Shown: piece after piece, positions 1 to 64,000 of the stretch | How positions within the stretch are numbered: position 1 is the stretch's first letter | Layout: each line of letters begins with the position of its first letter | Assembly: GCA_965197925.1 (NCBI GenBank) | Contig: CBDAOC010000019.1 | Location: 352,001 to 416,000, forward strand | Source of the DNA: Nitrososphaerales archaeon | Lineage (GTDB): Archaea > Thermoproteota > Nitrososphaeria > Nitrososphaerales > UBA213 | DNA length: 64,000 bases | Reading direction: 5' to 3' | Program-made: the position numbers and the translations under genes | Notes under the pieces: generated by a model | The model's input: the letters and a program-made list of their open reading frames with translations, nothing else | What the model was told of the DNA's origin: nothing | Databases searched by the model: none

Positions 1-2
1 AC

Positions 3-947
3 ATAATATTAAGAGACCTGGAGCGGCTAAATGAATGCTATACTCGTGTCAATAAATCTCCCTTGGGTGCAGTCGCGATTGCAGGAACTTCAATAAAAAT
101 AAATCGAAAGACGGTGGCATCTTTACTAGGATTTGATGGTATTGTAGAAAATTCCATTGATGCAACTACTTCGAGGGATGTGACAATTGAATTGTGTTTT
201 TGTCTTGCAATGTTAATGCTCAACATGAGTAGAATAGCAGAAGACTTTATTCTTTGGTCTTCCTCAGAATTCAATTTCATCCAACTTGCAGATGAACTAA
301 CATCGAGCTCGAGTGTGATGCCACAAAAGAAGAATCCATGTCCACTAGAACTATTGAGAGCGAAGGTAGCACATGTAGTTGGATTGTTATTCAGTGTAAT
401 GATGACGATAAAGGCTCTCCCAACTGGGTACAGTAGGGACCTACAGGATTCAAAACAGATACTGTTTCAAGCAATAGCAATTACGAGTGAATCGGTGAAC
501 ATTATGTGTTCTGTAATGGATACTTTGCAGGTAAATAGGAATTCAATGTTAAGATCGGCAGAGAACAGCTACGCCATTTCACTTGATGTGGCAGAAGAGC
601 TGGTAAGGGCTGGACTGCCATTTAGGGAAGCTCATAGGATAGTTGGGGCATTAGTAAGATTAGCATCCAGTAAAGGGAAAAATCTACAAAGTTTAACGGA
701 GGGTGAAATCAACATGGCGGCTGGACAAAAGTTAGTATCAGTGTTGAGTAATACTCTAGGGAAAATAAATGCTAAATATTCAGTTCACTCGAGGATATCT
801 AGAGGTTCCCCTCATCCCAGAGAACAGGACCGCATGATAAAGAGCAGAAAAACAATGGTAGGGATCTATCAGCAAAAAATAGGGGAGCGTGTGGAGTATG
901 TTAGCAGAGCTTTCAAACAATTGAGGAAAAGAGTAAAATCCTTCTAA
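3..947 (+). CDS. argH: Argininosuccinate lyase (5' part outside window)
   Basis: Frame is open from base 3 (IILRDLERLNECYTRVNKSPLGAVAIAGT). Signature SSSVMPQKKNP and C-terminal GLPFREAHRIVG. Confidence 0.95.
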   Translation: MILRDLERLNECYTRVNKSPLGAVAIAGTSIKINRKTVASLLGFDGIVENSIDATTSRDVTIELCFCLAMLMLNMSRIAEDFILWSSSEFNFIQLADELTSSSSVMPQKKNPCPLELLRAKVAHVVGLLFSVMMTIKALPTGYSRDLQDSKQILFQAIAITSESVNIMCSVMDTLQVNRNSMLRSAENSYAISLDVAEELVRAGLPFREAHRIVGALVRLASSKGKNLQSLTEGEINMAAGQKLVSVLSNTLGKINAKYSVHSRISRGSPHPREQDRMIKSRKTMVGIYQQKIGERVEYVSRAFKQLRKRVKSF

Positions 948-975
948 AATACCAGGGAATCAGTAGATCAATTAA

Positions 976-1039
976 CATGAGAGCTCTGGTAGGAGAGGCA
1001 AAATGGGGCCTCTCCACCAAACAGGGCTCATAGGTCATG
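976..1039. ncRNA. Candidate structured RNA or terminator-like long hairpin between convergent argH and tfuA
   Basis: Nested complementary segments CATGA/TCATG, GAGCTCT/AGGGCTC, GGT/ACC and GGAGAGGC/GCCTCTCC. GC-rich relative to the AT-rich flank. Confidence 0.4.
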
Positions 1040-1195
1040 GTGTGGGTCTGGTTTGGGCTTATTACACCCATTTCTATATCACTAGTGATTAATATAATTA
1101 TTTCGAATGAAAATTATGGTAAACTTGTGCTACAAATATTGACCAAGTAATTTAATAATTTGACCACAAACATCCCCGAAATTAATATTGGATTA

Positions 1196-1867
1196 TCAAC
1201 AATTGTTTTCTTTCAAAGATTCCAGGTACTGGTGTTTTACGAATTGAATTAACTTGATTGCATCCTCCTCCTTCAAGCTTTTTCTATGAGTTTTCACATA
1301 TTGCTCCATGCGTTCAAGCACTTGATCTTCTACTATTCCTTTTGCTCTATTGAACAGTTCTCCATAAGTTCGATCTGGAAAGTAGATACGTTTTGCAGTT
1401 TTCTTCAAGATCCTCTTTGTCTCCCCGTCTATTATTCCATCTTTGCAAGCATGATATAATGTATAGCGAATGTCAATCAAAGCTTCAGATTCTAATTTGT
1501 AATTTTGTATTGAAAAGGTAACTGCCACTTCATCATCTGAATCTAATATACCTTTTTTATAAAGTTCGAATATTTTTCCTATACCCTTCATTCCAAATTT
1601 TTCCAGCTCTACAGCACGCAATGCTCCTAAGCTTGCTGCTCCAATTACAAATACATCCTTCTTTTTCAATAATTTGTAAACTTCAATTGGTGTGGGAGGG
1701 TAATCTTGTAGAAAAACACCGTCTATGAATCCTATTAATTGGGCATCTGTTTTTAGAATTTCATTAAAATCCCCCTTTCTAGCTGGTGGCCTGAAATCTG
1801 CAAAAGGGAGTATTCTCTTGGCCAACTCCAGTTTCAAACTTGGACCCAAAAAAATGATAGGTAACAT
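1196..1867 (-). CDS. tfuA: TfuA-like protein (partner of thioamide-forming YcaO)
   Basis: IFLGPSL, PPARKGD, GFIDGVF, GAASLGALRAVEL and DDEVAV motifs. Likely start is ATG 1867 after a purine-rich AGGTAGGT; the track's 1936 start overlaps ycaO. Confidence 0.92.
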   Translation of the reverse strand: MLPIIFLGPSLKLELAKRILPFADFRPPARKGDFNEILKTDAQLIGFIDGVFLQDYPPTPIEVYKLLKKKDVFVIGAASLGALRAVELEKFGMKGIGKIFELYKKGILDSDDEVAVTFSIQNYKLESEALIDIRYTLYHACKDGIIDGETKRILKKTAKRIYFPDRTYGELFNRAKGIVEDQVLERMEQYVKTHRKSLKEEDAIKLIQFVKHQYLESLKENNC

Positions 1868-1886
1868 GATATACCTACCTACCTTC

Positions 1887-3221
1887 CTAATACCTTGGCC
1901 TACGAAAATATCGTCTGGCACGCTTTCCAATGACACCTTTCGTGACCTTAAATGTCTCCAAACCAGGTATTATTACCCTTACAACCGGGATTCCGATTTC
2001 CTCATCCGTTAAGTTAACTACAACTGCTCTGTCAACTCCAATTTCCTTAAGGTTACGGAGTAGCAGTTGTATATCATCAAGAATGTCAATATTTTCGAAT
2101 GTTCTCACCATATGAAAATTTTCCCTTTTCGAAGAAGGCATGAAAAGCCATGATTTAGTTTCTGCTGTATTACCCATTTCATAATTCATTCTACGAAGAT
2201 CATCCCGGGCTCCTTGGATATTAGCAGCCCTGGTCTGCGAAACTTCTGTTATTGCCCTTACTAATGCAATTCTTGCATCAGGATGTGTACCATGCCCTTC
2301 AGCCAAGTAGCCATAATCATGTGTAATCCATTGCACGCTTGTAGCGATAAAAGTTGGTATACCAATATCAGTTGTTATATCCTTAAGCAACAGAGGGATA
2401 TTTTCATCTAAGAACCTGCGTAATAATAATTCAATGTGGTTTGAATCTGTTCCAGAAGTATCAATGTCGGGAAAAATATTTGGATCGTCGACATATTCTT
2501 TTGATTCCAGTGGTTTTACATTGAAGCCATTATACTTGACTGAATCAATTAGGGAGCGTAAAACATGAAAATTAATTACGCTTGATCTAAGTTCGGCCAA
2601 GCTGACCGCGTCTCTCTCTATTACTTCACATAAGGCATGGCATATAGCCTCCTCCATAACATTACCAGATGCTAAACCATTGGTGTGAGAGAACTGGAAG
2701 GGATTAACGGGAATACCCCAAGGTTCATATCTTGATTGGCTAATACCTGCAGGAACAAAGACTTTCTCAGCCGTAAATAAATCCATACCTACCATGAAAT
2801 CTAGAGGGGAATCATCAACATAAGGAAACTTTAACGGCTCAAGCACATCATCTGGATGTATAACATATTTATTTCCATATTCTTTTGCCATGCTCTCATA
2901 GCTTTCAGTGATGTACCTATCGGTTTTCCTTGGTAGTGAACTATACCTCTCAACACTCTCCATTAATGCGCTTGTTTTTGCATGTGATTTAGTTGGCCCT
3001 TTACCGCTGTAAACCCAAATGTAATCCTGAGTACCAGGCAAAACTGCTGAATAATTCGGAATTCTTAGAACATCCATATGTGTAATATCAGCCAACCTTG
3101 TCACCCCAATTTTCTTACCAATTTGTTCTGCATGTGATAGCGTATCTTTTATTGGATATACTCTTGAGGAACCATCTGCCCACTTTCTTCTACTCTGAAG
3201 CTGTATAATGCCTCTTGACAT
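1887..3221 (-). CDS. ycaO: YcaO-family ATP-dependent backbone amide-activating enzyme, TfuA-associated
   Basis: GVTRLADIT, SGKG..SALMESVER, TNGLASGN..ALCEVIERDA, RAITEVSQTR and IPVVRVIIPGLE motifs. No C-terminal PxPxP. Directly upstream of tfuA. Confidence 0.93.
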   Translation of the reverse strand: MSRGIIQLQSRRKWADGSSRVYPIKDTLSHAEQIGKKIGVTRLADITHMDVLRIPNYSAVLPGTQDYIWVYSGKGPTKSHAKTSALMESVERYSSLPRKTDRYITESYESMAKEYGNKYVIHPDDVLEPLKFPYVDDSPLDFMVGMDLFTAEKVFVPAGISQSRYEPWGIPVNPFQFSHTNGLASGNVMEEAICHALCEVIERDAVSLAELRSSVINFHVLRSLIDSVKYNGFNVKPLESKEYVDDPNIFPDIDTSGTDSNHIELLLRRFLDENIPLLLKDITTDIGIPTFIATSVQWITHDYGYLAEGHGTHPDARIALVRAITEVSQTRAANIQGARDDLRRMNYEMGNTAETKSWLFMPSSKRENFHMVRTFENIDILDDIQLLLRNLKEIGVDRAVVVNLTDEEIGIPVVRVIIPGLETFKVTKGVIGKRARRYFRRPRY

Positions 3222-3307
3222 GAATTTTATTTTTTTGATGGTTATTAATGTCTATACAAAATACAAAATAATTAATAAGAATAAAAACCAGTTGATCAGA
3301 GATCCTT

Positions 3308-3481
3308 TTGGATAAGAATGAAACAGAGGTTCTGAATTCAATTTTTACTAAGATGGCGAAAGATCCTGAATTTAGGAACAAATTATTCAATGAACCATTG
3401 GAAGTTCTTGCAAAATTCGAAATATCTGAAAAGGCAAAAAACCTAATAGCGGATACCATCAATAATATTCTTAACCAATGA
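3308..3481 (+). CDS. 57-aa NHLP-leader-like peptide (not in ORF track)
   Basis: TTG start, MDKNETEVLNSIFTKMAKDPEFRNKLFNEPLEVLAKFEISEKAKNLIADTINNILNQ*. DPEFRxxLxxxPxxxL resembles nitrile-hydratase-like leader peptides. Divergent from ycaO. Confidence 0.7.
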   Translation: MDKNETEVLNSIFTKMAKDPEFRNKLFNEPLEVLAKFEISEKAKNLIADTINNILNQ

Positions 3482-3701
3482 TTGAATTAGATTTGTTTCC
3501 AGATAATTTATTTTGATTCTTATAGCGAAACCTCTCTGAAAAGTTCTACAATAAATTAAACCTGTCATGAACTTGGATTAACATCGACAATACTTTATCA
3601 ATGGAGTCGTAACTGTTTCTGGTGCTATATAGAGAAAGAAATGAACAATTTTCCTAAAATGAATTATTTTAGATTCCAGATATTTATAGAAAATTCACTT
3701 T

Positions 3702-4778
3702 TCAGGAATGACTTTCCTTGAAATAGGGAATGACTTCGTTTCCGAATAGTTCAATATGCTTATAGTAACCGCTTCCCCAAAATCTTATAATAAAATGCTT
3801 TACCCCTGCTTTTATGAATCGCTCGAATATAGGTATAATATCATCAGGTTTGCCCACTGCTATAGCTGATCGTGCGACCTCATCCGGGATGATTTGAGCT
3901 TCTTCTCTCATTTTAATCATAATATCTTTTTTTGACATTGAATACTCCGTAAAGTACTTTCGAAAATCAAATTCAGCTTTAGCTTCAATATTATGAATTT
4001 TTAGGACTTCTGGCTTGTACAAGCTAACTTTAAGGGGATTTTTCAATCTTGGCCATGCCTCTTCTGGGTCATCAGAAAAGTACACATCAATATCTAGACC
4101 AAAGTCTATCTTCTCCGGATCACGCCCAGCCTCTTTTGCAGCATTGGTAATAATCTGTGCATGATGCTCGTACAGTTCCGGTGTATACGCTATCGGTAAC
4201 CAACCATCACCAAACTTTCCTACTAATGAAAGTGTTCTAGGAGCACCGGCCGCCAAATACATAGGAGGTTTAGGATTTCTTATTGATTTGGTTTGTAGAC
4301 AGGCATTATTCAACTTGTAAAACTTTCCGTTGAAACTCACCCTGTTATCAGGAGACGAATTGAAAAGCAATGAGATTATTTGTAATTGTTCCTCAAAACG
4401 ACCTACAGGTTTATCCCACAATATACCAAAGTCATTTATGTTCTGTGCCTCACCAGCACCAATACCAAGTATTGCTCGTCCTTGAGATAATCTATCAAGG
4501 GTAATAGTCTGTAACGCCACGGTAGAGGGATGTCTTCTTACCGCATCCGTAACGCATGTTCCTAATTCAACATTTTTTGTAACCTGAGAAACTACAGAAA
4601 GAAATATCCATGCATCATTTATTATAGCCTTAGACCATTGAGGAACATTAGTATGGTCCATTATCCAGACTGAATCATAGTTCATTTTGTCAGCAAGTAT
4701 ACATGCTGTTAGCTGCTGGTCTTCATTAAGCCCTAACCTAGCAACATTCAGTCCTTGTTGAACCCCAAATTTGACCAT
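3702..4778 (-). CDS. LLM-class (luciferase-like, probably F420-dependent) oxidoreductase
   Basis: YDSVWIMDH, VELGTCVT..RRHP, TLDRLSQGRAILGIGAG and GDGWLP motifs. Confidence 0.88.
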   Translation of the reverse strand: MVKFGVQQGLNVARLGLNEDQQLTACILADKMNYDSVWIMDHTNVPQWSKAIINDAWIFLSVVSQVTKNVELGTCVTDAVRRHPSTVALQTITLDRLSQGRAILGIGAGEAQNINDFGILWDKPVGRFEEQLQIISLLFNSSPDNRVSFNGKFYKLNNACLQTKSIRNPKPPMYLAAGAPRTLSLVGKFGDGWLPIAYTPELYEHHAQIITNAAKEAGRDPEKIDFGLDIDVYFSDDPEEAWPRLKNPLKVSLYKPEVLKIHNIEAKAEFDFRKYFTEYSMSKKDIMIKMREEAQIIPDEVARSAIAVGKPDDIIPIFERFIKAGVKHFIIRFWGSGYYKHIELFGNEVIPYFKESHS

Positions 4779-4790
4779 GAGGGAGCTCCT

Positions 4791-5897
4791 CTATTTTGAT
4801 AATTGCCCACTCGGCGTTACTATTACCTTCATTCCCTTCCTACCCTTCACAACATCAATTGCTTGGTTTATTTCTTTGAGTGGGAATTGATGTGTGACCA
4901 TTTCCACAAAGGGATATTTCTCCCATTTCTTGGACATGAAGTTCACAAATTCATATTCATGTCTTGGTATTTTTGAATAGGAACCTATGATGGATATCTG
5001 TCTGCTGGTTATAAAGTAGGGATTTATCGGAGAAGGTCCATAATCTGCATAAGCACCAAGTTCAAGAACCCTGCCACCATCCCGAACCATATCTATGGCT
5101 TCCGGTAGCGCCTTTGGATTGCCAGTACAATCCATAACCACATCTGGGCCATGCCCTCCACTTGACTCCTTGATTTTTTTTACTCTTTCTTTTTGATCAC
5201 CAAGTGATTTGATATCAATAACTTCATCTGCACCCATTTTCTTTGCAAATTCCAACCTTTCTGCAGAGTCAATACCTATTACGTGCCTAGCACCTCTTTC
5301 TTTAGCCATAATTATTGCAAATGAACCTACAGGACCAGTTCCCTGTACAGCCACAACATCGTCAAAATCTATCCTAACGTTTTCAACTGCAGCTATTACC
5401 GTAGGACCGGCACAACCAACAGAGGCCAATGCTATGGTAGGCAAACTGTCAGGAAGTTTGAATGTTGTAACTTGAGGTGAGAGATAAATATATTCGGCAA
5501 AACCCCCCTCAAGATGAGGTGGTTTATCGGATGGTGTACTCAAACCTATTGCTTTTCTATTTATGCACCTTGTTCTCGTTCCTTTCATACAGTAAAAACA
5601 TCGACCACATGTTATACCCAAAGCCCAGTATATCCTATCCCCCTCTTTAATTGGATTACCAACACTGTCAGTCGTAACACCCTCACCGAGTCTTTCAACG
5701 ATGCCAACGCTTTCATGCCCCAATATTATCGGCACCGGTACCCATGGTACCTTTCCAGAAACTACATGAACATCTGTTCCGCAAATACCTGCACTAATTA
5801 TCTTTGCAAGTATAGCACCTTCTTTTGGTTCAGGTTTGGGAAATTCTTTTAATTCTAATGGCTCATCATTTTTATTGAAGACTGCCGCAAGCACCAT
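4791..5897 (-). CDS. Zinc-dependent alcohol dehydrogenase (MDR family)
   Basis: GICGTDVH, GHE, structural Zn CGRCFYC..C and GTGPVG Rossmann motif. Confidence 0.92.
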   Translation of the reverse strand: MVLAAVFNKNDEPLELKEFPKPEPKEGAILAKIISAGICGTDVHVVSGKVPWVPVPIILGHESVGIVERLGEGVTTDSVGNPIKEGDRIYWALGITCGRCFYCMKGTRTRCINRKAIGLSTPSDKPPHLEGGFAEYIYLSPQVTTFKLPDSLPTIALASVGCAGPTVIAAVENVRIDFDDVVAVQGTGPVGSFAIIMAKERGARHVIGIDSAERLEFAKKMGADEVIDIKSLGDQKERVKKIKESSGGHGPDVVMDCTGNPKALPEAIDMVRDGGRVLELGAYADYGPSPINPYFITSRQISIIGSYSKIPRHEYEFVNFMSKKWEKYPFVEMVTHQFPLKEINQAIDVVKGRKGMKVIVTPSGQLSK

Positions 5898-6002
5898 GTT
5901 ATTGCTTTTTCATTGGCGCAACTATTTAAATATTGTAAACACAACGATTTCCTTTTTTAGTTCAAGATATCTGATTCTCGAGTAAGAAGTAATTATATTT
6001 AA

Positions 6003-6677
6003 ATGGTAAAGATATTCTTGTTCATAATGCAAAGAAAAAGTGAGATTATGGTTAAACAGACCTGTCTTCAAGACATTGATGCCATAGTGGCGTTACAGAA
6101 AGAATCCTTCCCAGGCCTTAGCGAGATAGGTGTTGTCTGGAGACCAGAACATTTGCAAAGACAAATCCAAATATTCCCAGAAGGACAGCATTGTGTAATC
6201 TATAATGGGGAAACTGTAGGTTCAGCAAGCAGTTTAATTGTGGATTTAGGAGATGACCAATATAGGTACCATACTTGGAAGGAGGTCACCGGGGATAGTT
6301 TCTTTGACAATCACAATGCAAAAGGTGATAGTCTGTATAGAGCTGACATTTCTGTGCATCCAAAGTATCGAAGACTAAATATCGCTACTAGGATGTATCA
6401 AGCAAGAAAAGCGCTTGCAAAAAAACTGAACTTAAGAAGGATCATTGCAGGTGGAAAACTCTACAATTACTGTGAATACACTTCTGAAATGTCTGCTGAT
6501 GAGTATACACTCAAAGTTTTGAAAGGCGAGATCTCAGATCCTGTGTTGTGCTTCCAGTTGAAAGCCGGTTTCAAAGTGATCAAATTATTACCCAACTACT
6601 TGCGTGATCCACGGTCCTTAAATTTTGCTACATTTATAGAATGGATAAATCCGGATTATAAAATGAAAACAAGATGA
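6003..6677 (+). CDS. GNAT-family N-acetyltransferase (start may be 6027)
   Basis: ISVHPKYRRLNIA acetyl-CoA motif, DPVLxFQL..GF and LPNYL.D..S motifs typical of GNATs paired with CN hydrolases. Confidence 0.85.
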   Translation: MVKIFLFIMQRKSEIMVKQTCLQDIDAIVALQKESFPGLSEIGVVWRPEHLQRQIQIFPEGQHCVIYNGETVGSASSLIVDLGDDQYRYHTWKEVTGDSFFDNHNAKGDSLYRADISVHPKYRRLNIATRMYQARKALAKKLNLRRIIAGGKLYNYCEYTSEMSADEYTLKVLKGEISDPVLCFQLKAGFKVIKLLPNYLRDPRSLNFATFIEWINPDYKMKTR

Positions 6678-7556
6678 ATAGTAAATCAATTAGAGTTGCA
6701 TTGGTTCAGTATGGAATGCGGAAAATCAGTAATTTTGGAGAATTCTCAATCCAGGTAGAGTATTTCGTTTCAACGGCAAAAGATTACAAGGCTGATTATG
6801 TTATTTTTCCAGAGCTTTTAACTCAACAGCTTTTATCCTTTATAAGAGCAAAAGATCCTCAAGTTGCAATACGACGTGTTGCCAGTTATACAAGAGATTA
6901 TATCCAAACATTCAAAAGATTGGCGAAGGAGTACAAGTTATTCGTTATTGGAGGTTCCCACCCGACCCCAGTAAATGGGGGACCACAATACATCATATCT
7001 GTTTACGCCTTCTGGCAAATATTACAGACAAGATAAGATGCATATTACTCCTGACGAGCGGATTTGGTAGGGGTTCAAAGGAGGTAATTCCTTCAATATC
7101 TTTGATACGGGAAAGGCAAAGATCGCCATATCGATCTGTTATGATATTGAATTTCCTGAAATTGCCAGGATATTGAGCTCTAGGGGAGTTCAAGCTATAT
7201 TTGTTCCCTTTATGACCGATGAGAGAAAGGCCTATCTACGCATTAGATATTGTGCACATGCGCGAGCAATAGAAAACCAGATTTATGTCGCGATGGCTGG
7301 CACGGTCGGTAATTTACCACATTCTGAACATATGGATTTACAATATGCGCAGTCTGCAGTGGTTACCCCATCAGACTTTCCATTTGCGAGGGACGGGGTT
7401 GCCGCTGAGGCTAGCCTAAATACAGAAACGATGGTTGTTTGCGATCTTGATTTGGGACTTCTGCAAAAAGCCAGAAACAATGGTACAGTTACTCAAATGA
7501 AAGATCTCAGGCGAGATCTATACAATCTTTCAATAAATGCAATAAACTGCAATTGA
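6674..7556 (+). pseudogene. Carbon-nitrogen hydrolase (nitrilase family), disrupted
   Basis: IFPE, K(MH) and ICYDIEFPE triad motifs are spread over two frames. Frameshift near 6975-6990 and in-frame TAG at 7068-7070. Confidence 0.85.
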
Positions 7557-7646
7557 ACAGTTTTAAGACTAGTCAACATATCATCATACAATTATCAATT
7601 TTCGTTGAATATCTGCATAAAAAATATACATTTAAAAGGTAAAATA

Positions 7647-7859
7647 ATGTTAATCAAAGCCGATGAGGAATTTATGAAAATGGTTGATGAACTTGTCGGG
7701 TTAGCTGAGACCGACGAAGAATTGTGTGCTGGAATAAAATGGATTGATAATGAATCAAAGAAATTGGAAATCTCATTTTACGACATGTTCCTAATCGTTA
7801 TACAGAGACATATTGCCGACGAAAAGGCCAAAGAGTGGTTAAAAGGAAGACATTCATAG
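7647..7859 (+). CDS. Small hypothetical protein
   Basis: 70-aa ORF from ATG 7647 with TTTAAA about 16 bp upstream; protein-like composition; convergent with gltA. Confidence 0.6.
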   Translation: MLIKADEEFMKMVDELVGLAETDEELCAGIKWIDNESKKLEISFYDMFLIVIQRHIADEKAKEWLKGRHS

Positions 7860-7863
7860 GAAG

Positions 7864-9033
7864 CTATGATCTTCGTTTTTGAAGAGGTAAGAACTCACAC
7901 CCTAAAGGACCACAGTATTTACCTACATATGAAGCAGTTGGTCTATACAGCATAGGTTTTGGCTGTGCTTCAGCAAACTTCTCTTCTATAACATGGGCAG
8001 TCCATCCAGCCATTCTTGCCATAGCAAATATGGATGTGTTGAGATCGAGCTCTATACCTATCATATAGTATACCGATGCAGAGTACAAATCAACATTGGC
8101 AAATATATTTACTTTCTTTCTTTTCTTCATCTCCTTTTTTGTGACATCCTCTAGTTTTTTCGAAATATCATACCATGGAGATTTCAGTTTTGTAGCAAGT
8201 TGTCTAGACATCTCCCTTAAGACCACCGCCCGTGGATCATCCGTTTTGTAAACAGCGTGACCCATTCCCATTATTCTTTTACCCTCATCAAATTTTGTCC
8301 GCACCCAGTCTTCCACATTTTCCACCTTGCCTATTTTTAGTAACGCCTTCATGACTTTGACGTTAGCACCCCCATGCAATTCTCCAGATAGGGCTCCGAT
8401 GGCAGCAGCTATTGAAGCATACATATGTGCCCTAGTTGACACTACCTCACGGGCAGCAAAAGTTGAAGCATTAAAACTATGCTCAGTATGCAGAATTAAA
8501 CATATATCAAGATTTTTTACAATTTCTTCACTAGGTTCTTTACCAGTAAGCATGTACAGAAAGTTCGCTGAATGATCAAGTTTCTTTGAAGGTTTAACTA
8601 GAGGTAAGTTTTTCCTAATTCTGGACCATGCTGCTATCATTGTGGGAAAACTGGCTAAAAGATTAATTGCCCTCTCATGGTTAGCCTCTTTTGAATCATC
8701 GGCAATGTTTTCATCATAATCAGCAAGCATTGAAACGCAGGATTGAAACACATCCATAGACAATGCCGATTTTGGCCTATCCTGCATGGATCTCACTAAT
8801 GATGATGGGAGATTCCTTTTCGAAATTAATTTAGATTTGAAATTCTCAATATCAGCCTTTGTAGGTAAGTCACCAAATAACAAGAGATACGCCGTTTCTT
8901 CAAAGTTTGTATTTCTTACTAAATCAAATATATCAAATCCACGGTAGATTAATCTACCATTCCTTGAGTCTATAGCACAGATCTTTGTATCTGCAACCTC
9001 AATATTTCTTAAGCCTATGTTCTTCGCGCTCAA
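7864..9033 (-). CDS. gltA: Citrate synthase (or 2-methylcitrate synthase)
   Basis: GRLIYRG, HTEHSFNASTF, GELHGGAN, MGMGHAVYKTDDPR and ANVDLY motifs. Confidence 0.93.
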   Translation of the reverse strand: MSAKNIGLRNIEVADTKICAIDSRNGRLIYRGFDIFDLVRNTNFEETAYLLLFGDLPTKADIENFKSKLISKRNLPSSLVRSMQDRPKSALSMDVFQSCVSMLADYDENIADDSKEANHERAINLLASFPTMIAAWSRIRKNLPLVKPSKKLDHSANFLYMLTGKEPSEEIVKNLDICLILHTEHSFNASTFAAREVVSTRAHMYASIAAAIGALSGELHGGANVKVMKALLKIGKVENVEDWVRTKFDEGKRIMGMGHAVYKTDDPRAVVLREMSRQLATKLKSPWYDISKKLEDVTKKEMKKRKKVNIFANVDLYSASVYYMIGIELDLNTSIFAMARMAGWTAHVIEEKFAEAQPKPMLYRPTASYVGKYCGPLGCEFLPLQKRRS

Positions 9034-9390
9034 GATAATAGTTATAGCATTTCTTTCTATATTAAGGTGGTGTGTTTTATTAGCTATAGATTGATGAACT
9101 CATGTAACAAAATTGTTTGACCAAAAATACATATTTCCAGTATATTGAGATAATCAAAGACAGGTAGAAAGGGATTAGATCAATTTGCACAATGAATTTA
9201 GTATATAACGTTATCTACATTATCCACCAGGCTATCAATCGATGAACTTTATTAGACAGATTTATTATCTAAGGAATTAACATGCCATTGTGAAAATCGA
9301 ATTTAAGAATGTTTTCGATTAGACTTGCATTAGCCTAAACAAATGCTTGTTAAGTAATTCCCAAAATAACATATACTATGGTTCTGCTTA

Positions 9391-10396
9391 GAGCCTATCC
9401 TAAAATTCTAGCTGATAGTTAATGATTGGTAGAAATAATATCATTTAGAATGCAAGAATATTAGTTCAAACTGTCAGGTTTAGTTTTCTTACTATTGATT
9501 TTATTAGTATTGTAGATAGTAGATACTAGAAACAGTTGCATTAACGTGTTTATGACACTACCAATATATCGCTCTATACACTATTAGGCAGTTAGCAAAT
9601 TCTACTAGCGCCTGATAATTTTCCTCTCTCTTCTCGAACCTTACCAATAACTTTCTGAACCTGTTATGCCAAGATGCGGTTCTTTCTACAACCCATCTCT
9701 TTGCTTTGTACAAATTCTTTTTCAATACTTCACCCTTATGACGAATGTGATCCACATATCCCCTTCCTAACTCCATATTTCATACTCCATACTCTATCTC
9801 AGGGAAATCATATCCCTTATCTATGCATATGTTCTGTTTAACTTTGGGCCTATCAACAACAATGCTACCTAATGCAGGAAAGGCTGATTTCATATCGTGT
9901 TTATTTGCTTCAGTAACTTGGATGAGGGAGGTACTCCTCTTCTATCAACCGGCATGTGACGTTTGGTACCTAGCTTGCCCTGTCCGTTGGGTTTGCTCCG
10001 GTCGTTTTCCCCCTAATGGACCCTTCAGTAACGCTATCCATGGATTGCCAGTCCCATCCCATGCTCTTCAATTCATCACATATTTCCAGCAGCCTCTTCC
10101 ATGCCTTCCCGAATACTCCCATGCCAACCCATTCCTGAAATCTTGCATGGCAAGTTGAGCCAGAACCAAATTCTTTCGGCACCTTCTTCCACTGGCATCC
10201 GGTTCTTAATACGTACAGTATTCCATTCAACACTTTTCTAAATGGCACAGCCGGTCTTCCAACTGTTCTTGCTGGTTTCTCTGGTGGCAACACTAGTTTG
10301 AACTCTACCTATAGATCATTTGGTATATGCCATATGGTCGACATGCTCTTTTTCTTTGATTTTCTCACAAATTTAGCTAGAGAGGACAGATCTAGA
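9391..10396 (-). mobile_element. IS5-family element type A, degraded copy lacking one terminal repeat
   Basis: Starts GAGCCTATCCTAAAATT and is near-identical to 20278-21324. Transposase fragments LRTGCQW and RWVVER with frameshifts. Homology stops after AGATCTAGA at 10396. Confidence 0.88.
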
Positions 10397-10536
10397 ATTT
10401 TCAAGAATAATGTAAAACATCATGGAATTAAATTTAATTGCCGATGTTATTGGTAATATCCCACCATGAAAATAATGATTTAAATTATATCCCCATGATG
10501 AAAAAATAATGAATAAACTAACAATACCTAGTATAT

Positions 10537-11436
10537 TCAACTCATCTCAAAACCCTACAATACATCAAAAATGATGCAAGATTAACAAATGCCAGGTAGT
10601 TTTCTGCCGTTCTTTCATATCTGATTCTTGTTCTGTGAAATCCATTCTTGAGCCATGCAAGGAATCTCTCAACTACAAATCTTGTCTTGCTGTAATGTTT
10701 GCAATCATTATTTTGCAAGATGAACTTGGAATTTATTTTGTATGGGATGCAACATGCAATATTTCTATCCCACAAATACATTCTGATGTATTTTGCATCA
10801 TTTTGTCTGCATAAACTGGTTCTATCTGTTGTATTGAATCATCATCAAGATAGTCTGAAATTGATCCTGTAACATCCATGCATTTTGTACTGTCATGTTC
10901 ATTTGCTGGACTCAACAGTATGGATATTGGAAATCCGTTACCCTCTACTGCGGCATGTATTTTTGTACCTGTTATTCTCTTGAATCCATTATATCCAGTT
11001 ACATTGCCCCTTTTTTATCAGGAATGGATGAAGAGTCAACTGATATTTTTTGTAGATTAATTTTGCCAGATTTATGTGCTGAGTGAATAGTACGTGATAG
11101 AATCTTTTTCCAGATTCCTTTTTGTTGCCATTTGTTTAACCTTCTGTTTGCAGATTTGTTTAACCTTCTGTTTGCAGTAGAATCATCACCATATCTTTTT
11201 GGCATATCGTCCCATCGGCATCCAGTAGTTAGAACATGGATTATTCCGTTAATGATTTTTCTATCATCATCCCTAGGCCTGCCAGTTTTTGCATGTGGTG
11301 GTATGTGTGATTCCATCATACTCCACTGTTTGTCTGATAATTCTTGGAATTTCATAAAATAATTTTAGATGTCGCTATTCATGGATCTAAATGGTCGCTA
11401 AAAATTGTCTAAATGGTTAGTTTTGAGGTGAGTTGA
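10537..11436 (-). mobile_element. IS5-family element type B, degraded
   Basis: 17-bp TIRs TCAACTCATCTCAAAAC / GTTTTGAGGTGAGTTGA. Transposase pieces TGCRWDDMP, YADK and RFVVER. 24-bp internal duplication near 11131-11177. Confidence 0.9.
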
Positions 11437-11963
11437 ACGTTAAAAATTATTCCTAAGATTCGAATGTAGTGTGAGTGTTAAGATGGAAATTCCACCATTT
11501 TTATTGTGAAATTCCTTAGTGTTTCAAGGTGTAGGTAAAGGACATTTCTCCATGTAAATAATGTATTCAATATTCAAATGTTTTGTATTGTAGCTGCTCA
11601 TTGAGTTCAAATTGAGTTCAAAGAGGAAATCATTGACTTTTAGTGTTCATGAATATCTAAGCAAATAAACTAAAGCTTCCTGATATAGACTAGGCATTTG
11701 GCTTGAAAGGACGGGAAAGATGGTTAATCTGGAAAATAAGCAATGGAATCTCTATCAGAGTTAATCTGTGGGCTTGGTATTGTAAATACATCTGTAAAGA
11801 AGAGTTGATGATCGTAAAATGCAGGGGAACCTTACCATATTAGGATTAATGGTTTACTTCCCAAGTCTCGTTTATTTTTTATTTTAACGCTAACCTAAAA
11901 CCAAAGAATATCCTGAAATGTTTAATATGAAACATTAATATAATTTCTTGAGGAATGTAAATT

Positions 11964-12182
11964 ATGTCTCTTTGGTTGTACGTTACTGTGGGACTATTGG
12001 TTTTGATAGCTATTATCGTAGTCATGAAAGCTGATTCCAATCCAATGAGAAGTTTTAAACATAAAACTGAACTGATTACCAATGTAACATACATTTGCTC
12101 CCATTGTGGTAATTCTTTCAAAGGGGCCAAATGTCCAACTTGTGGCTCTAACAATTGGCGAGGAGAGATTGGTAGCATATAA
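11964..12182 (+). CDS. Small membrane-anchored zinc-ribbon protein
   Basis: N-terminal hydrophobic helix followed by CSHC...CPTC. Confidence 0.7.
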   Translation: MSLWLYVTVGLLVLIAIIVVMKADSNPMRSFKHKTELITNVTYICSHCGNSFKGAKCPTCGSNNWRGEIGSI

Positions 12183-12189
12183 AGTAACA

Positions 12190-12277
12190 AGCCTCGGGCG
12201 GGCCTTGATCCCGCGACCTAGCGCTTACAAGGCGCTCGCTTTTGGTGAAGATCTCTACCAGGCTGAGCTACCGAGGC
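12190..12277 (-). tRNA. tRNA-Thr(TGT) with 14-nt non-canonical D-arm intron (12241-12254)
   Basis: Acceptor GCCTCGG/CCGAGGC, anticodon arm AGCGC-CTTGTAA-GCGCT. Insert AGATCTTCACCAAA forms a bulge-helix-bulge with TGGT/ACCA. Confidence 0.93.
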
Positions 12278-12867
12278 CTTGACCTAATTAAAATAGCAGG
12301 GAATAAAAAGGTTAATCGATTATTATTCGTGATTTTGACTAAGTTTTTTTGGATTTATTACAAGTTTGTTGGAATTTGTAAAGTCGTACGGGTCCATACT
12401 TATTCAAATTCATTACCGAGTTTATAATCAAGATAAAAACTCATTCGTTCATAATGCCCAATCTTATTACTGCTTTTTATAGTCTTGGTTTGATGGAAAA
12501 AGAATAATGCTAATGCGTCTTGCATTAACACATGCTCAGGCTACTCTTGTCCCTCTTCCTTGATGAGTCCATCTCTGCCTCCCTGCTCAGGGATGCAAGA
12601 TAGTATAACGGCATCATCTGTCAAATTTGCTATTCAAAGTAGGTGATGAGATATGGTAAGTATAAGAATGTGTTTCAATGATACTTCAATGAATGTATGC
12701 TTACATTCATTCACTTTGCATTTGTTTATTGATTACGTTTTTTGATTATAATGCCTTCACTAGATTAGATTTGTAATGACCACGCATTTATAAATGCAAA
12801 TTTTTATCTGCAAAAAATGCTCATCCACTCCAATGCCTTTAAATTGATGCCAAAGGAAGGGGGTTTC

Positions 12868-13137
12868 ATGGAGTATCTTGTGAGAGTAATTGTGAAAAAT
12901 AAACCCTACATAAATGATCCTAAAGGAGAGACTATTCTAAAGGACCTTATTGCTAAAAAGGGTTATGCGTCAGTTAAATCAGTTAGAACAGCAGAGATAC
13001 TAGATATTATGATAGAAGCCAAGGCTCGTCAGGAAGCGAAGAATACTGTACAAGAAATATGTGATGAATTACGTATTTACAATCCCGTCGTAAGTGCATG
13101 TAATGTTGAAGTTATTGACAGGGATCAGGTAAAGTAA
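12868..13137 (+). CDS. purS: FGAM synthase subunit PurS
   Basis: KPYINDPKGETI and RIYNPVV motifs; upstream of purQ. Start taken as ATG 12868. Confidence 0.9.
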   Translation: MEYLVRVIVKNKPYINDPKGETILKDLIAKKGYASVKSVRTAEILDIMIEAKARQEAKNTVQEICDELRIYNPVVSACNVEVIDRDQVK

Positions 13138-13247
13138 TGCTTCAAATTTATGGGTCGTAAAGAGTCTTAGTAGCACAACCTTCTATGCAAAATTTGACAG
13201 TTGATGCATAGGTATTTATAATAAAATCCCACCTTTTGGGATAAAGC

Positions 13248-13931
13248 ATGAAAATAGGGATAGTTGTGTTCCCTGGCAGTAATTGCGATAAAGATGTCCA
13301 TTTTGTGCTCCGCAAAGTTCTTCATACGAGTAGTGGATACATATGGCATACTTGTGATAACTTGGAGGGATATGACGCTATCATATTACCAGGTGGATTT
13401 ACCTATGGAGATAGGCTGAGGGCTGGGGTTATAGCAGCCTTTAGTCCGGTTATGAAGGAGGTAAAAAAGCTGGCACGCGAGGGGAAGCCTGTTCTGGGAA
13501 TATGTAACGGTTTTCAAGTTCTGGTAGAATCTGGGTTATTGCCAGGAGCATTGATGAAGAATGATTCGATGAAATTTGTCTGCAAGTGGACTAACGTTAC
13601 TGTTCAAAGCAACAGAACTCCATTCACATATTCATTTAAACCAGGGCAGCAGATTAGAATACCTGTAGCAAACCAAGAAGGAAGATATATTGTTGATTCT
13701 AAAATGCTGGATATCCTAGAAAATAATAATCAAGTAGTTTTCAAGTATTACAATGGCGATCCTAGTGGTTCTACTAATAGTATTGCAGGTATAAGTAATG
13801 AAGAAGGTAATGTTGTTGGCATGATGCCACATCCGGAGCGTGCAAGTATGCGCATCCTAAATCCATATGGATCTGATGATGCATTATTGATCTTCAAATC
13901 ATTACTACATTATAAGGATGAACAAAAATGA
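13248..13931 (+). CDS. purQ: FGAM synthase glutaminase subunit PurQ
   Basis: VFPGSNCD, LPGGFTYGD, GICNGFQ and GMMPHPER motifs. Confidence 0.96.
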   Translation: MKIGIVVFPGSNCDKDVHFVLRKVLHTSSGYIWHTCDNLEGYDAIILPGGFTYGDRLRAGVIAAFSPVMKEVKKLAREGKPVLGICNGFQVLVESGLLPGALMKNDSMKFVCKWTNVTVQSNRTPFTYSFKPGQQIRIPVANQEGRYIVDSKMLDILENNNQVVFKYYNGDPSGSTNSIAGISNEEGNVVGMMPHPERASMRILNPYGSDDALLIFKSLLHYKDEQK

Positions 13932-16096
13932 GTCTAACTCAAGAAGAACATGTTTATCTCAGGAATCAGTTAAAGAGAGAACCTAATGATGTTGAGCTTA
14001 ATTTAGTATCTGCAGAATGGTCAGAACATTGTTCTTACAAGTCTTCAAAACCCTTCCTGAAAATGTTGAGTGGGGAGGGTAAGCGTGTTATCATTGGTCC
14101 AGGATATGATGCTGGTGTTTTGGACATAGGTGATGATCTCGTTATAACTGTGCATATTGAAAGTCACAACCACCCATCGGCAGTAGAACCATATGGTGGA
14201 GCTGCTACTGGTGTAGGTGGTGTAATAAGAGATATTATTAGCATGGGTACAAGGCCTATAGCAATTTTTGATGCTCTTCGATTCGATGACATAACGAAGA
14301 GCAAGCAAGCCAGATGGCTCTTCAAAAATGTGGTTAGAGGTATTTCCGATTATGGTAATTGTTTAGGAATACCTACCGTTGCTGGAGATGTCGAATTTGA
14401 TAATTCTTTAGAGGATTATTGTTTGGTAGATGTTGCCAGCATAGGTATTGGAAAGAAGGAGAGTATTCTAACTCCGCAAGCAGACATTGAAGATTATGTT
14501 GTCCTTGCTGGTGGCTCTACTGGTAGGGATGGAATTCATGGTGCGGCCTTTGCGTCTAAAGCCTTAGAATGCGAGAACCGATCTGCTGTTCAAATACCAG
14601 ATCCTTTTTTAGAAAAATTACTTATTGAAGCAACTATGGAGGCAATAGACGCTAAATGTGTGAAAGTTATCAAAGATCTTGGTGGTGGAGGATTATCATG
14701 TTGTCTTTCAGAAACATCTGATAGAATAGGTAAAGGAATTGAAATTGACCTATCAAAGTTACATGTTAGGGAAAAGGGGATGACTCCGTCAGAATTGATG
14801 ATATCAGAATCACAAGAAAGGATTCTCTACGTTGTTGATGAGCCAAATTTGAATAATTTGGTCTCTATATTTGATAAATATGAGATCAATTATTCAATAA
14901 TAGGTAGGGTAAAAAATAATAAAAATTTGGTTATTAGATATGATAACGACGTTTTAGCTGATATTCCTGCATCCTTGGTCGCTAATGCTCCGTTGGCCAA
15001 CAGAATTTCTAGGAAACCGGCAAGTGTAGGACAACTTAAAGTAAAGAAACCTGACATACCTGCAGATTTAGGCATAGTTTTATTGGATTTATTGTCCAAT
15101 CCCACCATAGCTAGTAAACAGTGGATCTATCGACAATATGATCATGAGGTGGGGCTTAGAACTGTGGTCAAGCCGGGGTGTGGTGATGCAGCGGTATTAC
15201 GTCTTGATAATGGGAGGTTCCTTGCCTTCAAATTGGATGGTAATTCTAAACAATGCCAGATAGATCCCTACTATGGTTCGATGGGTAGTTTTGCTGAAGC
15301 TTGTAGGAACGTAATTGCTGTGGGTGGAGAACCCATTGGTATGGTAGATCATCTACAGTTTGGCAGTCCTGAAGATCCAGAAATATTCTGGGCTTTTACT
15401 GAATCAGTAAGAGGTATATCCACTTACGGTAAGGCAATGAATATTCCATGTGTAGGTGGTAAGGTGAGCTTTTACAATGAGAGTGATAGTGGTCCGATTA
15501 AACCATCCCCGGTGATCGGCGTAGTAGGTCTGATCGATAATGCAGCACAGATACGAACCTCGTGTGTAATGGAAAATGATCTCATGATGATGATTGGATT
15601 TACCAAGGATGAAATGGGCGGTTCAGAGTACCATGAATTTATTCACAACATAGTTGGTGGCAATGTACCAAAATGCGATCCATCTAATGATCATAAAATA
15701 ATGCAAACAATGCTAAACCTGATCAGAAATGATCTTATATGTTCGGTACACGACTGTTCCAAGGGTGGGTTAGCGGTTGCAGTTTGTGAAATGTGTATAT
15801 CTAGTAATACTGGCATCGAAGTAGGTTTGACCAATATCCCAAATGAATGTTCTAGGATCGATGATCTACTGTTCTCAGAATCACATTCTAGATTTTTAGT
15901 ATCAGTTCAGGACAGCAAACTTTCTAGTGTTAGAGATATCTTGGAGACCAGCAATATACAACATAGTGTGCTGGGGAAAGTGACAGGTAATTCTATACGG
16001 TTCGTGCAAGGCAGCAACAATATCTTAGATGTAAGCCTTGACAAAGCTGCAGATGTTTGGACAAGAACCATAAGGGATGTTATCGAAAATGGTTAG
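13928..16096 (+). CDS. purL: FGAM synthase subunit PurL
   Basis: WSEHCSYKSS, ESHNHPS, DLGGGGL and SESQER motifs. Confidence 0.97.
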   Translation: MSLTQEEHVYLRNQLKREPNDVELNLVSAEWSEHCSYKSSKPFLKMLSGEGKRVIIGPGYDAGVLDIGDDLVITVHIESHNHPSAVEPYGGAATGVGGVIRDIISMGTRPIAIFDALRFDDITKSKQARWLFKNVVRGISDYGNCLGIPTVAGDVEFDNSLEDYCLVDVASIGIGKKESILTPQADIEDYVVLAGGSTGRDGIHGAAFASKALECENRSAVQIPDPFLEKLLIEATMEAIDAKCVKVIKDLGGGGLSCCLSETSDRIGKGIEIDLSKLHVREKGMTPSELMISESQERILYVVDEPNLNNLVSIFDKYEINYSIIGRVKNNKNLVIRYDNDVLADIPASLVANAPLANRISRKPASVGQLKVKKPDIPADLGIVLLDLLSNPTIASKQWIYRQYDHEVGLRTVVKPGCGDAAVLRLDNGRFLAFKLDGNSKQCQIDPYYGSMGSFAEACRNVIAVGGEPIGMVDHLQFGSPEDPEIFWAFTESVRGISTYGKAMNIPCVGGKVSFYNESDSGPIKPSPVIGVVGLIDNAAQIRTSCVMENDLMMMIGFTKDEMGGSEYHEFIHNIVGGNVPKCDPSNDHKIMQTMLNLIRNDLICSVHDCSKGGLAVAVCEMCISSNTGIEVGLTNIPNECSRIDDLLFSESHSRFLVSVQDSKLSSVRDILETSNIQHSVLGKVTGNSIRFVQGSNNILDVSLDKAADVWTRTIRDVIENG

Positions 16097-17519
16097 AGAG
16101 AATTGCGGTGTGGTTGCAATCTACTCATTGGATGACAAAAATATCATCTCTGTACTAATAGATTCATTGAGAGCGCTACAACATAGGGGTCAAGAGGCCT
16201 GGGGTATTGCAATTCCCAAAAGAATGCCATATAAAGAAATTGGTCTTGTCTCTGATGCCGCCAGTAAGTTCAACGTTCTGGAAGAAAAATATGCATCGCA
16301 AGCAGCTATAGGACATGTTAGATATTCTACCGTAGGCAAGAGTAACCTGGAAAATGCTCAGCCGCTCAGGGTTAAAGATTTATGTGTCGCTCATAACGGA
16401 ACCATCGCAAATATTGATGAGTTATCTAATATGGTTGGAGGCTGCACTTTCACTCCTCAGACTATAAATGATACTTTGGTGGCTGCAAAAAGAATTGTCT
16501 CTTTGTTATCTGATAAGGGTAACATGGGTGAGGCGTTAGGCATCTTAAAAGGTGAAATGATCGGTTCTTTCTGTTTCACATTTGTAACCGATCATGGGTA
16601 CGTCTTTGCAGCAAGGGATCCAAAAGGCTTTAGACCTATGGTGCTAGGGTACCATAAAACAACCAACTCCTATATCGTGGCATCGGAATCATGCGCATTA
16701 TCCGCTATAGGGGCTGACTTGAGAAGAGATGTGGAACCTGGAGAGCTCATAAAATTGAGTGAAAGAGGGTTGGAAAGTGAAATTTTTGCCACAGAAAAAC
16801 CGCATGCTCACTGCGCCTTTGAATACACTTACTTTTCGCATCCTACAAGCATAATGGAGGGTATTAACATTTACCTTACAAGGAAAAGAATAGGCAAGGC
16901 TCTTGCAAAGAAATTTGCGCTGTCAGACGCTGATGTAGTTATTCCTGTTCCTGACTCTGCTCGACCAGCTGCTCTTGGCTATGCAGAAGCATTAGGCATT
17001 CCCTTTGAGGAGGGATTATTAAAAGACAGATACAGTAGAAAAGGACCCTTCAGGAGCTTCATTGAGCCATACCACAGTGATAGAATAGAGATAACAAGAT
17101 GGATCACACCGATACGAGAAGTTATTCAAAATAAACATGTTGTTGTAGTAGATGATAGTATCGTGAGAGGCACAAGTTCATCTGCTATAGTTAAAGTATT
17201 GAAACTTGCGGGTGCTCATAAAGTAAGTATGGTAATTTCTTACCCTCCTATCACACATCCATGCTACGCAGGTATAGATTTTCCATCAAAGGAAGAACTA
17301 TTAGTACACAGAATTAACGCTAATGGTGACGAAAATGTTGGAAAACTAGTTGCCAAATCTATGGGCGCCGATTTCGTTGGTTATAACGACATCGATAATC
17401 TTGCTTCTGCAATAGGTTTGCCAAAAGAGGAATTATGTTTCACATGCTCTACGGGTAATTATTCCAACCTCGGCATACAACCGGTTTTCAAGACTAGGGC
17501 CCAAATGAAGGGTGAATAG
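16089..17519 (+). CDS. purF: Amidophosphoribosyltransferase
   Basis: ENCGVV N-terminus, LQHRGQE, GHVRYST and VVVDDSIVRGT motifs. Confidence 0.96.
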   Translation: MVRENCGVVAIYSLDDKNIISVLIDSLRALQHRGQEAWGIAIPKRMPYKEIGLVSDAASKFNVLEEKYASQAAIGHVRYSTVGKSNLENAQPLRVKDLCVAHNGTIANIDELSNMVGGCTFTPQTINDTLVAAKRIVSLLSDKGNMGEALGILKGEMIGSFCFTFVTDHGYVFAARDPKGFRPMVLGYHKTTNSYIVASESCALSAIGADLRRDVEPGELIKLSERGLESEIFATEKPHAHCAFEYTYFSHPTSIMEGINIYLTRKRIGKALAKKFALSDADVVIPVPDSARPAALGYAEALGIPFEEGLLKDRYSRKGPFRSFIEPYHSDRIEITRWITPIREVIQNKHVVVVDDSIVRGTSSSAIVKVLKLAGAHKVSMVISYPPITHPCYAGIDFPSKEELLVHRINANGDENVGKLVAKSMGADFVGYNDIDNLASAIGLPKEELCFTCSTGNYSNLGIQPVFKTRAQMKGE

Positions 17520-17791
17520 AAAACAATTCTCTCATTAGTTCCTTCAATCCCAACTGCAGCTAGTTAATCATCTCTGTATACTCAATAGTAGGCTATAGTA
17601 TGAAAACATTTTACTCCAGATCAACTTTTTGTTACTATATCTTTAATAATGGAATTAAATATCTCATCGTGTATTATGTATTGTTACAATGGTACTAATT
17701 TCATAGTAATATAGAAAATATTTTGCGATAGGACAATAAAATACAACATAAGTAGTCTTAAATGTAGATTTAGCCGCAAAGCTGATAATAA

Positions 17792-18391
17792 ATGTCGGTG
17801 CTATTCAATAAAGATGCAAAAATTACTCATGTTATAACCACCAGTGTTGATAAATCAAGAGGATTGGGTGATGAGGGACGTGCGGCGATCCTTGCAATCT
17901 TATCACATAAAGTATTGTCAGCTGAAAATATCGTAAAGGAACTTAAAAAGGCAGGTTTTGAGAAAGCTACAACTACAGTTAGACATCATCTTGATGTGCT
18001 GAAGGACTCTGGTCTGATTGAGATTGTAAGGATACAGGAGGTAAGAGGGGCTGTACTTAAGTATTATGCAGCGACTACGAAATTTCTTGGGTTTGAAAAT
18101 TCGTTCGATCCAGACCAGTACAATAAGGCAATTAATCAAACAGCAACAAAATTACTTAAGATTGCCGGGTTTATAGTTAACAGATATGGAACAATTATAG
18201 AGAATGCTGGAAGCTCAACATGTCCTTACTGTAGTATGCAGCATAGCAAGGAATATACCGTGATAGAGATCATGAATAGAGGTCTGGCTGAAATGAATCA
18301 GAAAAATGAATTTGTTGATTTGATGACAAAACTGAGCAAAAAGGAAAAGGTCATAAAGTCCTCAAAACAAAGACGGCTTGATTTTCATTAA
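17792..18391 (+). CDS. ArsR-like winged-helix transcriptional regulator
   Basis: HTH motif TTVRHHLDVLKDSGLIEI; C-terminal CPYC. Confidence 0.8.
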   Translation: MSVLFNKDAKITHVITTSVDKSRGLGDEGRAAILAILSHKVLSAENIVKELKKAGFEKATTTVRHHLDVLKDSGLIEIVRIQEVRGAVLKYYAATTKFLGFENSFDPDQYNKAINQTATKLLKIAGFIVNRYGTIIENAGSSTCPYCSMQHSKEYTVIEIMNRGLAEMNQKNEFVDLMTKLSKKEKVIKSSKQRRLDFH

Positions 18392-18525
18392 TAGCAGTTA
18401 TCAGAAATAGGCAATATTTATACAAGGTTATTTTGGCGTAGAGTTTTTGCTCGTTGAGAGGGAAAAATCACAATCTAGGATCAAGTATACTTGTATTGAA
18501 ATGTTTCTTGTGGATTGGAATACCA

Positions 18526-18942
18526 CTATTCAATATTTATTCGCAAGATCGCTTTTGTATCGGGTTCCCTGAGCAGTTTAACCACAAATCTTGGTATGTC
18601 GCTGGATGCGTTATTACTCCTTATAGCCATCGTTCTGGGACAAACGAACGTACTCTTCCTTATAACAATATCCTCTCGATTGTCAAGGATAAGTGCAGAA
18701 CTACCATTTCCATTGAAATCGTAAACATATTCTCCAACAATTAAAGACATATGTACGTAGGTGAACTCATCCCTCAATCTTTGTTTGAGGGTATCCGAGA
18801 GGTCTATGCATGCCTTGCTTGCTTTCACACCTACTATGCAGTCACCTCGTAAAGTGATCTCTTTTGCTTTGGTTAACTCGATTGTCCTTTCATGTGTTGC
18901 TCTAATATTTGGATGTCCATAGAAAAATATGTCCTCCTCCAC
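18526..18942 (-). CDS. DUF371 family protein
   Basis: GHPNIRATHERTIELT..LRGDCIVGV and IVIRKS motifs. Confidence 0.85.
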   Translation of the reverse strand: MEEDIFFYGHPNIRATHERTIELTKAKEITLRGDCIVGVKASKACIDLSDTLKQRLRDEFTYVHMSLIVGEYVYDFNGNGSSALILDNREDIVIRKSTFVCPRTMAIRSNNASSDIPRFVVKLLREPDTKAILRINIE

Positions 18943-18984
18943 ACCGTCTTATCAAAATAAGAAACTTTTAAATGACACCTTAAA

Positions 18985-19725
18985 ATGAATTATTTTGATT
19001 TGTTACCAGCAGCGGCAGGTTATGATAGAGCAACGACCATGTTTTCTCCCGATGGGAGGTTATATCAGGTCGAATATGCTATTGAAACAGTAAGGAGAGG
19101 GACGTTAGCCGTAGGATTAAAGAGCAAAGATGCAGTCATTATAGCCGTTGAAGAAAAGGCAAGAAAATTACAGAGTACTGCTTTAACTCAAAAGATCTTT
19201 CAAATAGATGATCATATTGGAGTAGCAGCGGCTGGTTACATACCGGATGCTAGAATACAAGTGGACCATGCAAGATTTGCAGCTCAAAGCAATCGTTTGA
19301 TTTATGATGAGTCCATTGATGTAGAAGGTATAGCAAAAGGGCTTGCAGACCTAGCACAACAGTTTACTCAGTATGCAGGGGTAAGGCCATTTGGTGTTGC
19401 TCTCATAATTGCAGGTGTAGACAAGAGTGGATCTAATATTTACTTCACAGACCCAAGTGGAACTTATATAGGATTTGATGCGGTCGCTATAGGGGGCGGA
19501 CATGATCAAGTTACTGAATTTCTAGAGCAACATTATAACAGAGAGATTTCACTGGAAGATGCTTTTGTTTTGGCAGCTGAATCCATATATCTCGTAAGTG
19601 AAGATAAGGTAGGAACCGACCACATTAAGATAGCTGTGATAGATAGCAAGGAGAAACGAATGTTTAGGCTGACAGATGAAGAGGTAGAAAAATATGCTAA
19701 AAAGGCCCAAGAGATGAAGGAGTAA
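18985..19725 (+). CDS. psmA: Proteasome subunit alpha
   Basis: GYDRATTMFSPDGRLYQVEYA and RPFGVALI motifs. Confidence 0.97.
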   Translation: MNYFDLLPAAAGYDRATTMFSPDGRLYQVEYAIETVRRGTLAVGLKSKDAVIIAVEEKARKLQSTALTQKIFQIDDHIGVAAAGYIPDARIQVDHARFAAQSNRLIYDESIDVEGIAKGLADLAQQFTQYAGVRPFGVALIIAGVDKSGSNIYFTDPSGTYIGFDAVAIGGGHDQVTEFLEQHYNREISLEDAFVLAAESIYLVSEDKVGTDHIKIAVIDSKEKRMFRLTDEEVEKYAKKAQEMKE

Positions 19726-19762
19726 GATGAATTAAGCAAAGTCCAATAATTCTTTTTTTAAC

Positions 19763-19784
19763 TTTCTAAATTCGAATTTTGAAA
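19763..19784. repeat. Dispersed intergenic palindrome, copy 1 (imperfect)
   Basis: TTTCTAAATTCGAATTTTGAAA, 37 bp after the psmA stop. Confidence 0.7.
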
Positions 19785-20277
19785 GATATTTTCTTTATAG
19801 TTGAAGGTAATTGCTTAACTCTTACACATACAACATTTCATTCATTTGAATCTCATCCCCTGCCAACGTACATATTGTTGACAAGTATCTATTGTAATGC
19901 TATAGGCTTAGAGTCTCCTACATTTATCTATTGATCATTAATTTCTAAGCGACACCTTGAATTCACACATTCATATTTCTTAGAATTTCTTTACAATCGT
20001 TATTGGGTTCAATTTTCATACTTTTATTCATCTATTTGTCATATTAAACTGTAAAACCAATTTCCTATACTGGTGATATAATGCCTGCTACTTCTTCCGG
20101 GTAATGATTATCATTACCTTGATTAGATATTGTTTTCCTAACTAATTTGGCCAGGAAGTAATATACTCCAGATAAAAAATATTAGTTACATGCTCCAATT
20201 TAGAATCCCTGTAACTACCAGCAGATGATGGTTCACTTGTAACAATTAATTCCCCAGTGTAGGCCATTGTGGACTAA

Positions 20278-21324
20278 GAGCCTATCCTAAAATTCTATCT
20301 GATTGTTAACGATTGGTAGAAATGATAACATTTAGAATGCAAGAATATTAGTTCATAATATCAGGTTTAGTTTTCTTACTATTGATTTTATTAGTATTGT
20401 AGATAGTAGATACTAGAAACAGTTGCATTAACGTGTTTATGACACTACCAATATATCGCTCTGTATATTATTAGGGAGTTAGCAAATTCTACTAGCGCCT
20501 GATAATTTTCCTTCTTCTTCTCGAACCTTACCAATAACTTTCTGAACCTGTTATGCCAAGATGCGGTTCTTTCTACAACCCATCTCTTTGCTTTGTACAA
20601 ATTCTTTTTCAATACTTCACCCTTATGACGAATGTGATCCACATATCCCCTTCTCCTAACTCCATACTCTATCTCAGGGAAATCGTATCCTATTCATGCA
20701 TATGTTCTGTTTAACTTTGGGCCTATCAACAACAATGCTATCTATTGTAGGAAAGGCTGATTTCATATCGTGTTTATTTGCTCCAGTAATTACAGATGAG
20801 AGAGGAATACCTCTTCTATCAACCAGCATGTGACGTTTGGTACCTAGCTTGCCTCTATCCGTTGGGTTTGCTCCGGTCGTTTTCCCCCTAATGGGGCCTT
20901 CACAGTAACGCTATCCATGGATTGCCAGTCCCATCCTATACCCTTCAATTCATCATATATTTCCAGCAGCCTCTTCCATACCTTCTTGAATACTCCTATC
21001 CCAATCCATTCCTGAAATCTTGCGTGGCAAGTTGAGCCAGAACCAAATTCTTTCGATACCTTCTTCCACTGGCATCCAGTTCTTAACACATACAGTATTC
21101 CATTCAATACTTTTCTAAATGGCACAGCCTGTCTTCCAACTGTTCTTGCTGGTTTCCCTGGCGGCAGCACTAGTTTGAACTCTACCCATAGATTGTCTGG
21201 TATATGCCATATGGTCGGCATGCTCTTTTTCTTTGATTTTCTCACAAATTTAGCTAGAGAGGACAGATCTAGATCTGTTTCGGTATAAACAATTAGGCTA
21301 TGATGTTAATTTTAGGATAAGCTC
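20278..21324 (-). mobile_element. IS5-family element type A, full-length ends, disrupted transposase
   Basis: TIRs GAGCCTATCCTAAAATT / AATTTTAGGATAAGCTC (16 of 17 match), flanked by TAA on both sides. Two-ORF transposase with a further frameshift near the DKGYD motif. Confidence 0.93.
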
Positions 21325-21362
21325 TAACTTCAATCTTTTAATATCAATACGTTAAAAAATGA

Positions 21363-22199
21363 ATGACCTTGGATTTTTTTGCTGCCATACCAGATTCTGC
21401 ATTGTCAGACGAACAGACAATAAGGGATAAAAGCATTAAGATTGCTCAGTTTGCAAGAGCTTTTTCAATTTTCAGAATACGAAAGATTTACATCTACTGG
21501 GATAGGGCAGGCAATTATAGTAAAGATAGAAAGTTACTGAAACTTATTTTAGAATTTCTTGATACACCTCCATATCTTAGGAAGAGTCTATATCCTATGA
21601 GAGCAGAACTCCAATTTGTAGGATTGTTACACCCCTTAAAAGCACCGCATCATAAGCCACAAGTGGATCCAGTAAAGATCAGAGTGGGAGATATAAGACA
21701 GGCAATTGTAGTAAATGAGCAGGGAAGACACTTTGCTAATGCTGGTTTAAGCTGCCTAATCCCCATAGAGGGAGATATACCAAAAGACAAGCGAATTACT
21801 ATAAAATTCATATCAGAACATCCAAAATTAAGGTGCAAAGTAATCAAGTGGGCAGAAGCTGATGATTATTGGGGTTATCAAGTAAAGGAAGTAAGAAGCC
21901 TGGTAAATCTTTTGGGAGATGATTCAAAACTAGTTGTACTTGCATCAAGAGAAGGTGTACCTTTAGGACAACTAGAACGGGAACTTGGGAAGAGACTAAA
22001 GAATGCAGAAAATATGTTGGTTGTTTTTGGTTCACCAAGCCGTGGACTTGCAGAAATACTAAAAGATGGGAGAAACCAACCAAGTGAGTTTACAAAGTAT
22101 TTTCTTAACTTCTTTCCAAGACAAGCTACTGAAACTGTGAGACTAGAGGAAGCAGTTATGGGTTGTCTGGCAATTATGAATTATCTTACACATAGATGA
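21363..22199 (+). CDS. SPOUT-family RNA methyltransferase (DUF171-like)
   Basis: DTPPYLRK, YWGY, VVFGSPSRGL and QATETVRLEEA motifs; usual position upstream of rpl3. Confidence 0.87.
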   Translation: MTLDFFAAIPDSALSDEQTIRDKSIKIAQFARAFSIFRIRKIYIYWDRAGNYSKDRKLLKLILEFLDTPPYLRKSLYPMRAELQFVGLLHPLKAPHHKPQVDPVKIRVGDIRQAIVVNEQGRHFANAGLSCLIPIEGDIPKDKRITIKFISEHPKLRCKVIKWAEADDYWGYQVKEVRSLVNLLGDDSKLVVLASREGVPLGQLERELGKRLKNAENMLVVFGSPSRGLAEILKDGRNQPSEFTKYFLNFFPRQATETVRLEEAVMGCLAIMNYLTHR

Positions 22200-22774
22200 A
22201 TAGATCTAGATATTCATAAAAATGAGATAATCATAGATTGGAATTGATTTGGAGAATATTAACATTCTTTCTGGTTAAGAAGTCTTGATCAAATGTGAGT
22301 GAATCAGGTTATTAGATCATTATTTTCATTCTGAACGTAACCTCTTACAGATGTAGAGAGGTATATCCCAGTTTTATTATGGTAGCACATTAAGTCTTAT
22401 TGTCTACGAAATACGTTTCTAGGGATATTTTTTCAACTACACCAGATCAGGTTAGCAAGTCTTATCAGGTAGTGACAAGCTCGTTGTCAATATATAATCA
22501 AACAAGTTAAAAGATACTCCGTATTCGTATTTTTTCTCTCATAAGAACATCTGATGACAAAAATGGGGAGCGCCAATTAACAATCTCATTAATTTAAAAG
22601 TTTGGGAGTATTTTTTTTAAGATTTCATTTTTGACAACATATTTCTTTCGATGAGTTTGAATTCAACTATAAATCTATGTACAAAAATCTTATGATTGGC
22701 GTTGTTAGGAGGAACTAAATAACTACCTTATTCCAGGTTATAAATTTATAATGGGATATGTATAAACGCGTACA

Positions 22775-23773
22775 ATGGGTCATAGAAAACATAGTACGCC
22801 TAGAAGAGGTAGTTTAGCATATCTGCCGAGGGGTAGAGCTAGAAGCTTTGAATCACGCATAAGGACATGGCCTGACTATAATGGGGAAAAACCAGTTCTC
22901 TTAGGGTCTGTCGGATTCAAGGCCGCAAATATTCACGTTATTACAATTGATGATAAAGAAAAAACCCCAAACTTTGGCAAACCTCTTTTTAACTCTGCTA
23001 CAATCATTTCAACTCCACCAATTAGGGTCATTGGGTTTCGTGGTTATGAAAAAACTCCATATGGTCATAATTCCGTCTTTGATGTTTTTGCTTCAGATCT
23101 TCCTAAAGAGCTGGTTCGCAAGATACGAACCAAAAATGTTCCATTAGAAATAGCCTTGAACAAGGCTCAAGATAAAATGGCCATAACCACTGTATTGATG
23201 GCCATTGTTGCAGTGATACCAAGAAACGCAGGTTTAGCCCAAAAGAGACCGTTTGTTTTTGAGCTAGGAGTGGCTGGTGGTGACATAAAAACACAATTTG
23301 AGTATTTAAATGACTTGTTGGGAAAAGATGTTAAGTTCAAGGATTTGTTCCAAGTAGGTTCGTATGTTGATACAAGTGGGATCACAAAAGGGAAAGGTAT
23401 CGAAGGACCAGTTACGAGATGGGGTGTAAAGAAAAAACAGCATAAATCCCGAAAAAGCGTAAGAGCAGTTGCTACCCTAGGACCTATCAGTCCAGCATCT
23501 GTAATGTACACCGTCCCGCGGGCAGGGCAAAGAGGATTACATCAAAGGTTAGAGTACAACAAGAGAATATTGATAATTGGTAACACTATGGAGAAAGACC
23601 AAGAATTAGTACCTTCCGGTGGTTTTGATCACTTTGGTGATGTAAATGGCGATTACGTTGTGATCAAGGGTTCCGTGCCGGGAACGATGAAGAGAATGGT
23701 CAAGATTCGTTACCCTATCAGGGCAAGGACTTCAAAAGTTTTAGAACCAAAAATAATAGAGGTTGTTGTATGA
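22775..23773 (+). CDS. rpl3: 50S ribosomal protein L3
   Basis: PRRGSLAYLPRGRA and TKGKGIEGPVTRWG motifs. Confidence 0.97.
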   Translation: MGHRKHSTPRRGSLAYLPRGRARSFESRIRTWPDYNGEKPVLLGSVGFKAANIHVITIDDKEKTPNFGKPLFNSATIISTPPIRVIGFRGYEKTPYGHNSVFDVFASDLPKELVRKIRTKNVPLEIALNKAQDKMAITTVLMAIVAVIPRNAGLAQKRPFVFELGVAGGDIKTQFEYLNDLLGKDVKFKDLFQVGSYVDTSGITKGKGIEGPVTRWGVKKKQHKSRKSVRAVATLGPISPASVMYTVPRAGQRGLHQRLEYNKRILIIGNTMEKDQELVPSGGFDHFGDVNGDYVVIKGSVPGTMKRMVKIRYPIRARTSKVLEPKIIEVVV

Positions 23774-24582
23774 AAATCCCCATTTATTCCCTTGATGGAA
23801 ATACAGTTGATGATGTTGAACTACCAATAGTATTCTCTACTCCCTTCAGACCAGATCTGATTCGTAAAGCATTTGTAAATCTTCAATCGTTGTCATTCCA
23901 GCCACAAGGAAGAGACCCATTAGCTGGTGAAAGAACTAGTGCTATGTCAAGAAACACTGGTCTAGGAATTGCCAGGATGGCAAGAGTGAAAGGAAGTGGT
24001 TTTCCAAGGTCTGGAATGGCAGCAGGAGTAGGAGGAGTTATCAAGGGAAGGCAGGCGCATCCTCCTGTATCCAACAAAAATATTGTTAAGAGACTTAACA
24101 AGAAAGAGAAAAGATTTGCTTTGTGTAGTGCTGTTGCTGCAACTGCCTCGAATCAAATTGTCTCTTCTAGGGGACATAGAATTGGTAGAATCCAAAATCT
24201 TCCATTAGTAGTAAGTGATGATATCAGTCGTGTTAGCAAAGCAAAGGATCTACTTAATGTAATAAATTCATTGAATCTTGATGATGATTTGGAAAGGGTC
24301 AAAAAAGTATGGAAGAAAAGAACTGGAAAATCTAGGATGCGTGGAAGGGTAACCCGTGTTGGCAAGAGTGTCTTGATAGTAGTGAGAAAAGACGAAGGTA
24401 TCGGTAAAGCCACGGGCTCTTTTTTGGGCGTGGAATCTATTAACGCAAAAGACCTCAGTGTTTTGCATTTGGCACCAGGTTCTCATCCTGGAAGACTAGT
24501 TCTGTGGTCCAAAGGTGCCTTAGAACACCTCAAATTACTCAACACTCCGGTATTAACACTTCTGAGGTTGGTAGGTAGATGA
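23770..24582 (+). CDS. rpl4: 50S ribosomal protein L4
   Basis: FRPDLIRKA, GRQAHPP and LAPGSHPGRL motifs. Confidence 0.97.
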   Translation: MKIPIYSLDGNTVDDVELPIVFSTPFRPDLIRKAFVNLQSLSFQPQGRDPLAGERTSAMSRNTGLGIARMARVKGSGFPRSGMAAGVGGVIKGRQAHPPVSNKNIVKRLNKKEKRFALCSAVAATASNQIVSSRGHRIGRIQNLPLVVSDDISRVSKAKDLLNVINSLNLDDDLERVKKVWKKRTGKSRMRGRVTRVGKSVLIVVRKDEGIGKATGSFLGVESINAKDLSVLHLAPGSHPGRLVLWSKGALEHLKLLNTPVLTLLRLVGR

Positions 24583-24845
24583 ATACAGATCAAGCAAACC
24601 GATTGATAATGAATCCGTATATGACTGAAAAGACATTAGCTCTTATTGAGAAGGAGAACGTGATTGTATTCATTGTTCACGATGATGCTAATAAAACTAG
24701 CATAAAGGAGGCGATGAAATTACTTTACAATGTTGATGTTGATACTGTAAATACCGCGAGAACAATTTATGGTAAAAAAGCATTTGTTAAAATGTTAGAA
24801 GATAATGCGGCTAGAGATCTAGCCACCAAACTCGGACTGGTATAG
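24579..24845 (+). CDS. rpl23: 50S ribosomal protein L23
   Basis: PYMTEK and GKKAFVK motifs; operon position. Confidence 0.95.
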   Translation: MNTDQANRLIMNPYMTEKTLALIEKENVIVFIVHDDANKTSIKEAMKLLYNVDVDTVNTARTIYGKKAFVKMLEDNAARDLATKLGLV

Positions 24846-24893
24846 AATGAATACGTTAGATTTAATAAATGCTTCAAGGGGAAAGCTGTTTAC

Positions 24894-25283
24894 ATGGTTA
24901 AAGAATTTAGATATAGAGGAAACTCATTGGAGGAGTTACAGGCAATGTCATTAGACAAACTTCTAACTATTTTTCCAGCTAGGCAACGAAGGTCGCTTAG
25001 TCGGGGCATCACAGATGAGAAACGTAAATTGATTGAGGAGATTAAAAATATAAATGAATCCTCGAATCCAATAAAGACACATTTACGCGATCTTATAATT
25101 CTCCCTTTTATGGTACACCGTATTATTCATGTTCATAATGGAAAAGACTTTACGCCTGTTGAGATAAAACCAGAAATGGTTAGTCATTATTTGGGTGAGT
25201 ACGTAATGACTAACAAACGTGTGCAACACGGTACGCCTGGTGTAGGTTCTTCGCGTTCAAGCCTCTATGTTCCCTTGAAGTGA
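24894..25283 (+). CDS. rps19: 30S ribosomal protein S19
   Basis: IKTHLRD, HNGK and HYLGEY motifs. Confidence 0.96.
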   Translation: MVKEFRYRGNSLEELQAMSLDKLLTIFPARQRRSLSRGITDEKRKLIEEIKNINESSNPIKTHLRDLIILPFMVHRIIHVHNGKDFTPVEIKPEMVSHYLGEYVMTNKRVQHGTPGVGSSRSSLYVPLK

Positions 25284-25750
25284 TTTCCTTGCCAAGACAC
25301 CTTTATTCTTTCCATAAGTTTGAAAAAAATAAGCATGTTAGAGCAAGCTTGCGAGAAGCTGATATTTCACACAAACACGCAAGGGAAGTTTCCCTTGCAA
25401 TTAAGGGTATGTATCTAAATAAGGCAAGAGAATTTCTTGAAAATGTTGTTAGTCTTAGACAGCCAGTGGCATACAGAAGATTCAAAATTCAAGTTGGTCA
25501 TAGGTCGAATCTGCAAGGCTTTCCTGCAGGAAGATTTCCAGTTAAAACTTCAAAAGAATTTTTGCATTTACTAGACAACTTGGAGGCTAACACAGAATAC
25601 AAAGGAATGGACCTTGATAGGTTGAAACTAATACATGTGTCCGCCTACCCAGGGGTCAAGATTAAGAGGTTCCAACCTAGGGCATTTGGCCGAAATAGTG
25701 CAAAATTCAATACCTTAGTACATGTAGAAGTGGTCGGGATGGAGAAGTAA
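25280..25750 (+). CDS. rpl22: 50S ribosomal protein L22
   Basis: ISHKHAREV, GRFPVK and PRAFGR motifs. Confidence 0.95.
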   Translation: MISLPRHLYSFHKFEKNKHVRASLREADISHKHAREVSLAIKGMYLNKAREFLENVVSLRQPVAYRRFKIQVGHRSNLQGFPAGRFPVKTSKEFLHLLDNLEANTEYKGMDLDRLKLIHVSAYPGVKIKRFQPRAFGRNSAKFNTLVHVEVVGMEK

Positions 25751-25751
25751 T

Positions 25752-26381
25752 TTGTCTGCCATAAAGAACGTTATGAAGAATTATTACAGGAATATGGAAT
25801 TAGATGAGTTCCTTGCAAAGGAAGTCGTCGATGCTGGTTACGGAGGTGTAGACATACAGAAATCTCCTGTTGGCACAAGAATTACTTTGTACATTACAAG
25901 ACCAGGTTTGGTGATAGGCAGAAAAGGAATGGGCATCAGAGATCTTACTATGAAATTGGAAACTCAATTTGGCGTTAGTAACCCTCAGATTTCTGTACTC
26001 GAAGTTGAAATTCCTGAACTTAATCCCAGGATTATGGCCACCAGAGCGGCTTCCCAAGTAACACGAGGTATTGCATTTAGACGTGCGGCTTTCTGGACAC
26101 TGAACACGATTATGAACGGGGGAGCATTGGGAGCAGAAATTACTATCTCTGGCAAGTTAAGGAGTGAAAGATCGCATTTTGAAAAATATACAATGGGAAT
26201 AGTACCAAAGAGTGGTGACGTAGCCAAACGTGTAGTAAAGGAGGCAGTAGCTCATGTTTTGTTGAAGATGGGCATGTATGGTATAAAAGTAAAGGTAGCA
26301 TACAAGAATATGATACCGCCAGAATTTGAACCTGTTGCTACTGATATAGGTATTAAAGAAGAGGAGAATAAAGATGGGTAG
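25752..26381 (+). CDS. rps3: 30S ribosomal protein S3
   Basis: KH motif RPGLVIGRKG and GAEITISGKL. Confidence 0.96.
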   Translation: MSAIKNVMKNYYRNMELDEFLAKEVVDAGYGGVDIQKSPVGTRITLYITRPGLVIGRKGMGIRDLTMKLETQFGVSNPQISVLEVEIPELNPRIMATRAASQVTRGIAFRRAAFWTLNTIMNGGALGAEITISGKLRSERSHFEKYTMGIVPKSGDVAKRVVKEAVAHVLLKMGMYGIKVKVAYKNMIPPEFEPVATDIGIKEEENKDG

Positions 26382-26583
26382 GCTGAAGCTAAAGACACTG
26401 AGGGAAATGAAAGATAACGATTTGGTTGATAAGCTTTCAGATTTGAGAGCGGAACTAGGAAAGTTGAGAGTGGAGGGCGCAAAGGGGACACTGAGAAAGG
26501 AGGGTGGAAAAGTAAGATATCGTAGAAGAGATATTGCGAGAATTTTGACCATAATTAGAGAAAGGGGTGCTAGAAAAAAATGA
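26374..26583 (+). CDS. rpl29: 50S ribosomal protein L29
   Basis: RRDIARILTI motif; operon position. Confidence 0.94.
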   Translation: MGRLKLKTLREMKDNDLVDKLSDLRAELGKLRVEGAKGTLRKEGGKVRYRRRDIARILTIIRERGARKK

Positions 26584-26852
26584 AAATTACTTCAGAAAAT
26601 ATAATGGCACATGAATTGATTGGAATTGACGCAGATATAGTAGAAAGTAAAAATCCGTCAATGATGAATCTAAATGGTAAACTTGTATATGAGACCAAGA
26701 ATACACTGGTCCTGAAAGTTGGTACAGAAAAAAGAATAATCCCAAAGAAAGTGACTTCATTAAGATTGAAACTCCCTGATAATGTTCAATGTTTAATCAA
26801 TGGCTCTGCACTTATCGGCAGACCCGAGGATAGGATACAGAAGTTGAAATAA
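26580..26852 (+). CDS. rnp1: Ribonuclease P protein component 1 (Rpp29/POP4)
   Basis: HELIG, ETKNTL and GRPEDRI motifs. Confidence 0.92.
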   Translation: MKITSENIMAHELIGIDADIVESKNPSMMNLNGKLVYETKNTLVLKVGTEKRIIPKKVTSLRLKLPDNVQCLINGSALIGRPEDRIQKLK

Positions 26853-26853
26853 T

Positions 26854-27195
26854 ATGACTAGAAATATAGGTGTTACAGTTAAACCTCCAAAGAGGGAATG
26901 TCAAGACGAATGTTGTCCTTTTCATGGAGCCCTCAGTATTAGGGGAAGGTTATTCACAGGCAATGTAGTAAGCAGCAAGGCAAAGAAGATGACAGTTGTT
27001 CAAAATGAATATCCACATTTGATTAAAAAGTATAAAAGATATGAAAGGAAACGGAGCAAGATTCATGCCTACCTGCCCCCATGTTTAGACATAAAGGAAG
27101 GTGACACTGTTAGTGTCGCAGAATGCAGGCCAATCAGTAAGACCGTAGCTTTTGTTGTCATTGGAGTGAAAGGTGGTAATGCCAGCGAAGACTAG
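26854..27195 (+). CDS. rps17: 30S ribosomal protein S17
   Basis: CPFHG, KYKRYE and ECRPISKT motifs. Confidence 0.96.
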   Translation: MTRNIGVTVKPPKRECQDECCPFHGALSIRGRLFTGNVVSSKAKKMTVVQNEYPHLIKKYKRYERKRSKIHAYLPPCLDIKEGDTVSVAECRPISKTVAFVVIGVKGGNASED

Positions 27196-27613
27196 AGCCG
27201 TATCCGCAAAAGGAGCAGAAGAGTTCAAGCCTTACATTACGAAAGCAATTCCTGTCGGTACATCGTTAGTGTGCGCAGACAATACTGGAGCAAAGATTTT
27301 ACAAGTAATACAAGTTACAAAATACAAAGGGCGGGTATCAAGAATGCCAGCAGCAGCAGTTGGTGACTTTGTGAATGTTGTGGTGAAAAAAGGTCCTTTT
27401 GAATTGAGGAAGCAGGTCCATGGTGCCGTTATCGTTAGACAGAAATATGCCATAATGAGACTAGGAGGTATGCGAGTGACATTTGAGGACAATGCTGGTG
27501 TATTGCTTACACCCGAGGGTGAGATAAAAGGTACTGACATAAAGGGCCCTGTTGCTGTAGAAGCAGCCGAGAGATGGCCAAGAATAGCAAATATAGCTGC
27601 TATGATTGTATAA
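27173..27613 (+). CDS. rpl14: 50S ribosomal protein L14
   Basis: CADNTGAK, FEDNA and GPVAVEAAERWPRI motifs. Confidence 0.96.
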   Translation: MVMPAKTRAVSAKGAEEFKPYITKAIPVGTSLVCADNTGAKILQVIQVTKYKGRVSRMPAAAVGDFVNVVVKKGPFELRKQVHGAVIVRQKYAIMRLGGMRVTFEDNAGVLLTPEGEIKGTDIKGPVAVEAAERWPRIANIAAMIV

Positions 27614-27985
27614 GTGATAAATATGGCAAAACCCTCTAAATCTCGATTAAAACAAATATACGAGGCTCCTAAACACAGGAGGACCAAAAATTTGGCTGGT
27701 GGTTTGTCACCGGATATGCGTTCACAGTACGGTACTAGAAGTGCAAGGATTACAAAGGGCGATAGCGTAAAGGTGTTGCTTGGAGAGTACAAAGGTATGG
27801 AAGGTAAAGTCACAAAAGTGCATATTAGTGAGGGGAGGGTTGCTATAGAAGGAATTCAGAGAGAAAAGGTGAAAGGTGGAAATGTTCCTGTGTTAATACA
27901 CACCTCAAATCTTATGGTAGCAAGTCTTAATTTAAATGATAAATGGCGTAAGGCTGTGCTAGAAAGGAAGCGAAAGGGGGATTAG
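27614..27985 (+). CDS. rpl24: 50S ribosomal protein L24
   Basis: KOW motif KGDSVKVLLGEYKG. Confidence 0.95.
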   Translation: MINMAKPSKSRLKQIYEAPKHRRTKNLAGGLSPDMRSQYGTRSARITKGDSVKVLLGEYKGMEGKVTKVHISEGRVAIEGIQREKVKGGNVPVLIHTSNLMVASLNLNDKWRKAVLERKRKGD

Positions 27986-27987
27986 AA

Positions 27988-28701
27988 ATGGGGAAAATGG
28001 GTAAAGACACAAGGATGAAAAGGCAGATGGCTCCTGCATTTTGGGAAGTCGGGAGAAAGCGCCATAGGTTTACCCTTGCGATTAGTCCTGGAACTCATGG
28101 TACTGCAAAATCCTATCCATTAGGCGTAGTACTTAGGGATGTACTTAAGATCGTGAATACAATGAGAGAAGCGAAGCATGTTGTAACTTCTGGTAGTATA
28201 AGGGTAGACGGTTTGATTAGGAAGAATGTAAATTTCCCTATTGGTCTCATGGATGTAATTGAAATACCAGATATGGATAAAACTTTTAGAATGGTCCCCA
28301 AGGATGGGTTGACTGTAAAACCTATAGAAATACCAAGGGAGGAAAACACGGTTAAATTATGCAAGGCGACTAGTAAACTTACTGCGAAAGGAAATAGAAC
28401 TCAATATGGATTTCATGATGGAAGAACCTTGATAAGCGAGGAGAAGATGAATGTTAATGACACGTGTTTGATTACCGTTCCAGGACAGAAAATTATTAAG
28501 AAGATAAAACTAGAAAAAGGCTCGACTGTGCTTGTAATAAGCGGTGATAATGCCGGTACAAAGGGAATAATTGATGAGATAAGAGAGGGTACTTTCATAC
28601 TTCCAAAACGAGTGTTAGTAATACTTGAAGATCGGAAAGTTGAGTTACCAATTCGTATGGTGATGGCGGTAGGCAAAGATGATCCCACGATAATTAATTA
28701 G
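27988..28701 (+). CDS. rps4e: 30S ribosomal protein S4e
   Basis: PLGVVLRD, FPIGLMDVI and HDGRT motifs. Confidence 0.95.
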   Translation: MGKMGKDTRMKRQMAPAFWEVGRKRHRFTLAISPGTHGTAKSYPLGVVLRDVLKIVNTMREAKHVVTSGSIRVDGLIRKNVNFPIGLMDVIEIPDMDKTFRMVPKDGLTVKPIEIPREENTVKLCKATSKLTAKGNRTQYGFHDGRTLISEEKMNVNDTCLITVPGQKIIKKIKLEKGSTVLVISGDNAGTKGIIDEIREGTFILPKRVLVILEDRKVELPIRMVMAVGKDDPTIIN

Positions 28702-29237
28702 TGATAGTCATGAATCAAACACTTCAACAAGAAAATGTTATGAGAATTATAAAAGTGGGAAAAGTGGTAATCAACATTGGTGTAGGTAAATCGGGTGAGC
28801 CTATGGAGAGGGCAGCAAAAGTGTTGGAAGAGATAACTCATCAGAAAGCCAGTAATCGGATTGCGAAAAATTCTATTAGAGATTTTGGAATTCATAAGGG
28901 TGAACCTATTGGTGTTATGGTTACTCTCCGCAGGAAAATAGCAATGGAGGTGCTTAAGGTGTTAGTTGCAGCAAAGGAGAACAAGATAAAAGCATCGTCT
29001 TTTGACGATTTTGGTAACGTATCATTTGGAATAAGAGAACATATAGATATTCCTGGTGTAATCTATAAGCCTGAATTGGGGATATTCGGGATGGACGTTA
29101 CGATTGTTTTGGAAAGGCCAGGATATAGGATTGCGAGAAGACGAAAAATTCCAGCAAAAATAGGGAGAAGTCATAGAATAACTAAAGAAGAAGCGATTTC
29201 ATTTATCAAGAATAAGTTAACATTAGAGGTGGTTTGA
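28701..29237 (+). CDS. rpl5: 50S ribosomal protein L5
   Basis: KVVINIGVG and FDDFGNVSFGIREHIDIPG motifs. Confidence 0.96.
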   Translation: MIVMNQTLQQENVMRIIKVGKVVINIGVGKSGEPMERAAKVLEEITHQKASNRIAKNSIRDFGIHKGEPIGVMVTLRRKIAMEVLKVLVAAKENKIKASSFDDFGNVSFGIREHIDIPGVIYKPELGIFGMDVTIVLERPGYRIARRRKIPAKIGRSHRITKEEAISFIKNKLTLEVV

Positions 29238-29417
29238 ATGGTAAAGATTAGAGATTATGCAGTGACGAATAGAAAACCAAGAAAATATGGCAAAGGTGCT
29301 AGATGGTGTAAAAGGTGTGGCGATTTTGATTCCCTGATTAGAAGCTATGAACTTAACTTGTGCAGACGGTGCTTCAGGGAAGTTGCGATCCAAATAGGAT
29401 TCAGAAAATACGAGTGA
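29238..29417 (+). CDS. rps14: 30S ribosomal protein S14 (zinc-binding; not in ORF track)
   Basis: Read directly: MVKIRDY...[11 protein letters not shown]...[19 protein letters not shown], 59 aa between rpl5 and rps8. Confidence 0.95.
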
Positions 29418-29422
29418 TTGCT

Positions 29423-29815
29423 ATGCCAGCACTAAATATTATCTCAAATCTCCTTGTAACTCTATACAATAATGAGATGAGAAAGAAAAAAGAGTGTGTT
29501 ATATCACCTGCATCTAACTTTGCTAGTGAGGTTCTGAAAGTTATTAAGAATCACGGTTATATCGAAAACTACGAATATGTGGATGATGGCAGAAGTGGGA
29601 AATATAAGGTTACTCTTCTTGCGAAGATTAACAAATGCGGTGTGATTACCCCCAGGCACAGCGTCAAAAAAGATCACTATACTAGCTGGGAAAGACAATA
29701 TCTTCCTTCTTACAATCGAGGTATACTGATAGTATCTACTTCTGATGGGGTAATGTCCCATCATAATGCACAGGAAAAGCAACTTGGAGGTGTTCTAGTT
29801 GGATACGTATACTAA
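29423..29815 (+). CDS. rps8: 30S ribosomal protein S8
   Basis: Start ATG 29423 (MPALNII); DDGRSG, INKCGVITPR and IVSTSDGVMSH motifs. Confidence 0.95.
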   Translation: MPALNIISNLLVTLYNNEMRKKKECVISPASNFASEVLKVIKNHGYIENYEYVDDGRSGKYKVTLLAKINKCGVITPRHSVKKDHYTSWERQYLPSYNRGILIVSTSDGVMSHHNAQEKQLGGVLVGYVY

Positions 29816-29834
29816 AGGGGATATTAAAAGCAAT

Positions 29835-30377
29835 ATGGATGAGAGTATCGTAGCTGAAATAGAAATTCCTGAAAATGTCAATGTAAAGTATGAAAATAAA
29901 TTACTTGAGGTTCTGGGACCACAAGGGAAATTGAAGAAAAATATTGAGAAAATTCCCATTATTTTGACGATTGAAGGCAATAAGAAGATAAAAGTCAAGC
30001 CTTATGGAAAGAGAAAGAAAGATTTGGCAATAACTAATACAGTAAGATCCATAATCAGAAATATGATTACTGGCGTACAGAGCGGATATACATACAAACT
30101 TAAAGTTGTATTCGCACATTTTCCGATTTCCATAAAGGTAAGTCAGGGAAAAATTACTATTGAAAATTTTTCAGGTGAGAGATCCCCTAGATTGATAGAC
30201 ATAATTGGTGATTGTAAGGTCACTGTTGAAGAAGAAGACCTAGTTATCAAAGGGCCCAGTCTTGAGGATGTATCACAAACAGCTGCCAATGTTGAATTGG
30301 CTACAAGAATCAAGAATAAGGACAAGAGGGTATTTTTGGATGGATTGTTCATTTATTCTAGAGAAAAAGGAATGTAA
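29835..30377 (+). CDS. rpl6: 50S ribosomal protein L6
   Basis: AHFPI, NFSGER and KDKRVFLDG motifs; start taken as ATG 29835. Confidence 0.95.
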   Translation: MDESIVAEIEIPENVNVKYENKLLEVLGPQGKLKKNIEKIPIILTIEGNKKIKVKPYGKRKKDLAITNTVRSIIRNMITGVQSGYTYKLKVVFAHFPISIKVSQGKITIENFSGERSPRLIDIIGDCKVTVEEEDLVIKGPSLEDVSQTAANVELATRIKNKDKRVFLDGLFIYSREKGM

Positions 30378-30426
30378 GTTCTGATAAGAAAAGATTAAAT
30401 CATAATATTTTATGAACAGTAATGTT

Positions 30427-30514
30427 GCCGCCGTAGCTCAGCATGGTAGAGCATCTGGCTGTTAGCTAGTTGGTAGAAACCAGTGGGTCGTCGGTTCGAG
30501 TCCGACCGGCGGCG
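30427..30514 (+). tRNA. tRNA-Asn(GTT) with 14-nt canonical 37/38 intron (30465-30478)
   Basis: Acceptor GCCGCCG/CGGCGGC, CTGTTA followed by the insert, T-arm GTCGG-TTCGAGT-CCGAC. Confidence 0.94.
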
Positions 30515-30525
30515 CATAGAGTTTC

Positions 30526-30547
30526 TTTCAAAATTCGAATTCTGAAA
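30526..30547. repeat. Dispersed intergenic palindrome, copy 2
   Basis: TTTCAAAATTCGAATTCTGAAA, 11 bp after tRNA-Asn. Confidence 0.75.
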
Positions 30548-31007
30548 TATATGTTGATAGGATCAATTAGTTAGAAATACTATTTTTTACCCTAAAAATA
30601 GCGGGTAGGTTCTTCAATATTATTATCTAGAAATTCGTGTATAGACATGTTACCATCAAATTATTCCAGAATAAGTATTTGTGCCTAAGCTTTCTGTATT
30701 TAGGGAATAGAAGTTTTTCATATATGTAAATAAGATTCTAGGCCAGTAAGCCAAAGCATTCATAATTAAATAGGCTATGATAGGAGTATGATATAGCCCG
30801 TGAAACCCCCCTATCGTGGAAGATACTTTTGGGCTTCAAGCAGTATACTCCCAATAACTGGGGTATGTATTTTGCCAAGTATGTTTAGTAGTCATTCTGT
30901 TTGTACACCTAGGTGTGTTAATTTTGTTTGTATGCTCATGGCATACATACCCCAGTATATTAAAAAAATGCAACTATTCGTAAGCCGTGGGTATGTATGT
31001 TGTAGCC

Positions 31008-31238
31008 CTAATTAGCATTCCTAATTAAAATTTTCATGACTTTACCCTTTACAATAGTTTTATCTTGCCAGTATTGCTTTGTACCCCTAGTCTTTCTATC
31101 ACTTTCATTTTTTACCATAAGCAAGATTCTGCAATTAGGGCACTCATAGGTATAGGTCTTTTCACTATTTCTTGCAAAGGGATTGCTCATATTACGCCTA
31201 TACCACACCTTTTTTCTACAAAAGAGACAGCTCACCAT
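31008..31238 (-). CDS. Small zinc-ribbon protein
   Basis: CLFC...CPNC; GGTGA just upstream of the ATG. Confidence 0.6.
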   Translation of the reverse strand: MVSCLFCRKKVWYRRNMSNPFARNSEKTYTYECPNCRILLMVKNESDRKTRGTKQYWQDKTIVKGKVMKILIRNAN

Positions 31239-31361
31239 ATTGCAACAATATCAAGAGGTGCTTTAACCTCCCTTGTTAGGATAACTTTTCATAATCATGT
31301 TAAATAATTGATTAGGAGATTGCCAAATGAAAAAATATTACTTAAAATTATTTTAGCTTTA

Positions 31362-31383
31362 TTTCAAAATTCGAATTCTGAAA
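31362..31383. repeat. Dispersed intergenic palindrome, copy 3
   Basis: TTTCAAAATTCGAATTCTGAAA, identical to copy 2. Confidence 0.75.
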
Positions 31384-31416
31384 TATTAATAAATAAAGAT
31401 CTAAAGTTATTACTTA

Positions 31417-31767
31417 ATGATTGAGGATGAAGAATTGAATACCCTGCGTATAAGTATTAAAACACAAATGAGTGAGGGTCAGTTAAAGGAATTACAGCAA
31501 TACTTTGCATCGATGCCAATGGAAGAAATAATTCGTGGACTTCGCTTCATTTACAATCGATGGACTGCTGAAAAAGGCGGCTTTCTTATGGTAGGAAGAA
31601 AAAGCAAGATAAAACGTGAAGTTCATTTGCTTACCCCAGAGCAGGCTAGATGGAGACTTGAAAACTGGAAGATGATGATTAGAAACTTTAGGGAGCGTGG
31701 TTATAGCTATCCTACTATATCTAGAATTAAAAAATCACTACAAGAAATTGTCCGATTATCTAAGTAA
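31417..31767 (+). CDS. Hypothetical protein, possible C-terminal HTH
   Basis: 116-aa ORF ending RGYSYPTISRIKK. Confidence 0.65.
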   Translation: MIEDEELNTLRISIKTQMSEGQLKELQQYFASMPMEEIIRGLRFIYNRWTAEKGGFLMVGRKSKIKREVHLLTPEQARWRLENWKMMIRNFRERGYSYPTISRIKKSLQEIVRLSK

Positions 31768-32425
31768 ACAATTCTTTGTCAGCTGTGTTTTCTAAGATCC
31801 TTCTTTTTTGAGTAGCCATCGGTAGATCAGGAAGTTTGTCTTTAATCTGACACTCCATAATAGAGGCTGCTTCATTCAGTATATCTTGCGCATCTGTAGT
31901 AGATGCATATTGGGCAACATCTACGGTGTTATTTGGAACTTGTCCAGATTCAATCAATATGCCACTCACAAGCTGAGAAATCTCCTGCATATTGTTATCA
32001 ACCTCAGGCATCATCCCTGCTATACCAGCTCTCACATCTTTCACAATTGCCATAGCAGGGTTAAGTGTAACTACTACATCCCCTAACTCTGTTATTGTGC
32101 CCATTCTGATCTGTATCTGTTCCAGTGCCATTCTAGCATGATTGACTATTTTGTTTATTTTACGAATCTGTGACAATTCATTGGATAACACTGTTGAGTA
32201 TTCCATATCATGTTGTTGTACCGCTAACACTATCTTTCTGAACATCATTTGATCTCTTTCTCTTAATTTCGTAGATACGGAATCTAGCCTAGACATTTGC
32301 ACCTGTAATTTTCTCTGGGCCTGTTCAACACGTGATTTCAATCCTGGAGCAGGTCTAAGAGTGCGTTTCATTCTTTCAGCAAAGCCTGGCTTGTCCGACT
32401 TACTCCATTTCGATATAAAGGACAC
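31760..32425 (-). CDS. cdvB: ESCRT-III/Snf7-family cell division protein (CdvB paralogue)
   Basis: Helical Snf7 core (NELSQIRK..ALEQIQIR..ELGDVVVTLNPAM..MPEV) and C-terminal KLPDLP. Confidence 0.88.
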   Translation of the reverse strand: MSFISKWSKSDKPGFAERMKRTLRPAPGLKSRVEQAQRKLQVQMSRLDSVSTKLRERDQMMFRKIVLAVQQHDMEYSTVLSNELSQIRKINKIVNHARMALEQIQIRMGTITELGDVVVTLNPAMAIVKDVRAGIAGMMPEVDNNMQEISQLVSGILIESGQVPNNTVDVAQYASTTDAQDILNEAASIMECQIKDKLPDLPMATQKRRILENTADKELFT

Positions 32426-32556
32426 ATTAACCTCTGCATTATTAGACTTAAAAGAGATTATGTTACCACAGCTTTTATCACCATGGTAACAAAGAGATGG
32501 GATACAATAATTCTGCTCTCAATTATGATTAATATAACAATTAATACATTCATAAA

Positions 32557-33711
32557 TCAGATTAGTGACATTTTCTGCACAGTTTCACCGAATGCGTGTA
32601 AAGCATCGTCAATATATTTTTCGAGTAATGTGGTAATCGACACCCTTATTCTCGCACCGCCTTTACTTACAGTAGGATATCGAATTCCTTGGGCAAAAAC
32701 ACCCTCCTTTATTAGTAATTGCGAAAACATTAAGGTCCTTTTTTCATCACCTATGATGATAGGTAATATATGGCCAGATGAACCCACATTCAAACCCGCC
32801 TCTAGCAATCCCTTTCTAAATTTATACACGTTATCCCAGAGTTTCTTCTGAAGTGAACCTTTTGAAGAAATTTTCAGTGCCATTGAAGCGGCCGATGCAA
32901 ATCCGAAAGGCAATGCAGATGTATAGATGAATTGTCTAGATTTGTTGATCAAATATTCTACTAGATCAGTATTTCCAGCAACGTAACCACCAAAACAACC
33001 AAGACCCTTACTCATACTGCTTACGATAACATCCACATACTTTTCTGCGTTCAAGTGTTCAGCGGTTCCTCTAAAATGTTCACCATAAACGAAATCACCA
33101 TGGGCGTCATCAACTATGAATAATGCATTATTCTCATGTGAGATTTTACCAATCTCCTTCAACTTTGCACAATCACCATCCATACTAAATACACCCTCCG
33201 TAACTACAAGTTTACGTTTATGTTGTGAACCAGCCAATTTAGATAACAAATCTTCAACATTGTTGTGCTTGAACACCTTTACATTGGCCTTACTCAAATT
33301 GCAGGCATCTACTATACTAGCATGGTTTATTTCATCACTAAGGATAAGATCTCCCTTTCTCCCAAGGCTGGTGAGGACGCCTAGGTTAGCCATATAACCG
33401 GTTGGGTAGACGAGGGCTCTTTCACGACGCTTCTGTTTAGCCAATTCATATTCAAGTTGTTCTAGAAAATGGTTACTACCTGAGACCAGCCTGGAACTAC
33501 ATTGAGATATCCCATTATTTATCGCATGTATCATGGTCTTAATTACTTGCTTATTGCATGATAATCCCAAATAGTCATTTGAACAAAGAAGAATCAAATC
33601 TTTACCATTGACCTTAACAATAGGTCCCATAGCTTCAACATTTACTAAATTCCTGTATAGATTCTCATGTTGCAAAAAATCTAATTCATTTCGAAGATTC
33701 ACATTTTTCAT
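32557..33711 (-). CDS. bioF: 8-amino-7-oxononanoate synthase
   Basis: SNDYLGL, GYMANLG, NHASIVD, FSMDGD, DDAHG and SMSKGLG motifs. Confidence 0.94.
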   Translation of the reverse strand: MKNVNLRNELDFLQHENLYRNLVNVEAMGPIVKVNGKDLILLCSNDYLGLSCNKQVIKTMIHAINNGISQCSSRLVSGSNHFLEQLEYELAKQKRRERALVYPTGYMANLGVLTSLGRKGDLILSDEINHASIVDACNLSKANVKVFKHNNVEDLLSKLAGSQHKRKLVVTEGVFSMDGDCAKLKEIGKISHENNALFIVDDAHGDFVYGEHFRGTAEHLNAEKYVDVIVSSMSKGLGCFGGYVAGNTDLVEYLINKSRQFIYTSALPFGFASAASMALKISSKGSLQKKLWDNVYKFRKGLLEAGLNVGSSGHILPIIIGDEKRTLMFSQLLIKEGVFAQGIRYPTVSKGGARIRVSITTLLEKYIDDALHAFGETVQKMSLI

Positions 33712-34688
33712 GCTTTGAGGCCAAGTGCCTTTATCAACCTTATATCTTTCTCCGGTTGATTACCACCAACAGTAAGATAACCACCAGTGATTATTCCGTT
33801 TGCGCCTCCTAAAAGGGCAAGTGATTGCAATTCTCCTAGATGAACTTCTCTACCGCCTGCAATCTTTATTATTGATCTGGGTAGTATGAACCGATAGACA
33901 GCTATGGTCTTTATCACTTCCATAGAATCTAACGACTTCATTCCTGCTAATGGAGTTCCAGGTCTAGGCAACAAAATATTCACAGGGAATTCTTCCGGTT
34001 CCAGTTCGCTTGCTTCAAAAGCAAGCTCTAACCTTTGCACTCCTGTCTCCCCCATTCCTAATATTCCCCCAGAACAAAGCTGCAATCCACAGGATTTTAC
34101 CATCTTGGCAGTATTCATCCTATCGTAATAAGTGTGGGTACTGCAAATCCTCTCAAAGAAACTCTTACTTGCTTCCAAGTTATGGTTGTATCTCTTCACT
34201 CCAATTTCCTTAAGTTTCTTAGTTCTTTTTTCAGTGAGAAATCCCAATGAGCAGTTTACATCAAGACCCACGACTTCTTTAATAGTCTTCATTATACTAC
34301 AAATGTCCTCGAAGTTTTCTTCAGTCGGTTCTCTCCACGCACATACAAGACAGAAACTCTTCACCCCACTGTTTTTTGCTATACCAGCAGCTTCAAGAAT
34401 CGTTTCTTTACCTAGCAACGGATACTTTGATACATCAGTTTCATAATGAGCTGATTGAGTACAGAACGTACAGTCTTCTGCACAGCCTCCCGATTTCGCA
34501 TTTATTAGGCTCTCTACATCTACAGAATTACCATTCAATTCCCTGCAAATAGTATTGGCAGCCTCGGCGAGTTCCATTATATACTTATTGTCAAGGTTGA
34601 GAAGTTCATTTGCCTCATACATCGTAATTTTGTTGCCACCTAGGACCTTGTTCATACAGGAATAAATGCAATCTGAAGCATTTTGCAT
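33708..34688 (-). CDS. bioB: Biotin synthase (radical SAM)
   Basis: CAEDCTFC, YNHNLE, CSGGILGMGE and AGGRE motifs. Confidence 0.96.
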   Translation of the reverse strand: MQNASDCIYSCMNKVLGGNKITMYEANELLNLDNKYIMELAEAANTICRELNGNSVDVESLINAKSGGCAEDCTFCTQSAHYETDVSKYPLLGKETILEAAGIAKNSGVKSFCLVCAWREPTEENFEDICSIMKTIKEVVGLDVNCSLGFLTEKRTKKLKEIGVKRYNHNLEASKSFFERICSTHTYYDRMNTAKMVKSCGLQLCSGGILGMGETGVQRLELAFEASELEPEEFPVNILLPRPGTPLAGMKSLDSMEVIKTIAVYRFILPRSIIKIAGGREVHLGELQSLALLGGANGIITGGYLTVGGNQPEKDIRLIKALGLKA

Positions 34689-34698
34689 ATAGGCTAAC

Positions 34699-34733
34699 GT
34701 TGTAAACCTGTAATTAAAATTTTGGTTTACAAC
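34699..34733. promoter_or_regulatory. BirA (biotin repressor) operator over the bioB promoter
   Basis: Perfect inverted repeat GTTGTAAACC-N15-GGTTTACAAC, 10 bp upstream of the bioB ATG. Arms match the bioO half-sites TTGTAAACC/GGTTTACAA. Confidence 0.85.
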
Positions 34734-34736
34734 TAT

Positions 34737-36077
34737 TCATCTTTTTTTCTGTACATATTTTATTATCTCAATAGTAACATCAAGGAGTACATTCAATTCT
34801 TTTACTGGGATCGCAAGTGGAGGCACTAGTAGTATTATATGCGCAAGGGGCCTCAGAAATACTCCACGTTTCAACGATTCCCTCATAATTAGGTTAGTGA
34901 TCCTCTTTTTCTTTATCGTTAAAGGTTCCTTACTTTTCTTATCATTTACCAATTCAATACCTGCCAACATCCCTTTATGCCTGATATCACCTACTATGTC
35001 CAAGTTTTCTATCTCACCCAGGCGTTTGCTTATTATTCTAGCTTTTCTTTGCACATCCTCAATCAATTTTTCCTTTTTATACAATTGTAAGTTAGTTGTC
35101 GCTATAGCACAGGCAGTAGGATTGCCTGTAAACGTATGGCCGTGAAACAGATGTTTGCGTTCATCGTATTCACCCAGAAATGAGTCAAAGATATCTTCTG
35201 TTGAAAGTGTTACTGCAAGTGGTAAATATCCAGCAGTAAGCATCTTGCCAAATGCCACTATATCTGGGGTTGACTCTTGATTAATATATTCAATCATAGA
35301 ACCTAACCTACCAAATCCCACGGCAATCTCGTCAAGTATCAATAGTGTATTATACTTCTCACATAGTTTCTTGATCTCCTTCTGGTAACCATCAGCATAG
35401 ATAATAACTCCTCCCGCAACCTGTGCTCCACTCTCCATTATTACAGCAGCGACATTGTTATCATTCCTCAATATTCTTTCCATAGAATTTATACAATCAT
35501 TTATGAAATCCTCCTCACTCATCTTGTTGGCCCTTCTGTAAAGATAGGGTGAAGGTGCTCTTTTTACACCGAAGAGTATATTCTGATAATTGTTGAAGAA
35601 ACTTTCTATATACCCAACAGACATAGCACCTATGGTATCCCCATGATAACCATTTTTCAGCGCTACAAACCTATTTTTATTCGGTTTTCCTAAATTGCGC
35701 CAGTACTGTAGTGCCATCTTTATTGCTACCTCAATTGCGGTAGAACCATTATCTGAATAAAATACTCTAGACATTCCTTTTGCTTGTTTTATCAACATCT
35801 GTGCCAAACGTATAGAAGGTTCGTTTGCTAAACCAAAAAGAGTAGAATGCTGTACTTTCTTTACCTGTCCTATCATAGCATTTATAATTTCTTTTCTTGT
35901 ATGCCCCCAGACGTTGCACCACATACTCCCAACGCCATCCAAATATCTAATGTTATTAGTATCTATTAACCAAGACCCTCTTGCTTTATTTATGATCTTA
36001 ACATCAATCTCCTGCCAATCCTTCATCTGTGTGTATGGATGCCAGACGTACTTCTTATCGAGGTCCTTGAGATTCAA
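34737..36077 (-). CDS. bioA: Adenosylmethionine-8-amino-7-oxononanoate aminotransferase
   Basis: VWHPYTQM, SDNGSTAIEVAIKMA, YHGDT, DEIAVGFGR and HGHTFTGNP motifs. Confidence 0.95.
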   Translation of the reverse strand: MNLKDLDKKYVWHPYTQMKDWQEIDVKIINKARGSWLIDTNNIRYLDGVGSMWCNVWGHTRKEIINAMIGQVKKVQHSTLFGLANEPSIRLAQMLIKQAKGMSRVFYSDNGSTAIEVAIKMALQYWRNLGKPNKNRFVALKNGYHGDTIGAMSVGYIESFFNNYQNILFGVKRAPSPYLYRRANKMSEEDFINDCINSMERILRNDNNVAAVIMESGAQVAGGVIIYADGYQKEIKKLCEKYNTLLILDEIAVGFGRLGSMIEYINQESTPDIVAFGKMLTAGYLPLAVTLSTEDIFDSFLGEYDERKHLFHGHTFTGNPTACAIATTNLQLYKKEKLIEDVQRKARIISKRLGEIENLDIVGDIRHKGMLAGIELVNDKKSKEPLTIKKKRITNLIMRESLKRGVFLRPLAHIILLVPPLAIPVKELNVLLDVTIEIIKYVQKKR

Positions 36078-36118
36078 TTCAGTTCAGTTAAGTTAAATGC
36101 TACTGATAGAGCTTATAA

Positions 36119-36820
<702 letters not shown>

Positions 36821-36831
36821 ATTTATTAAAT

Positions 36832-37233
36832 ATGATCCTGAATGAAGAATTCGTGAAGGCAAGAATAGCACTAGGCCTAGTTATATTATCATTATTTCTA
36901 TTACTTGTATATGGTGCCGATGAAGGTGCTAAACAGAGCAATGAAGAAGGTGGTTTCTTACACTTGGATGCTATGGTGAGAGGTATAGGTTTCGGGGGTA
37001 CAGCAGTAGTCCTCTCGACCGTAGCCTTCTTCATTTCAATAAAAGAAAGGACGACACTTGTATCTATCTTGCTTCTCTTTAATGGCGTTCTCATTATTAT
37101 TGGAGGGTTGATGGCTACGATGGCGAGTATTTCTACTGGATCCTCAGGAACAGGCGGTTACGGTGTTCTCGGCATGGGAATATGGATACTAATTCTAGGC
37201 ATAATAAAGGGTCTCAAGACTAGGATAAATTGA
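36832..37233 (+). CDS. Hypothetical membrane protein (about 4 TM)
   Basis: Four hydrophobic segments. Confidence 0.7.
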   Translation: MILNEEFVKARIALGLVILSLFLLLVYGADEGAKQSNEEGGFLHLDAMVRGIGFGGTAVVLSTVAFFISIKERTTLVSILLLFNGVLIIIGGLMATMASISTGSSGTGGYGVLGMGIWILILGIIKGLKTRIN

Positions 37234-37310
37234 ACAATTTAATAGTAAAAGTATAGAAATTACTATATCTAATACTTATTAATTTATCAATCGGGTATGG
37301 TCAAAAACAA

Positions 37311-38342
37311 ATGTGCAACATGTATAAAATGATACAGAAGCAACCAGAAGCGATTCAATATGCAATTGATAACAACGGAAAAGATGGAAAAGAAGCTGCA
37401 GAATTAATGAAGAATAAACGCATTTACCTAACTGGTTGCGGTTCTTCATTTCACGCTGCAATCTATGGTGAATTTGTTCTCCGCACGTCTGGATTTGATG
37501 TTCAGGCGGTGCATGCTTTAGACATGATTCATCACACTCCAAAACTAAAAAATTCTATTGTGATATTGATCAGCCATAGCTGGAAGACAAGAACTACATT
37601 GAAGGCACTCGATATTATTAACAGGAATAGAATTCCATCTGTAGGGATTACTGCAAATAAGAATGCAAATAGGGATGTGGATGTTCTATTGAGAACAAGT
37701 AATTACTATGATGAATCTGAATGCGTCACAATGGGTTATACAACAAAACTAGCTGCATTAGCTCTCATAGCTCAATGCAATATTGAAAAAAAAAATCTTC
37801 AGAAGATCCCTGCGTTAATCAAAGATGCACTAACCAATGAGAATCAAATTAAGGAATTGAGTAACGAGTATTCCAGACATAAGCGATTCTTCTTCCTAGG
37901 TGCTGGACATAATACAGCTACTGCATATGAAATGGCATTAAAGATGAAGGAAAGTAATTACACCGACACAGAAGCAATGGAGGTGGAACAAATGGTACAT
38001 GGTTCGATATCGGGCATTGACGAAGGGGATGTTGTCTTCTTGATAGCACCAAAAGACGGTAAAACTAGACATAGAATTTATGAAACTGCACAAGCATTGA
38101 CAAAGATAGGAGCATCAACAATTGCTGTGACAGATGATGCTATGGAGATTGCAAAAGAATGCACGCATTCAATAAAGATTGGGTATATTCCAGAACATTT
38201 TAATCCATTACTATCAATTATACCGCTTCAATTGTTCGCATTTTTTATTGCAAAAAATAATGGAAATAACCCTGATATGGCTAGAGAAGATGATCCAAGG
38301 TATAGAAAGGCATATGCTGGGTTATTTCTACACCTTAGATAG
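37311..38342 (+). CDS. SIS-domain sugar-phosphate isomerase/deaminase (GlmS C-terminal-like)
   Basis: LTGCGSSFHAA, ALKMKE and IIPLQL motifs; no glutaminase domain. Confidence 0.85.
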   Translation: MCNMYKMIQKQPEAIQYAIDNNGKDGKEAAELMKNKRIYLTGCGSSFHAAIYGEFVLRTSGFDVQAVHALDMIHHTPKLKNSIVILISHSWKTRTTLKALDIINRNRIPSVGITANKNANRDVDVLLRTSNYYDESECVTMGYTTKLAALALIAQCNIEKKNLQKIPALIKDALTNENQIKELSNEYSRHKRFFFLGAGHNTATAYEMALKMKESNYTDTEAMEVEQMVHGSISGIDEGDVVFLIAPKDGKTRHRIYETAQALTKIGASTIAVTDDAMEIAKECTHSIKIGYIPEHFNPLLSIIPLQLFAFFIAKNNGNNPDMAREDDPRYRKAYAGLFLHLR

Positions 38343-38522
38343 CTGAATTCAAAAAATTGTTTACGAGGGCCTATAAGATTTGTTGTAAAAGGACTAAATC
38401 ATTAATCCCTGCTGCTATACGCGTGATGCTAATTTTTGCATTGATAACTACTCACAATCATACGGTGAGATAACCCAACAATGATCATACGATTTTTATA
38501 ATGTGTGGTAGATAGCTATAAT

Positions 38523-39233
38523 ATGAAAGCCGTAATACTAGCAGGCGGTTTTGGAAAACGGTTGAAACCACTGACTGATGAAATACCGAAACCCATGATA
38601 GAAGTTCTAAATAAACCGATAATAGAGTGGCAGATAAGATGGCTTAAGGATCATGGGGTAAATGAATTTATTCTATGCGTTGGTTATCTTAAGGAATATA
38701 TATTAGATCACATTGGAAGTGGGAACGGATTAGGTGTTTATGCTTACTATACTGTCGAAGATAAACCATTGGGAACAGCTGGAGCGTTAAAAAATGCAGA
38801 AAACTTACTTATGAGCGAAGAAAAATTCTTCATGCTTAATGGAGATGTGTTGACCAACGTAAACCCAATACAAATGAAGCAGGAACTTTCTGATGATCTT
38901 GTCGGTACTATAGCGGTAGTCCCTCTCCCTAGTCCATATGGAATTGTGCAAATCGATGATACCATGATTGTTTCGGGTTTTTCTGAAAAACCAAAGATAA
39001 ATGAATTTTGGATAAATGCTGGATTATACTGTTTTACAAACAAAATCTTTGACTATCTGCCTGAATCAGGTAATATTGAAAACACCGCTCTACCAACACT
39101 TGCCAAAGAGAAAAAGCTGAAGGCGGTAAAATTTGAAGATAGAATGTGGCGTTCAATTGATTCGCATAAGGACATTGAAGAAGCAAGTAAGGAAATGGAA
39201 CTGCTATCCAATAAAACAACAATAACAAAGTAG
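38523..39233 (+). CDS. Sugar-phosphate nucleotidyltransferase
   Basis: ILAGGFGKRLKPLT..PKPM, PLGTAGAL, NGD and EKP motifs. Confidence 0.92.
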   Translation: MKAVILAGGFGKRLKPLTDEIPKPMIEVLNKPIIEWQIRWLKDHGVNEFILCVGYLKEYILDHIGSGNGLGVYAYYTVEDKPLGTAGALKNAENLLMSEEKFFMLNGDVLTNVNPIQMKQELSDDLVGTIAVVPLPSPYGIVQIDDTMIVSGFSEKPKINEFWINAGLYCFTNKIFDYLPESGNIENTALPTLAKEKKLKAVKFEDRMWRSIDSHKDIEEASKEMELLSNKTTITK

Positions 39234-39234
39234 C

Positions 39235-39262
39235 ATCTTTCAGAATTCGAATTCTGAAAGAT
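39235..39262. repeat. Dispersed intergenic palindrome, copy 4 (perfect, 28 bp)
   Basis: ATCTTTCAGAATTCGAATTCTGAAAGAT is its own reverse complement. Confidence 0.8.
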
Positions 39263-39292
39263 TAATCTATATACCGTCCCTACATCAATTTT

Positions 39293-40264
39293 ATGCGTTT
39301 GGGATTCAGCCTTGGTACACTGCTAGTCCACGAGGATGTCCTGCGGTGTGCAATATTAGCAGAAAAACGAGGTGTGGAATCTATATGGATTCCTGAATCC
39401 TGGGCAAGAGAATCATTTGTAACACTAGGCAATATTGCCGCATTAACAAAACAAATACTCCTTGGTACAGGAATAGTAAGTATCTACTCAAGAACTCCTG
39501 CCACTATAGCAATGGCTATTGCAACCTTGGACACTATGTCAAAAGGCAGAGCATTCCTTGGTCTCGGCGCTAGTAGCAAAGTGCTTGTTGAAAATTGGCA
39601 TGGGAAGAAATTTTCTCATCATTTAAGCAGAATGCGTGAGTGTGTTGAAATAATCCAATCAATCATCAAAGGGAATACGGTCAATTATGAAGGGAAAGTT
39701 AATACCATCAGAAACTTCAAACTTGGATTCAAACCTGAACGTAATCATATACCAGTTTACATAGCAGCTACAAATGAAAGGATGATGAAGTTATCCACAG
39801 TGATTGCTGATGGGGTTGTGTTATTTTTACGACCGGTTTCTGAATTAAGAAAAGCTGTAAGTTCGTTGAAAAAGCTCACTCATAATAGAAATTTTGATAT
39901 CATATGTGTCATAATCACATCCATTGCGAAAGAGAGAGAATTTGCGAGAGACAGAGCGAGAAAAACCCTGGCATTCTATGCTGCTGTAGGTAATATATAC
40001 GGGGAATTCTTATCCTCTATTGGTTTCAAGAATGAGGTTTTAGAGATAACCGAATGTTATAAGAAAGAGGGTCTAGGAAATATCCATAAGCTAATTCCTG
40101 ATAAAATGCTGGATGCTATTACGATAGCGGGTGAACCTGAAGAGTCAAGGAAGAAAATTGGGGAATTTATGGATGCTGGAATTTCATTCCCCGTGATACA
40201 ATTCAATCCTGTTGAAGAACCAGAAATATCATTTAAGGAAGTATTGGATACATTTCTAGGTTGA
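39293..40264 (+). CDS. LLM-class (Mer-like, probably F420-dependent) oxidoreductase
   Basis: SIWIPES, LGTGIVSIYSRTPA and GRAFLGLGAS motifs. Confidence 0.88.
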   Translation: MRLGFSLGTLLVHEDVLRCAILAEKRGVESIWIPESWARESFVTLGNIAALTKQILLGTGIVSIYSRTPATIAMAIATLDTMSKGRAFLGLGASSKVLVENWHGKKFSHHLSRMRECVEIIQSIIKGNTVNYEGKVNTIRNFKLGFKPERNHIPVYIAATNERMMKLSTVIADGVVLFLRPVSELRKAVSSLKKLTHNRNFDIICVIITSIAKEREFARDRARKTLAFYAAVGNIYGEFLSSIGFKNEVLEITECYKKEGLGNIHKLIPDKMLDAITIAGEPEESRKKIGEFMDAGISFPVIQFNPVEEPEISFKEVLDTFLG

Positions 40265-41376
40265 GTGGTATGCGCAGAATTGCCTTAGCGGGCTGTGGGT
40301 TAACAAAGTTCCGAAGGAGCGCCGATTCTCTGTATTCAATTGCTTCCGAGTCAATTAAAGATCTTTTCAGCAATGTCAGTAAGCTTTCACAGAATGATGT
40401 TGATGCGGTTCTGGTTTCAACTTGTGATAATGAACAATACACAGCCAGCATTTTATCGGAGATGCATGGAATTAGACCGAAGATAGCACATAGAATAGAA
40501 AGCATGTGCAATTCTGGAAGTAATGCTATAATTTCTGCTTATTCATATGTTGCATCAGGTCTATGTGATGGGGTGATAGTGGTAGGCGTGGAAAAGGCCG
40601 ATAGCCCATCTGCAAAGTTAGAGTGGGATATCACAAGGGGGCAGTTCAAGCATCCTGCACATTGGGCAGCCATGTTCTCTAAAGCTCATATGCGTCAATA
40701 TGGTACCACGGAAGAACAGATGGCAATGGTATCAGTTAAAAACCATAAAAATGCAATTATGAATCCAAATGCATACTTTCAAAAAAAAGTAACTCTAGAA
40801 GATGTTCTTAAATCTAAATACATAGTGAAGCCGGTGAAACTTTACGATTGCTCTGCTCCCTGTGATGGCGCAGCATCCTTGCTTCTTCTCTCAGAAGAGA
40901 AAGCCAAAGAATTAATTGATGACCCTGTCTGGATAACGGGGATAGGACAGAGAACTGTCTGCGCAAGTTTTGGTAATGTAAAAGAATTGACCCGAATGGA
41001 TTCAACAATATTGGCTGCCAGAGATGCATATGCTATGGCAAAGATCGAGCCTTCCATGATAGATATGGCAGAAGTACATGATGCATTCACAATTTGTGAA
41101 ATACTGGCATATGAAGATCTGGGATTTGTAGAGAAGGGAGAGGGTGGCAGATTAGCAGAATCTATCAATGAAGAGAGTATTAAAATAAATACTAGAGGAG
41201 GATTGATTGGAGCCGGTCATCCTATAGGCGCCACAGGAGTAGCACAGGCAGCTGAAGTAGTAATGCAATTGCAAGGTAACACAGGTAAGCGGCAAATCAA
41301 AAATTGTAGGAACGGACTCGTGCATAACCTTTCTGCAGCCGCAACTTCAGCAACCGTAATAACTATGGGTATATAG
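40261..41376 (+). CDS. Thiolase (acetyl-CoA C-acyltransferase family)
   Basis: ESMCNSG, VKNHKNA, DGAA, EVHDAF and GHPIGATG motifs. Confidence 0.92.
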   Translation: MSGMRRIALAGCGLTKFRRSADSLYSIASESIKDLFSNVSKLSQNDVDAVLVSTCDNEQYTASILSEMHGIRPKIAHRIESMCNSGSNAIISAYSYVASGLCDGVIVVGVEKADSPSAKLEWDITRGQFKHPAHWAAMFSKAHMRQYGTTEEQMAMVSVKNHKNAIMNPNAYFQKKVTLEDVLKSKYIVKPVKLYDCSAPCDGAASLLLLSEEKAKELIDDPVWITGIGQRTVCASFGNVKELTRMDSTILAARDAYAMAKIEPSMIDMAEVHDAFTICEILAYEDLGFVEKGEGGRLAESINEESIKINTRGGLIGAGHPIGATGVAQAAEVVMQLQGNTGKRQIKNCRNGLVHNLSAAATSATVITMGI

Positions 41377-41377
41377 C

Positions 41378-41722
41378 ATGAATTGGTCTACAGAAGTATT
41401 GAAGAAAGACAAATTGAATATTAGTAAATGTTTGTTGTGTAAGAATTTAATTTGGCCCTCAACAGGGATATGTCCAAAATGCCTTTCTAATAATATTAAA
41501 TTGACCACTGTTAGTTCTTATGGAAAACTCATTGAGTTTTCTGAATCCTTTATAGAGAAAAAGCCAGCGATTTTTGGAATTGTAGAAATGAATGAAAAAA
41601 TATGCCTAATGGGAAGGATAATCTGTCATAATGATATTGAAATAAGGGAAGGAATGGATGTTAAGTTGGTCAAAAGTGAAATGAGAAATAAACAATATTA
41701 TTATGAATTTCTACCAATATAA
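41378..41722 (+). CDS. DUF35-type Zn-ribbon/OB-fold thiolase partner
   Basis: CLLC..WP...CPKC followed by OB-like strands; immediately after the thiolase. Confidence 0.85.
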   Translation: MNWSTEVLKKDKLNISKCLLCKNLIWPSTGICPKCLSNNIKLTTVSSYGKLIEFSESFIEKKPAIFGIVEMNEKICLMGRIICHNDIEIREGMDVKLVKSEMRNKQYYYEFLPI

Positions 41723-42104
41723 TCAGGAATAATGAGGTCGTACCTGTTGAACTTGATGGCTGTGAATCTAACAACAACAATTAGCAGCTTGCACTTTCTT
41801 ATCAATCATATGCATAATAGGAAGAGTTAATCTGAGTTAGCAAAGCCAGTTCAGGAAATATTTCCATATAACAAGAAAGAGAACATAATGTTTCAAATGA
41901 AGATCCAATTTACTATTTCTTTAGACAAATTTCTTTATGATCTTGCTATTGATTTTTTTTATGGTTCGTTTCTGTCTCACCTTTAAAAACAACAAAAATA
42001 AATAAAAAATATACATGAAATAATTCATAGAATTTAATAATGTGCCGAGCTTTGTTGCTAAAGTGGTAATCTGGATTAATAGAAATGAGACCAAAAGCCT
42101 TCAA

Positions 42105-42982
42105 TCAACTCATCTCAAAACCCTACAATACATCAAAAATGATGCAAGATTAACAAATGCCAGATAGTTTTCTGCCGTTCTTTCATACCTGGTTCTTGTT
42201 CTGTGAAATCCATTCTTGAGCCATGCAAAGAATCTCTCAACTACAAATCTTGTCTTGTTGTAATGTTTGTAATCATTATTTTGCAAGATGAACTTGGAAT
42301 TTATTTTGTATGGGATGCAACATGCAATATTTCTATCCCACAAATACATTCTGATGTATTTTGCATCATGTCCTTTGTCTGCATAAACTGATTCTATCTG
42401 TTGTATTGAATCATCATCAAGATAGTCTGAAATTGATCCTGTAACATCCATGCATTTTGTACTGTCATGTTCATTTGCTGGACTCAACAGTATGGATATT
42501 GGAAATCCGTTACCCTCTACTGCGGCATGTATTTTTGTACCTGTTATTCTCTTGAATCCATTATATCCAGTTACATTGCCCCTTTTTTATTAGGAATGGA
42601 TGGAGTCAACTGATATTTTTTGTAGATTAATTTTGCCAGATTTATGTGCTGGGTGAATAGTACGTGATAGAATCTTTTTCCAGATTCCTTTTTGTTGCCA
42701 TTTGTTTAACCCTCTGTTTGCAGTAGAATCATCACCATATCTTTTTGGCATATCGTCCCATCGGCATCCAGTAGTTAGAACATGGATTATTCCGTTAATG
42801 ATTTTTCTATCATCATCCCTAGGCCTGCCAGTTTTTGCATGTGGTGGTATGTGTGATTCCATCATACTCCACTGTTTGTCTGATAATTCTTGGAATTTCA
42901 TAAAATAATTTTAGATGTCGCTATTCATGGATCTAAATGGTCGCTAAAAATTGTCTAAATGGTTAGTTTTGAGATGAGTTGA
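42105..42982 (-). mobile_element. IS5-family element type B, second copy
   Basis: Perfect 17-bp TIRs TCAACTCATCTCAAAAC / GTTTTGAGATGAGTTGA. Near-identical to 10537-11436 but with different lesions. Confidence 0.92.
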
Positions 42983-43385
42983 ATATAGATATACTGCATA
43001 ATATCTTCCCTTTTGATGTTAATACATAAATCATGTAGTTTATTTATGACATGTAAAATTTTTGTTATTGAACACTTGTAAAATCGGTCTCTGGAATCTT
43101 TGCTTCCTATATTGAAGAGAGATTCTACTAGCAATTATTGAGGATGGTCTAACCATAATCATTAGAATTACTTGATTTTCACCAACAACCTTTAGGTAAT
43201 CACAACAAGTGATCTTCAATACTTGGTTCTATTTTGAATTATCACAATGTAAATATGTTATCCTTCATTGTTTTAAAGAACGCGTGAAGTATTTAATCAT
43301 AAGACTACATTTTCTTGTAAAGTAAGGTTATTTGTAGATGGATTGAAAACGAAGACTTTTAACATATCAAAGATTAACTACTCAA

Positions 43386-43748
43386 ATGAGTTTCAAAAGC
43401 TATGCTGATGAGCGTCTCATCACCAGTAGAGATGCCTTGAACAGGATGGAGATAAAACTCAAGCTTGTAGAAATTGTTGAAGGAGCATTTGATCCTATCG
43501 GATATAAACATGGGCATAGACTATTGGTAAAAAAAGTGCTTGCAGTAATAAAATACACAATGACCGATGAATTTGAAGAAAAAGAATTAGACCTGGAAGG
43601 TATAGAAATTGAAATGAAAACAAAAAGAGTATTTAGTTCTTCAAACAGATGGGTGTATTCAAAAGATGTAAAGAATGGATATGTTTCAGCTAATAAGCAC
43701 TTTGAGTTACTAGCTGATGCGATAGCTCTAGATTATGTTGTTATTTAA
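43386..43748 (+). CDS. Hypothetical protein
   Basis: 120-aa ORF with TTTTAA about 25 bp upstream. Confidence 0.7.
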   Translation: MSFKSYADERLITSRDALNRMEIKLKLVEIVEGAFDPIGYKHGHRLLVKKVLAVIKYTMTDEFEEKELDLEGIEIEMKTKRVFSSSNRWVYSKDVKNGYVSANKHFELLADAIALDYVVI

Positions 43749-44379
43749 CCATAAAGAGTCTAGTGTTGTGTGAAAGAGTCGTTTAAAGACATTTAACACT
43801 TTTTATCACTTCGTATCTAACTACAAATAATTGCTATGGTCTGTGTACTAAAATCTTCATCCTTTTTGAATTATGTTTGAGCTTAATGCATTCCATACCA
43901 AAGAGAGATTCCTTCACGCTCGTATTCATTGAATATAACCGTATAGGTAACCTATTTTTAAACTAAAGCAAATAGACTCCTTACTGATCTCTCCATTCTT
44001 GTTTTTCAAATTAGTCTTCAATTTCGAAGTGCTCTACATCAATCCTCCATACTTCATTAATGATATTTGTTTTTCATTGAAATGTATGTTGTCGTAATCC
44101 TTCTCTTCCTACGTATCATCTCTTTGTAAATATAGTAATTATAATCTCGCTTGTAAGAAATATGATAGCTGTTATACCAACATCATTTATGGATCATATT
44201 AGCCAATAGATAATACAATTAGAAGAGCCTACAAATATTTGTCCGCTCTTCTAATTATCATCCCTTAGGAATAGTAGAATAATATCTCAAAATTCACTTG
44301 AACGTCGGTTTCGCACTCATATCACCTAGATTAGTGGTGATAGTAAACTTTATCGGGTATCATTTAACACCATCATAAG

Positions 44380-44646
44380 ATGGTGACTCGAGCAGTCGAG
44401 GTGAATAATCATAGTTACACAATAACGCTTAGTGATCAGACTACTATGCTTGTCACAAGGTTAAAGAGATTATACAATGCCAGCTACGGTGACGTAGAAA
44501 GCTTTGACGAGACAAGTGGAGCCATTTCTACTACAATAAATGAACTCATAAAACACACCATAGAACCAGATCCAGGGGATGAGGATCTTGATGGTGTGAT
44601 ACAAGCGTTACTGAGAATATTTGAAGAGGAGAATGCGAAAAGTTAA
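44380..44646 (+). CDS. Hypothetical protein
   Basis: 88-aa acidic ORF with protein-like composition. Confidence 0.65.
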   Translation: MVTRAVEVNNHSYTITLSDQTTMLVTRLKRLYNASYGDVESFDETSGAISTTINELIKHTIEPDPGDEDLDGVIQALLRIFEEENAKS

Positions 44647-44695
44647 CCTACAACTTCTATTAATTCAAGACTAGCTTTAAATGTGTGAAGTAGTT

Positions 44696-44836
44696 ATGAA
44701 GTACATGATCCATTGCGAATGTGGTATATGTGGACATTCTTCAGAGAAGGATTGTATGCAGAAAGAATGTGAATGTTGTATGAATTTCCACTTAAGGTCG
44801 GGGCCTAAACTTAAAGCTAGCAATAATTTACAATGA
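44696..44836 (+). CDS. Cys/His-rich microprotein (metallothionein-like; not in ORF track)
   Basis: MKYMIHCECGICGHSSEKDCMQKECECCMNFHLRSGPKLKASNNLQ*. TTTAAA lies about 25 bp before the second ATG (44705). Confidence 0.65.
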   Translation: MKYMIHCECGICGHSSEKDCMQKECECCMNFHLRSGPKLKASNNLQ

Positions 44837-44878
44837 TTCATCTTATGTTTAAATAATAATGAGTCACTGCATTATTGA

Positions 44879-46222
44879 ATGAAAAGTCAAGCGTTTCAGC
44901 AGTGCATAGATCCCAGATGTAGTCTGAACTATCCTATTCTAGAAGCTAGAATACAATGTGAAAAGAACCATTTGATTGACATAAAATACAAAGGAAACTT
45001 TCCAAAATATCTCAAGGACGTTTTTTATGGAAGGCGCAATCATGGGGGTAATATATATAATGAAAGTGGTGTATGGCGCTTCAGGGAACTACTCAATTTT
45101 TCACAGGTAGATATGGAAAGTCAAGCGGAGTGTTCCGAATTCCTTGTTTCCCTAGACGGTTCAGAAGGAAGATTATCAAGACCCTACAAGATGACCAGGG
45201 TCACAGATTATGTAGGTCTTAAATCTGGGGGTCTATTCCTTCAGCCAGAAGGATACAACCCAAGTGGATCCTTCAAAGACAATGGTATGGCAACTGCACT
45301 AACACATGCAAAAATGCTTGGAGTAAAGAGGATAATATGTGCTTCAACAGGAAATACCTCGGCGTCAGCAGCCATGTATGCATCCAATGAAAATATTCGA
45401 TGTGATGTCTTTATACCAAAAGGTGAAGTTGCACCAGGAAAGCTTGGACAAGCATTTCAGTTTGGTGCACAGATATTTGAAATAGAAGGTAACTTTGATG
45501 ATGCTCTTTTAGCATCAATCGAAGAAGCAAAGAAAACTGGTGCTTACACTGTTAATTCCATTAATCCATTCAGGTTAGAGGGTCAGAAGACGATCTTGTA
45601 TAGAATCATGGAATATTTGAAATGGGAGCCACCAGATTGGATCGTGTATCCTGGAGGCGCACTTGGGAATTCATCAAGTGCAGGAAAATGTCTCATGGAA
45701 TTGTATGAATGGGGGTGGATAAAGAAGGTTCCACGACTAGCGGTAATTAATTCAGAGGGTGCGAACACGTTTTACAACCTGTACAACGGCAAATACAATA
45801 ATGTAATGTTAAGATGGAATGGTGGCAAAGTTGTTCAAGAGTTCATTAATAATTACTACGATTATATGGACAAAAATGCGATCAGACCAAAGACAGAAGC
45901 CACAGCAATTCAGATAGGGAAGCCAACAAATATTCTTAAGGCTTTGCGTGCGTTGGAATTTACGAATGGAGTAGTAACGCAGGTAAGCGACATAGAGATG
46001 TACGACGGTATGTCTATTGTAGGCTTGAATGGATTCGATTGTGAACTCGCATCGGGTTCTGTTCCAGCGGGTATAAAAAAATTGCTTAATGAAGAAATAA
46101 TAAAAAGTGATGATGTTGTCGTTGGCATACTTACAGGAAGACAAAAGGACCCAATTGGTTGTGTGAAATATCATTCAAATCCAAATAACAGATTTGCCAA
46201 CCCTCCAAAAACCCATAACTAA
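44879..46222 (+). CDS. thrC: Threonine synthase
   Basis: NPSGSFKDNG, CASTGNTSAS, NSINPFRLEGQKT and PGGALGN motifs. Confidence 0.94.
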   Translation: MKSQAFQQCIDPRCSLNYPILEARIQCEKNHLIDIKYKGNFPKYLKDVFYGRRNHGGNIYNESGVWRFRELLNFSQVDMESQAECSEFLVSLDGSEGRLSRPYKMTRVTDYVGLKSGGLFLQPEGYNPSGSFKDNGMATALTHAKMLGVKRIICASTGNTSASAAMYASNENIRCDVFIPKGEVAPGKLGQAFQFGAQIFEIEGNFDDALLASIEEAKKTGAYTVNSINPFRLEGQKTILYRIMEYLKWEPPDWIVYPGGALGNSSSAGKCLMELYEWGWIKKVPRLAVINSEGANTFYNLYNGKYNNVMLRWNGGKVVQEFINNYYDYMDKNAIRPKTEATAIQIGKPTNILKALRALEFTNGVVTQVSDIEMYDGMSIVGLNGFDCELASGSVPAGIKKLLNEEIIKSDDVVVGILTGRQKDPIGCVKYHSNPNNRFANPPKTHN

Positions 46223-46730
46223 TAGATTCACGCATTTTTTGTAATTCCATCTATAATTAAGATACAAGATTAAAAGTCTAAGATCTTTGTGTTAATCAAG
46301 AAACATATACCATTCCAAAATTTTTAGTACCTATCCTAATGTTTTTAACATGGTAAAATACTTATCATTGCAATATTATGCATATAGCTGCAATGATAAT
46401 TGCTTGGGAATACATTTCTTTTTGACGCCCAGAGCAGCGAACTGTTAGCCCTGATATGTTATGGTAAAAAAACCAGAATTGAGTTTAAGAATGGTCCTAG
46501 TGGACTTGAGGTTTACCAAATGTAAAGTGATATAGATTCTATTTTATTTATCATGGAATTGGTGAGTTGATCAAAGCCACAAATCCACTCGCAATATCAT
46601 AGATATACGGAACTACAAAAGGTAAACCAAACTGGTCATTATACTCAAATTTCTTTGCTAGAAAATTCCAACATACAAAATTAACCCGTGGAATATAGTT
46701 TTTTCGAGAATAAGAATAATATTAATAAAA

Positions 46731-46825
46731 TGCGGTGGGCGGGATTATCAGGTATTTTCTACCTCTTGAACCCGCGTTGACAGCGTGGCAGGCTGCCGTC
46801 CTAGACCAAGCTAGACGACCACCGC
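46731..46825 (-). tRNA. tRNA-Gly(GCC) with 20-nt T-loop intron (46745-46764, position 59/60)
   Basis: Acceptor GCGGTGG/CCACCGC, GCAGC-CTGCCAC-GCTGT. Removing the insert restores T-loop TTCAAGT. Confidence 0.92.
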
Positions 46826-47761
46826 ATAACATCACTAAAAAGAAGCTACTATAATTTTATTATGTCCTCTGGTACTGTCATATTAACCTAGATGTAGAAA
46901 TTCTACAGCTTTATGTAGCCCTTTCCTTTATGCTGTCACTATGATGAGGATATTTTATCTACATAATGTGTGGATATGGTAGATCCTCCTACAAAGATAG
47001 GAAAATTATGGGCCTAGACACAACGATTGCGTAAGGGCCAAGTGTGACTTCTAAGAATCTTCTTACATAATGGAAACCGCTAAAAATAAGTCTTAACTTA
47101 TTTTTGGCTCTATCTGAAAGCATCATACTCGATACAAGTATATGGAAATCATAAATATACAGAACTGTCGGGGGTATTGACTACTAGTTGTCGGGTTCAA
47201 CCTTCAGCTTCCCATCGGTAATTAATTTCCTCTTATAACACCCACACTAACAATAATACTCTTCCAATAATGCCCTTTCTTAATGTGAATTCCTCATTTG
47301 TGACATCATACTTCCATAATCTTAGTAATGCACCATCTTTGATGTAATTTTTTTTCTACATATAACACTTTGAGGAAGATGATTCTCCCTTAATGTCACT
47401 TTTTCTGCTATCATTTGTTGGAAATACGCTCAAATTGACTTTTCCGCTTCCTAGACTCACTAAAACGAAGCAACGAAACCACGATTCATTCGTTAAAGCC
47501 TTCCTGGATTTACTGTAATGTCATATTAATGTCATAATATCACTAAATGCCATAATATTCACTGATTTTAGCTCGCCAGAATCGTGGCTATATACACTTT
47601 ATAAACCCGATAATATTCTGACATTTGTATCAATTAGTGATTATTATGAGACCAAGAGCCTATATTATGACAAAAGAGTGGAATTTGTGCTGCTGATAAT
47701 GGAGCACTCGATAAAATAACCTATATTGGTCCGTTAATAACGTCTTATGTGACACTAATAA

Positions 47762-47882
47762 TGTCATCAGTGGATTGATGGTGTCATCAGTGCGTATTTA
47801 GTGCACAAACAGTGTCATCAGTGGATTGATGGTGTCATCAGTGCGTATTTAGTGCACAAACAGTGCAGTGGATTGATGGTGT
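47762..47882. repeat. 51-bp tandem repeat (2 perfect copies plus a partial)
   Basis: Unit TGTCATCAGTGGATTGATGGTGTCATCAGTGCGTATTTAGTGCACAAACAG at 47762 and 47813. Confidence 0.9.
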
Positions 47883-48970
47883 ATTATTAACGTGAAGGTG
47901 AACATTATTAGGGGGTTACCTACACTAATAACTTCACTAACTAAATTATTTTTCCGTTATTTCAACAAAATCGTTGTTTTGAATAATTAAAATCCATACC
48001 TAATTCCTTCTAGCAATAATGCTATTATACTCTGATAGATGTTATCATCACGAATATTGGTGGTAGTGAGTTCAGCAGATAATGGTACAATCAATGAACC
48101 TGTGCTAGATCTTATACACGGCTCGTAACCGAATATCCATACTTTGGTTTTGTAAGTCCCATCTTACATCTATATCTATTCCAGAGTGTGGAATAATATG
48201 CTTCATCATGCTGGATTTGTGCCATACATCTCCCTTTGTTTTTAATAAGCAACTGTCAATGGATACTATGAATAGGTCTAATAACCCTTTCTCTTACAAA
48301 CAGGATTGCCATTACATCTAATTTGATTTTATGTCAATTGATATGGTCTTGTACCTTCTATCGAATGTTCTTCTGTCCGGCTACCTACCCAACCCCGCAT
48401 GATTTCAAACTCTCCTGATTTACACAATATCTAACGAAAAATATTGATACAAAGCATTGCTGCTTGGTATTCTTAACCATACTCTAACGATGAAGCATCA
48501 CACCATTACTGTTGGTGAGTAGTAGAATGGTCTACCTCTATTCCTATTAGGTTTTTGCCAAGGAATCACGCCAATAAAGATAATATACGAAGGAATATGG
48601 AGTTGGGCTAAACACATTAACAATTAGAACTGGAACCTGATCTTATTGTTTCGAGAAAATTGACTAAACAAAAGCCTCAAGTAATTGTGGGTTAATTATA
48701 ATGCAAAAATGCATCAAACAGCATGACCAGTCCAATAAAGATATGAAAACCTGTATTGATATGTCTCGTCAATCGTTCCAAATCAAAGTCTTTTGCACTT
48801 TAAAATATATCACTCATTTTGTTAGCTAATTTGTTCCAGTAAGGGGATTGAAAAAAAATTACCACATATGGTTATTAACAATTTTTGCACCTTAGTAATG
48901 GTAATAGAAAGCCCATACTACGTTAACTTCCACTATATACCCATTCACAATGATGGTAGTCCCTAGAGTT

Positions 48971-49711
48971 TTAAAAAAGAGAAAGTTTATTCTTATCAAT
49001 TTTCTTAAAGGGTCGAAGAATTTTGTCTAATTTCTCGCCATAATGAACCATTTTAGGTCCATGCGCACTTACATAGGTTATCTTACTTTCAGTTTTCCTT
49101 ACCTTGCTGGCTATAGTAGAGTAATCGTATTCGCCAAGGCGGAAATCATTTTTTGGGTTTCCGAATACTCTTGTATAGGTGATATCATTGTCATAACGTA
49201 CATCCTCCCAACTCAAGTCGACCACATGGATTATGTTCAAATCTCTTATAAGATTAATCAAACCATCAGGTAATTCTGAAATTCTTTTCCTGAATTGCCA
49301 TGCTATTTGAACACCATTTAGAGATATTCCACTGAAAAACTGTTTGACATCAGTGATGAATTTTTCATCTAAAAGTAAAGATGCGGGTATTTCAAAAACT
49401 AGAATTTTAGCATTAAGAATCTTACAGCATATTAGCATTTTATTAATAGTTTTATAAGCATCTTCTGTAGGTCTAATCCCAACCTTATGTGTTAAACCCT
49501 GATAACATTTTACACTAAATTCAAAATCGTAAGGAACTTGATGTCTCCATCTTTCTATTGTTTTAGGATCAAATATTTTGTAAAACGTAGAATTTACCTC
49601 TACAAATCTGAAAGTCTTACTATAAACTTTCAATCTCATACCTGGAGATAATAAATCCTTCTTATAATCATACCAACCTCCGGTACCAACATATATCTCC
49701 TCAATCATCAT
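48971..49711 (-). CDS. DUF72 family protein
   Basis: YVGTGGW, FVEVNSTFY and FEFSVK..LTH motifs. Confidence 0.88.
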   Translation of the reverse strand: MMIEEIYVGTGGWYDYKKDLLSPGMRLKVYSKTFRFVEVNSTFYKIFDPKTIERWRHQVPYDFEFSVKCYQGLTHKVGIRPTEDAYKTINKMLICCKILNAKILVFEIPASLLLDEKFITDVKQFFSGISLNGVQIAWQFRKRISELPDGLINLIRDLNIIHVVDLSWEDVRYDNDITYTRVFGNPKNDFRLGEYDYSTIASKVRKTESKITYVSAHGPKMVHYGEKLDKILRPFKKIDKNKLSLF

Positions 49712-50072
49712 GAGGCAGCTCTAATAATGCTCTTATGAATATATTGATTATTTCAGAACTACTTGTTTGTTTAGGATAGAGATATCTACCTGAAACTGCA
49801 TTTGGGTAATTGACTAAATGTTTATATCCTCCAAAAAAACATGTGTCTCTTAAATTAGAATGGGTCATGAATTATATAATTCATCTTTTGTCACATTATT
49901 AGAAAGAAGCGAATTGAATAAGGATTTCTTATTTATTCCTAACAATCTACTTCATCCAAGAATAATTGATGCAACCTTCCTGTATCAATTTTATAAGCTA
50001 ATAGATCCAACACAAACTGCACTATTCAGTATCTATGATATCGTCATGATACTCTAAATGTTCCTTGATTTA

Positions 50073-50585
50073 TTAGTTAATTTTTTCTACTTCTTGTTCC
50101 AAAGGAATTACATTTATCGTTGTAGTCGTTGGCAATTTGCTAGAAGCAGTCTGCATTGCTTCTTTTCCCTTTTGCAAATCTCTAGTCTTTACCTGCAATT
50201 CAAGTATCACCTGCCCCGAATAGATTCTTGCTGCCAGGCCAACGCCCTTCCCAAAAGCTCTTCTCATACCTTCCTGTAGTCTATCTGCACCAGCAGCAGC
50301 TATCATTTTGTTCTCCCTTAGTATCACATGTGGATACACCCTGAGTAAACTGTAAAAGGAAGATTCACCAACTTCGACCATTGCTTTGTTTGCAGCTAAT
50401 CTAGCAGCTTCTAAAGCGTTATGTCTTATCTGAACTTTCTCGTTACTGATCAACTCTATTTTAAAATCGTAATTTCCAGTAGCTCCACCTGTGAATTTTG
50501 CAATTTTTGACTGAGGCTTCCCTTTAATATACTCACGTCTAACATAAGGCATTCCTCTCCATTCTCGGTAATTTCCTCCCCTCAA
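50073..50585 (-). CDS. rpl10e: 50S ribosomal protein L16/L10e (uL16)
   Basis: QIRHNALEAAR and YPHVILRENKM..AGADRLQEGMRRAFGK motifs. Confidence 0.96.
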   Translation of the reverse strand: MRGGNYREWRGMPYVRREYIKGKPQSKIAKFTGGATGNYDFKIELISNEKVQIRHNALEAARLAANKAMVEVGESSFYSLLRVYPHVILRENKMIAAAGADRLQEGMRRAFGKGVGLAARIYSGQVILELQVKTRDLQKGKEAMQTASSKLPTTTTINVIPLEQEVEKIN

Positions 50586-50632
50586 CGCATATACACCTAA
50601 ATTAAAGCAAAATCTAATATGATTTAATTGTT

Positions 50633-51202
50633 ATGTCTGAAGTGGAATACACCATACATGGAGAGCTTTCAAGAGGGTATGTACTAATTGATGATGAAAA
50701 CACCATCTCAGAGCTTACAAAGAAGGGTTTTGGAGATAGCGAAGGCAAAAAGTACTTGCTTAGGATTTATGAAGCACTTTACCTACTGTTTAGCAACAAG
50801 ATGGTAATCAAACACAAAAACCAATTGGTGAACTTTGACCAGTTAGTTGATATAGCGATGAAGAAAGATGATCAAGCATGGACACGTTTCTTGGTTTACA
50901 GGGACCTTAGGAGTAAGGGATATGTTGCGAAGGAAGGTTTTGGATTTGGAGTTGATTTCAGGGTCTACGACCGTGGTGACTTTGGGAACAAATCCGCAAA
51001 ATATGTCGTTTTTGGAATAAACGAGGGTACGAAGATGGAAGTAAAAAAGCTTAACGATACAGTTGGGCAGATAAGACATATGGGTAAAGAACCCGTTATA
51101 GCTGTTATTGAAAGGAGAGGCGAAGTAATTTATTATAAAGTATCAACTATGCGTTTCCTCAATAATAAGAGCCTATTTGACATTGATACGATAACCAAGT
51201 AA
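50633..51202 (+). CDS. endA: tRNA-splicing endonuclease subunit, probably the structural (beta) subunit
   Basis: EALYL and VYRDLRSKGY..GFGFGVDFRVY motifs. The catalytic His expected after VY is not evident. Confidence 0.85.
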   Translation: MSEVEYTIHGELSRGYVLIDDENTISELTKKGFGDSEGKKYLLRIYEALYLLFSNKMVIKHKNQLVNFDQLVDIAMKKDDQAWTRFLVYRDLRSKGYVAKEGFGFGVDFRVYDRGDFGNKSAKYVVFGINEGTKMEVKKLNDTVGQIRHMGKEPVIAVIERRGEVIYYKVSTMRFLNNKSLFDIDTITK

Positions 51203-51301
51203 TTAAATAATTATTTAATACCATTCTTCTTGTTTCTATCTGAAATTTTTTTGTGTATTGGTCTATCATAAATAGTTCAACAATTCATAATAGTAGAAAA
51301 G

Positions 51302-51393
51302 TGCTCCGGGCGGGATTTCCACCATAAAGGATTTGAACCCGCGATCAGCGGCTCGAGAGGCCGCTATGCTTAACCGGGCTACACCACCGGAGC
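51302..51393 (-). tRNA. tRNA-Glu(CTC) with 16-nt T-loop intron (51316-51331, position 59/60)
   Basis: Acceptor GCTCCGG/CCGGAGC, GCGGC-CTCTCGA-GCCGC. BHB TTCA/TGGA with AAT bulges. Confidence 0.93.
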
Positions 51394-51689
51394 ACCGAGT
51401 TTTTGCCTATTCAGTGCAATTTAAAGCATCCTTTCATATCATTGTAATGTAATATTATTATTTTTTTAACCATGCAAGTCTATATGCAAGAATCAAACGT
51501 AAAACCCCTAATTTTCTGACAAGGGGTGTAATTCCTATATGATTGTGGATTCTTTCTCCACAGACCAACTATTACACTTTAATACTTCTTCAATTTACTT
51601 TTCCAAGAATAGCATCCAAATAATTGATTACTTAAACAGGGCGAATATACCTCTTATTTTATTTAAGCTAAACATGTTGTCAACTAGAC

Positions 51690-52568
51690 TTGAAAGTGCC
51701 AAAAAGTATAATTGATGAGCTCATGAACAAATATGAACAATTACCCATTGCTCTTACGGGTTGCAGTACTACAACACAAACATTGGATTGTTGTGAATAT
51801 GATTTTATTGTTTTATCCGATCGTGATTGCTATGAATGGCTTTGTAATGATAGTGAATATGCAGAGATACATACTATACCTGCAGATCAGAAAAAGCATG
51901 CACTTGCTCTACTACTTCAGAATATGCAAATAATAAACGACCCCTCTTGGATATTCGCAACCCTAAAACAAGACTTTGTAAAAATAGGGTCCGAAGCTCT
52001 ATCTTTCTATTCTAGAAACTTAGCGGTAGATGCATTATTTTATGCTAATCGATCTCGAGAGGTAGCTATGGTAAATACATTATTGTCATCATTGTGGCTA
52101 AAGTGTGCTGCATATTTTTATTTAGAAGCCGTAATAGCAAAGAAAGGATTGAAACCCATGCCTACACATATGTTGGCACAGCTTCGTTCTTTAAATGATG
52201 ATAATAATAGTATAGGTATTACTATTGCAAGTATCTGTCTGGGTCTAGAACGTGCAAACAGATCATCTATATCAAGATGTGTGGAAGCAGCAATAGAGCT
52301 AAACGAGCGGATTGTGAAAGACCAATCCAAACAGATCGTTGCAAGAAAAGTAGAATTCCTCCTCCAATCTGGAATGTATTCGGATTGTTATTTTTATTTA
52401 GGTTACTTAGCCAAGAATGCAGCGGTGAGACTAGCATCTAACCAGAAGATCCTAAGAGACCATATGTTTATGATAAATATTGCAATGGATCTTACCACTG
52501 ACCAAACATTCATATCTAAATTTTCAACCAAACTAATGGACGCCTGCAATAAGCTAATGTTAGGATAA
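51690..52568 (+). CDS. Hypothetical protein, possible degenerate nucleotidyltransferase-like N-terminus
   Basis: 292-aa ORF. ALTGC...EYDFIVL loosely resembles the GS..DxD motif. Confidence 0.65.
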   Translation: MKVPKSIIDELMNKYEQLPIALTGCSTTTQTLDCCEYDFIVLSDRDCYEWLCNDSEYAEIHTIPADQKKHALALLLQNMQIINDPSWIFATLKQDFVKIGSEALSFYSRNLAVDALFYANRSREVAMVNTLLSSLWLKCAAYFYLEAVIAKKGLKPMPTHMLAQLRSLNDDNNSIGITIASICLGLERANRSSISRCVEAAIELNERIVKDQSKQIVARKVEFLLQSGMYSDCYFYLGYLAKNAAVRLASNQKILRDHMFMINIAMDLTTDQTFISKFSTKLMDACNKLMLG

Positions 52569-52795
52569 AAAGTCACTTGCACTTCAACATTGAAAAATAA
52601 ATTATTGAAATAATTTCAGATAATCAGTCTGCGCTGTAGGTATCTTTAGGTATCTTATATCATTCGTATAATTATTTAGTCATCTTTTTCTTTTCTGTTA
52701 CTTATGCAGCATTGACTCTAACCCTTCTACTTCTTCGATAAATGGTGAAGGCTCTGCATGTGGGAATCTTACAAGGTATACGTACATTGTTCCAG

Positions 52796-53017
52796 TTATA
52801 CGGGTGTGTTCCTCTGTTTTGCTACAACTGAATACGATCTTATCGCCTTTCTTAATCCATATGTTATCTTCAAGTCATCAATCTTATAATCAATAGTTGT
52901 CATGTCGTTACCTTTAAGGTCAAAACCACCCCTGGGATGTTTAATACCGTTGATCTCAAACGCTAAATTAGATACGATCTTATCGTCTTTAAGATCCGCA
53001 TTCCAATGATAACCCAT
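52796..53017 (-). pseudogene. Gene fragment at the island edge
   Basis: Short ORF whose upstream in-frame sequence (PTPTNATEPK) is broken by stops. Confidence 0.35.
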
Positions 53018-53131
53018 TTTGGGTTCTGTTGCGTTAGTGGGTGTTGGCTAGAAATTTTATCCGTGTTGCGTGTCGGGTGTTTTTGGTCACCAGATCGCCA
53101 GATTTAAGAAGACAGTTACATTTTATCTAAT

Positions 53132-53299
53132 ATGGTCTGGCAAGCACTTGCGATTGGAATAGCTGCAGGGTTGATTGTGAAGATAATTGATGATGCTCTT
53201 AGTGAACATTGTCCTTATTGTAAGAGTAAACTTGAAAGACGAGAACCAAAGGTCTATTTTTGCAACAAATGTCAGTTGTACTTTTTCACTTCAAAGTAA
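53132..53299 (+). CDS. Membrane-anchored zinc-ribbon microprotein (not in ORF track)
   Basis: MVWQALAIGIAAGLIVKIIDDALSEHCPYCKSKLERREPKVYFCNKCQLYFFTSK*. Confidence 0.65.
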   Translation: MVWQALAIGIAAGLIVKIIDDALSEHCPYCKSKLERREPKVYFCNKCQLYFFTSK

Positions 53300-53300
53300 C

Positions 53301-54410
53301 TCATTTACTCGCATTTTCGATAATCGTTTTCCACTTGTTATCACCCTTGATCTCAATTCCTGTCCTGTCTGCTGGCGTATCTCCATCCAATCCCATGTGA
53401 GGCTTGATAAAATTATGGTATAGCTTGATTCCTGCAATGGCTGGTGAATCGTCTTTTTTCAATCCTCTAAAGACTTTCTCACGATCCCGAAATTCTCCAT
53501 TAAGGCGTTCTTGAATATTGTTGTTAGCTAGCTGATTCTTGAAATGCACTTCCTTAACGTGCTTTGATGGCTTGTGCAGAAAGTTCTTTGGTGCATATTC
53601 CTTCTTGAAGGCATTATTGTAAGCTGGAAGTCCGTCTGTGACAAATACACTGGGTACCTTCTTAGCTACATCTTTTCCCATCTTTAGAAGACTTTGTGCA
53701 TCATGCTTAAACTTGCTATCTGCTACTTCTTGGGCTATCCAAAATCTAGTTTCTGAATCCATCATAGCAAAAAGGTATTTTCTATCACCTTTTACTTTAA
53801 GCCACACTTCATCTGCATGCCATTTGTCACCTACTTGTGGAGTAATGGTTGAGAGATAGTTATCCATGAGTTTAGTGTATTTCTTTATCCAACGATAAAC
53901 TGTGGTATGGTTTACATTGATTCCCTGTAGCTTGATGAATTTCTGAACTCCACGCAAGGATTCACCAGTAAAGTAAAGCTGCATTGCAGAGGTTATGATT
54001 TGAGGGGATGCATGCATCTTCTCAAATCCCAGATTGATAGAGAATCTTTTCTTGCAGTCAAGACACTTTAGCCTTTGAATGGAGTGTGTCTTGTTCTTTC
54101 TGATTCCGTCTTTTCTTAGCTGGTTAGATTTGCAGAAAATACAACAGTCAATATTTATAGAAGCCAAGACAACTTTTGGCTTTACTTCTTTTCTAATGGC
54201 TAGGCTAATCTCTACTGCATGAATGTGTTTGCAGCAGATTTTTCTAAAGTTATGATCCTCACAGGAGCAAGACCAACCAAACTCAGTACCGACAACATCA
54301 TGGATAATATTTCTTGTCTGGCTATTCACTTCATAGTGGGTTTCATCTAGTCTTCTGATTTGATCTTGCTTTTCTGTAATTTCTTTTCCTCTAAGTTCTC
54401 TTTGATTCAT
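53301..54410 (-). mobile_element. IS6-like DDE transposase with N-terminal SWIM and zinc-ribbon domains, intact ORF
   Basis: SWIM CSC...CKH, CIFC/CLDC, HTH TTVYRWI, DDE residues in WHADE, VTDG and NNIQER. Confidence 0.87.
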
Positions 54411-54414
54411 ATAT

Positions 54415-54464
54415 TATAGGCATATTAATGCCTATATAAGTTATGCCCTTAAATATAGGCATAA
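54415..54464. promoter_or_regulatory. Operator-like inverted repeats in the divergent transposase/AbrB promoter
   Basis: TATAGGCAT-ATTA-ATGCCTATA followed by TTATGCC...GGCATAA. Confidence 0.6.
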
Positions 54465-54488
54465 ATATAACGGGTCATAAAGATAGAC

Positions 54489-54662
54489 ATGAAGAATTTA
54501 ATAAAATATTCAAACGTTGTAATTGCAAACAAGAATCAAACTGTACGCTGTACAATTCCTAAAGACATTGCAGAGTTGTTAGAGATTACAACAGATGACA
54601 GATTAAAATGGACGTTAGATGTTAAGACAGGACAAATTGTTTTGGAGCTGGTGAGGGATTGA
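54489..54662 (+). CDS. AbrB/MazE/SpoVT-family DNA-binding protein (not in ORF track)
   Basis: MKNLIKYSNVVIANKNQTVRCTIPKDIAELLEITTDDRLKW..., with the typical TIPKxIxxxLxI..D pattern. Confidence 0.8.
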   Translation: MKNLIKYSNVVIANKNQTVRCTIPKDIAELLEITTDDRLKWTLDVKTGQIVLELVRD

Positions 54663-54710
54663 ACGTACTATGACACAAGAAGTTAACCAAGACGATGCGG
54701 AGGCAAACTT

Positions 54711-55193
54711 TTGAGATATATGGGCAATAAACAATTACTAACCCCAGAAATTTTGGAATTATTAGGGAAAAAGGGATTATTAGATAATAATTTAACATTA
54801 TTCGATGCTTTCTGTGGTACTGGATCTGTTTCTGATGCTTTGAAAGGCTCGTTTAACATCGTAGCTAATGACATACTCAGCTGGTGTACCTTATACACCA
54901 AAAGTCGTCTTTGCGCTGGAGATTGCAAGTTTAAAAAACTTGGCTTTGATCCTTTTGAGTTTTTTAATTCTAATGATAAAAAAATTGAAGGTTTTTTATT
55001 CAAAAACTATTCCCTTGGAGGCTCTAAAAGGATGTATTTCTCCCCTGAAAATGCTAAACGAATTGACTATTTCAGGGCAAAAATAGAGGATTGGAAAAAG
55101 GATGATTTATTGACTGGGAAGAGGTTGAGAAAATACTGCGTGAGGAATTATTCCGGGAAAGGAAAAAACACCATGAAACCCTGGTTAGGATAA
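54711..55193 (+). pseudogene. Truncated N6-adenine DNA methyltransferase (D12/FokI-like)
   Basis: MRYMGNK, FDAFCGTGSVS and RMYFSPENA motifs; ends before any DPPY motif. Confidence 0.8.
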
Positions 55194-55212
55194 CACAGGA
55201 AAAAAACAGATA

Positions 55213-56247
55213 ATGATACAATCTATTTTCCCAATAATCTTAAAAAATAAATACATACCTGCATTGACCATCCTTCTACCAATTATATTTCTCAAGGCAA
55301 TAATCATTCTCTCCCATCCGACATGTATCGGGTTTGATTGCAGTACCTACATCAGGATTCTTGAACATCCTGAGGAATGGCAGGAGAAACATGGACTGAT
55401 TGAACCACTGTTTTTCGTCATGGCAAACCCATTGATGTCATTATTCAGTCCAGGTGACGTCATGAAAATAATGCAGTTCGGTGCGCATGCCAACCTTACA
55501 GTCGGCACGTTCATCCTGATGCGCAAACAATTTGGTATGAACGCCGCAATAATTGGAACCTTGCTGGTGAGCTTCATCGCACAGATGAATGTGTATATGA
55601 CGGAATTGGTACGCAACATGATTTCATTGAGCATTTTTCCATATGTCCTTTACTTCATTTACAACAACAAGAATGAAACACCAAGGCAGTATGCCTGCAT
55701 CCTGATACTATCGGTGTTGATGTTGCTGGCGCACAGGTCATCAATTGTACTAGTTGGCGCAATAGGCGTCTATATGATCTGGCAGCACAGGCAGGCAAGA
55801 TTGCATATTCCAGTTATCGTGGTATTGTTGTCAGTTGCAATTGGCTATAGTTTGATGATACAAACCACTAGTGGGACAGCAGGAAGCCCGACACCGGGAC
55901 ACAATTTCATCTTGTTGTTGTTACCGCATTTATGGGTCCTGGTTCCAATATTCAGGACAAGGCTCCACCATCATTGGATGGTGAAAATTCTGCTGCTCTC
56001 AGTAATCCCCTCATTCATGATGCTCCCATTCATAGGATTCAGCATGGCACAGCGATTGATAATAGAAACACATTTACCATTAACCTACATGCTAGCCATC
56101 CTCATATCGATGTTATTTGATGGGAGGATATTATCACCTATTAAATCACGACACTTGCGAATCATTGCGACCATATTCATATTGGCACTGCTTATCATTG
56201 ATGCCCCTGTTTCACTGACATTCCTAATTACCAGGTATGGCCAGTGA
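55213..56247 (+). CDS. Polytopic membrane protein, possibly GT-C glycosyltransferase-like
   Basis: About 9-10 hydrophobic segments with an Asp in the first loop (GFDCSTY). Appears more GC-rich than its flanks. Confidence 0.6.
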   Translation: MIQSIFPIILKNKYIPALTILLPIIFLKAIIILSHPTCIGFDCSTYIRILEHPEEWQEKHGLIEPLFFVMANPLMSLFSPGDVMKIMQFGAHANLTVGTFILMRKQFGMNAAIIGTLLVSFIAQMNVYMTELVRNMISLSIFPYVLYFIYNNKNETPRQYACILILSVLMLLAHRSSIVLVGAIGVYMIWQHRQARLHIPVIVVLLSVAIGYSLMIQTTSGTAGSPTPGHNFILLLLPHLWVLVPIFRTRLHHHWMVKILLLSVIPSFMMLPFIGFSMAQRLIIETHLPLTYMLAILISMLFDGRILSPIKSRHLRIIATIFILALLIIDAPVSLTFLITRYGQ

Positions 56248-56411
56248 CATGATGATAACAGGATAAAATAAAAAAAGGTAATAAATATGTCTAATTCATA
56301 TAATATAGTAGGTGACAATGATGGTATTTGAACGAGCTAAATGGGCATTGGTACTTATTGGCGAAGCAGGAGAGATAAAGTTCTAATATGCATCATAAGA
56401 GGAGGGGTGTT

Positions 56412-56513
56412 ATGGCTGTGTGTCTAAAATGTGGAATTGTTTATTCCATGTGTGAGAAATGCAATCATCTCACACCGACCGTGAGTGAGTTTAAACCCTT
56501 AATTTATTTCTAG
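56412..56513 (+). CDS. 33-aa CxxC-CxxC microprotein
   Basis: MAVCLKCGIVYSMCEKCNHLTPTVSEFKPLIYF*, preceded by the SD-like GAGGAGGGGTG. Confidence 0.45.
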   Translation: MAVCLKCGIVYSMCEKCNHLTPTVSEFKPLIYF

Positions 56514-56519
56514 CGTTAT

Positions 56520-57116
56520 ATGCTATTTTTCTCAATGAAAAAATACACAGATGAACAAATAACCAATATGGTAGAAGAAGGTGATAGCAATGCATTTGAA
56601 GGTCATTGTCACCGATTGAAATATCTGGTTTCTATTGAAGGTGAATGGGTTATTAAAGCTCCAGCACTAGCTTTAGAATATTACGAAGCCAAGTTGTGTT
56701 GGTATAACGGTGCCCATGTTGCTACAATTATTATGGCTCAGCTAGCTTTTGAAGAATTAATTCGTTCACACTATCGTCAAGCGGCAATCAACATGAAATT
56801 AAAATCGGGAAAACTTGTTGATGTCGCAGGATTTTCGGAGCTTATTGATGAAGCATTATCAGACGAATATATTACTGAAGACGAAGGAAAGAAATTACAT
56901 GAGATCAGAAAAGTTAGTAATCCCTATGTTCATGTTAAGGATATTAAGATGAAAGGCAATAAACAAGATTTGGATTCACCTAGTTTTTTTACTCAGGATT
57001 TGAAGATTCATGCCCCCGAATTGATTGGAATTGGAATTATAGACGAAGCCAGAGGAGTACTCCTGATAATGATTAATTTGTTTCAAAGTATAGGTAATCG
57101 TACAATGGGTTTGTAA
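56520..57116 (+). CDS. HEPN/DUF4145-like protein
   Basis: EAKLCW..G..ATIIM..AFEE..R, FSELIDEA and LHEIRKVSNPYVH (HEPN R..NxxxH-like) motifs. Confidence 0.6.
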   Translation: MLFFSMKKYTDEQITNMVEEGDSNAFEGHCHRLKYLVSIEGEWVIKAPALALEYYEAKLCWYNGAHVATIIMAQLAFEELIRSHYRQAAINMKLKSGKLVDVAGFSELIDEALSDEYITEDEGKKLHEIRKVSNPYVHVKDIKMKGNKQDLDSPSFFTQDLKIHAPELIGIGIIDEARGVLLIMINLFQSIGNRTMGL

Positions 57117-57273
57117 TGAAATGGCATGCCTAGATTTATATTGAATATAGTTAATTCACATATTCATTATTATTATACGAGTTAGGTTTTAAGGGGGTAT
57201 AAAGAGGGTGAGTAGTCGGGCGAATGTCGCCTCCCATCGTACCACACTACTCACACTCCGTACCATTCCTCAC

Positions 57274-57921
57274 CTAACTCGCATAATTAGCTACAGATGC
57301 TAGCCTAGGTTTTGGTTTATTGGTTTGTATATATTCTTCTGCAATTCCATGCCTCTTACCAGTTTTTGTAATAAAACCTTCATACTCTAAAATGTCAAGT
57401 ACAGCTTTAATTGGTTGACGATTTTCTACAATACGGTTTGGTAATATTGTATTTAACTCTGCTTTGTAAAACTGTTTTTTTGGAATTTTATTCAATACCG
57501 TTGATATAGTAGAGCCAAAGTCATTTAGACTTCCTAAGTTAATCTTGCGTTGATTATATGTGGAACTTATTACTACTGCTAGATACTCTAGCGTCTCTTC
57601 TTTCTTGTAATACACATAACGACCCAAGGCACCACGAATCATCTTGGCAGCTTTCGCTTCATGGATTTTCATAAATCCTTCTGGCACTTGAATCAGATCT
57701 TCAATTGGTTTTACTTCATCATTTGATTGACCGATTTCAATGGTAAGATAGCCATCAGGTGAAATGTTTACTGATAATCTTCTTGATGATTCATCATTCT
57801 CTGAAATATGTTTTCCATCTAGCTTAAGCAGGTATTTGGTAAAACCACTAATTTCAATTCCATCAAACATACTCTTGCTTTCCAGCCTTCCTTTTTCTCC
57901 AAGTTTGAACTTACCTAGCAT
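57274..57921 (-). CDS. Hypothetical protein, possible C-terminal winged helix
   Basis: 215-aa ORF with AVLDILEYEGFITKTG and its own TATA (TTTATATA) about 25 bp upstream. Confidence 0.7.
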   Translation of the reverse strand: MLGKFKLGEKGRLESKSMFDGIEISGFTKYLLKLDGKHISENDESSRRLSVNISPDGYLTIEIGQSNDEVKPIEDLIQVPEGFMKIHEAKAAKMIRGALGRYVYYKKEETLEYLAVVISSTYNQRKINLGSLNDFGSTISTVLNKIPKKQFYKAELNTILPNRIVENRQPIKAVLDILEYEGFITKTGKRHGIAEEYIQTNKPKPRLASVANYAS

Positions 57922-57987
57922 GGAGAATAATAGGCTCTGTTACGCTATATAAATGCTGCGTGCAGCGTGGTGCAGCATACAATAGCG

Positions 57988-58911
57988 TTATATAACATGA
58001 ATATTAGTAGATTCGTCTATCTCCCTTGTTTGCTTCCAAGTATCTACACGTTTATAGTTAGGAATAGGAAGATCGGGAATACTCAGAAGTAGTGATTTAT
58101 TGCGTAAGCCATTTGTTTTATTAAGTCTTTGTTTAGCAAGTTTAACATACTGTAGTTCAATATCGAATCCTATGAATTTTCTTCCAGAATACTTCGCAAC
58201 TTTCGTAGTTTGTCCACTCCCATTAAAGGGGTCGAGAATTAGATTATCGATATATGAATAAAGATGAATCAATCTATATGGTATCTCTTCAGGAAATGGG
58301 CATGGATGACCTATATGTCTGGGTGGTACGGGTGCTATATGCCATACAGAATTGGCTATCTCTTTTTTAACAAAATCATTTAAAGTAAGTTTACCAATCT
58401 CTAACTTTTGGACATGGTTTATTCCTTTCTGCAACACCAAAATATTTTCATGCATTATGTTAGCGCGATAATATGTTGGATAGGGGTGCTGTACTGTTAC
58501 ACCGAATCTTCTTGCACCTCCAGTAACCTTATGCCATATTATTTCTTCATGTAATTTCCAACCAACTTTAATCAGTTTAGTAAGTAAAAGACTTGGAAGT
58601 GGAATAAGTTCGCCATTCTTTATTTCATTTCCAATTACAATACAGCAATATCCTCCTTCTTTAGTTACTCTAAAAACTTGTGAAAATATTTGTGTCATCT
58701 TATTGAGATACTTTTTAATAGAAATTTTTGTCGTACCCCGGAAGTTTTCCTGTTTATTAGACCGTAGATTTTTTAAATGTGAATTGTAATTTATAGCATT
58801 TCCATAAGGAGGCGACGTAATAGTCAAGTTGATCGTTTCTGAATCTAGTTTCCCAAGAAGTTTGAGGCTATCTCCACTTACTATTATGTTTTCATACTGT
58901 GAAGTTGCCAT
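57988..58911 (-). CDS. Site-specific DNA methyltransferase, beta class (probably N4-cytosine)
   Basis: TSPPY precedes HPCPFP and ILDPFNGSGQT (motif order IV then I). Confidence 0.9.
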   Translation of the reverse strand: MATSQYENIIVSGDSLKLLGKLDSETINLTITSPPYGNAINYNSHLKNLRSNKQENFRGTTKISIKKYLNKMTQIFSQVFRVTKEGGYCCIVIGNEIKNGELIPLPSLLLTKLIKVGWKLHEEIIWHKVTGGARRFGVTVQHPYPTYYRANIMHENILVLQKGINHVQKLEIGKLTLNDFVKKEIANSVWHIAPVPPRHIGHPCPFPEEIPYRLIHLYSYIDNLILDPFNGSGQTTKVAKYSGRKFIGFDIELQYVKLAKQRLNKTNGLRNKSLLLSIPDLPIPNYKRVDTWKQTREIDESTNIHVI

Positions 58912-59338
58912 GTCCCTAGAGTATCTTCTCTTATTGTTACATAAAATTGTTACATAAACTTTTTAGATCTAAATTCATATTAGGATCATGTTTTCTCCAC
59001 AATTATGAGAAAATGCTTATCTTTTGGTTTGATCCTCCAGCATATCTCATCTTGCATGCATCCTTATAGGCTGGCAAACCATCATTCTGTGGCAAAGCTG
59101 CATACTGGACTTTAGTGCGATACACCTGATCCATTATTTTTATTTTTTCAAACTTTATTATGACCTCATTCTATAGAATAATAGTAGGTTAACCTGCAAA
59201 AACAGGTAGCCTACAAATACAAGGGTACTGGCCACGGCACAATCAAGATGGGTGGTTTTTAGTGCTCGTTTCTCTCATTAGTAGAGGATATTACAGTACG
59301 TTTAATTAATTGTATGATTATATGATTATATGATTAAG

Positions 59339-59485
59339 ATGGCGAAGACAAGGCCAATTGGGGGTAATGATAAGGGTGAACGTAGTAAATCTAAAACTAA
59401 TATACCGACAGAAACAATTAAGGCAATAATAGAAAGTGCTATACAACAGAACCCTATAGTCTTCAAAAGACTGGCAGAGATTTAA
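59339..59485 (+). CDS. Putative antitoxin of Doc toxin (48 aa; not in ORF track)
   Basis: MAKTRPIGG...AIIESAIQQNPIVFKRLAEI*. Its stop overlaps the toxin start (TAATG). Confidence 0.65.
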   Translation: MAKTRPIGGNDKGERSKSKTNIPTETIKAIIESAIQQNPIVFKRLAEI

Positions 59486-60105
59486 TGGTTGATGTTACAA
59501 AAGACGATTTAATTAAGATACATGAAATTATTCAGGAAACTTTCAATATTACACCGGGAATAAAAGATGATGGGCTGCTAGAATCTATTGCAGAAAGACC
59601 TAGCCAAAATCCATACAATCATACTCCATTCCCAAATATTTATTCTAAATGTGCTAGTATAATGGAAGCCATTATAAAATGGCATCCGTTCATAGACGGG
59701 AATAAGAGAAGTGGATTACATGCTGCTCATCTGTACATGCACGTTAATGGTTATACATTAGTGATACCGGTAAGTGCGGTTAGATTCTCAGTATTGGTTG
59801 CCCAAGACGAAAAAGACTTGGATGAAATTACACAATGGATCCGCAAATTATCGGCTAAAGGGCGGAGGGAACTTGCCTACAAAACGATTCTATATTTTCT
59901 TTTACCGCTTTTCAAACCGCTGATATTATCTATATTCAGCCAAAAAAAATCCAATAAAACAATTGAAGGCTGGCTCGCTTTTGACATTTATCCAGAATAT
60001 AGAAATGAATACAAAAAGACACTTAATTTCATATATGAATTAATGAATATTGGTATAAGGAACGTAACAAAAACAGGAACTAGGCCCTTGGGTCAGACAG
60101 TATAG
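59485..60105 (+). CDS. Fic/Doc-family (death-on-curing type) toxin
   Basis: HPFIDGNKRSG motif, GIKDDGLLESIAERP, and a hydrophobic C-terminal extension. Confidence 0.9.
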   Translation: MVDVTKDDLIKIHEIIQETFNITPGIKDDGLLESIAERPSQNPYNHTPFPNIYSKCASIMEAIIKWHPFIDGNKRSGLHAAHLYMHVNGYTLVIPVSAVRFSVLVAQDEKDLDEITQWIRKLSAKGRRELAYKTILYFLLPLFKPLILSIFSQKKSNKTIEGWLAFDIYPEYRNEYKKTLNFIYELMNIGIRNVTKTGTRPLGQTV

Positions 60106-60260
60106 GATCGCTATTATTGTGGCGAGCTGCCAACGACTAGAGCCGCTGGCTTCCTCATTCAATGGGCTGGCATGACCTTGCCGTTACCAGTTCACTCAAC
60201 CGCGATCAATTTTTTTGGCACTATATAACGACCGTCAGATTTGTCAAAATTTTAAAATGG

Positions 60261-60918
60261 CTAGTTTACGTTTTCGTATATTCTAGATACTATAGTGTAA
60301 TTTACATTGTCAATTATTGGGAACAATATACTAAATGATCTTCCTTCCTCTAGATACCTTAGTATGTTCCTATGTGTATGTTCTAGCCTAGTTAGTCTCT
60401 TGGTTAATTTTTGAATTTCTTCATCCTTCTCCTTCTGTTGTACCTCCTCAAACGCCTCTACAGATAACGGCCAACGAACATTTATCACAGTACTTGTTAT
60501 TCAATTGATTCAAGTGCTTACAACGGAGGCATACCCTTGAGGTTTCTTGTGGTTTCTGTTCTTCTACTTTACCCAACCCATGATGAGCCAGTATCATGGG
60601 TGTCACGTCCTTACCGGATAGGTGAATGCACCTTGAAGCCATAGGCGAATCTGGGGTCCAACCTGCATGATTCTTCAGTATCTGATCGGGTACAGACTTG
60701 GCATATTCCGTAAGTTTGGAATGTCTTAACACATAGGGGTTCCAACACCGTTTATTCATTTTATGGTTTAGCGTTTCTTTGAGTTTCCTAAACAGCATAT
60801 TTAGACTCATGTGGTGCATTGTTGGTTTGTATCTGTATTGACTCTTTTCACTACGAAACAAACCATGATATCTAACAGCGTTTTTATTTTTATTATGGCT
60901 CGTTAGTTTCCAATTCAT
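60261..60918 (-). pseudogene. Tyrosine recombinase/integrase remnant
   Basis: YVLRHS and HAGW..DSPMASRCIH (expected Tyr is Cys), C-terminal Zn ribbon, frameshift near 60460-60480, N-terminal half missing. Confidence 0.8.
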
Positions 60919-61089
60919 ACCAAATTCTAATTTAGGTTTGAGTAGCTCATATTAAGTATAGATATGTTGTTATCAAGTTTTTGTCCAATGCCTAAGTTCT
61001 CCCATTACTTCATAAAATAATGAATTTTAGTATGAAAACTATGAGTAATATAAAAGGAATGGATGAATCTTTAAAGAGAAACGAACATT

Positions 61090-61509
61090 GTGACAAATGT
61101 GAACAGGGAAATTAACGAAGGGTATCACTGTGTCGCTTGTTGTATGTATATCACTACTCATATCAATGAAAGCAAACCACAGTGTTTCTTATGCAGGGGA
61201 GCTCTTAACCGAGTAACAGATTCTAATGGTAAGATTATAAAACAACAGAGAGAGTGTCGTAAATGCAATATCAAGATTCATTGCCCAATAAATCAGAAAT
61301 GGCTCAGAAAGTACGAAAAGGCTTTGGCTTCACAAAAGGAAGTTGATAATAAAATAGCCTCGATTCAAGCTATGGCTCTCCAACTTCATGATAAACTCCA
61401 TGAAAATCTTAACGATGGTTCTTATGCCTTTTTCCTAAATTCACCACACTTTCCTCCAGAGCCTGAAACCCTATTATCTACGCCCATATCTCCAGAGGGT
61501 GAGGAATAA
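61090..61509 (+). CDS. Cys-rich hypothetical protein
   Basis: CVAC, CFLC and CRKC motifs followed by a coiled-coil-like segment. Confidence 0.55.
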   Translation: MTNVNREINEGYHCVACCMYITTHINESKPQCFLCRGALNRVTDSNGKIIKQQRECRKCNIKIHCPINQKWLRKYEKALASQKEVDNKIASIQAMALQLHDKLHENLNDGSYAFFLNSPHFPPEPETLLSTPISPEGEE

Positions 61510-61669
61510 CCAAATAAGTCAACAAGCAGTAAATATAGGCTCTGTAGAAACCATTCTATAAAGACAGTAATTGCTTACAATATGAACAGAATGACCCCTA
61601 AAAATATCAAAATAAAATGTCTCAAAAAGTAAGTTTATTATTTTTGGGACGGCAGGTTATGTAATATGA

Positions 61670-62283
61670 GTGTTTTTCGGGGTAAATTCGACCAAGGTTA
61701 ACAAGTTGGAACAACAAATTACTCCTAGAGAATTCGAAGAATATGTTGTTGCAGTGTTGAAGGAATTAGGTCATTATGACATTAAACATGTTGGCAAAAC
61801 AGGAGATCATGGAGTAGATATTCTTTCGATCAAGAGCAATCGGATTCACGCAACTCAGGTGAAATTAGTATCCTCTCCAATTGGAGAACCAATCATCAGA
61901 GATCTTGCGGGATCAGTGAAGGCTGTTAGAGCTGATGTCGGTTTGATATTTACGAATTCTACTCTGACCAATGCTGCCGAAACTATGGCTAATCTCTTGG
62001 GAATATCTTGCTATACAGGCGTGAGGCCAAAGAAGAAACTCCCGCTAAAAATTGAAGAAATAGAATCAATTGCAGAAGAATGGGTAACCAAAACCAAAAA
62101 AAGTATAATGAATTCGATATAACATCAGTCGAACCATCAAGCAAATCGTTTGGTATGTATGAAGTTAGATTCAACTGCATGTTCAAAGAAGGTTTTTTTC
62201 CTCGGAAGGAGCATCACGTTCAACTAATCGTTCTGGTAAACACAACTTCCAGATCGGTGGTCGGCTATACGGTAGAACACTAA
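61670..62283 (+). CDS. Mrr-like (type IV) restriction endonuclease, split at an A7 run
   Basis: PREFEEYV, GDHGVDI..ATQVK and IFTNSTLT..A motifs. A second frame (62080-62283) continues past A7 at 62096-62102. Confidence 0.8.
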
Positions 62284-62843
62284 AGGTATAGAACACTAAA
62301 GGTATAGAACACTAAAGGTATAGAACACTAAAGGTATAGAACACTAAAGGTATAGAACACTAAAGGTATAGAACACTAAAGGTATAGAACACTAAAGGTA
62401 TAGAACACTAAAGGTATAGAACACTAAAGGTATAGAACACTAAAGGTATAGAACACTAAAGGTATAGAACACTAAAGGTATAGAACACTAAAGGTATAGA
62501 ACACTAAAGGTATAGAACACTAAAGGTATAGAACACTAAAGGTATAGAACACTAAAGGTATAGAACACTAAAGGTATAGAACACTAAAGGTATAGAACAC
62601 TAAAGGTATAGAACACTAAAGGTATAGAACACTAAAGGTATAGAACACTAAAGGTATAGAACACTAAAGGTATAGAACACTAAAGGTATAGAACACTAAA
62701 GGTATAGAACACTAAAGGTATAGAACACTAAAGGTATAGAACACTAAAGGTATAGAACACTAAAGGTATAGAACACTAAAGGTATAGAACACTAAAGGTA
62801 TAGAACACTAAAGGTATAGAACACTAAAGGTATAGAACACTAA
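62273..62843. repeat. Perfect 16-bp tandem array, 35 copies plus 11 bp
   Basis: Unit TAGAACACTAAAGGTA with no spacers. Two more copies at 62926-62957. Confidence 0.97.
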
Positions 62844-62958
62844 GGCATTAGGGGCGGATTGATATAAAAGGACATATTTTTTGAAAAACAGAAGAGTGTA
62901 CAGAAATAGTTTTACCATATAGAATTAAAGGTATAGAACACTAAAGGTATAGAACACG

Positions 62959-63020
62959 TTTGTACACTTTGGAAAGTTGCGCTTTGGAATTTCAGAATTT
63001 TTTTTTTCAAAGTGTACAAA
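62959..63020. repeat. 13-bp perfect inverted repeat
   Basis: TTTGTACACTTTG-N36-CAAAGTGTACAAA, with a related half-site GAGTGTACAGAAA near 62894. Confidence 0.8.
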
Positions 63021-63293
63021 ACAAATTATGGAAAAATCGAATTTCGCTCTCTCATCACTCTAGTATATAAAGCTCGTAGTGATCCTTGTGTCGGCATATG
63101 TAGGTCATTTCGCTTATTTTGGTTGATAATTACACAATATTTCTCATAAATAGCCCTCCCATGGTGGTCTACTGTCACCTTTCTGTCGGAGTTCTTCTAC
63201 TATCCCGACAGTAATTACAAACTTTTCTTCCTTAGATTTTTCCTTGGTTAATTTCGTGTCTGAATTTCCCAGTTTTTCCTCTCTTTTTGGTTC

Positions 63294-63533
63294 TTTTGGC
63301 ATATCGTCCCATCGGCATCTAGTAGTTAGAACATGGATTATTCCGTTAATGATTTTTCTATCATAATCCCTAGGCCTGCCAGTTTTTGCATGTGGTGGTA
63401 TGTGTGATTCCATCATACTCCACTGTTTGTCTGATAATTCTTAGAATTTCATAAAATAATTTTAGATGTCGCTATTCATGGATCTAAATGGTCACTAAAA
63501 ATTGTCTAAATGGTTAGTTTTGAGATGAGTTGA
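63294..63533 (-). mobile_element. IS5-family element type B, truncated third copy (one end only)
   Basis: Matches the transposase 5' end and the TIR GTTTTGAGATGAGTTGA; homology stops at 63294. Confidence 0.9.
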
Positions 63534-64000
63534 ACGTAATAGAAGATTAGAATTATATATTTAATCCCGTTTGTATATTTTTTGGTATTTAGTTGTAAGA
63601 GCATATCGGTATCATATCAAAGATAAAATTCTTGTATTGGGAGACAAAATTGAACGAATTTAATTTGTCTACACAAAAGTTTCCATCATTTTAGATTCAT
63701 TATCTACATCTCTATTCCAATAGTGGTAGCAGATTCATAACTTCGTAAAGATGTATCATTAATATAAAAATTAATATAAAAATTTTAAAAATGTCAGCGT
63801 TCACAGGCGCCATTTGTCATATTAGTATTTGGGCATACAAATCCACTTGGCTGACCTTTGCTTAGTCTCGTGTAGATAATGGGGCGAACGAATCGGAAGA
63901 TATTGAGAGATTTAATGTGCGAAGGTCTATAAGTATTTCTCCTCCTAAATGATTTGGATGAGTGACGATTTAGAAAAGCTAGCAGAGTCAGAACAAGAAA

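Follow-up and report, generated by a model that had tools for sequence, protein, structure and literature searches.

No more than two cellular proteins that carry a thioamide, McrA and uL16, have been characterised so far, according to PMC13063428. In the chemistry given in PMC13185837, TfuA hydrolyses a thiocarboxylated sulfur carrier (ThiS-COSH) via a Ser-Lys pair, given without residue numbers, and YcaO makes the thioamide via an O-phosphorylated intermediate. The closest described system is the YcaO-TfuA pair behind the McrA thioglycine of methanogens and ANME archaea, in which ycaO is followed by tfuA and the YcaO has no PxP tail (PMC5589413). A second group comprises the thioamitide and other TfuA-related RiPP clusters (PMC8120280), in which the ycaO-tfuA pair is accompanied by a small neighbouring ORF. 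A third is the E. coli system (PMC13063428), where a conserved YcaO with an extra TPR domain and no TfuA modifies uL16, a folded housekeeping protein encoded elsewhere.

The ycaO-tfuA pair of ammonia-oxidising archaea has itself already been published (PMC5589413, PMC8120280). Specifically, these YcaOs were placed in a clade with those of methanogens, and the presence of the pair without MCR in soil, hot-spring and Nitrosomirales-type ammonia oxidisers has been a puzzle since that report (PMC5589413). Eight thaumarchaeal clusters were counted and the one of Nitrosocosmicus was drawn in PMC8120280, where the legend of Figure S11 calls the ycaO neighbour just a 'hypothetical protein' and names no precursor. 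No published description of this small protein was found in the literature covered, which was mostly of the non-subscription kind, and it may be among the RiPPER peptides tabulated in PMC8120280 (Supplementary Table 5), given that Figure S15 there has a colour for Thaumarchaeota. The present analysis adds a family-wide census, a predicted docking site on a lineage-specific insert, a bacterial sister clade and a case against reading the small protein as a precursor.

The locus lies near the start of the window, i.e. the whole stretch of 64,000 nucleotides that was analysed, and has the following features:

1196..1867, minus strand: tfuA, 223 aa (PF07812, 126 bits in a profile search)
1887..3221, minus strand: ycaO, 444 aa (PF02624, 242 bits in a profile search)
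2472..2582, minus strand: lineage-specific insert of YcaO, about residues 214-250, delimited by alignment and complex model; predicted docking site (contacts 217-248)
3222..3307, no strand: AT-rich divergent spacer of 86 bp with two back-to-back TATA-like heptamers
3308..3481, plus strand: small gene, 57 aa, TTG start; predicted four-helix NHLP/LigA-like leader fold, core-free

Coordinates and profiles confirm the original prediction of an intact, co-oriented ycaO and tfuA, and of a 57-aa ORF on the opposite strand 86 bp from the ycaO start. The tfuA gene lies 19 bp downstream of ycaO, and its ATG agrees with homologous starts (the longest tfuA frame begins at a GTG at 1936). The 86 bp between the TTG of the small ORF and the ATG of ycaO are 79% AT, and the heptamers, 37 nt ahead of the former and 28 nt ahead of the latter, are putative promoter elements, for which chance matches are possible at that AT content. 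A sigma-70 promoter scan, with a model unsuited to archaea, gave chance level. The sole Rfam match in window positions 1-13000 is a tRNA (12190-12277), with no RNA element at the module, and none of the flanking genes (argH, an LLM oxidoreductase and a zinc dehydrogenase) is a conserved partner.

Both enzymes find their best profile and PDB matches in the McrA thioglycine system, and share with it the gene order, the lack of a PxP tail and single-copy, lineage-wide retention. The closest solved relative of the YcaO is MJ1094 (6PE3, E 1e-33), and TfuA matches 6XP8 over residues 4-212 (E 1.8e-31). The differences begin with the cut-offs, which are missed by the YcaO against TIGR03266 (277 bits, cut-off 365) and by TfuA against NF033432 (217 bits, cut-off 235.2); the YcaO also stays below TIGR03604 (143.7, cut-off 219.25) and the model of uL16-modifying YcaOs, NF040716 (33.6 bits, cut-off 700). 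Further differences are the missing mcrA, some 35 extra residues that form the predicted docking insert, and the small partner protein, which is absent from the MCR-linked genomes tested. Residues E88/E91/R92, E199/E202/R203 and E326/Q329/R331 of the YcaO, which we take to be those of the ATP/Mg motifs, are invariant in 33 of 33 sequences. Ser79 and Lys199 of TfuA are invariant in 32 of 32 relatives and aligned to the Ser and Lys of 6XP8, and a TfuA match is found in 39 of 42 related loci as well as in the window. The YcaO ends in ...RYFRRPRY, so that the predicted lack of a C-terminal PxPxP tail stands, and the tail is missing from the C-termini of 18 ammonia-oxidiser YcaOs, unlike two fused C-D proteins that end in PHPLP. 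Judged by sequence, the domain, intact motifs, adjacent tfuA and missing PxP tail are those of a TfuA-associated (thioamide-type) YcaO. The home genome (G000) has three ThiS matches, one of them fused to ThiF; a dedicated sulfur carrier for the module was not found among stand-alone ThiS copies, which occur in 8 of 40 and 40 of 40 genomes, neither figure tracking the module.

G000 (98.7% complete, 5.4% contaminated) has amoA and a single ycaO. MCR-alpha (PF02249) has no match in it, the positive controls being detected, so mcrA does not explain the pair, consistent with the claim of a non-methanogen. The census covered 301 genomes drawn evenly from the class, with ycaO and tfuA counted above cut-offs, and found both genes in the same 58 genomes: G000 and all members of three families (f1, 4/4; f3, 10/10; f4, 43/43). 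Neither gene passes its cut-off in any of the 191 genomes of a fourth family, f2, which has one sub-cut-off ycaO fragment and carries amoA in 185 of 191 genomes, or in any of the 52 genomes of amoA-negative families (three f2 genomes, G214, G115 and G266, are unpublished and entered only in these tallies). By tree position next to named records, f3 is Nitrosocaldaceae and f4 Nitrososphaeraceae, f1 is probably a Nitrosomirales-type lineage, and f2 is by inference Nitrosopumilaceae plus Nitrosotalea. Of the 58 module-positive genomes, 56 have the small protein (E<1e-11), the two others being fragmented assemblies in which ycaO is cut by a contig end; outside this set there are partial matches only (E>=0.005, 6 of 243 genomes). 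Such lineage-wide, single-copy retention argues for a housekeeping role of the module.

At the level of loci, homologues of the small gene lie close to ycaO in 30 of 42 related loci, the other 12 being eight of Nitrososphaera type, two without upstream DNA, one divergent archaeal and one bacterial. Majority-base conservation over codon positions 1/2/3 is 0.73/0.80/0.46, and median dN/dS is 0.23 (33 of 48 pairs <0.5, maximum 0.86), calculated from the 48 of 861 pairs that passed a saturation filter in a set of 42 rows, some of them identical copies. Because homologues exist, conservation follows codon position, dN/dS is low and the stop codon is in register across homologues, the 57-codon ORF is, on this sequence evidence, a real coding gene, and the co-conservation with ycaO-tfuA that had been anticipated is borne out both in genomes and in loci. 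In some databases the homologues are annotated as 'hypothetical proteins'.

AlphaFold2 predicts four helices and no strands for the small protein (mean pLDDT 88.8), a helical bundle that may be akin to that of NHLP/proteusin precursors (TIGR03793, MprE7 8TB1, Os1348 NF038399) and SonA. As for its description as an NHLP-like peptide, the likeness is real, as TIGR03793 matches 20 of 20 homologues at E<=0.1 (best 3.4e-5), but weak, as the protein itself stays below the cut-offs of both NHLP models (16.6 bits against 50.9 for TIGR03793, 16.7 bits against 40 for NF038399). Among the matches of the family profile are NHLP leaders and gallate dioxygenase as well as nitrile hydratase alpha (E 1.2e-6) and 9CJX (E 0.0018), and an A-x-x-D/E-P-E-F-R motif is found in nitrile hydratase alpha and LigA-like domains too. 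The top four fold rows are borosin methyltransferase, SonA, LigA and DesB (Z 4.9-5.5, rmsd 1.4-3.0, 43-53 aligned residues), of which even the best is a weak match (Z 5.5, rmsd 2.8, 51 aligned); Z values to borosin, LigA, DesB, 8TB1 and Os1348 (3.9-5.5) are all below the tool's caution level, and Foldseek gave no match at E<=0.001. The fold matches of this predicted structure are therefore weak singly, yet point to one coherent superfamily. Nitrile hydratase was also considered as a partner and rejected, since the profile matches solved nitrile hydratases and nothing comparable occurs in G000. In the Atlas the first match (0.88) is an unnamed archaeal cluster, which is a lead only.

YcaO, TfuA, ATP and the small protein were modelled together, with a separate alignment for each protein. 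The small protein scores 0.74 (0.74, 0.69 and 0.74 in three runs) against 0.01 for the best of three controls, where solved pairs attain the mark for this score in 116 of 157 cases and mismatched pairs in 2 of 215, a benchmark that is rough for a model with own alignments and ATP riding along. The runs have at least 89% of contacts in common, with a partner pLDDT of at least 85, and replacing YcaO in the model brings the score down to 0.01 (controls 0.00-0.01). The confident contacts involve YcaO residues 217-248 and 439-441; on the small protein they spread over every face of helices 1, 2 and 4, and docking in the model uses all four helices, including the last (43-56). No residue of TfuA or of the ATP motifs is among the listed contacts, and unlisted residues may still touch. 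In the model, the invariant R23 of the small protein faces D246 of a conserved DD in the insert; interface columns show no excess of conservation over the rest of the small protein (0.58 vs 0.57). Since YcaO residues 214-262 are without counterpart in the alignment to 6PE3, memory of a like complex is an unlikely source of the score. The model thus supports docking of the small protein on the insert, away from the ATP motifs.

This insert sets the ammonia-oxidiser enzymes apart. The segment from D204 to K280 has 76-82 aa in 18 ammonia-oxidiser YcaOs, 59-76 aa in 44 bacterial relatives and 41-45 aa in 29 other Thermoproteota YcaOs. Related YcaOs were found in 30 other genomes among 301 of the phylum, each aligning as two segments with the insert left out; 5 of 5 tested genomes with insert-less YcaO have mcrA, and 0 of 5 have the small protein. 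Among ammonia oxidisers the insert has a mean pairwise identity of 39%. Residues 54-71 and 294-312 reach 92% and 79%, whereas the values for the bacterial sister clade are 64% and 54%, the two groups having overall identities of 60% and 53%; by inference, these two segments, which flank the catalytic motifs, may line the substrate groove. Such near-invariance has been argued to mark a fixed protein substrate (Discussion of PMC13063428).

Because the catalytic-flank segments are near-invariant in ammonia oxidisers while the insert varies, the reading that we favour, at about an even chance of being right, is that a coreless leader serves as a stand-alone subunit or activator of YcaO and that the thioamidated target is a conserved protein elsewhere. 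YcaO-TfuA would be an ATP-dependent system for backbone O-to-S exchange (thioamide formation), kept as single-copy core equipment in three ammonia-oxidiser families. By the chemistry of the family, the sulfide would be freed by TfuA from the thiocarboxylate of a ThiS-type carrier, whose gene lies elsewhere, and the target amide would be activated by YcaO. The 57-aa protein would be a leader domain whose core was lost or never existed; it is modelled as binding the helix-loop insert on the exterior of YcaO as a separate subunit, and may stabilise or switch on the enzyme, in the way that YcaO enzymes can be activated by leaders added in trans. The modified molecule would be a separate conserved cellular protein, as are McrA and uL16, plausibly modified for stability. 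What had been proposed as a three-gene thioamidation module with an unnamed substrate is supported at the sequence level by the intact pair, the co-conserved small gene and the missing mcrA, and the housekeeping protein that had been put forward as an alternative substrate is now better supported than a RiPP-like precursor. In keeping with the favoured reading, searches of G000 with TIGR03793, a bacterial A4 profile, the profile of the small-protein family and a broader one of 94 sequences found no second NHLP-like gene with a core. A motif that we take to be McrA-like (G-aromatic-aromatic-G-aromatic) has five matches in the six-frame translation of G000 (1.1 million residues), none of them persuasive.

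More tentatively, and at somewhat less than an even chance, the common ancestor of the ammonia oxidisers may have domesticated a RiPP-type YcaO-TfuA, with a precursor trimmed to a folded leader that became a third subunit, the system now thioamidating a housekeeping or energy-metabolism protein. If so, McrA and uL16 would be joined by a third cellular protein with a thioamide, and there would be a natural example of a leader that lacks a core and serves an enzyme in trans as one of its subunits. For reconstitution, the small protein is the likely missing component and the YcaO insert the surface to mutate, and candidate targets can be filtered for a protein or site conserved in f1, f3 and f4. 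Genome miners should be warned that the 'TfuA-related clusters' of ammonia oxidisers are probably not natural-product clusters.

In the YcaO trees, ammonia-oxidiser YcaOs are sister to a bacterial, mostly acidobacterial, ycaO-tfuA clade (support 99/100, and 96/95 without the insert), a placement that rests on two careful 35-row trees with a distant outgroup, without euryarchaeal methanogen or thioamitide enzymes and with a bacterial set seeded from one match; a separate 93-row tree was a quick search, from which six broken or fused bacterial rows were excluded. On these sequences the placement refines, and does not overturn, the clade of PMC5589413. The bacterial clade appears to be undescribed. 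Its YcaOs have a shorter insert with the same DD-x-x-x-F-P ending, and a small helical ORF adjoins ycaO; this ORF differs in being of another family, co-oriented and tailed. It is precursor-like and present in 45 of 50 loci, with five helices, 82-113 aa and a variable C-terminal tail that could be a core. No homology of this acidobacterial protein to the archaeal one was detected (hhalign probability 4%), and the acidobacterial one has no fold match (best Z 3.8). Because the bacterial loci carry this five-helix ORF, insert-bearing YcaOs tend to accompany a small folded protein, tailed in bacteria and tailless in ammonia oxidisers.

That the nearest sampled relatives adjoin precursor-like ORFs favours a peptide-substrate ancestry and counts against our reading; it is one of the grounds for the strongest rival, which we hold to be rather unlikely and which corresponds to the RiPP-like reading proposed originally. 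Here the small protein is itself the substrate: it docks by its folded domain, and a part of it, either the last helix or the tail, unfolds to enter the active site, where thioamidation yields a modified mini-protein or a short peptide that is released. The NHLP-clan profile matches, the fold likeness to the leader of the proteusin MprE7 (8TB1) and to the borosin precursor SonA, the modelled binding to YcaO and the head-to-head linkage in 38 of 56 genomes all fit a substrate. The anatomy of the protein does not: it aligns solely to the leader part of precursors (residues 1-51 of 87 in 8TB1, 3-45 in SonA) and ends there. In MprE7 the first ~60 residues are a rigid bundle, with the enzyme-binding motif and core beyond, in the C-terminal half (PMC10858898), and the small protein stops before such a motif and core. 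Indeed, across the alignment range of 41 of 42 rows the chain stops 2-5 residues past helix 4, this tail is not conserved, Gly and Cys make up 0.8% and 0.4% of the family, and a Gly-Gly boundary and modifiable core are absent from the 42-row alignment, so that, unlike NHLP/proteusin precursors and SonA, the protein is a bundle only. A core reached by stop read-through was considered and rejected, as read-through is not conserved in homologues. Moreover, the last helix belongs to the modelled docking face, and retention in a single copy by nearly every genome is not what patchy RiPP clusters show. In contrast to thioamitide and TfuA-related RiPP clusters, the ammonia-oxidiser loci have no conserved core-bearing precursor, and across 44 loci (ORFs of at least 50 aa) the only neighbours common to families are ycaO, tfuA and the small ORF, with no conserved transporter, protease/peptidase or tailoring gene. 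The RiPP-like branch of the original prediction is therefore weak, the modelled docking on an outer insert adding to the missing core, variable tail and missing RiPP neighbours.

The same leader-only anatomy, with docking off the ATP motifs, would suit a small protein that acts as a leader in trans for a separate, tiny, leaderless core, giving a small thioamide peptide such as a metal binder, and so would the grouping of the YcaO with bacterial loci that resemble peptide-modifying clusters, which holds with the insert removed. To this we give a low probability, as the loci have no conserved extra ORF of at least 50 aa (ORFs under 25-30 codons lay outside the search) and no export genes.

We give no more than a slight chance to a role of the small protein in inhibiting or regulating YcaO, with its own divergent promoter and dispensable for catalysis. 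The opposite strand, the TATA-like element of its own and the modelled binding away from the listed catalytic motifs agree with such a role. So does the partial loss of linkage: the small gene is head-to-head with ycaO where linked, every linked copy being divergent, and is unlinked yet kept in 18 of 56 genomes, which belong to three genera, at a distance of ~1 Mb in three closed genomes. Those unlinked copies that were inspected have their full length and unrelated genes around them. A gene that occurs only together with the enzymes, and in nearly every genome that has them (56/58), resembles an obligatory subunit instead.

Co-occurrence alone proves little, because that of ycaO, tfuA and the small gene comes down to a single gain and a single loss, and the distribution of mannosyl-phosphoglycerate synthase, an unrelated gene, is almost identical (present in 19 of 21 module-positive and 0 of 20 module-negative genomes). 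For this synthase, PMC7554672, whose readable gain/loss supplements contain no YcaO or TfuA terms, reports acquisition by the common ancestor of the ammonia oxidisers and later loss by that of the rod-shaped lineages. It is nevertheless very improbable that the small gene has no functional link to the enzymes and is a core gene sharing only lineage history and neighbourhood with them, for which the single gain and loss and the unlinked copies in three genera would suffice, given a head-to-head arrangement retained across three families and a modelled interface, with controls near zero, that sits on an insert specific to this YcaO branch.

As a minor observation on labels, one locus recorded as Nitrosopumilus (L029) has the module; its sequences resemble Nitrosocosmicus rows, and the label was treated as unreliable.

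In the mostly acidobacterial ycaO-tfuA clade, sister to the YcaOs of the ammonia oxidisers in our trees, the gene order starts with a TPR-repeat Ser/Thr kinase (verified in two loci), continues with a five-helix protein and ends with ycaO and tfuA.

L178-L215, L220, L224, L226, L227, L230, L241, L248 and L253 (example L189:1209-5891): mostly acidobacterial cluster

The five-helix protein, present in 45 of the 50 loci, is 82-113 aa long and carries a variable tail that often includes Cys; it had no match in Pfam, NCBIfam or a fold search. This cluster has apparently not been described before, and is a candidate for a new thioamide RiPP or signalling system.

Another YcaO type occurs among soil ammonia oxidisers, specifically in genomes G232 and G291 (genus g33 of family f4, Nitrososphaeraceae by tree placement), which encode an additional YcaO that is a C-D fusion of 818-838 aa with the C-terminus PHPLP.

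L062:957-4928 and L063:5784-9635: fused C-D YcaO locus

The fusion exceeds the cut-offs of TIGR03604 and TIGR03882 and is adjoined by a SagB dehydrogenase, which marks a putative azole-forming RiPP cluster in some of these organisms. Long frames resembling the fusion are also found in G179 and G258.

Lineage-specific neighbours, confined to the Nitrosocaldus-type loci, are ABC peptide-permease-like genes 3′ of tfuA and a symporter-like gene that separates ycaO from the small leader-fold gene.

L057:7496-8464, also L032-L035: bile acid:sodium symporter/PanS-like gene (sub-threshold match)

Elsewhere in the genome of the window (G000), contig C20 carries the following features.

637873-638145: ThiS/MoaD-like protein, Gly-Gly then four further residues
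514421-514675 (+) and 515602-515856 (-): 85-residue frames

Homologues of the ThiS/MoaD-like protein were found in all 40 ammonia oxidisers tested, many of them within open frames of about 260 aa. The two frames share one sequence in opposite orientations and are separated by about 1 kb, suggesting an inverted duplication.

The window itself contains further genes.

6003-6677: GNAT gene, directly 5′ of the next
6674-7556 (+): carbon-nitrogen hydrolase gene, broken into two frames at about 7000-7040
9558-11355, 20844-21245, 42110-42487 and 53301-54410: transposase genes and fragments

The broken hydrolase gene reflects a frameshift or an assembly error. Two transposases were confirmed, IS5 (9970-10293) and IS6 (53301-54410), while the remaining genes and fragments are judged to be putative transposases by sequence likeness only.

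Follow-up and report, generated by a model that had tools for sequence, protein, structure and literature searches.

What does a leader-like peptide do when it has no core to lead? This question is raised by the window (the whole stretch of 64,000 nucleotides analysed here, from a Nitrososphaerales archaeon), in which a small gene on the plus strand (3308–3481) encodes a 57-aa four-helix mini-protein, here called S, and lies head-to-head with the minus-strand genes for a stand-alone YcaO (444 aa; 1887–3221) and, directly after it, a TfuA protein (1196–1936). The initial annotation had described S as an unannotated NHLP-leader-like peptide, and proposed either that the whole mini-protein is the modified product or that it acts in trans as an activator or adaptor for YcaO on separately encoded substrates. 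Our preferred reading, to which we give a probability of roughly 45%, is that S is a dedicated non-catalytic partner (a small subunit or a leader-in-trans) of a protein-thioamidating YcaO.

S is a conserved gene

S is a real, conserved, core-less mini-protein that is transcribed in two relatives. Direct translation of 3308–3481 gives a TTG start, 57 codons and a TGA stop, and the product, which includes DPEFRNKLFNEP, contains no Gly and no Cys. Homologues with E-values from 7.8e-19 to 4.3e-6 were found in 16 of 60 relatives (17 of 61 with the genome itself, in three families of the order), and the 17-sequence S profile matched 711 proteins at E ≤ 0.001, the source labels of which were hypothetical proteins of Nitrosocaldus, Nitrososphaera, Nitrosocosmicus and Nitrosopolaris. 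In the five least-diverged pairs, dN/dS was about 0.09, 0.14, 0.14, 0.28 and 0.06 (0.06–0.15 in four of the five); across all 78 scorable pairs the estimates were noisy (median 0.40, maximum 0.92), and we ascribe the high values to saturation over about 55 codons. Translation, homologues and codon-level conservation thereby support the 57-residue frame as a gene. The epithet "unannotated" holds for its function (relatives carry the label "hypothetical protein", e.g., NTE_01566), but not for the gene call, because an identical 57-aa protein (P0013) had already been called in the protein collection. Similarly, the absence of Gly and Cys is a property of the window protein and not of the family: among the best 120 of the 711 homologues, Gly occurred in 16 and Cys in four after the motif (DPEFRxxLxxxP in the window).

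The chosen start codon was TTG at 18 of 28 loci, ATG at nine and GTG at one; in one genome (G005), an ATG three codons downstream of the chosen start was a better fit. Since a TTG start leads to miscalls, many over-long versions of S are present in databases, and the four longer matches among 7999 scored candidates were all N-terminal over-extensions. No S–YcaO fusion was found among the same candidates, which is weak evidence. An antisense ORF (3190–3462) was dismissed as a shadow, as it had no family match and was present at 7 of 40 loci.

No homologue examined carries a core

In 119 of the best 120 of the 711 homologues, S ended 36–40 residues after the start of the motif, and GG followed the motif in none of the 120. 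The observation that S has neither a double-glycine site nor a core is therefore true of every homologue examined. The stop codons varied (13 TAG, 8 TAA and 7 TGA at 28 loci), and no readthrough or shifted-frame extension was conserved downstream in any frame at these loci. A core hidden in a nearby small ORF was considered and rejected: the nine cross-family matches among 1,471 short frames all came from a common downstream gene. The initial annotation had also suggested looking through the genome for paralogues that carry cores. None was found in the genome itself, where the next match to S among 60,418 frames had E ≥ 0.76, and elsewhere there was a single match per genome (52 of 301 class genomes, counted before a weak match in G133, with E 2.8e-4 and lying inside a 1001-aa frame, was dropped).

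S resembles the binding half of precursor peptides

The window S scored 16.6 bits against the NHLP model TIGR03793 (cut-off, 50.9) and 16.7 bits against the Os1348 model NF038399 (cut-off, 40), and had no Pfam match. At E ≤ 1, TIGR03793 was matched by all 17 family members (best 8.6e-5), NF038399 by 16 (best 1.5e-7) and PF14407 by 11 (best 9.6e-5); no Nif11 family was among the NCBIfam or Pfam matches of the 17. The S profile, for its part, recovered nitrile hydratase alpha chains, and gave weak matches to the NHLP structures 9cjx and 8tb1. The S model consists of four helices (pLDDT 87.6); compared with 48,161 chains, it matched a fungal borosin best (Z 5.5), followed by SonA (Z 5.3, with rmsd 1.4 over 43 residues), then LigA (Z 5.2) and DesB (Z 4.9). 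Z values of 5.3–5.5 are below the decisive level of the tool for helical bundles, and their weight comes from agreement with the sequence matches. Foldseek gave no match at E ≤ 0.001, and every ESM Atlas match of S was below 0.9.

Comparison with the known systems defines what S shares with each of them. NHLP (proteusin) leaders (TIGR03793; PDB 8tb1 and 9cjx; the MprE–MprC and DprE–DprM systems) resemble S in their N-terminal helical bundle, which carries the DPxFR motif (8tb1 aligns at rmsd 1.4 over 40 columns, with E 1.6), but S matches only positions 3–33 of the 77 in the profile and has no β-strands, GG or core. In addition, the host YcaO, unlike the enzymes of NHLP systems, has no fused RRE or E1 domain by Pfam. 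It also lacks what we take to be the C-terminal PxP motif. The closest profiles are Os1348 (NF038399; PDB 6lk7) and Franean1_4349 (PF14407). The profile match between S and Os1348/Frankia-type proteins was 99.1% over 47 columns, a value that is partly circular since these proteins were picked from the matches. They run 20–50 residues beyond the end of S, and the neighbours of Os1348 are other enzymes. Because these relatives align over 47 columns and then continue, S therefore appears to work like the binding half of NHLP/Os1348-type precursors while being a member of neither family by their own criteria. What stands of the "NHLP-leader-like" description is a weak profile kinship within a wider NHLP/Os1348/LigA/borosin-binding bundle; S is not an NHLP proper, as the second half of the leader is absent. 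Eight proteins (P0149, P0171, P0179, P0180, P0185, P0191, P0212 and P0218) form a separate 71–73-aa Os1348/Frankia-like family with a variable middle and a conserved C-terminal [NS]DIR[ILY] end.

The SonA/borosin-binding domain (PDB 9cgw and 7ltr; fungal 7twm) is of the same size as S, does not depend on GG or Cys, and wraps a protruding element of its enzyme. The 55-residue SonA domain alone binds SonM in this way, around a protruding loop, with a Ki of 3.9 µM, and homologous bundles cap dioxygenases (PMC8429565). S differs in having no linker or core, and its partner would be a YcaO instead of a methyltransferase: at 40 loci, no α-N-methyltransferase was found beside S, the only conserved neighbours being ycaO and tfuA, and there was no C-terminal core. 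LigA of the LigAB dioxygenases (PF07746; PDB 1b4u) has the same bundle as a separate, non-catalytic enzyme cap, but no ligB was present beside S at the 40 loci, and PF07746 was matched by two of the 17 S members. LigA-type small subunits were observed in other Thermoproteota (L059:1456–1749, L060:583–1746 and L062:1357–2488), with an adjoining LigB dioxygenase confirmed in L060 and a similar gene in L062. Four weak S matches in the phylum scan, three of them LigA-type and one in an unrelated frame, were dropped before counting. A contig scan with P0151 yielded two matches to Clostridia-type loci that are due to chance.

The ycaO–tfuA locus

The window YcaO matched PF02624 (E 1.3e-71) and TfuA matched PF07812 (E 1e-36). 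The best structural match of the YcaO model was the methanogen enzyme (MJ1094; PDB 6pe3 and 6peu), which belongs to the YcaO–TfuA system for McrA thioglycine (TIGR03266/NF033432) and shows the same arrangement of a stand-alone YcaO followed by TfuA; the comparison with 6peu gave Z 47.5 and rmsd 2.1 over 370 aligned residues. YcaO homologues of ammonia oxidisers have been placed in the methanogen clade (Nayak 2017, PMC5589413). Both window proteins are nevertheless under the equivalog cut-offs of the methanogen system (277 bits against 365 for TIGR03266; 217 bits against 235.2 for NF033432). The host genome (98.7% complete), which carries archaeal amoA, has no detectable MCR alpha (PF02249), whereas the control search was positive in two methanogens. 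Adjacent ycaO and tfuA genes with intact ATP-binding motifs are the criterion for a TfuA-associated thioamide-forming YcaO system, and this combination was found here: E88/E91/R92, N181–G182, E199/E202/R203/D204 and E326/Q329, which we take to be the ATP-binding motifs, were invariant in 28/28 genomes. The GTG at 1936 is the start of the TfuA frame, although an ATG at 1867 is closer to the homologue lengths.

One ThiS-family gene was found in the host genome by an end-motif screen, and its product, a ThiS/MoaD-family protein (PF02597) ending in GG (G000:C20:1045829–1046104; L068:1830–2105, minus strand), is a candidate sulfur carrier for TfuA. The adjoining gene presumably encodes MoaA. The 86-bp divergent intergenic region between ycaO and S (3222–3307) contains A/T-rich TATA-like boxes at 3242–3249 (toward ycaO) and 3270–3286 (toward S), the placement of which is consistent with leaderless transcripts. 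A TATA-like hexamer was present 24–36 nt upstream of the S start at 24 of 28 loci, against 9.1 expected from shuffles, the hexamer pattern, the interval and six start positions having been picked after viewing the data. A bacterial promoter scan, which is inapplicable to archaea, gave no match.

Beyond S, a luciferase-like (F420-type) oxidoreductase and a zinc alcohol dehydrogenase (3702–5897, minus strand) converge on it; they are not part of the module, because they occur near it at only 3 of 40 loci. Further along the window are an ORF that we assume to be acetyltransferase-like, followed by a gene, presumably for a carbon–nitrogen hydrolase, in two pieces (6674–7036 and 7173–7556) that is possibly frameshifted (6003–7556 as a whole, plus strand); several transposase-like fragments (9558–11355, minus strand), which we take to be IS5-like; and a 72-aa ORF (11964–12182, plus strand) with a hydrophobic N-terminal stretch and a CxxC–CxxC zinc-ribbon-like end.

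S is inherited together with YcaO

S was present in 51 of 301 class genomes and this YcaO in 53, and all 51 were among the 53. The two YcaO genomes without S were G008, where YcaO lies at a contig start, and G297, a 220-contig assembly. In the set of 61 relatives, YcaO and TfuA each occurred in 19 genomes, among them every one of the 17 that carry S, the exceptions being G008 (with YcaO cut by the contig start) and G051, which has a different YcaO and belongs to a family without amoA; its arm-less YcaO–TfuA pair (L037:7529–9435) occurs without S. S was single-copy in three amoA-bearing Nitrososphaerales families. Both S and this YcaO were absent from all 180 genomes of a further family (amoA in 4/4 tested), which we infer to be the Nitrosopumilaceae. 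By hand count, S was head-to-head with ycaO within 1.7 kb in 34 of the 51 genomes; in the other 17 (genera g60, g31 and g39) it was unlinked, yet single-copy. Only S, ycaO and tfuA were common to the families in the flanks of the 40 loci, and no protease, transporter or core-bearing precursor was shared among them, although there may be unlinked factors. A distant relative (the P0166 family, 28% identity) was also head-to-head with ycaO, at both of its two loci. A second, RiPP-type YcaO was observed in some genomes of family f15 (L054:687–3152 and L055:3244–5662), fused to ThiF in G240 and with similar weak matches in G292, G316 and G230; it possibly belongs to azole-peptide clusters in ammonia oxidisers.

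These data bear on the idea that S and YcaO are unconnected, in which case S would be either a co-inherited core gene (it might, for instance, cap some other enzyme in the way that LigA caps LigB) or a remnant of a RiPP cluster that has since been lost. The trees of S and YcaO look largely vertical (a quick tree in the case of S), so that co-occurrence within the same families is not independent, and the co-occurrence and the arm pattern described below may together represent one gain and one loss and not independent events. The 17 unlinked genomes, and the fact that the weak matches in other Thermoproteota are true LigA subunits, point in the same direction. On the other hand, three families whose flanks are unrelated keep the head-to-head linkage, as does the most distant relative tested; the complex model presented below passes both kinds of control; and a mere relic would not be expected to be transcribed or to be under purifying selection. 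We thus consider it highly doubtful that the two are unrelated, and regard the link as well supported by synteny, co-occurrence, the YcaO arm and the complex model.

A YcaO arm as the predicted binding site of S

The window YcaO carries an arm of about 35 residues that is absent from MJ1094. It lies at about residues 214–250 (2472–2582, minus strand) and consists, in the YcaO model, of an amphipathic helix (214–230) followed by a loop with YVDD. The spacing between D204 and K280, which spans the arm, was 76–78 residues in all 28 S-bearing genomes that were fetched in full, but 41–45 residues in 30 of 30 YcaOs without S (that of G051 and 29 others from Thermoproteota; 30 genomes were matched and 29 had loci). 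Thus, none of the Thermoproteota YcaOs examined from outside the S-bearing genomes had the arm or was accompanied by the small partner gene. The alignment with cyanobactin cyclodehydratases covers more YcaO residues than that with the methanogen enzyme (384–391 against 370), so that the cyclodehydratases may have extra structure near the arm.

The arm was written down as the candidate site for S before the complex was predicted. The predicted complex of YcaO, ATP, Mg and S scored 0.78, against 0.21 for the best control, and placed S on the arm. Of 157 solved pairs, 116 reach the mark for such scores, as do 2 of 215 mismatched pairs; because our own alignments and ligands were used, these counts are rough guides here. 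At least 80% of the contacts agreed between runs, and the pLDDT of the partner was at least 87. Confident contacts joined YcaO 217–248 and 439–441 with S 5–27 and 43–56, and none of them was at ATP-site residues; residues that are not named among the contacts are uncertain. Several contact residues are conserved (in YcaO, L221 in 27/28, D245 in 28/28 and D246 in 24/28; in S, P20 in 25/28 and R23 in 28/28). Since no solved methanogen YcaO structure contains the arm, there is limited scope for the model to have passed by reproducing known structures, although bundle-on-helix complexes (SonM–SonA, for example) have been solved. S and the arm showed no co-variation (partial r from −0.18 to 0.06 for segments starting at 206–238, with the rest of YcaO and TfuA removed), the highest value (0.41) being that of segment 110–133, and the excess conservation of S interface positions over the rest was not significant (p = 0.13). 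As a whole, the modelling makes it quite probable that S binds the YcaO arm.

Binding to the arm would also be expected if S were a regulator, a mimic of an ancestral precursor that in excess inhibits, stabilises or gates a YcaO whose catalysis is independent of S. Methanogen YcaOs are active, and being arm-less they work without S. Moreover, S is a separate transcription unit, unlinked in one third of its genomes (the 17 of 51 above), and in the SonM system a leader without a core is a competitive inhibitor (PMC8429565). However, the arm occurs only together with S, and the enzyme therefore seems to have gained a site for S, so that we regard a purely regulatory role as distinctly unlikely.

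Transcription of S, and S as a possible substrate

High transcript levels and an own divergent promoter are typical of precursors. In published RNA-seq data, the S homologue of Ca. Nitrosocosmicus franklandus (NFRAN_2334) was at 776/1158 TPM, compared with 74/121 for ycaO and 62/102 for tfuA, and NVIE_002450 of N. viennensis was at 275/464 TPM compared with 101/143 for ycaO, i.e., about 10-fold and about 3-fold excesses of S mRNA over ycaO mRNA, respectively (PMC12448741). NFRAN_2334 was equated with P0040 by consecutive accessions (P0040 is VFJ14656.1; the next, VFJ14657.1, is WP_134484800.1, i.e., NFRAN_2335), and NVIE_002450 was taken as a putative S homologue because the family table of that paper assigns it to the same family. 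This excess fits a substrate or an inhibitor better than a 1:1 subunit. In one contrast from that study, biofilm versus control, S and ycaO either moved together or stayed level (log2FC of −0.46 for S and −0.21 for ycaO in N. viennensis, and of 0.01 and −0.15, respectively, in N. franklandus), which gives no indication of opposite regulation and counts against a regulator.

The same excess, together with the divergent promoter of S, raises the question of whether S is itself the substrate. The bundle would dock on the arm as a structured leader, its C-terminal helix would unwind into the active site and be thioamidated, and the uncleaved mini-protein would be the product. SonA provides the precedent, beyond its fold likeness to S, since its helix 5 unwinds and feeds the core without any requirement for GG or Cys (PMC8429565). 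No other candidate substrate is conserved nearby, and the C-terminal residue is Gln in 94 of the best 120 of the 711 homologues, a count biased to one family. In a wider set, however, the last residue varies (Q, N, H, S, T, L, E, F, I, K and R), and the C-terminal extension of the P0166 family is unrelated. Furthermore, S ends where the binding domain of SonA (1–53) ends, with no linker or core; its last helix is amphipathic and within the predicted interface (43–56); and the model has no confident contact with ATP-site residues, with the reservation already made for unnamed residues. The YcaO segments 54–77 and 318–345 are nearly invariant, and this contrast with the varying C-terminus of S suggests that the substrate is more conserved than S. 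Modification of S itself is therefore a close rival of our preferred reading, albeit a somewhat unlikely one.

S as a proposed partner of a putative protein-thioamidating YcaO

We favour S as a non-catalytic partner for four reasons: nothing extends beyond the last helix of S, this helix forms part of the predicted interface, the C-terminal end of S is variable, and the closest match to the enzyme is the YcaO that modifies McrA. Against this stands the fact that the RiPP-enzyme binders with the predicted fold of S in the literature consulted (SonA and the NHLPs) are substrates. In the proposed mechanism, S would fold as a helical bundle the size of the borosin-binding domain, and its helix 1, helix 4 and AxxPxFR loop would together clamp the arm helix and the YVDD loop. 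TfuA would then supply sulfur from a ThiS-type carrier to S–YcaO, and this complex would introduce a backbone thioamide into a conserved cellular protein encoded by a separate gene, as happens with McrA and uL16. In known YcaO chemistry, the backbone amide is phosphorylated and its oxygen is exchanged for sulfide, which TfuA and a ThiS-type carrier deliver (PMC8120280, PMC13063428). By analogy with its family, the window YcaO is thus a presumed thioamide-forming enzyme, and S would be its activator or adaptor on a separate target. For two NHLP enzymes, related contacts have been modelled: helix 1 of the leader touches the enzyme in a model of MprC, and in a model of DprM an additional helix is inserted into the bundle.

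A cellular protein is a more likely target than a peptide natural product, because no protease, transporter, paralogue or core is conserved and the best match to this YcaO is with the methanogen enzymes that modify proteins; for the same reasons, the "RiPP architecture" suggested in the initial annotation is doubtful. E. coli YcaO, which acts on uL16, likewise modifies a cellular protein, but it is a different, longer YcaO (Z 25) and works without TfuA. The authors of the uL16 study count only two characterised protein thioamides and expect more protein substrates (PMC13063428). Our own search found no target protein. The scan employed a motif that we assumed to be McrA-like, and its sole relaxed match, anthranilate phosphoribosyltransferase, was discarded, as 0.44 matches were expected by chance.

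No description of S was found in the literature searched on YcaO/TfuA, thioamidation and RiPPs in ammonia-oxidising archaea, a search that left subscription papers mostly outside. Eight thaumarchaeal TfuA clusters have been reported (Malit 2021); the text of its supplement, which includes a figure legend on Nitrosocosmicus clusters, contains neither of two S motifs, while the precursor table and figures of that study could list S.

Implications

YcaO–TfuA has been known in ammonia-oxidising archaea since 2017 without a substrate, as there is no MCR in these organisms. There is now a specific three-protein set (S, YcaO and TfuA) with a named predicted interface that can be tested. We put forward, tentatively, that a structured leader of the RiPP type was recruited as a stand-alone subunit which a protein-thioamidating YcaO requires and holds with a purpose-built arm, and that in three families of ammonia oxidisers the complex modifies some housekeeping or energy-metabolism protein. 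This would be a natural leader in trans and, following McrA and uL16, a third example of protein thioamidation, in which a precursor-type fold has been reused as an enzyme subunit. If S gains sulfur, it would be a rare thioamidated mini-protein; otherwise, it would serve as bait for the real target. In either case, the S/YcaO trait separates three families of ammonia oxidisers from a fourth (0/180 genomes).
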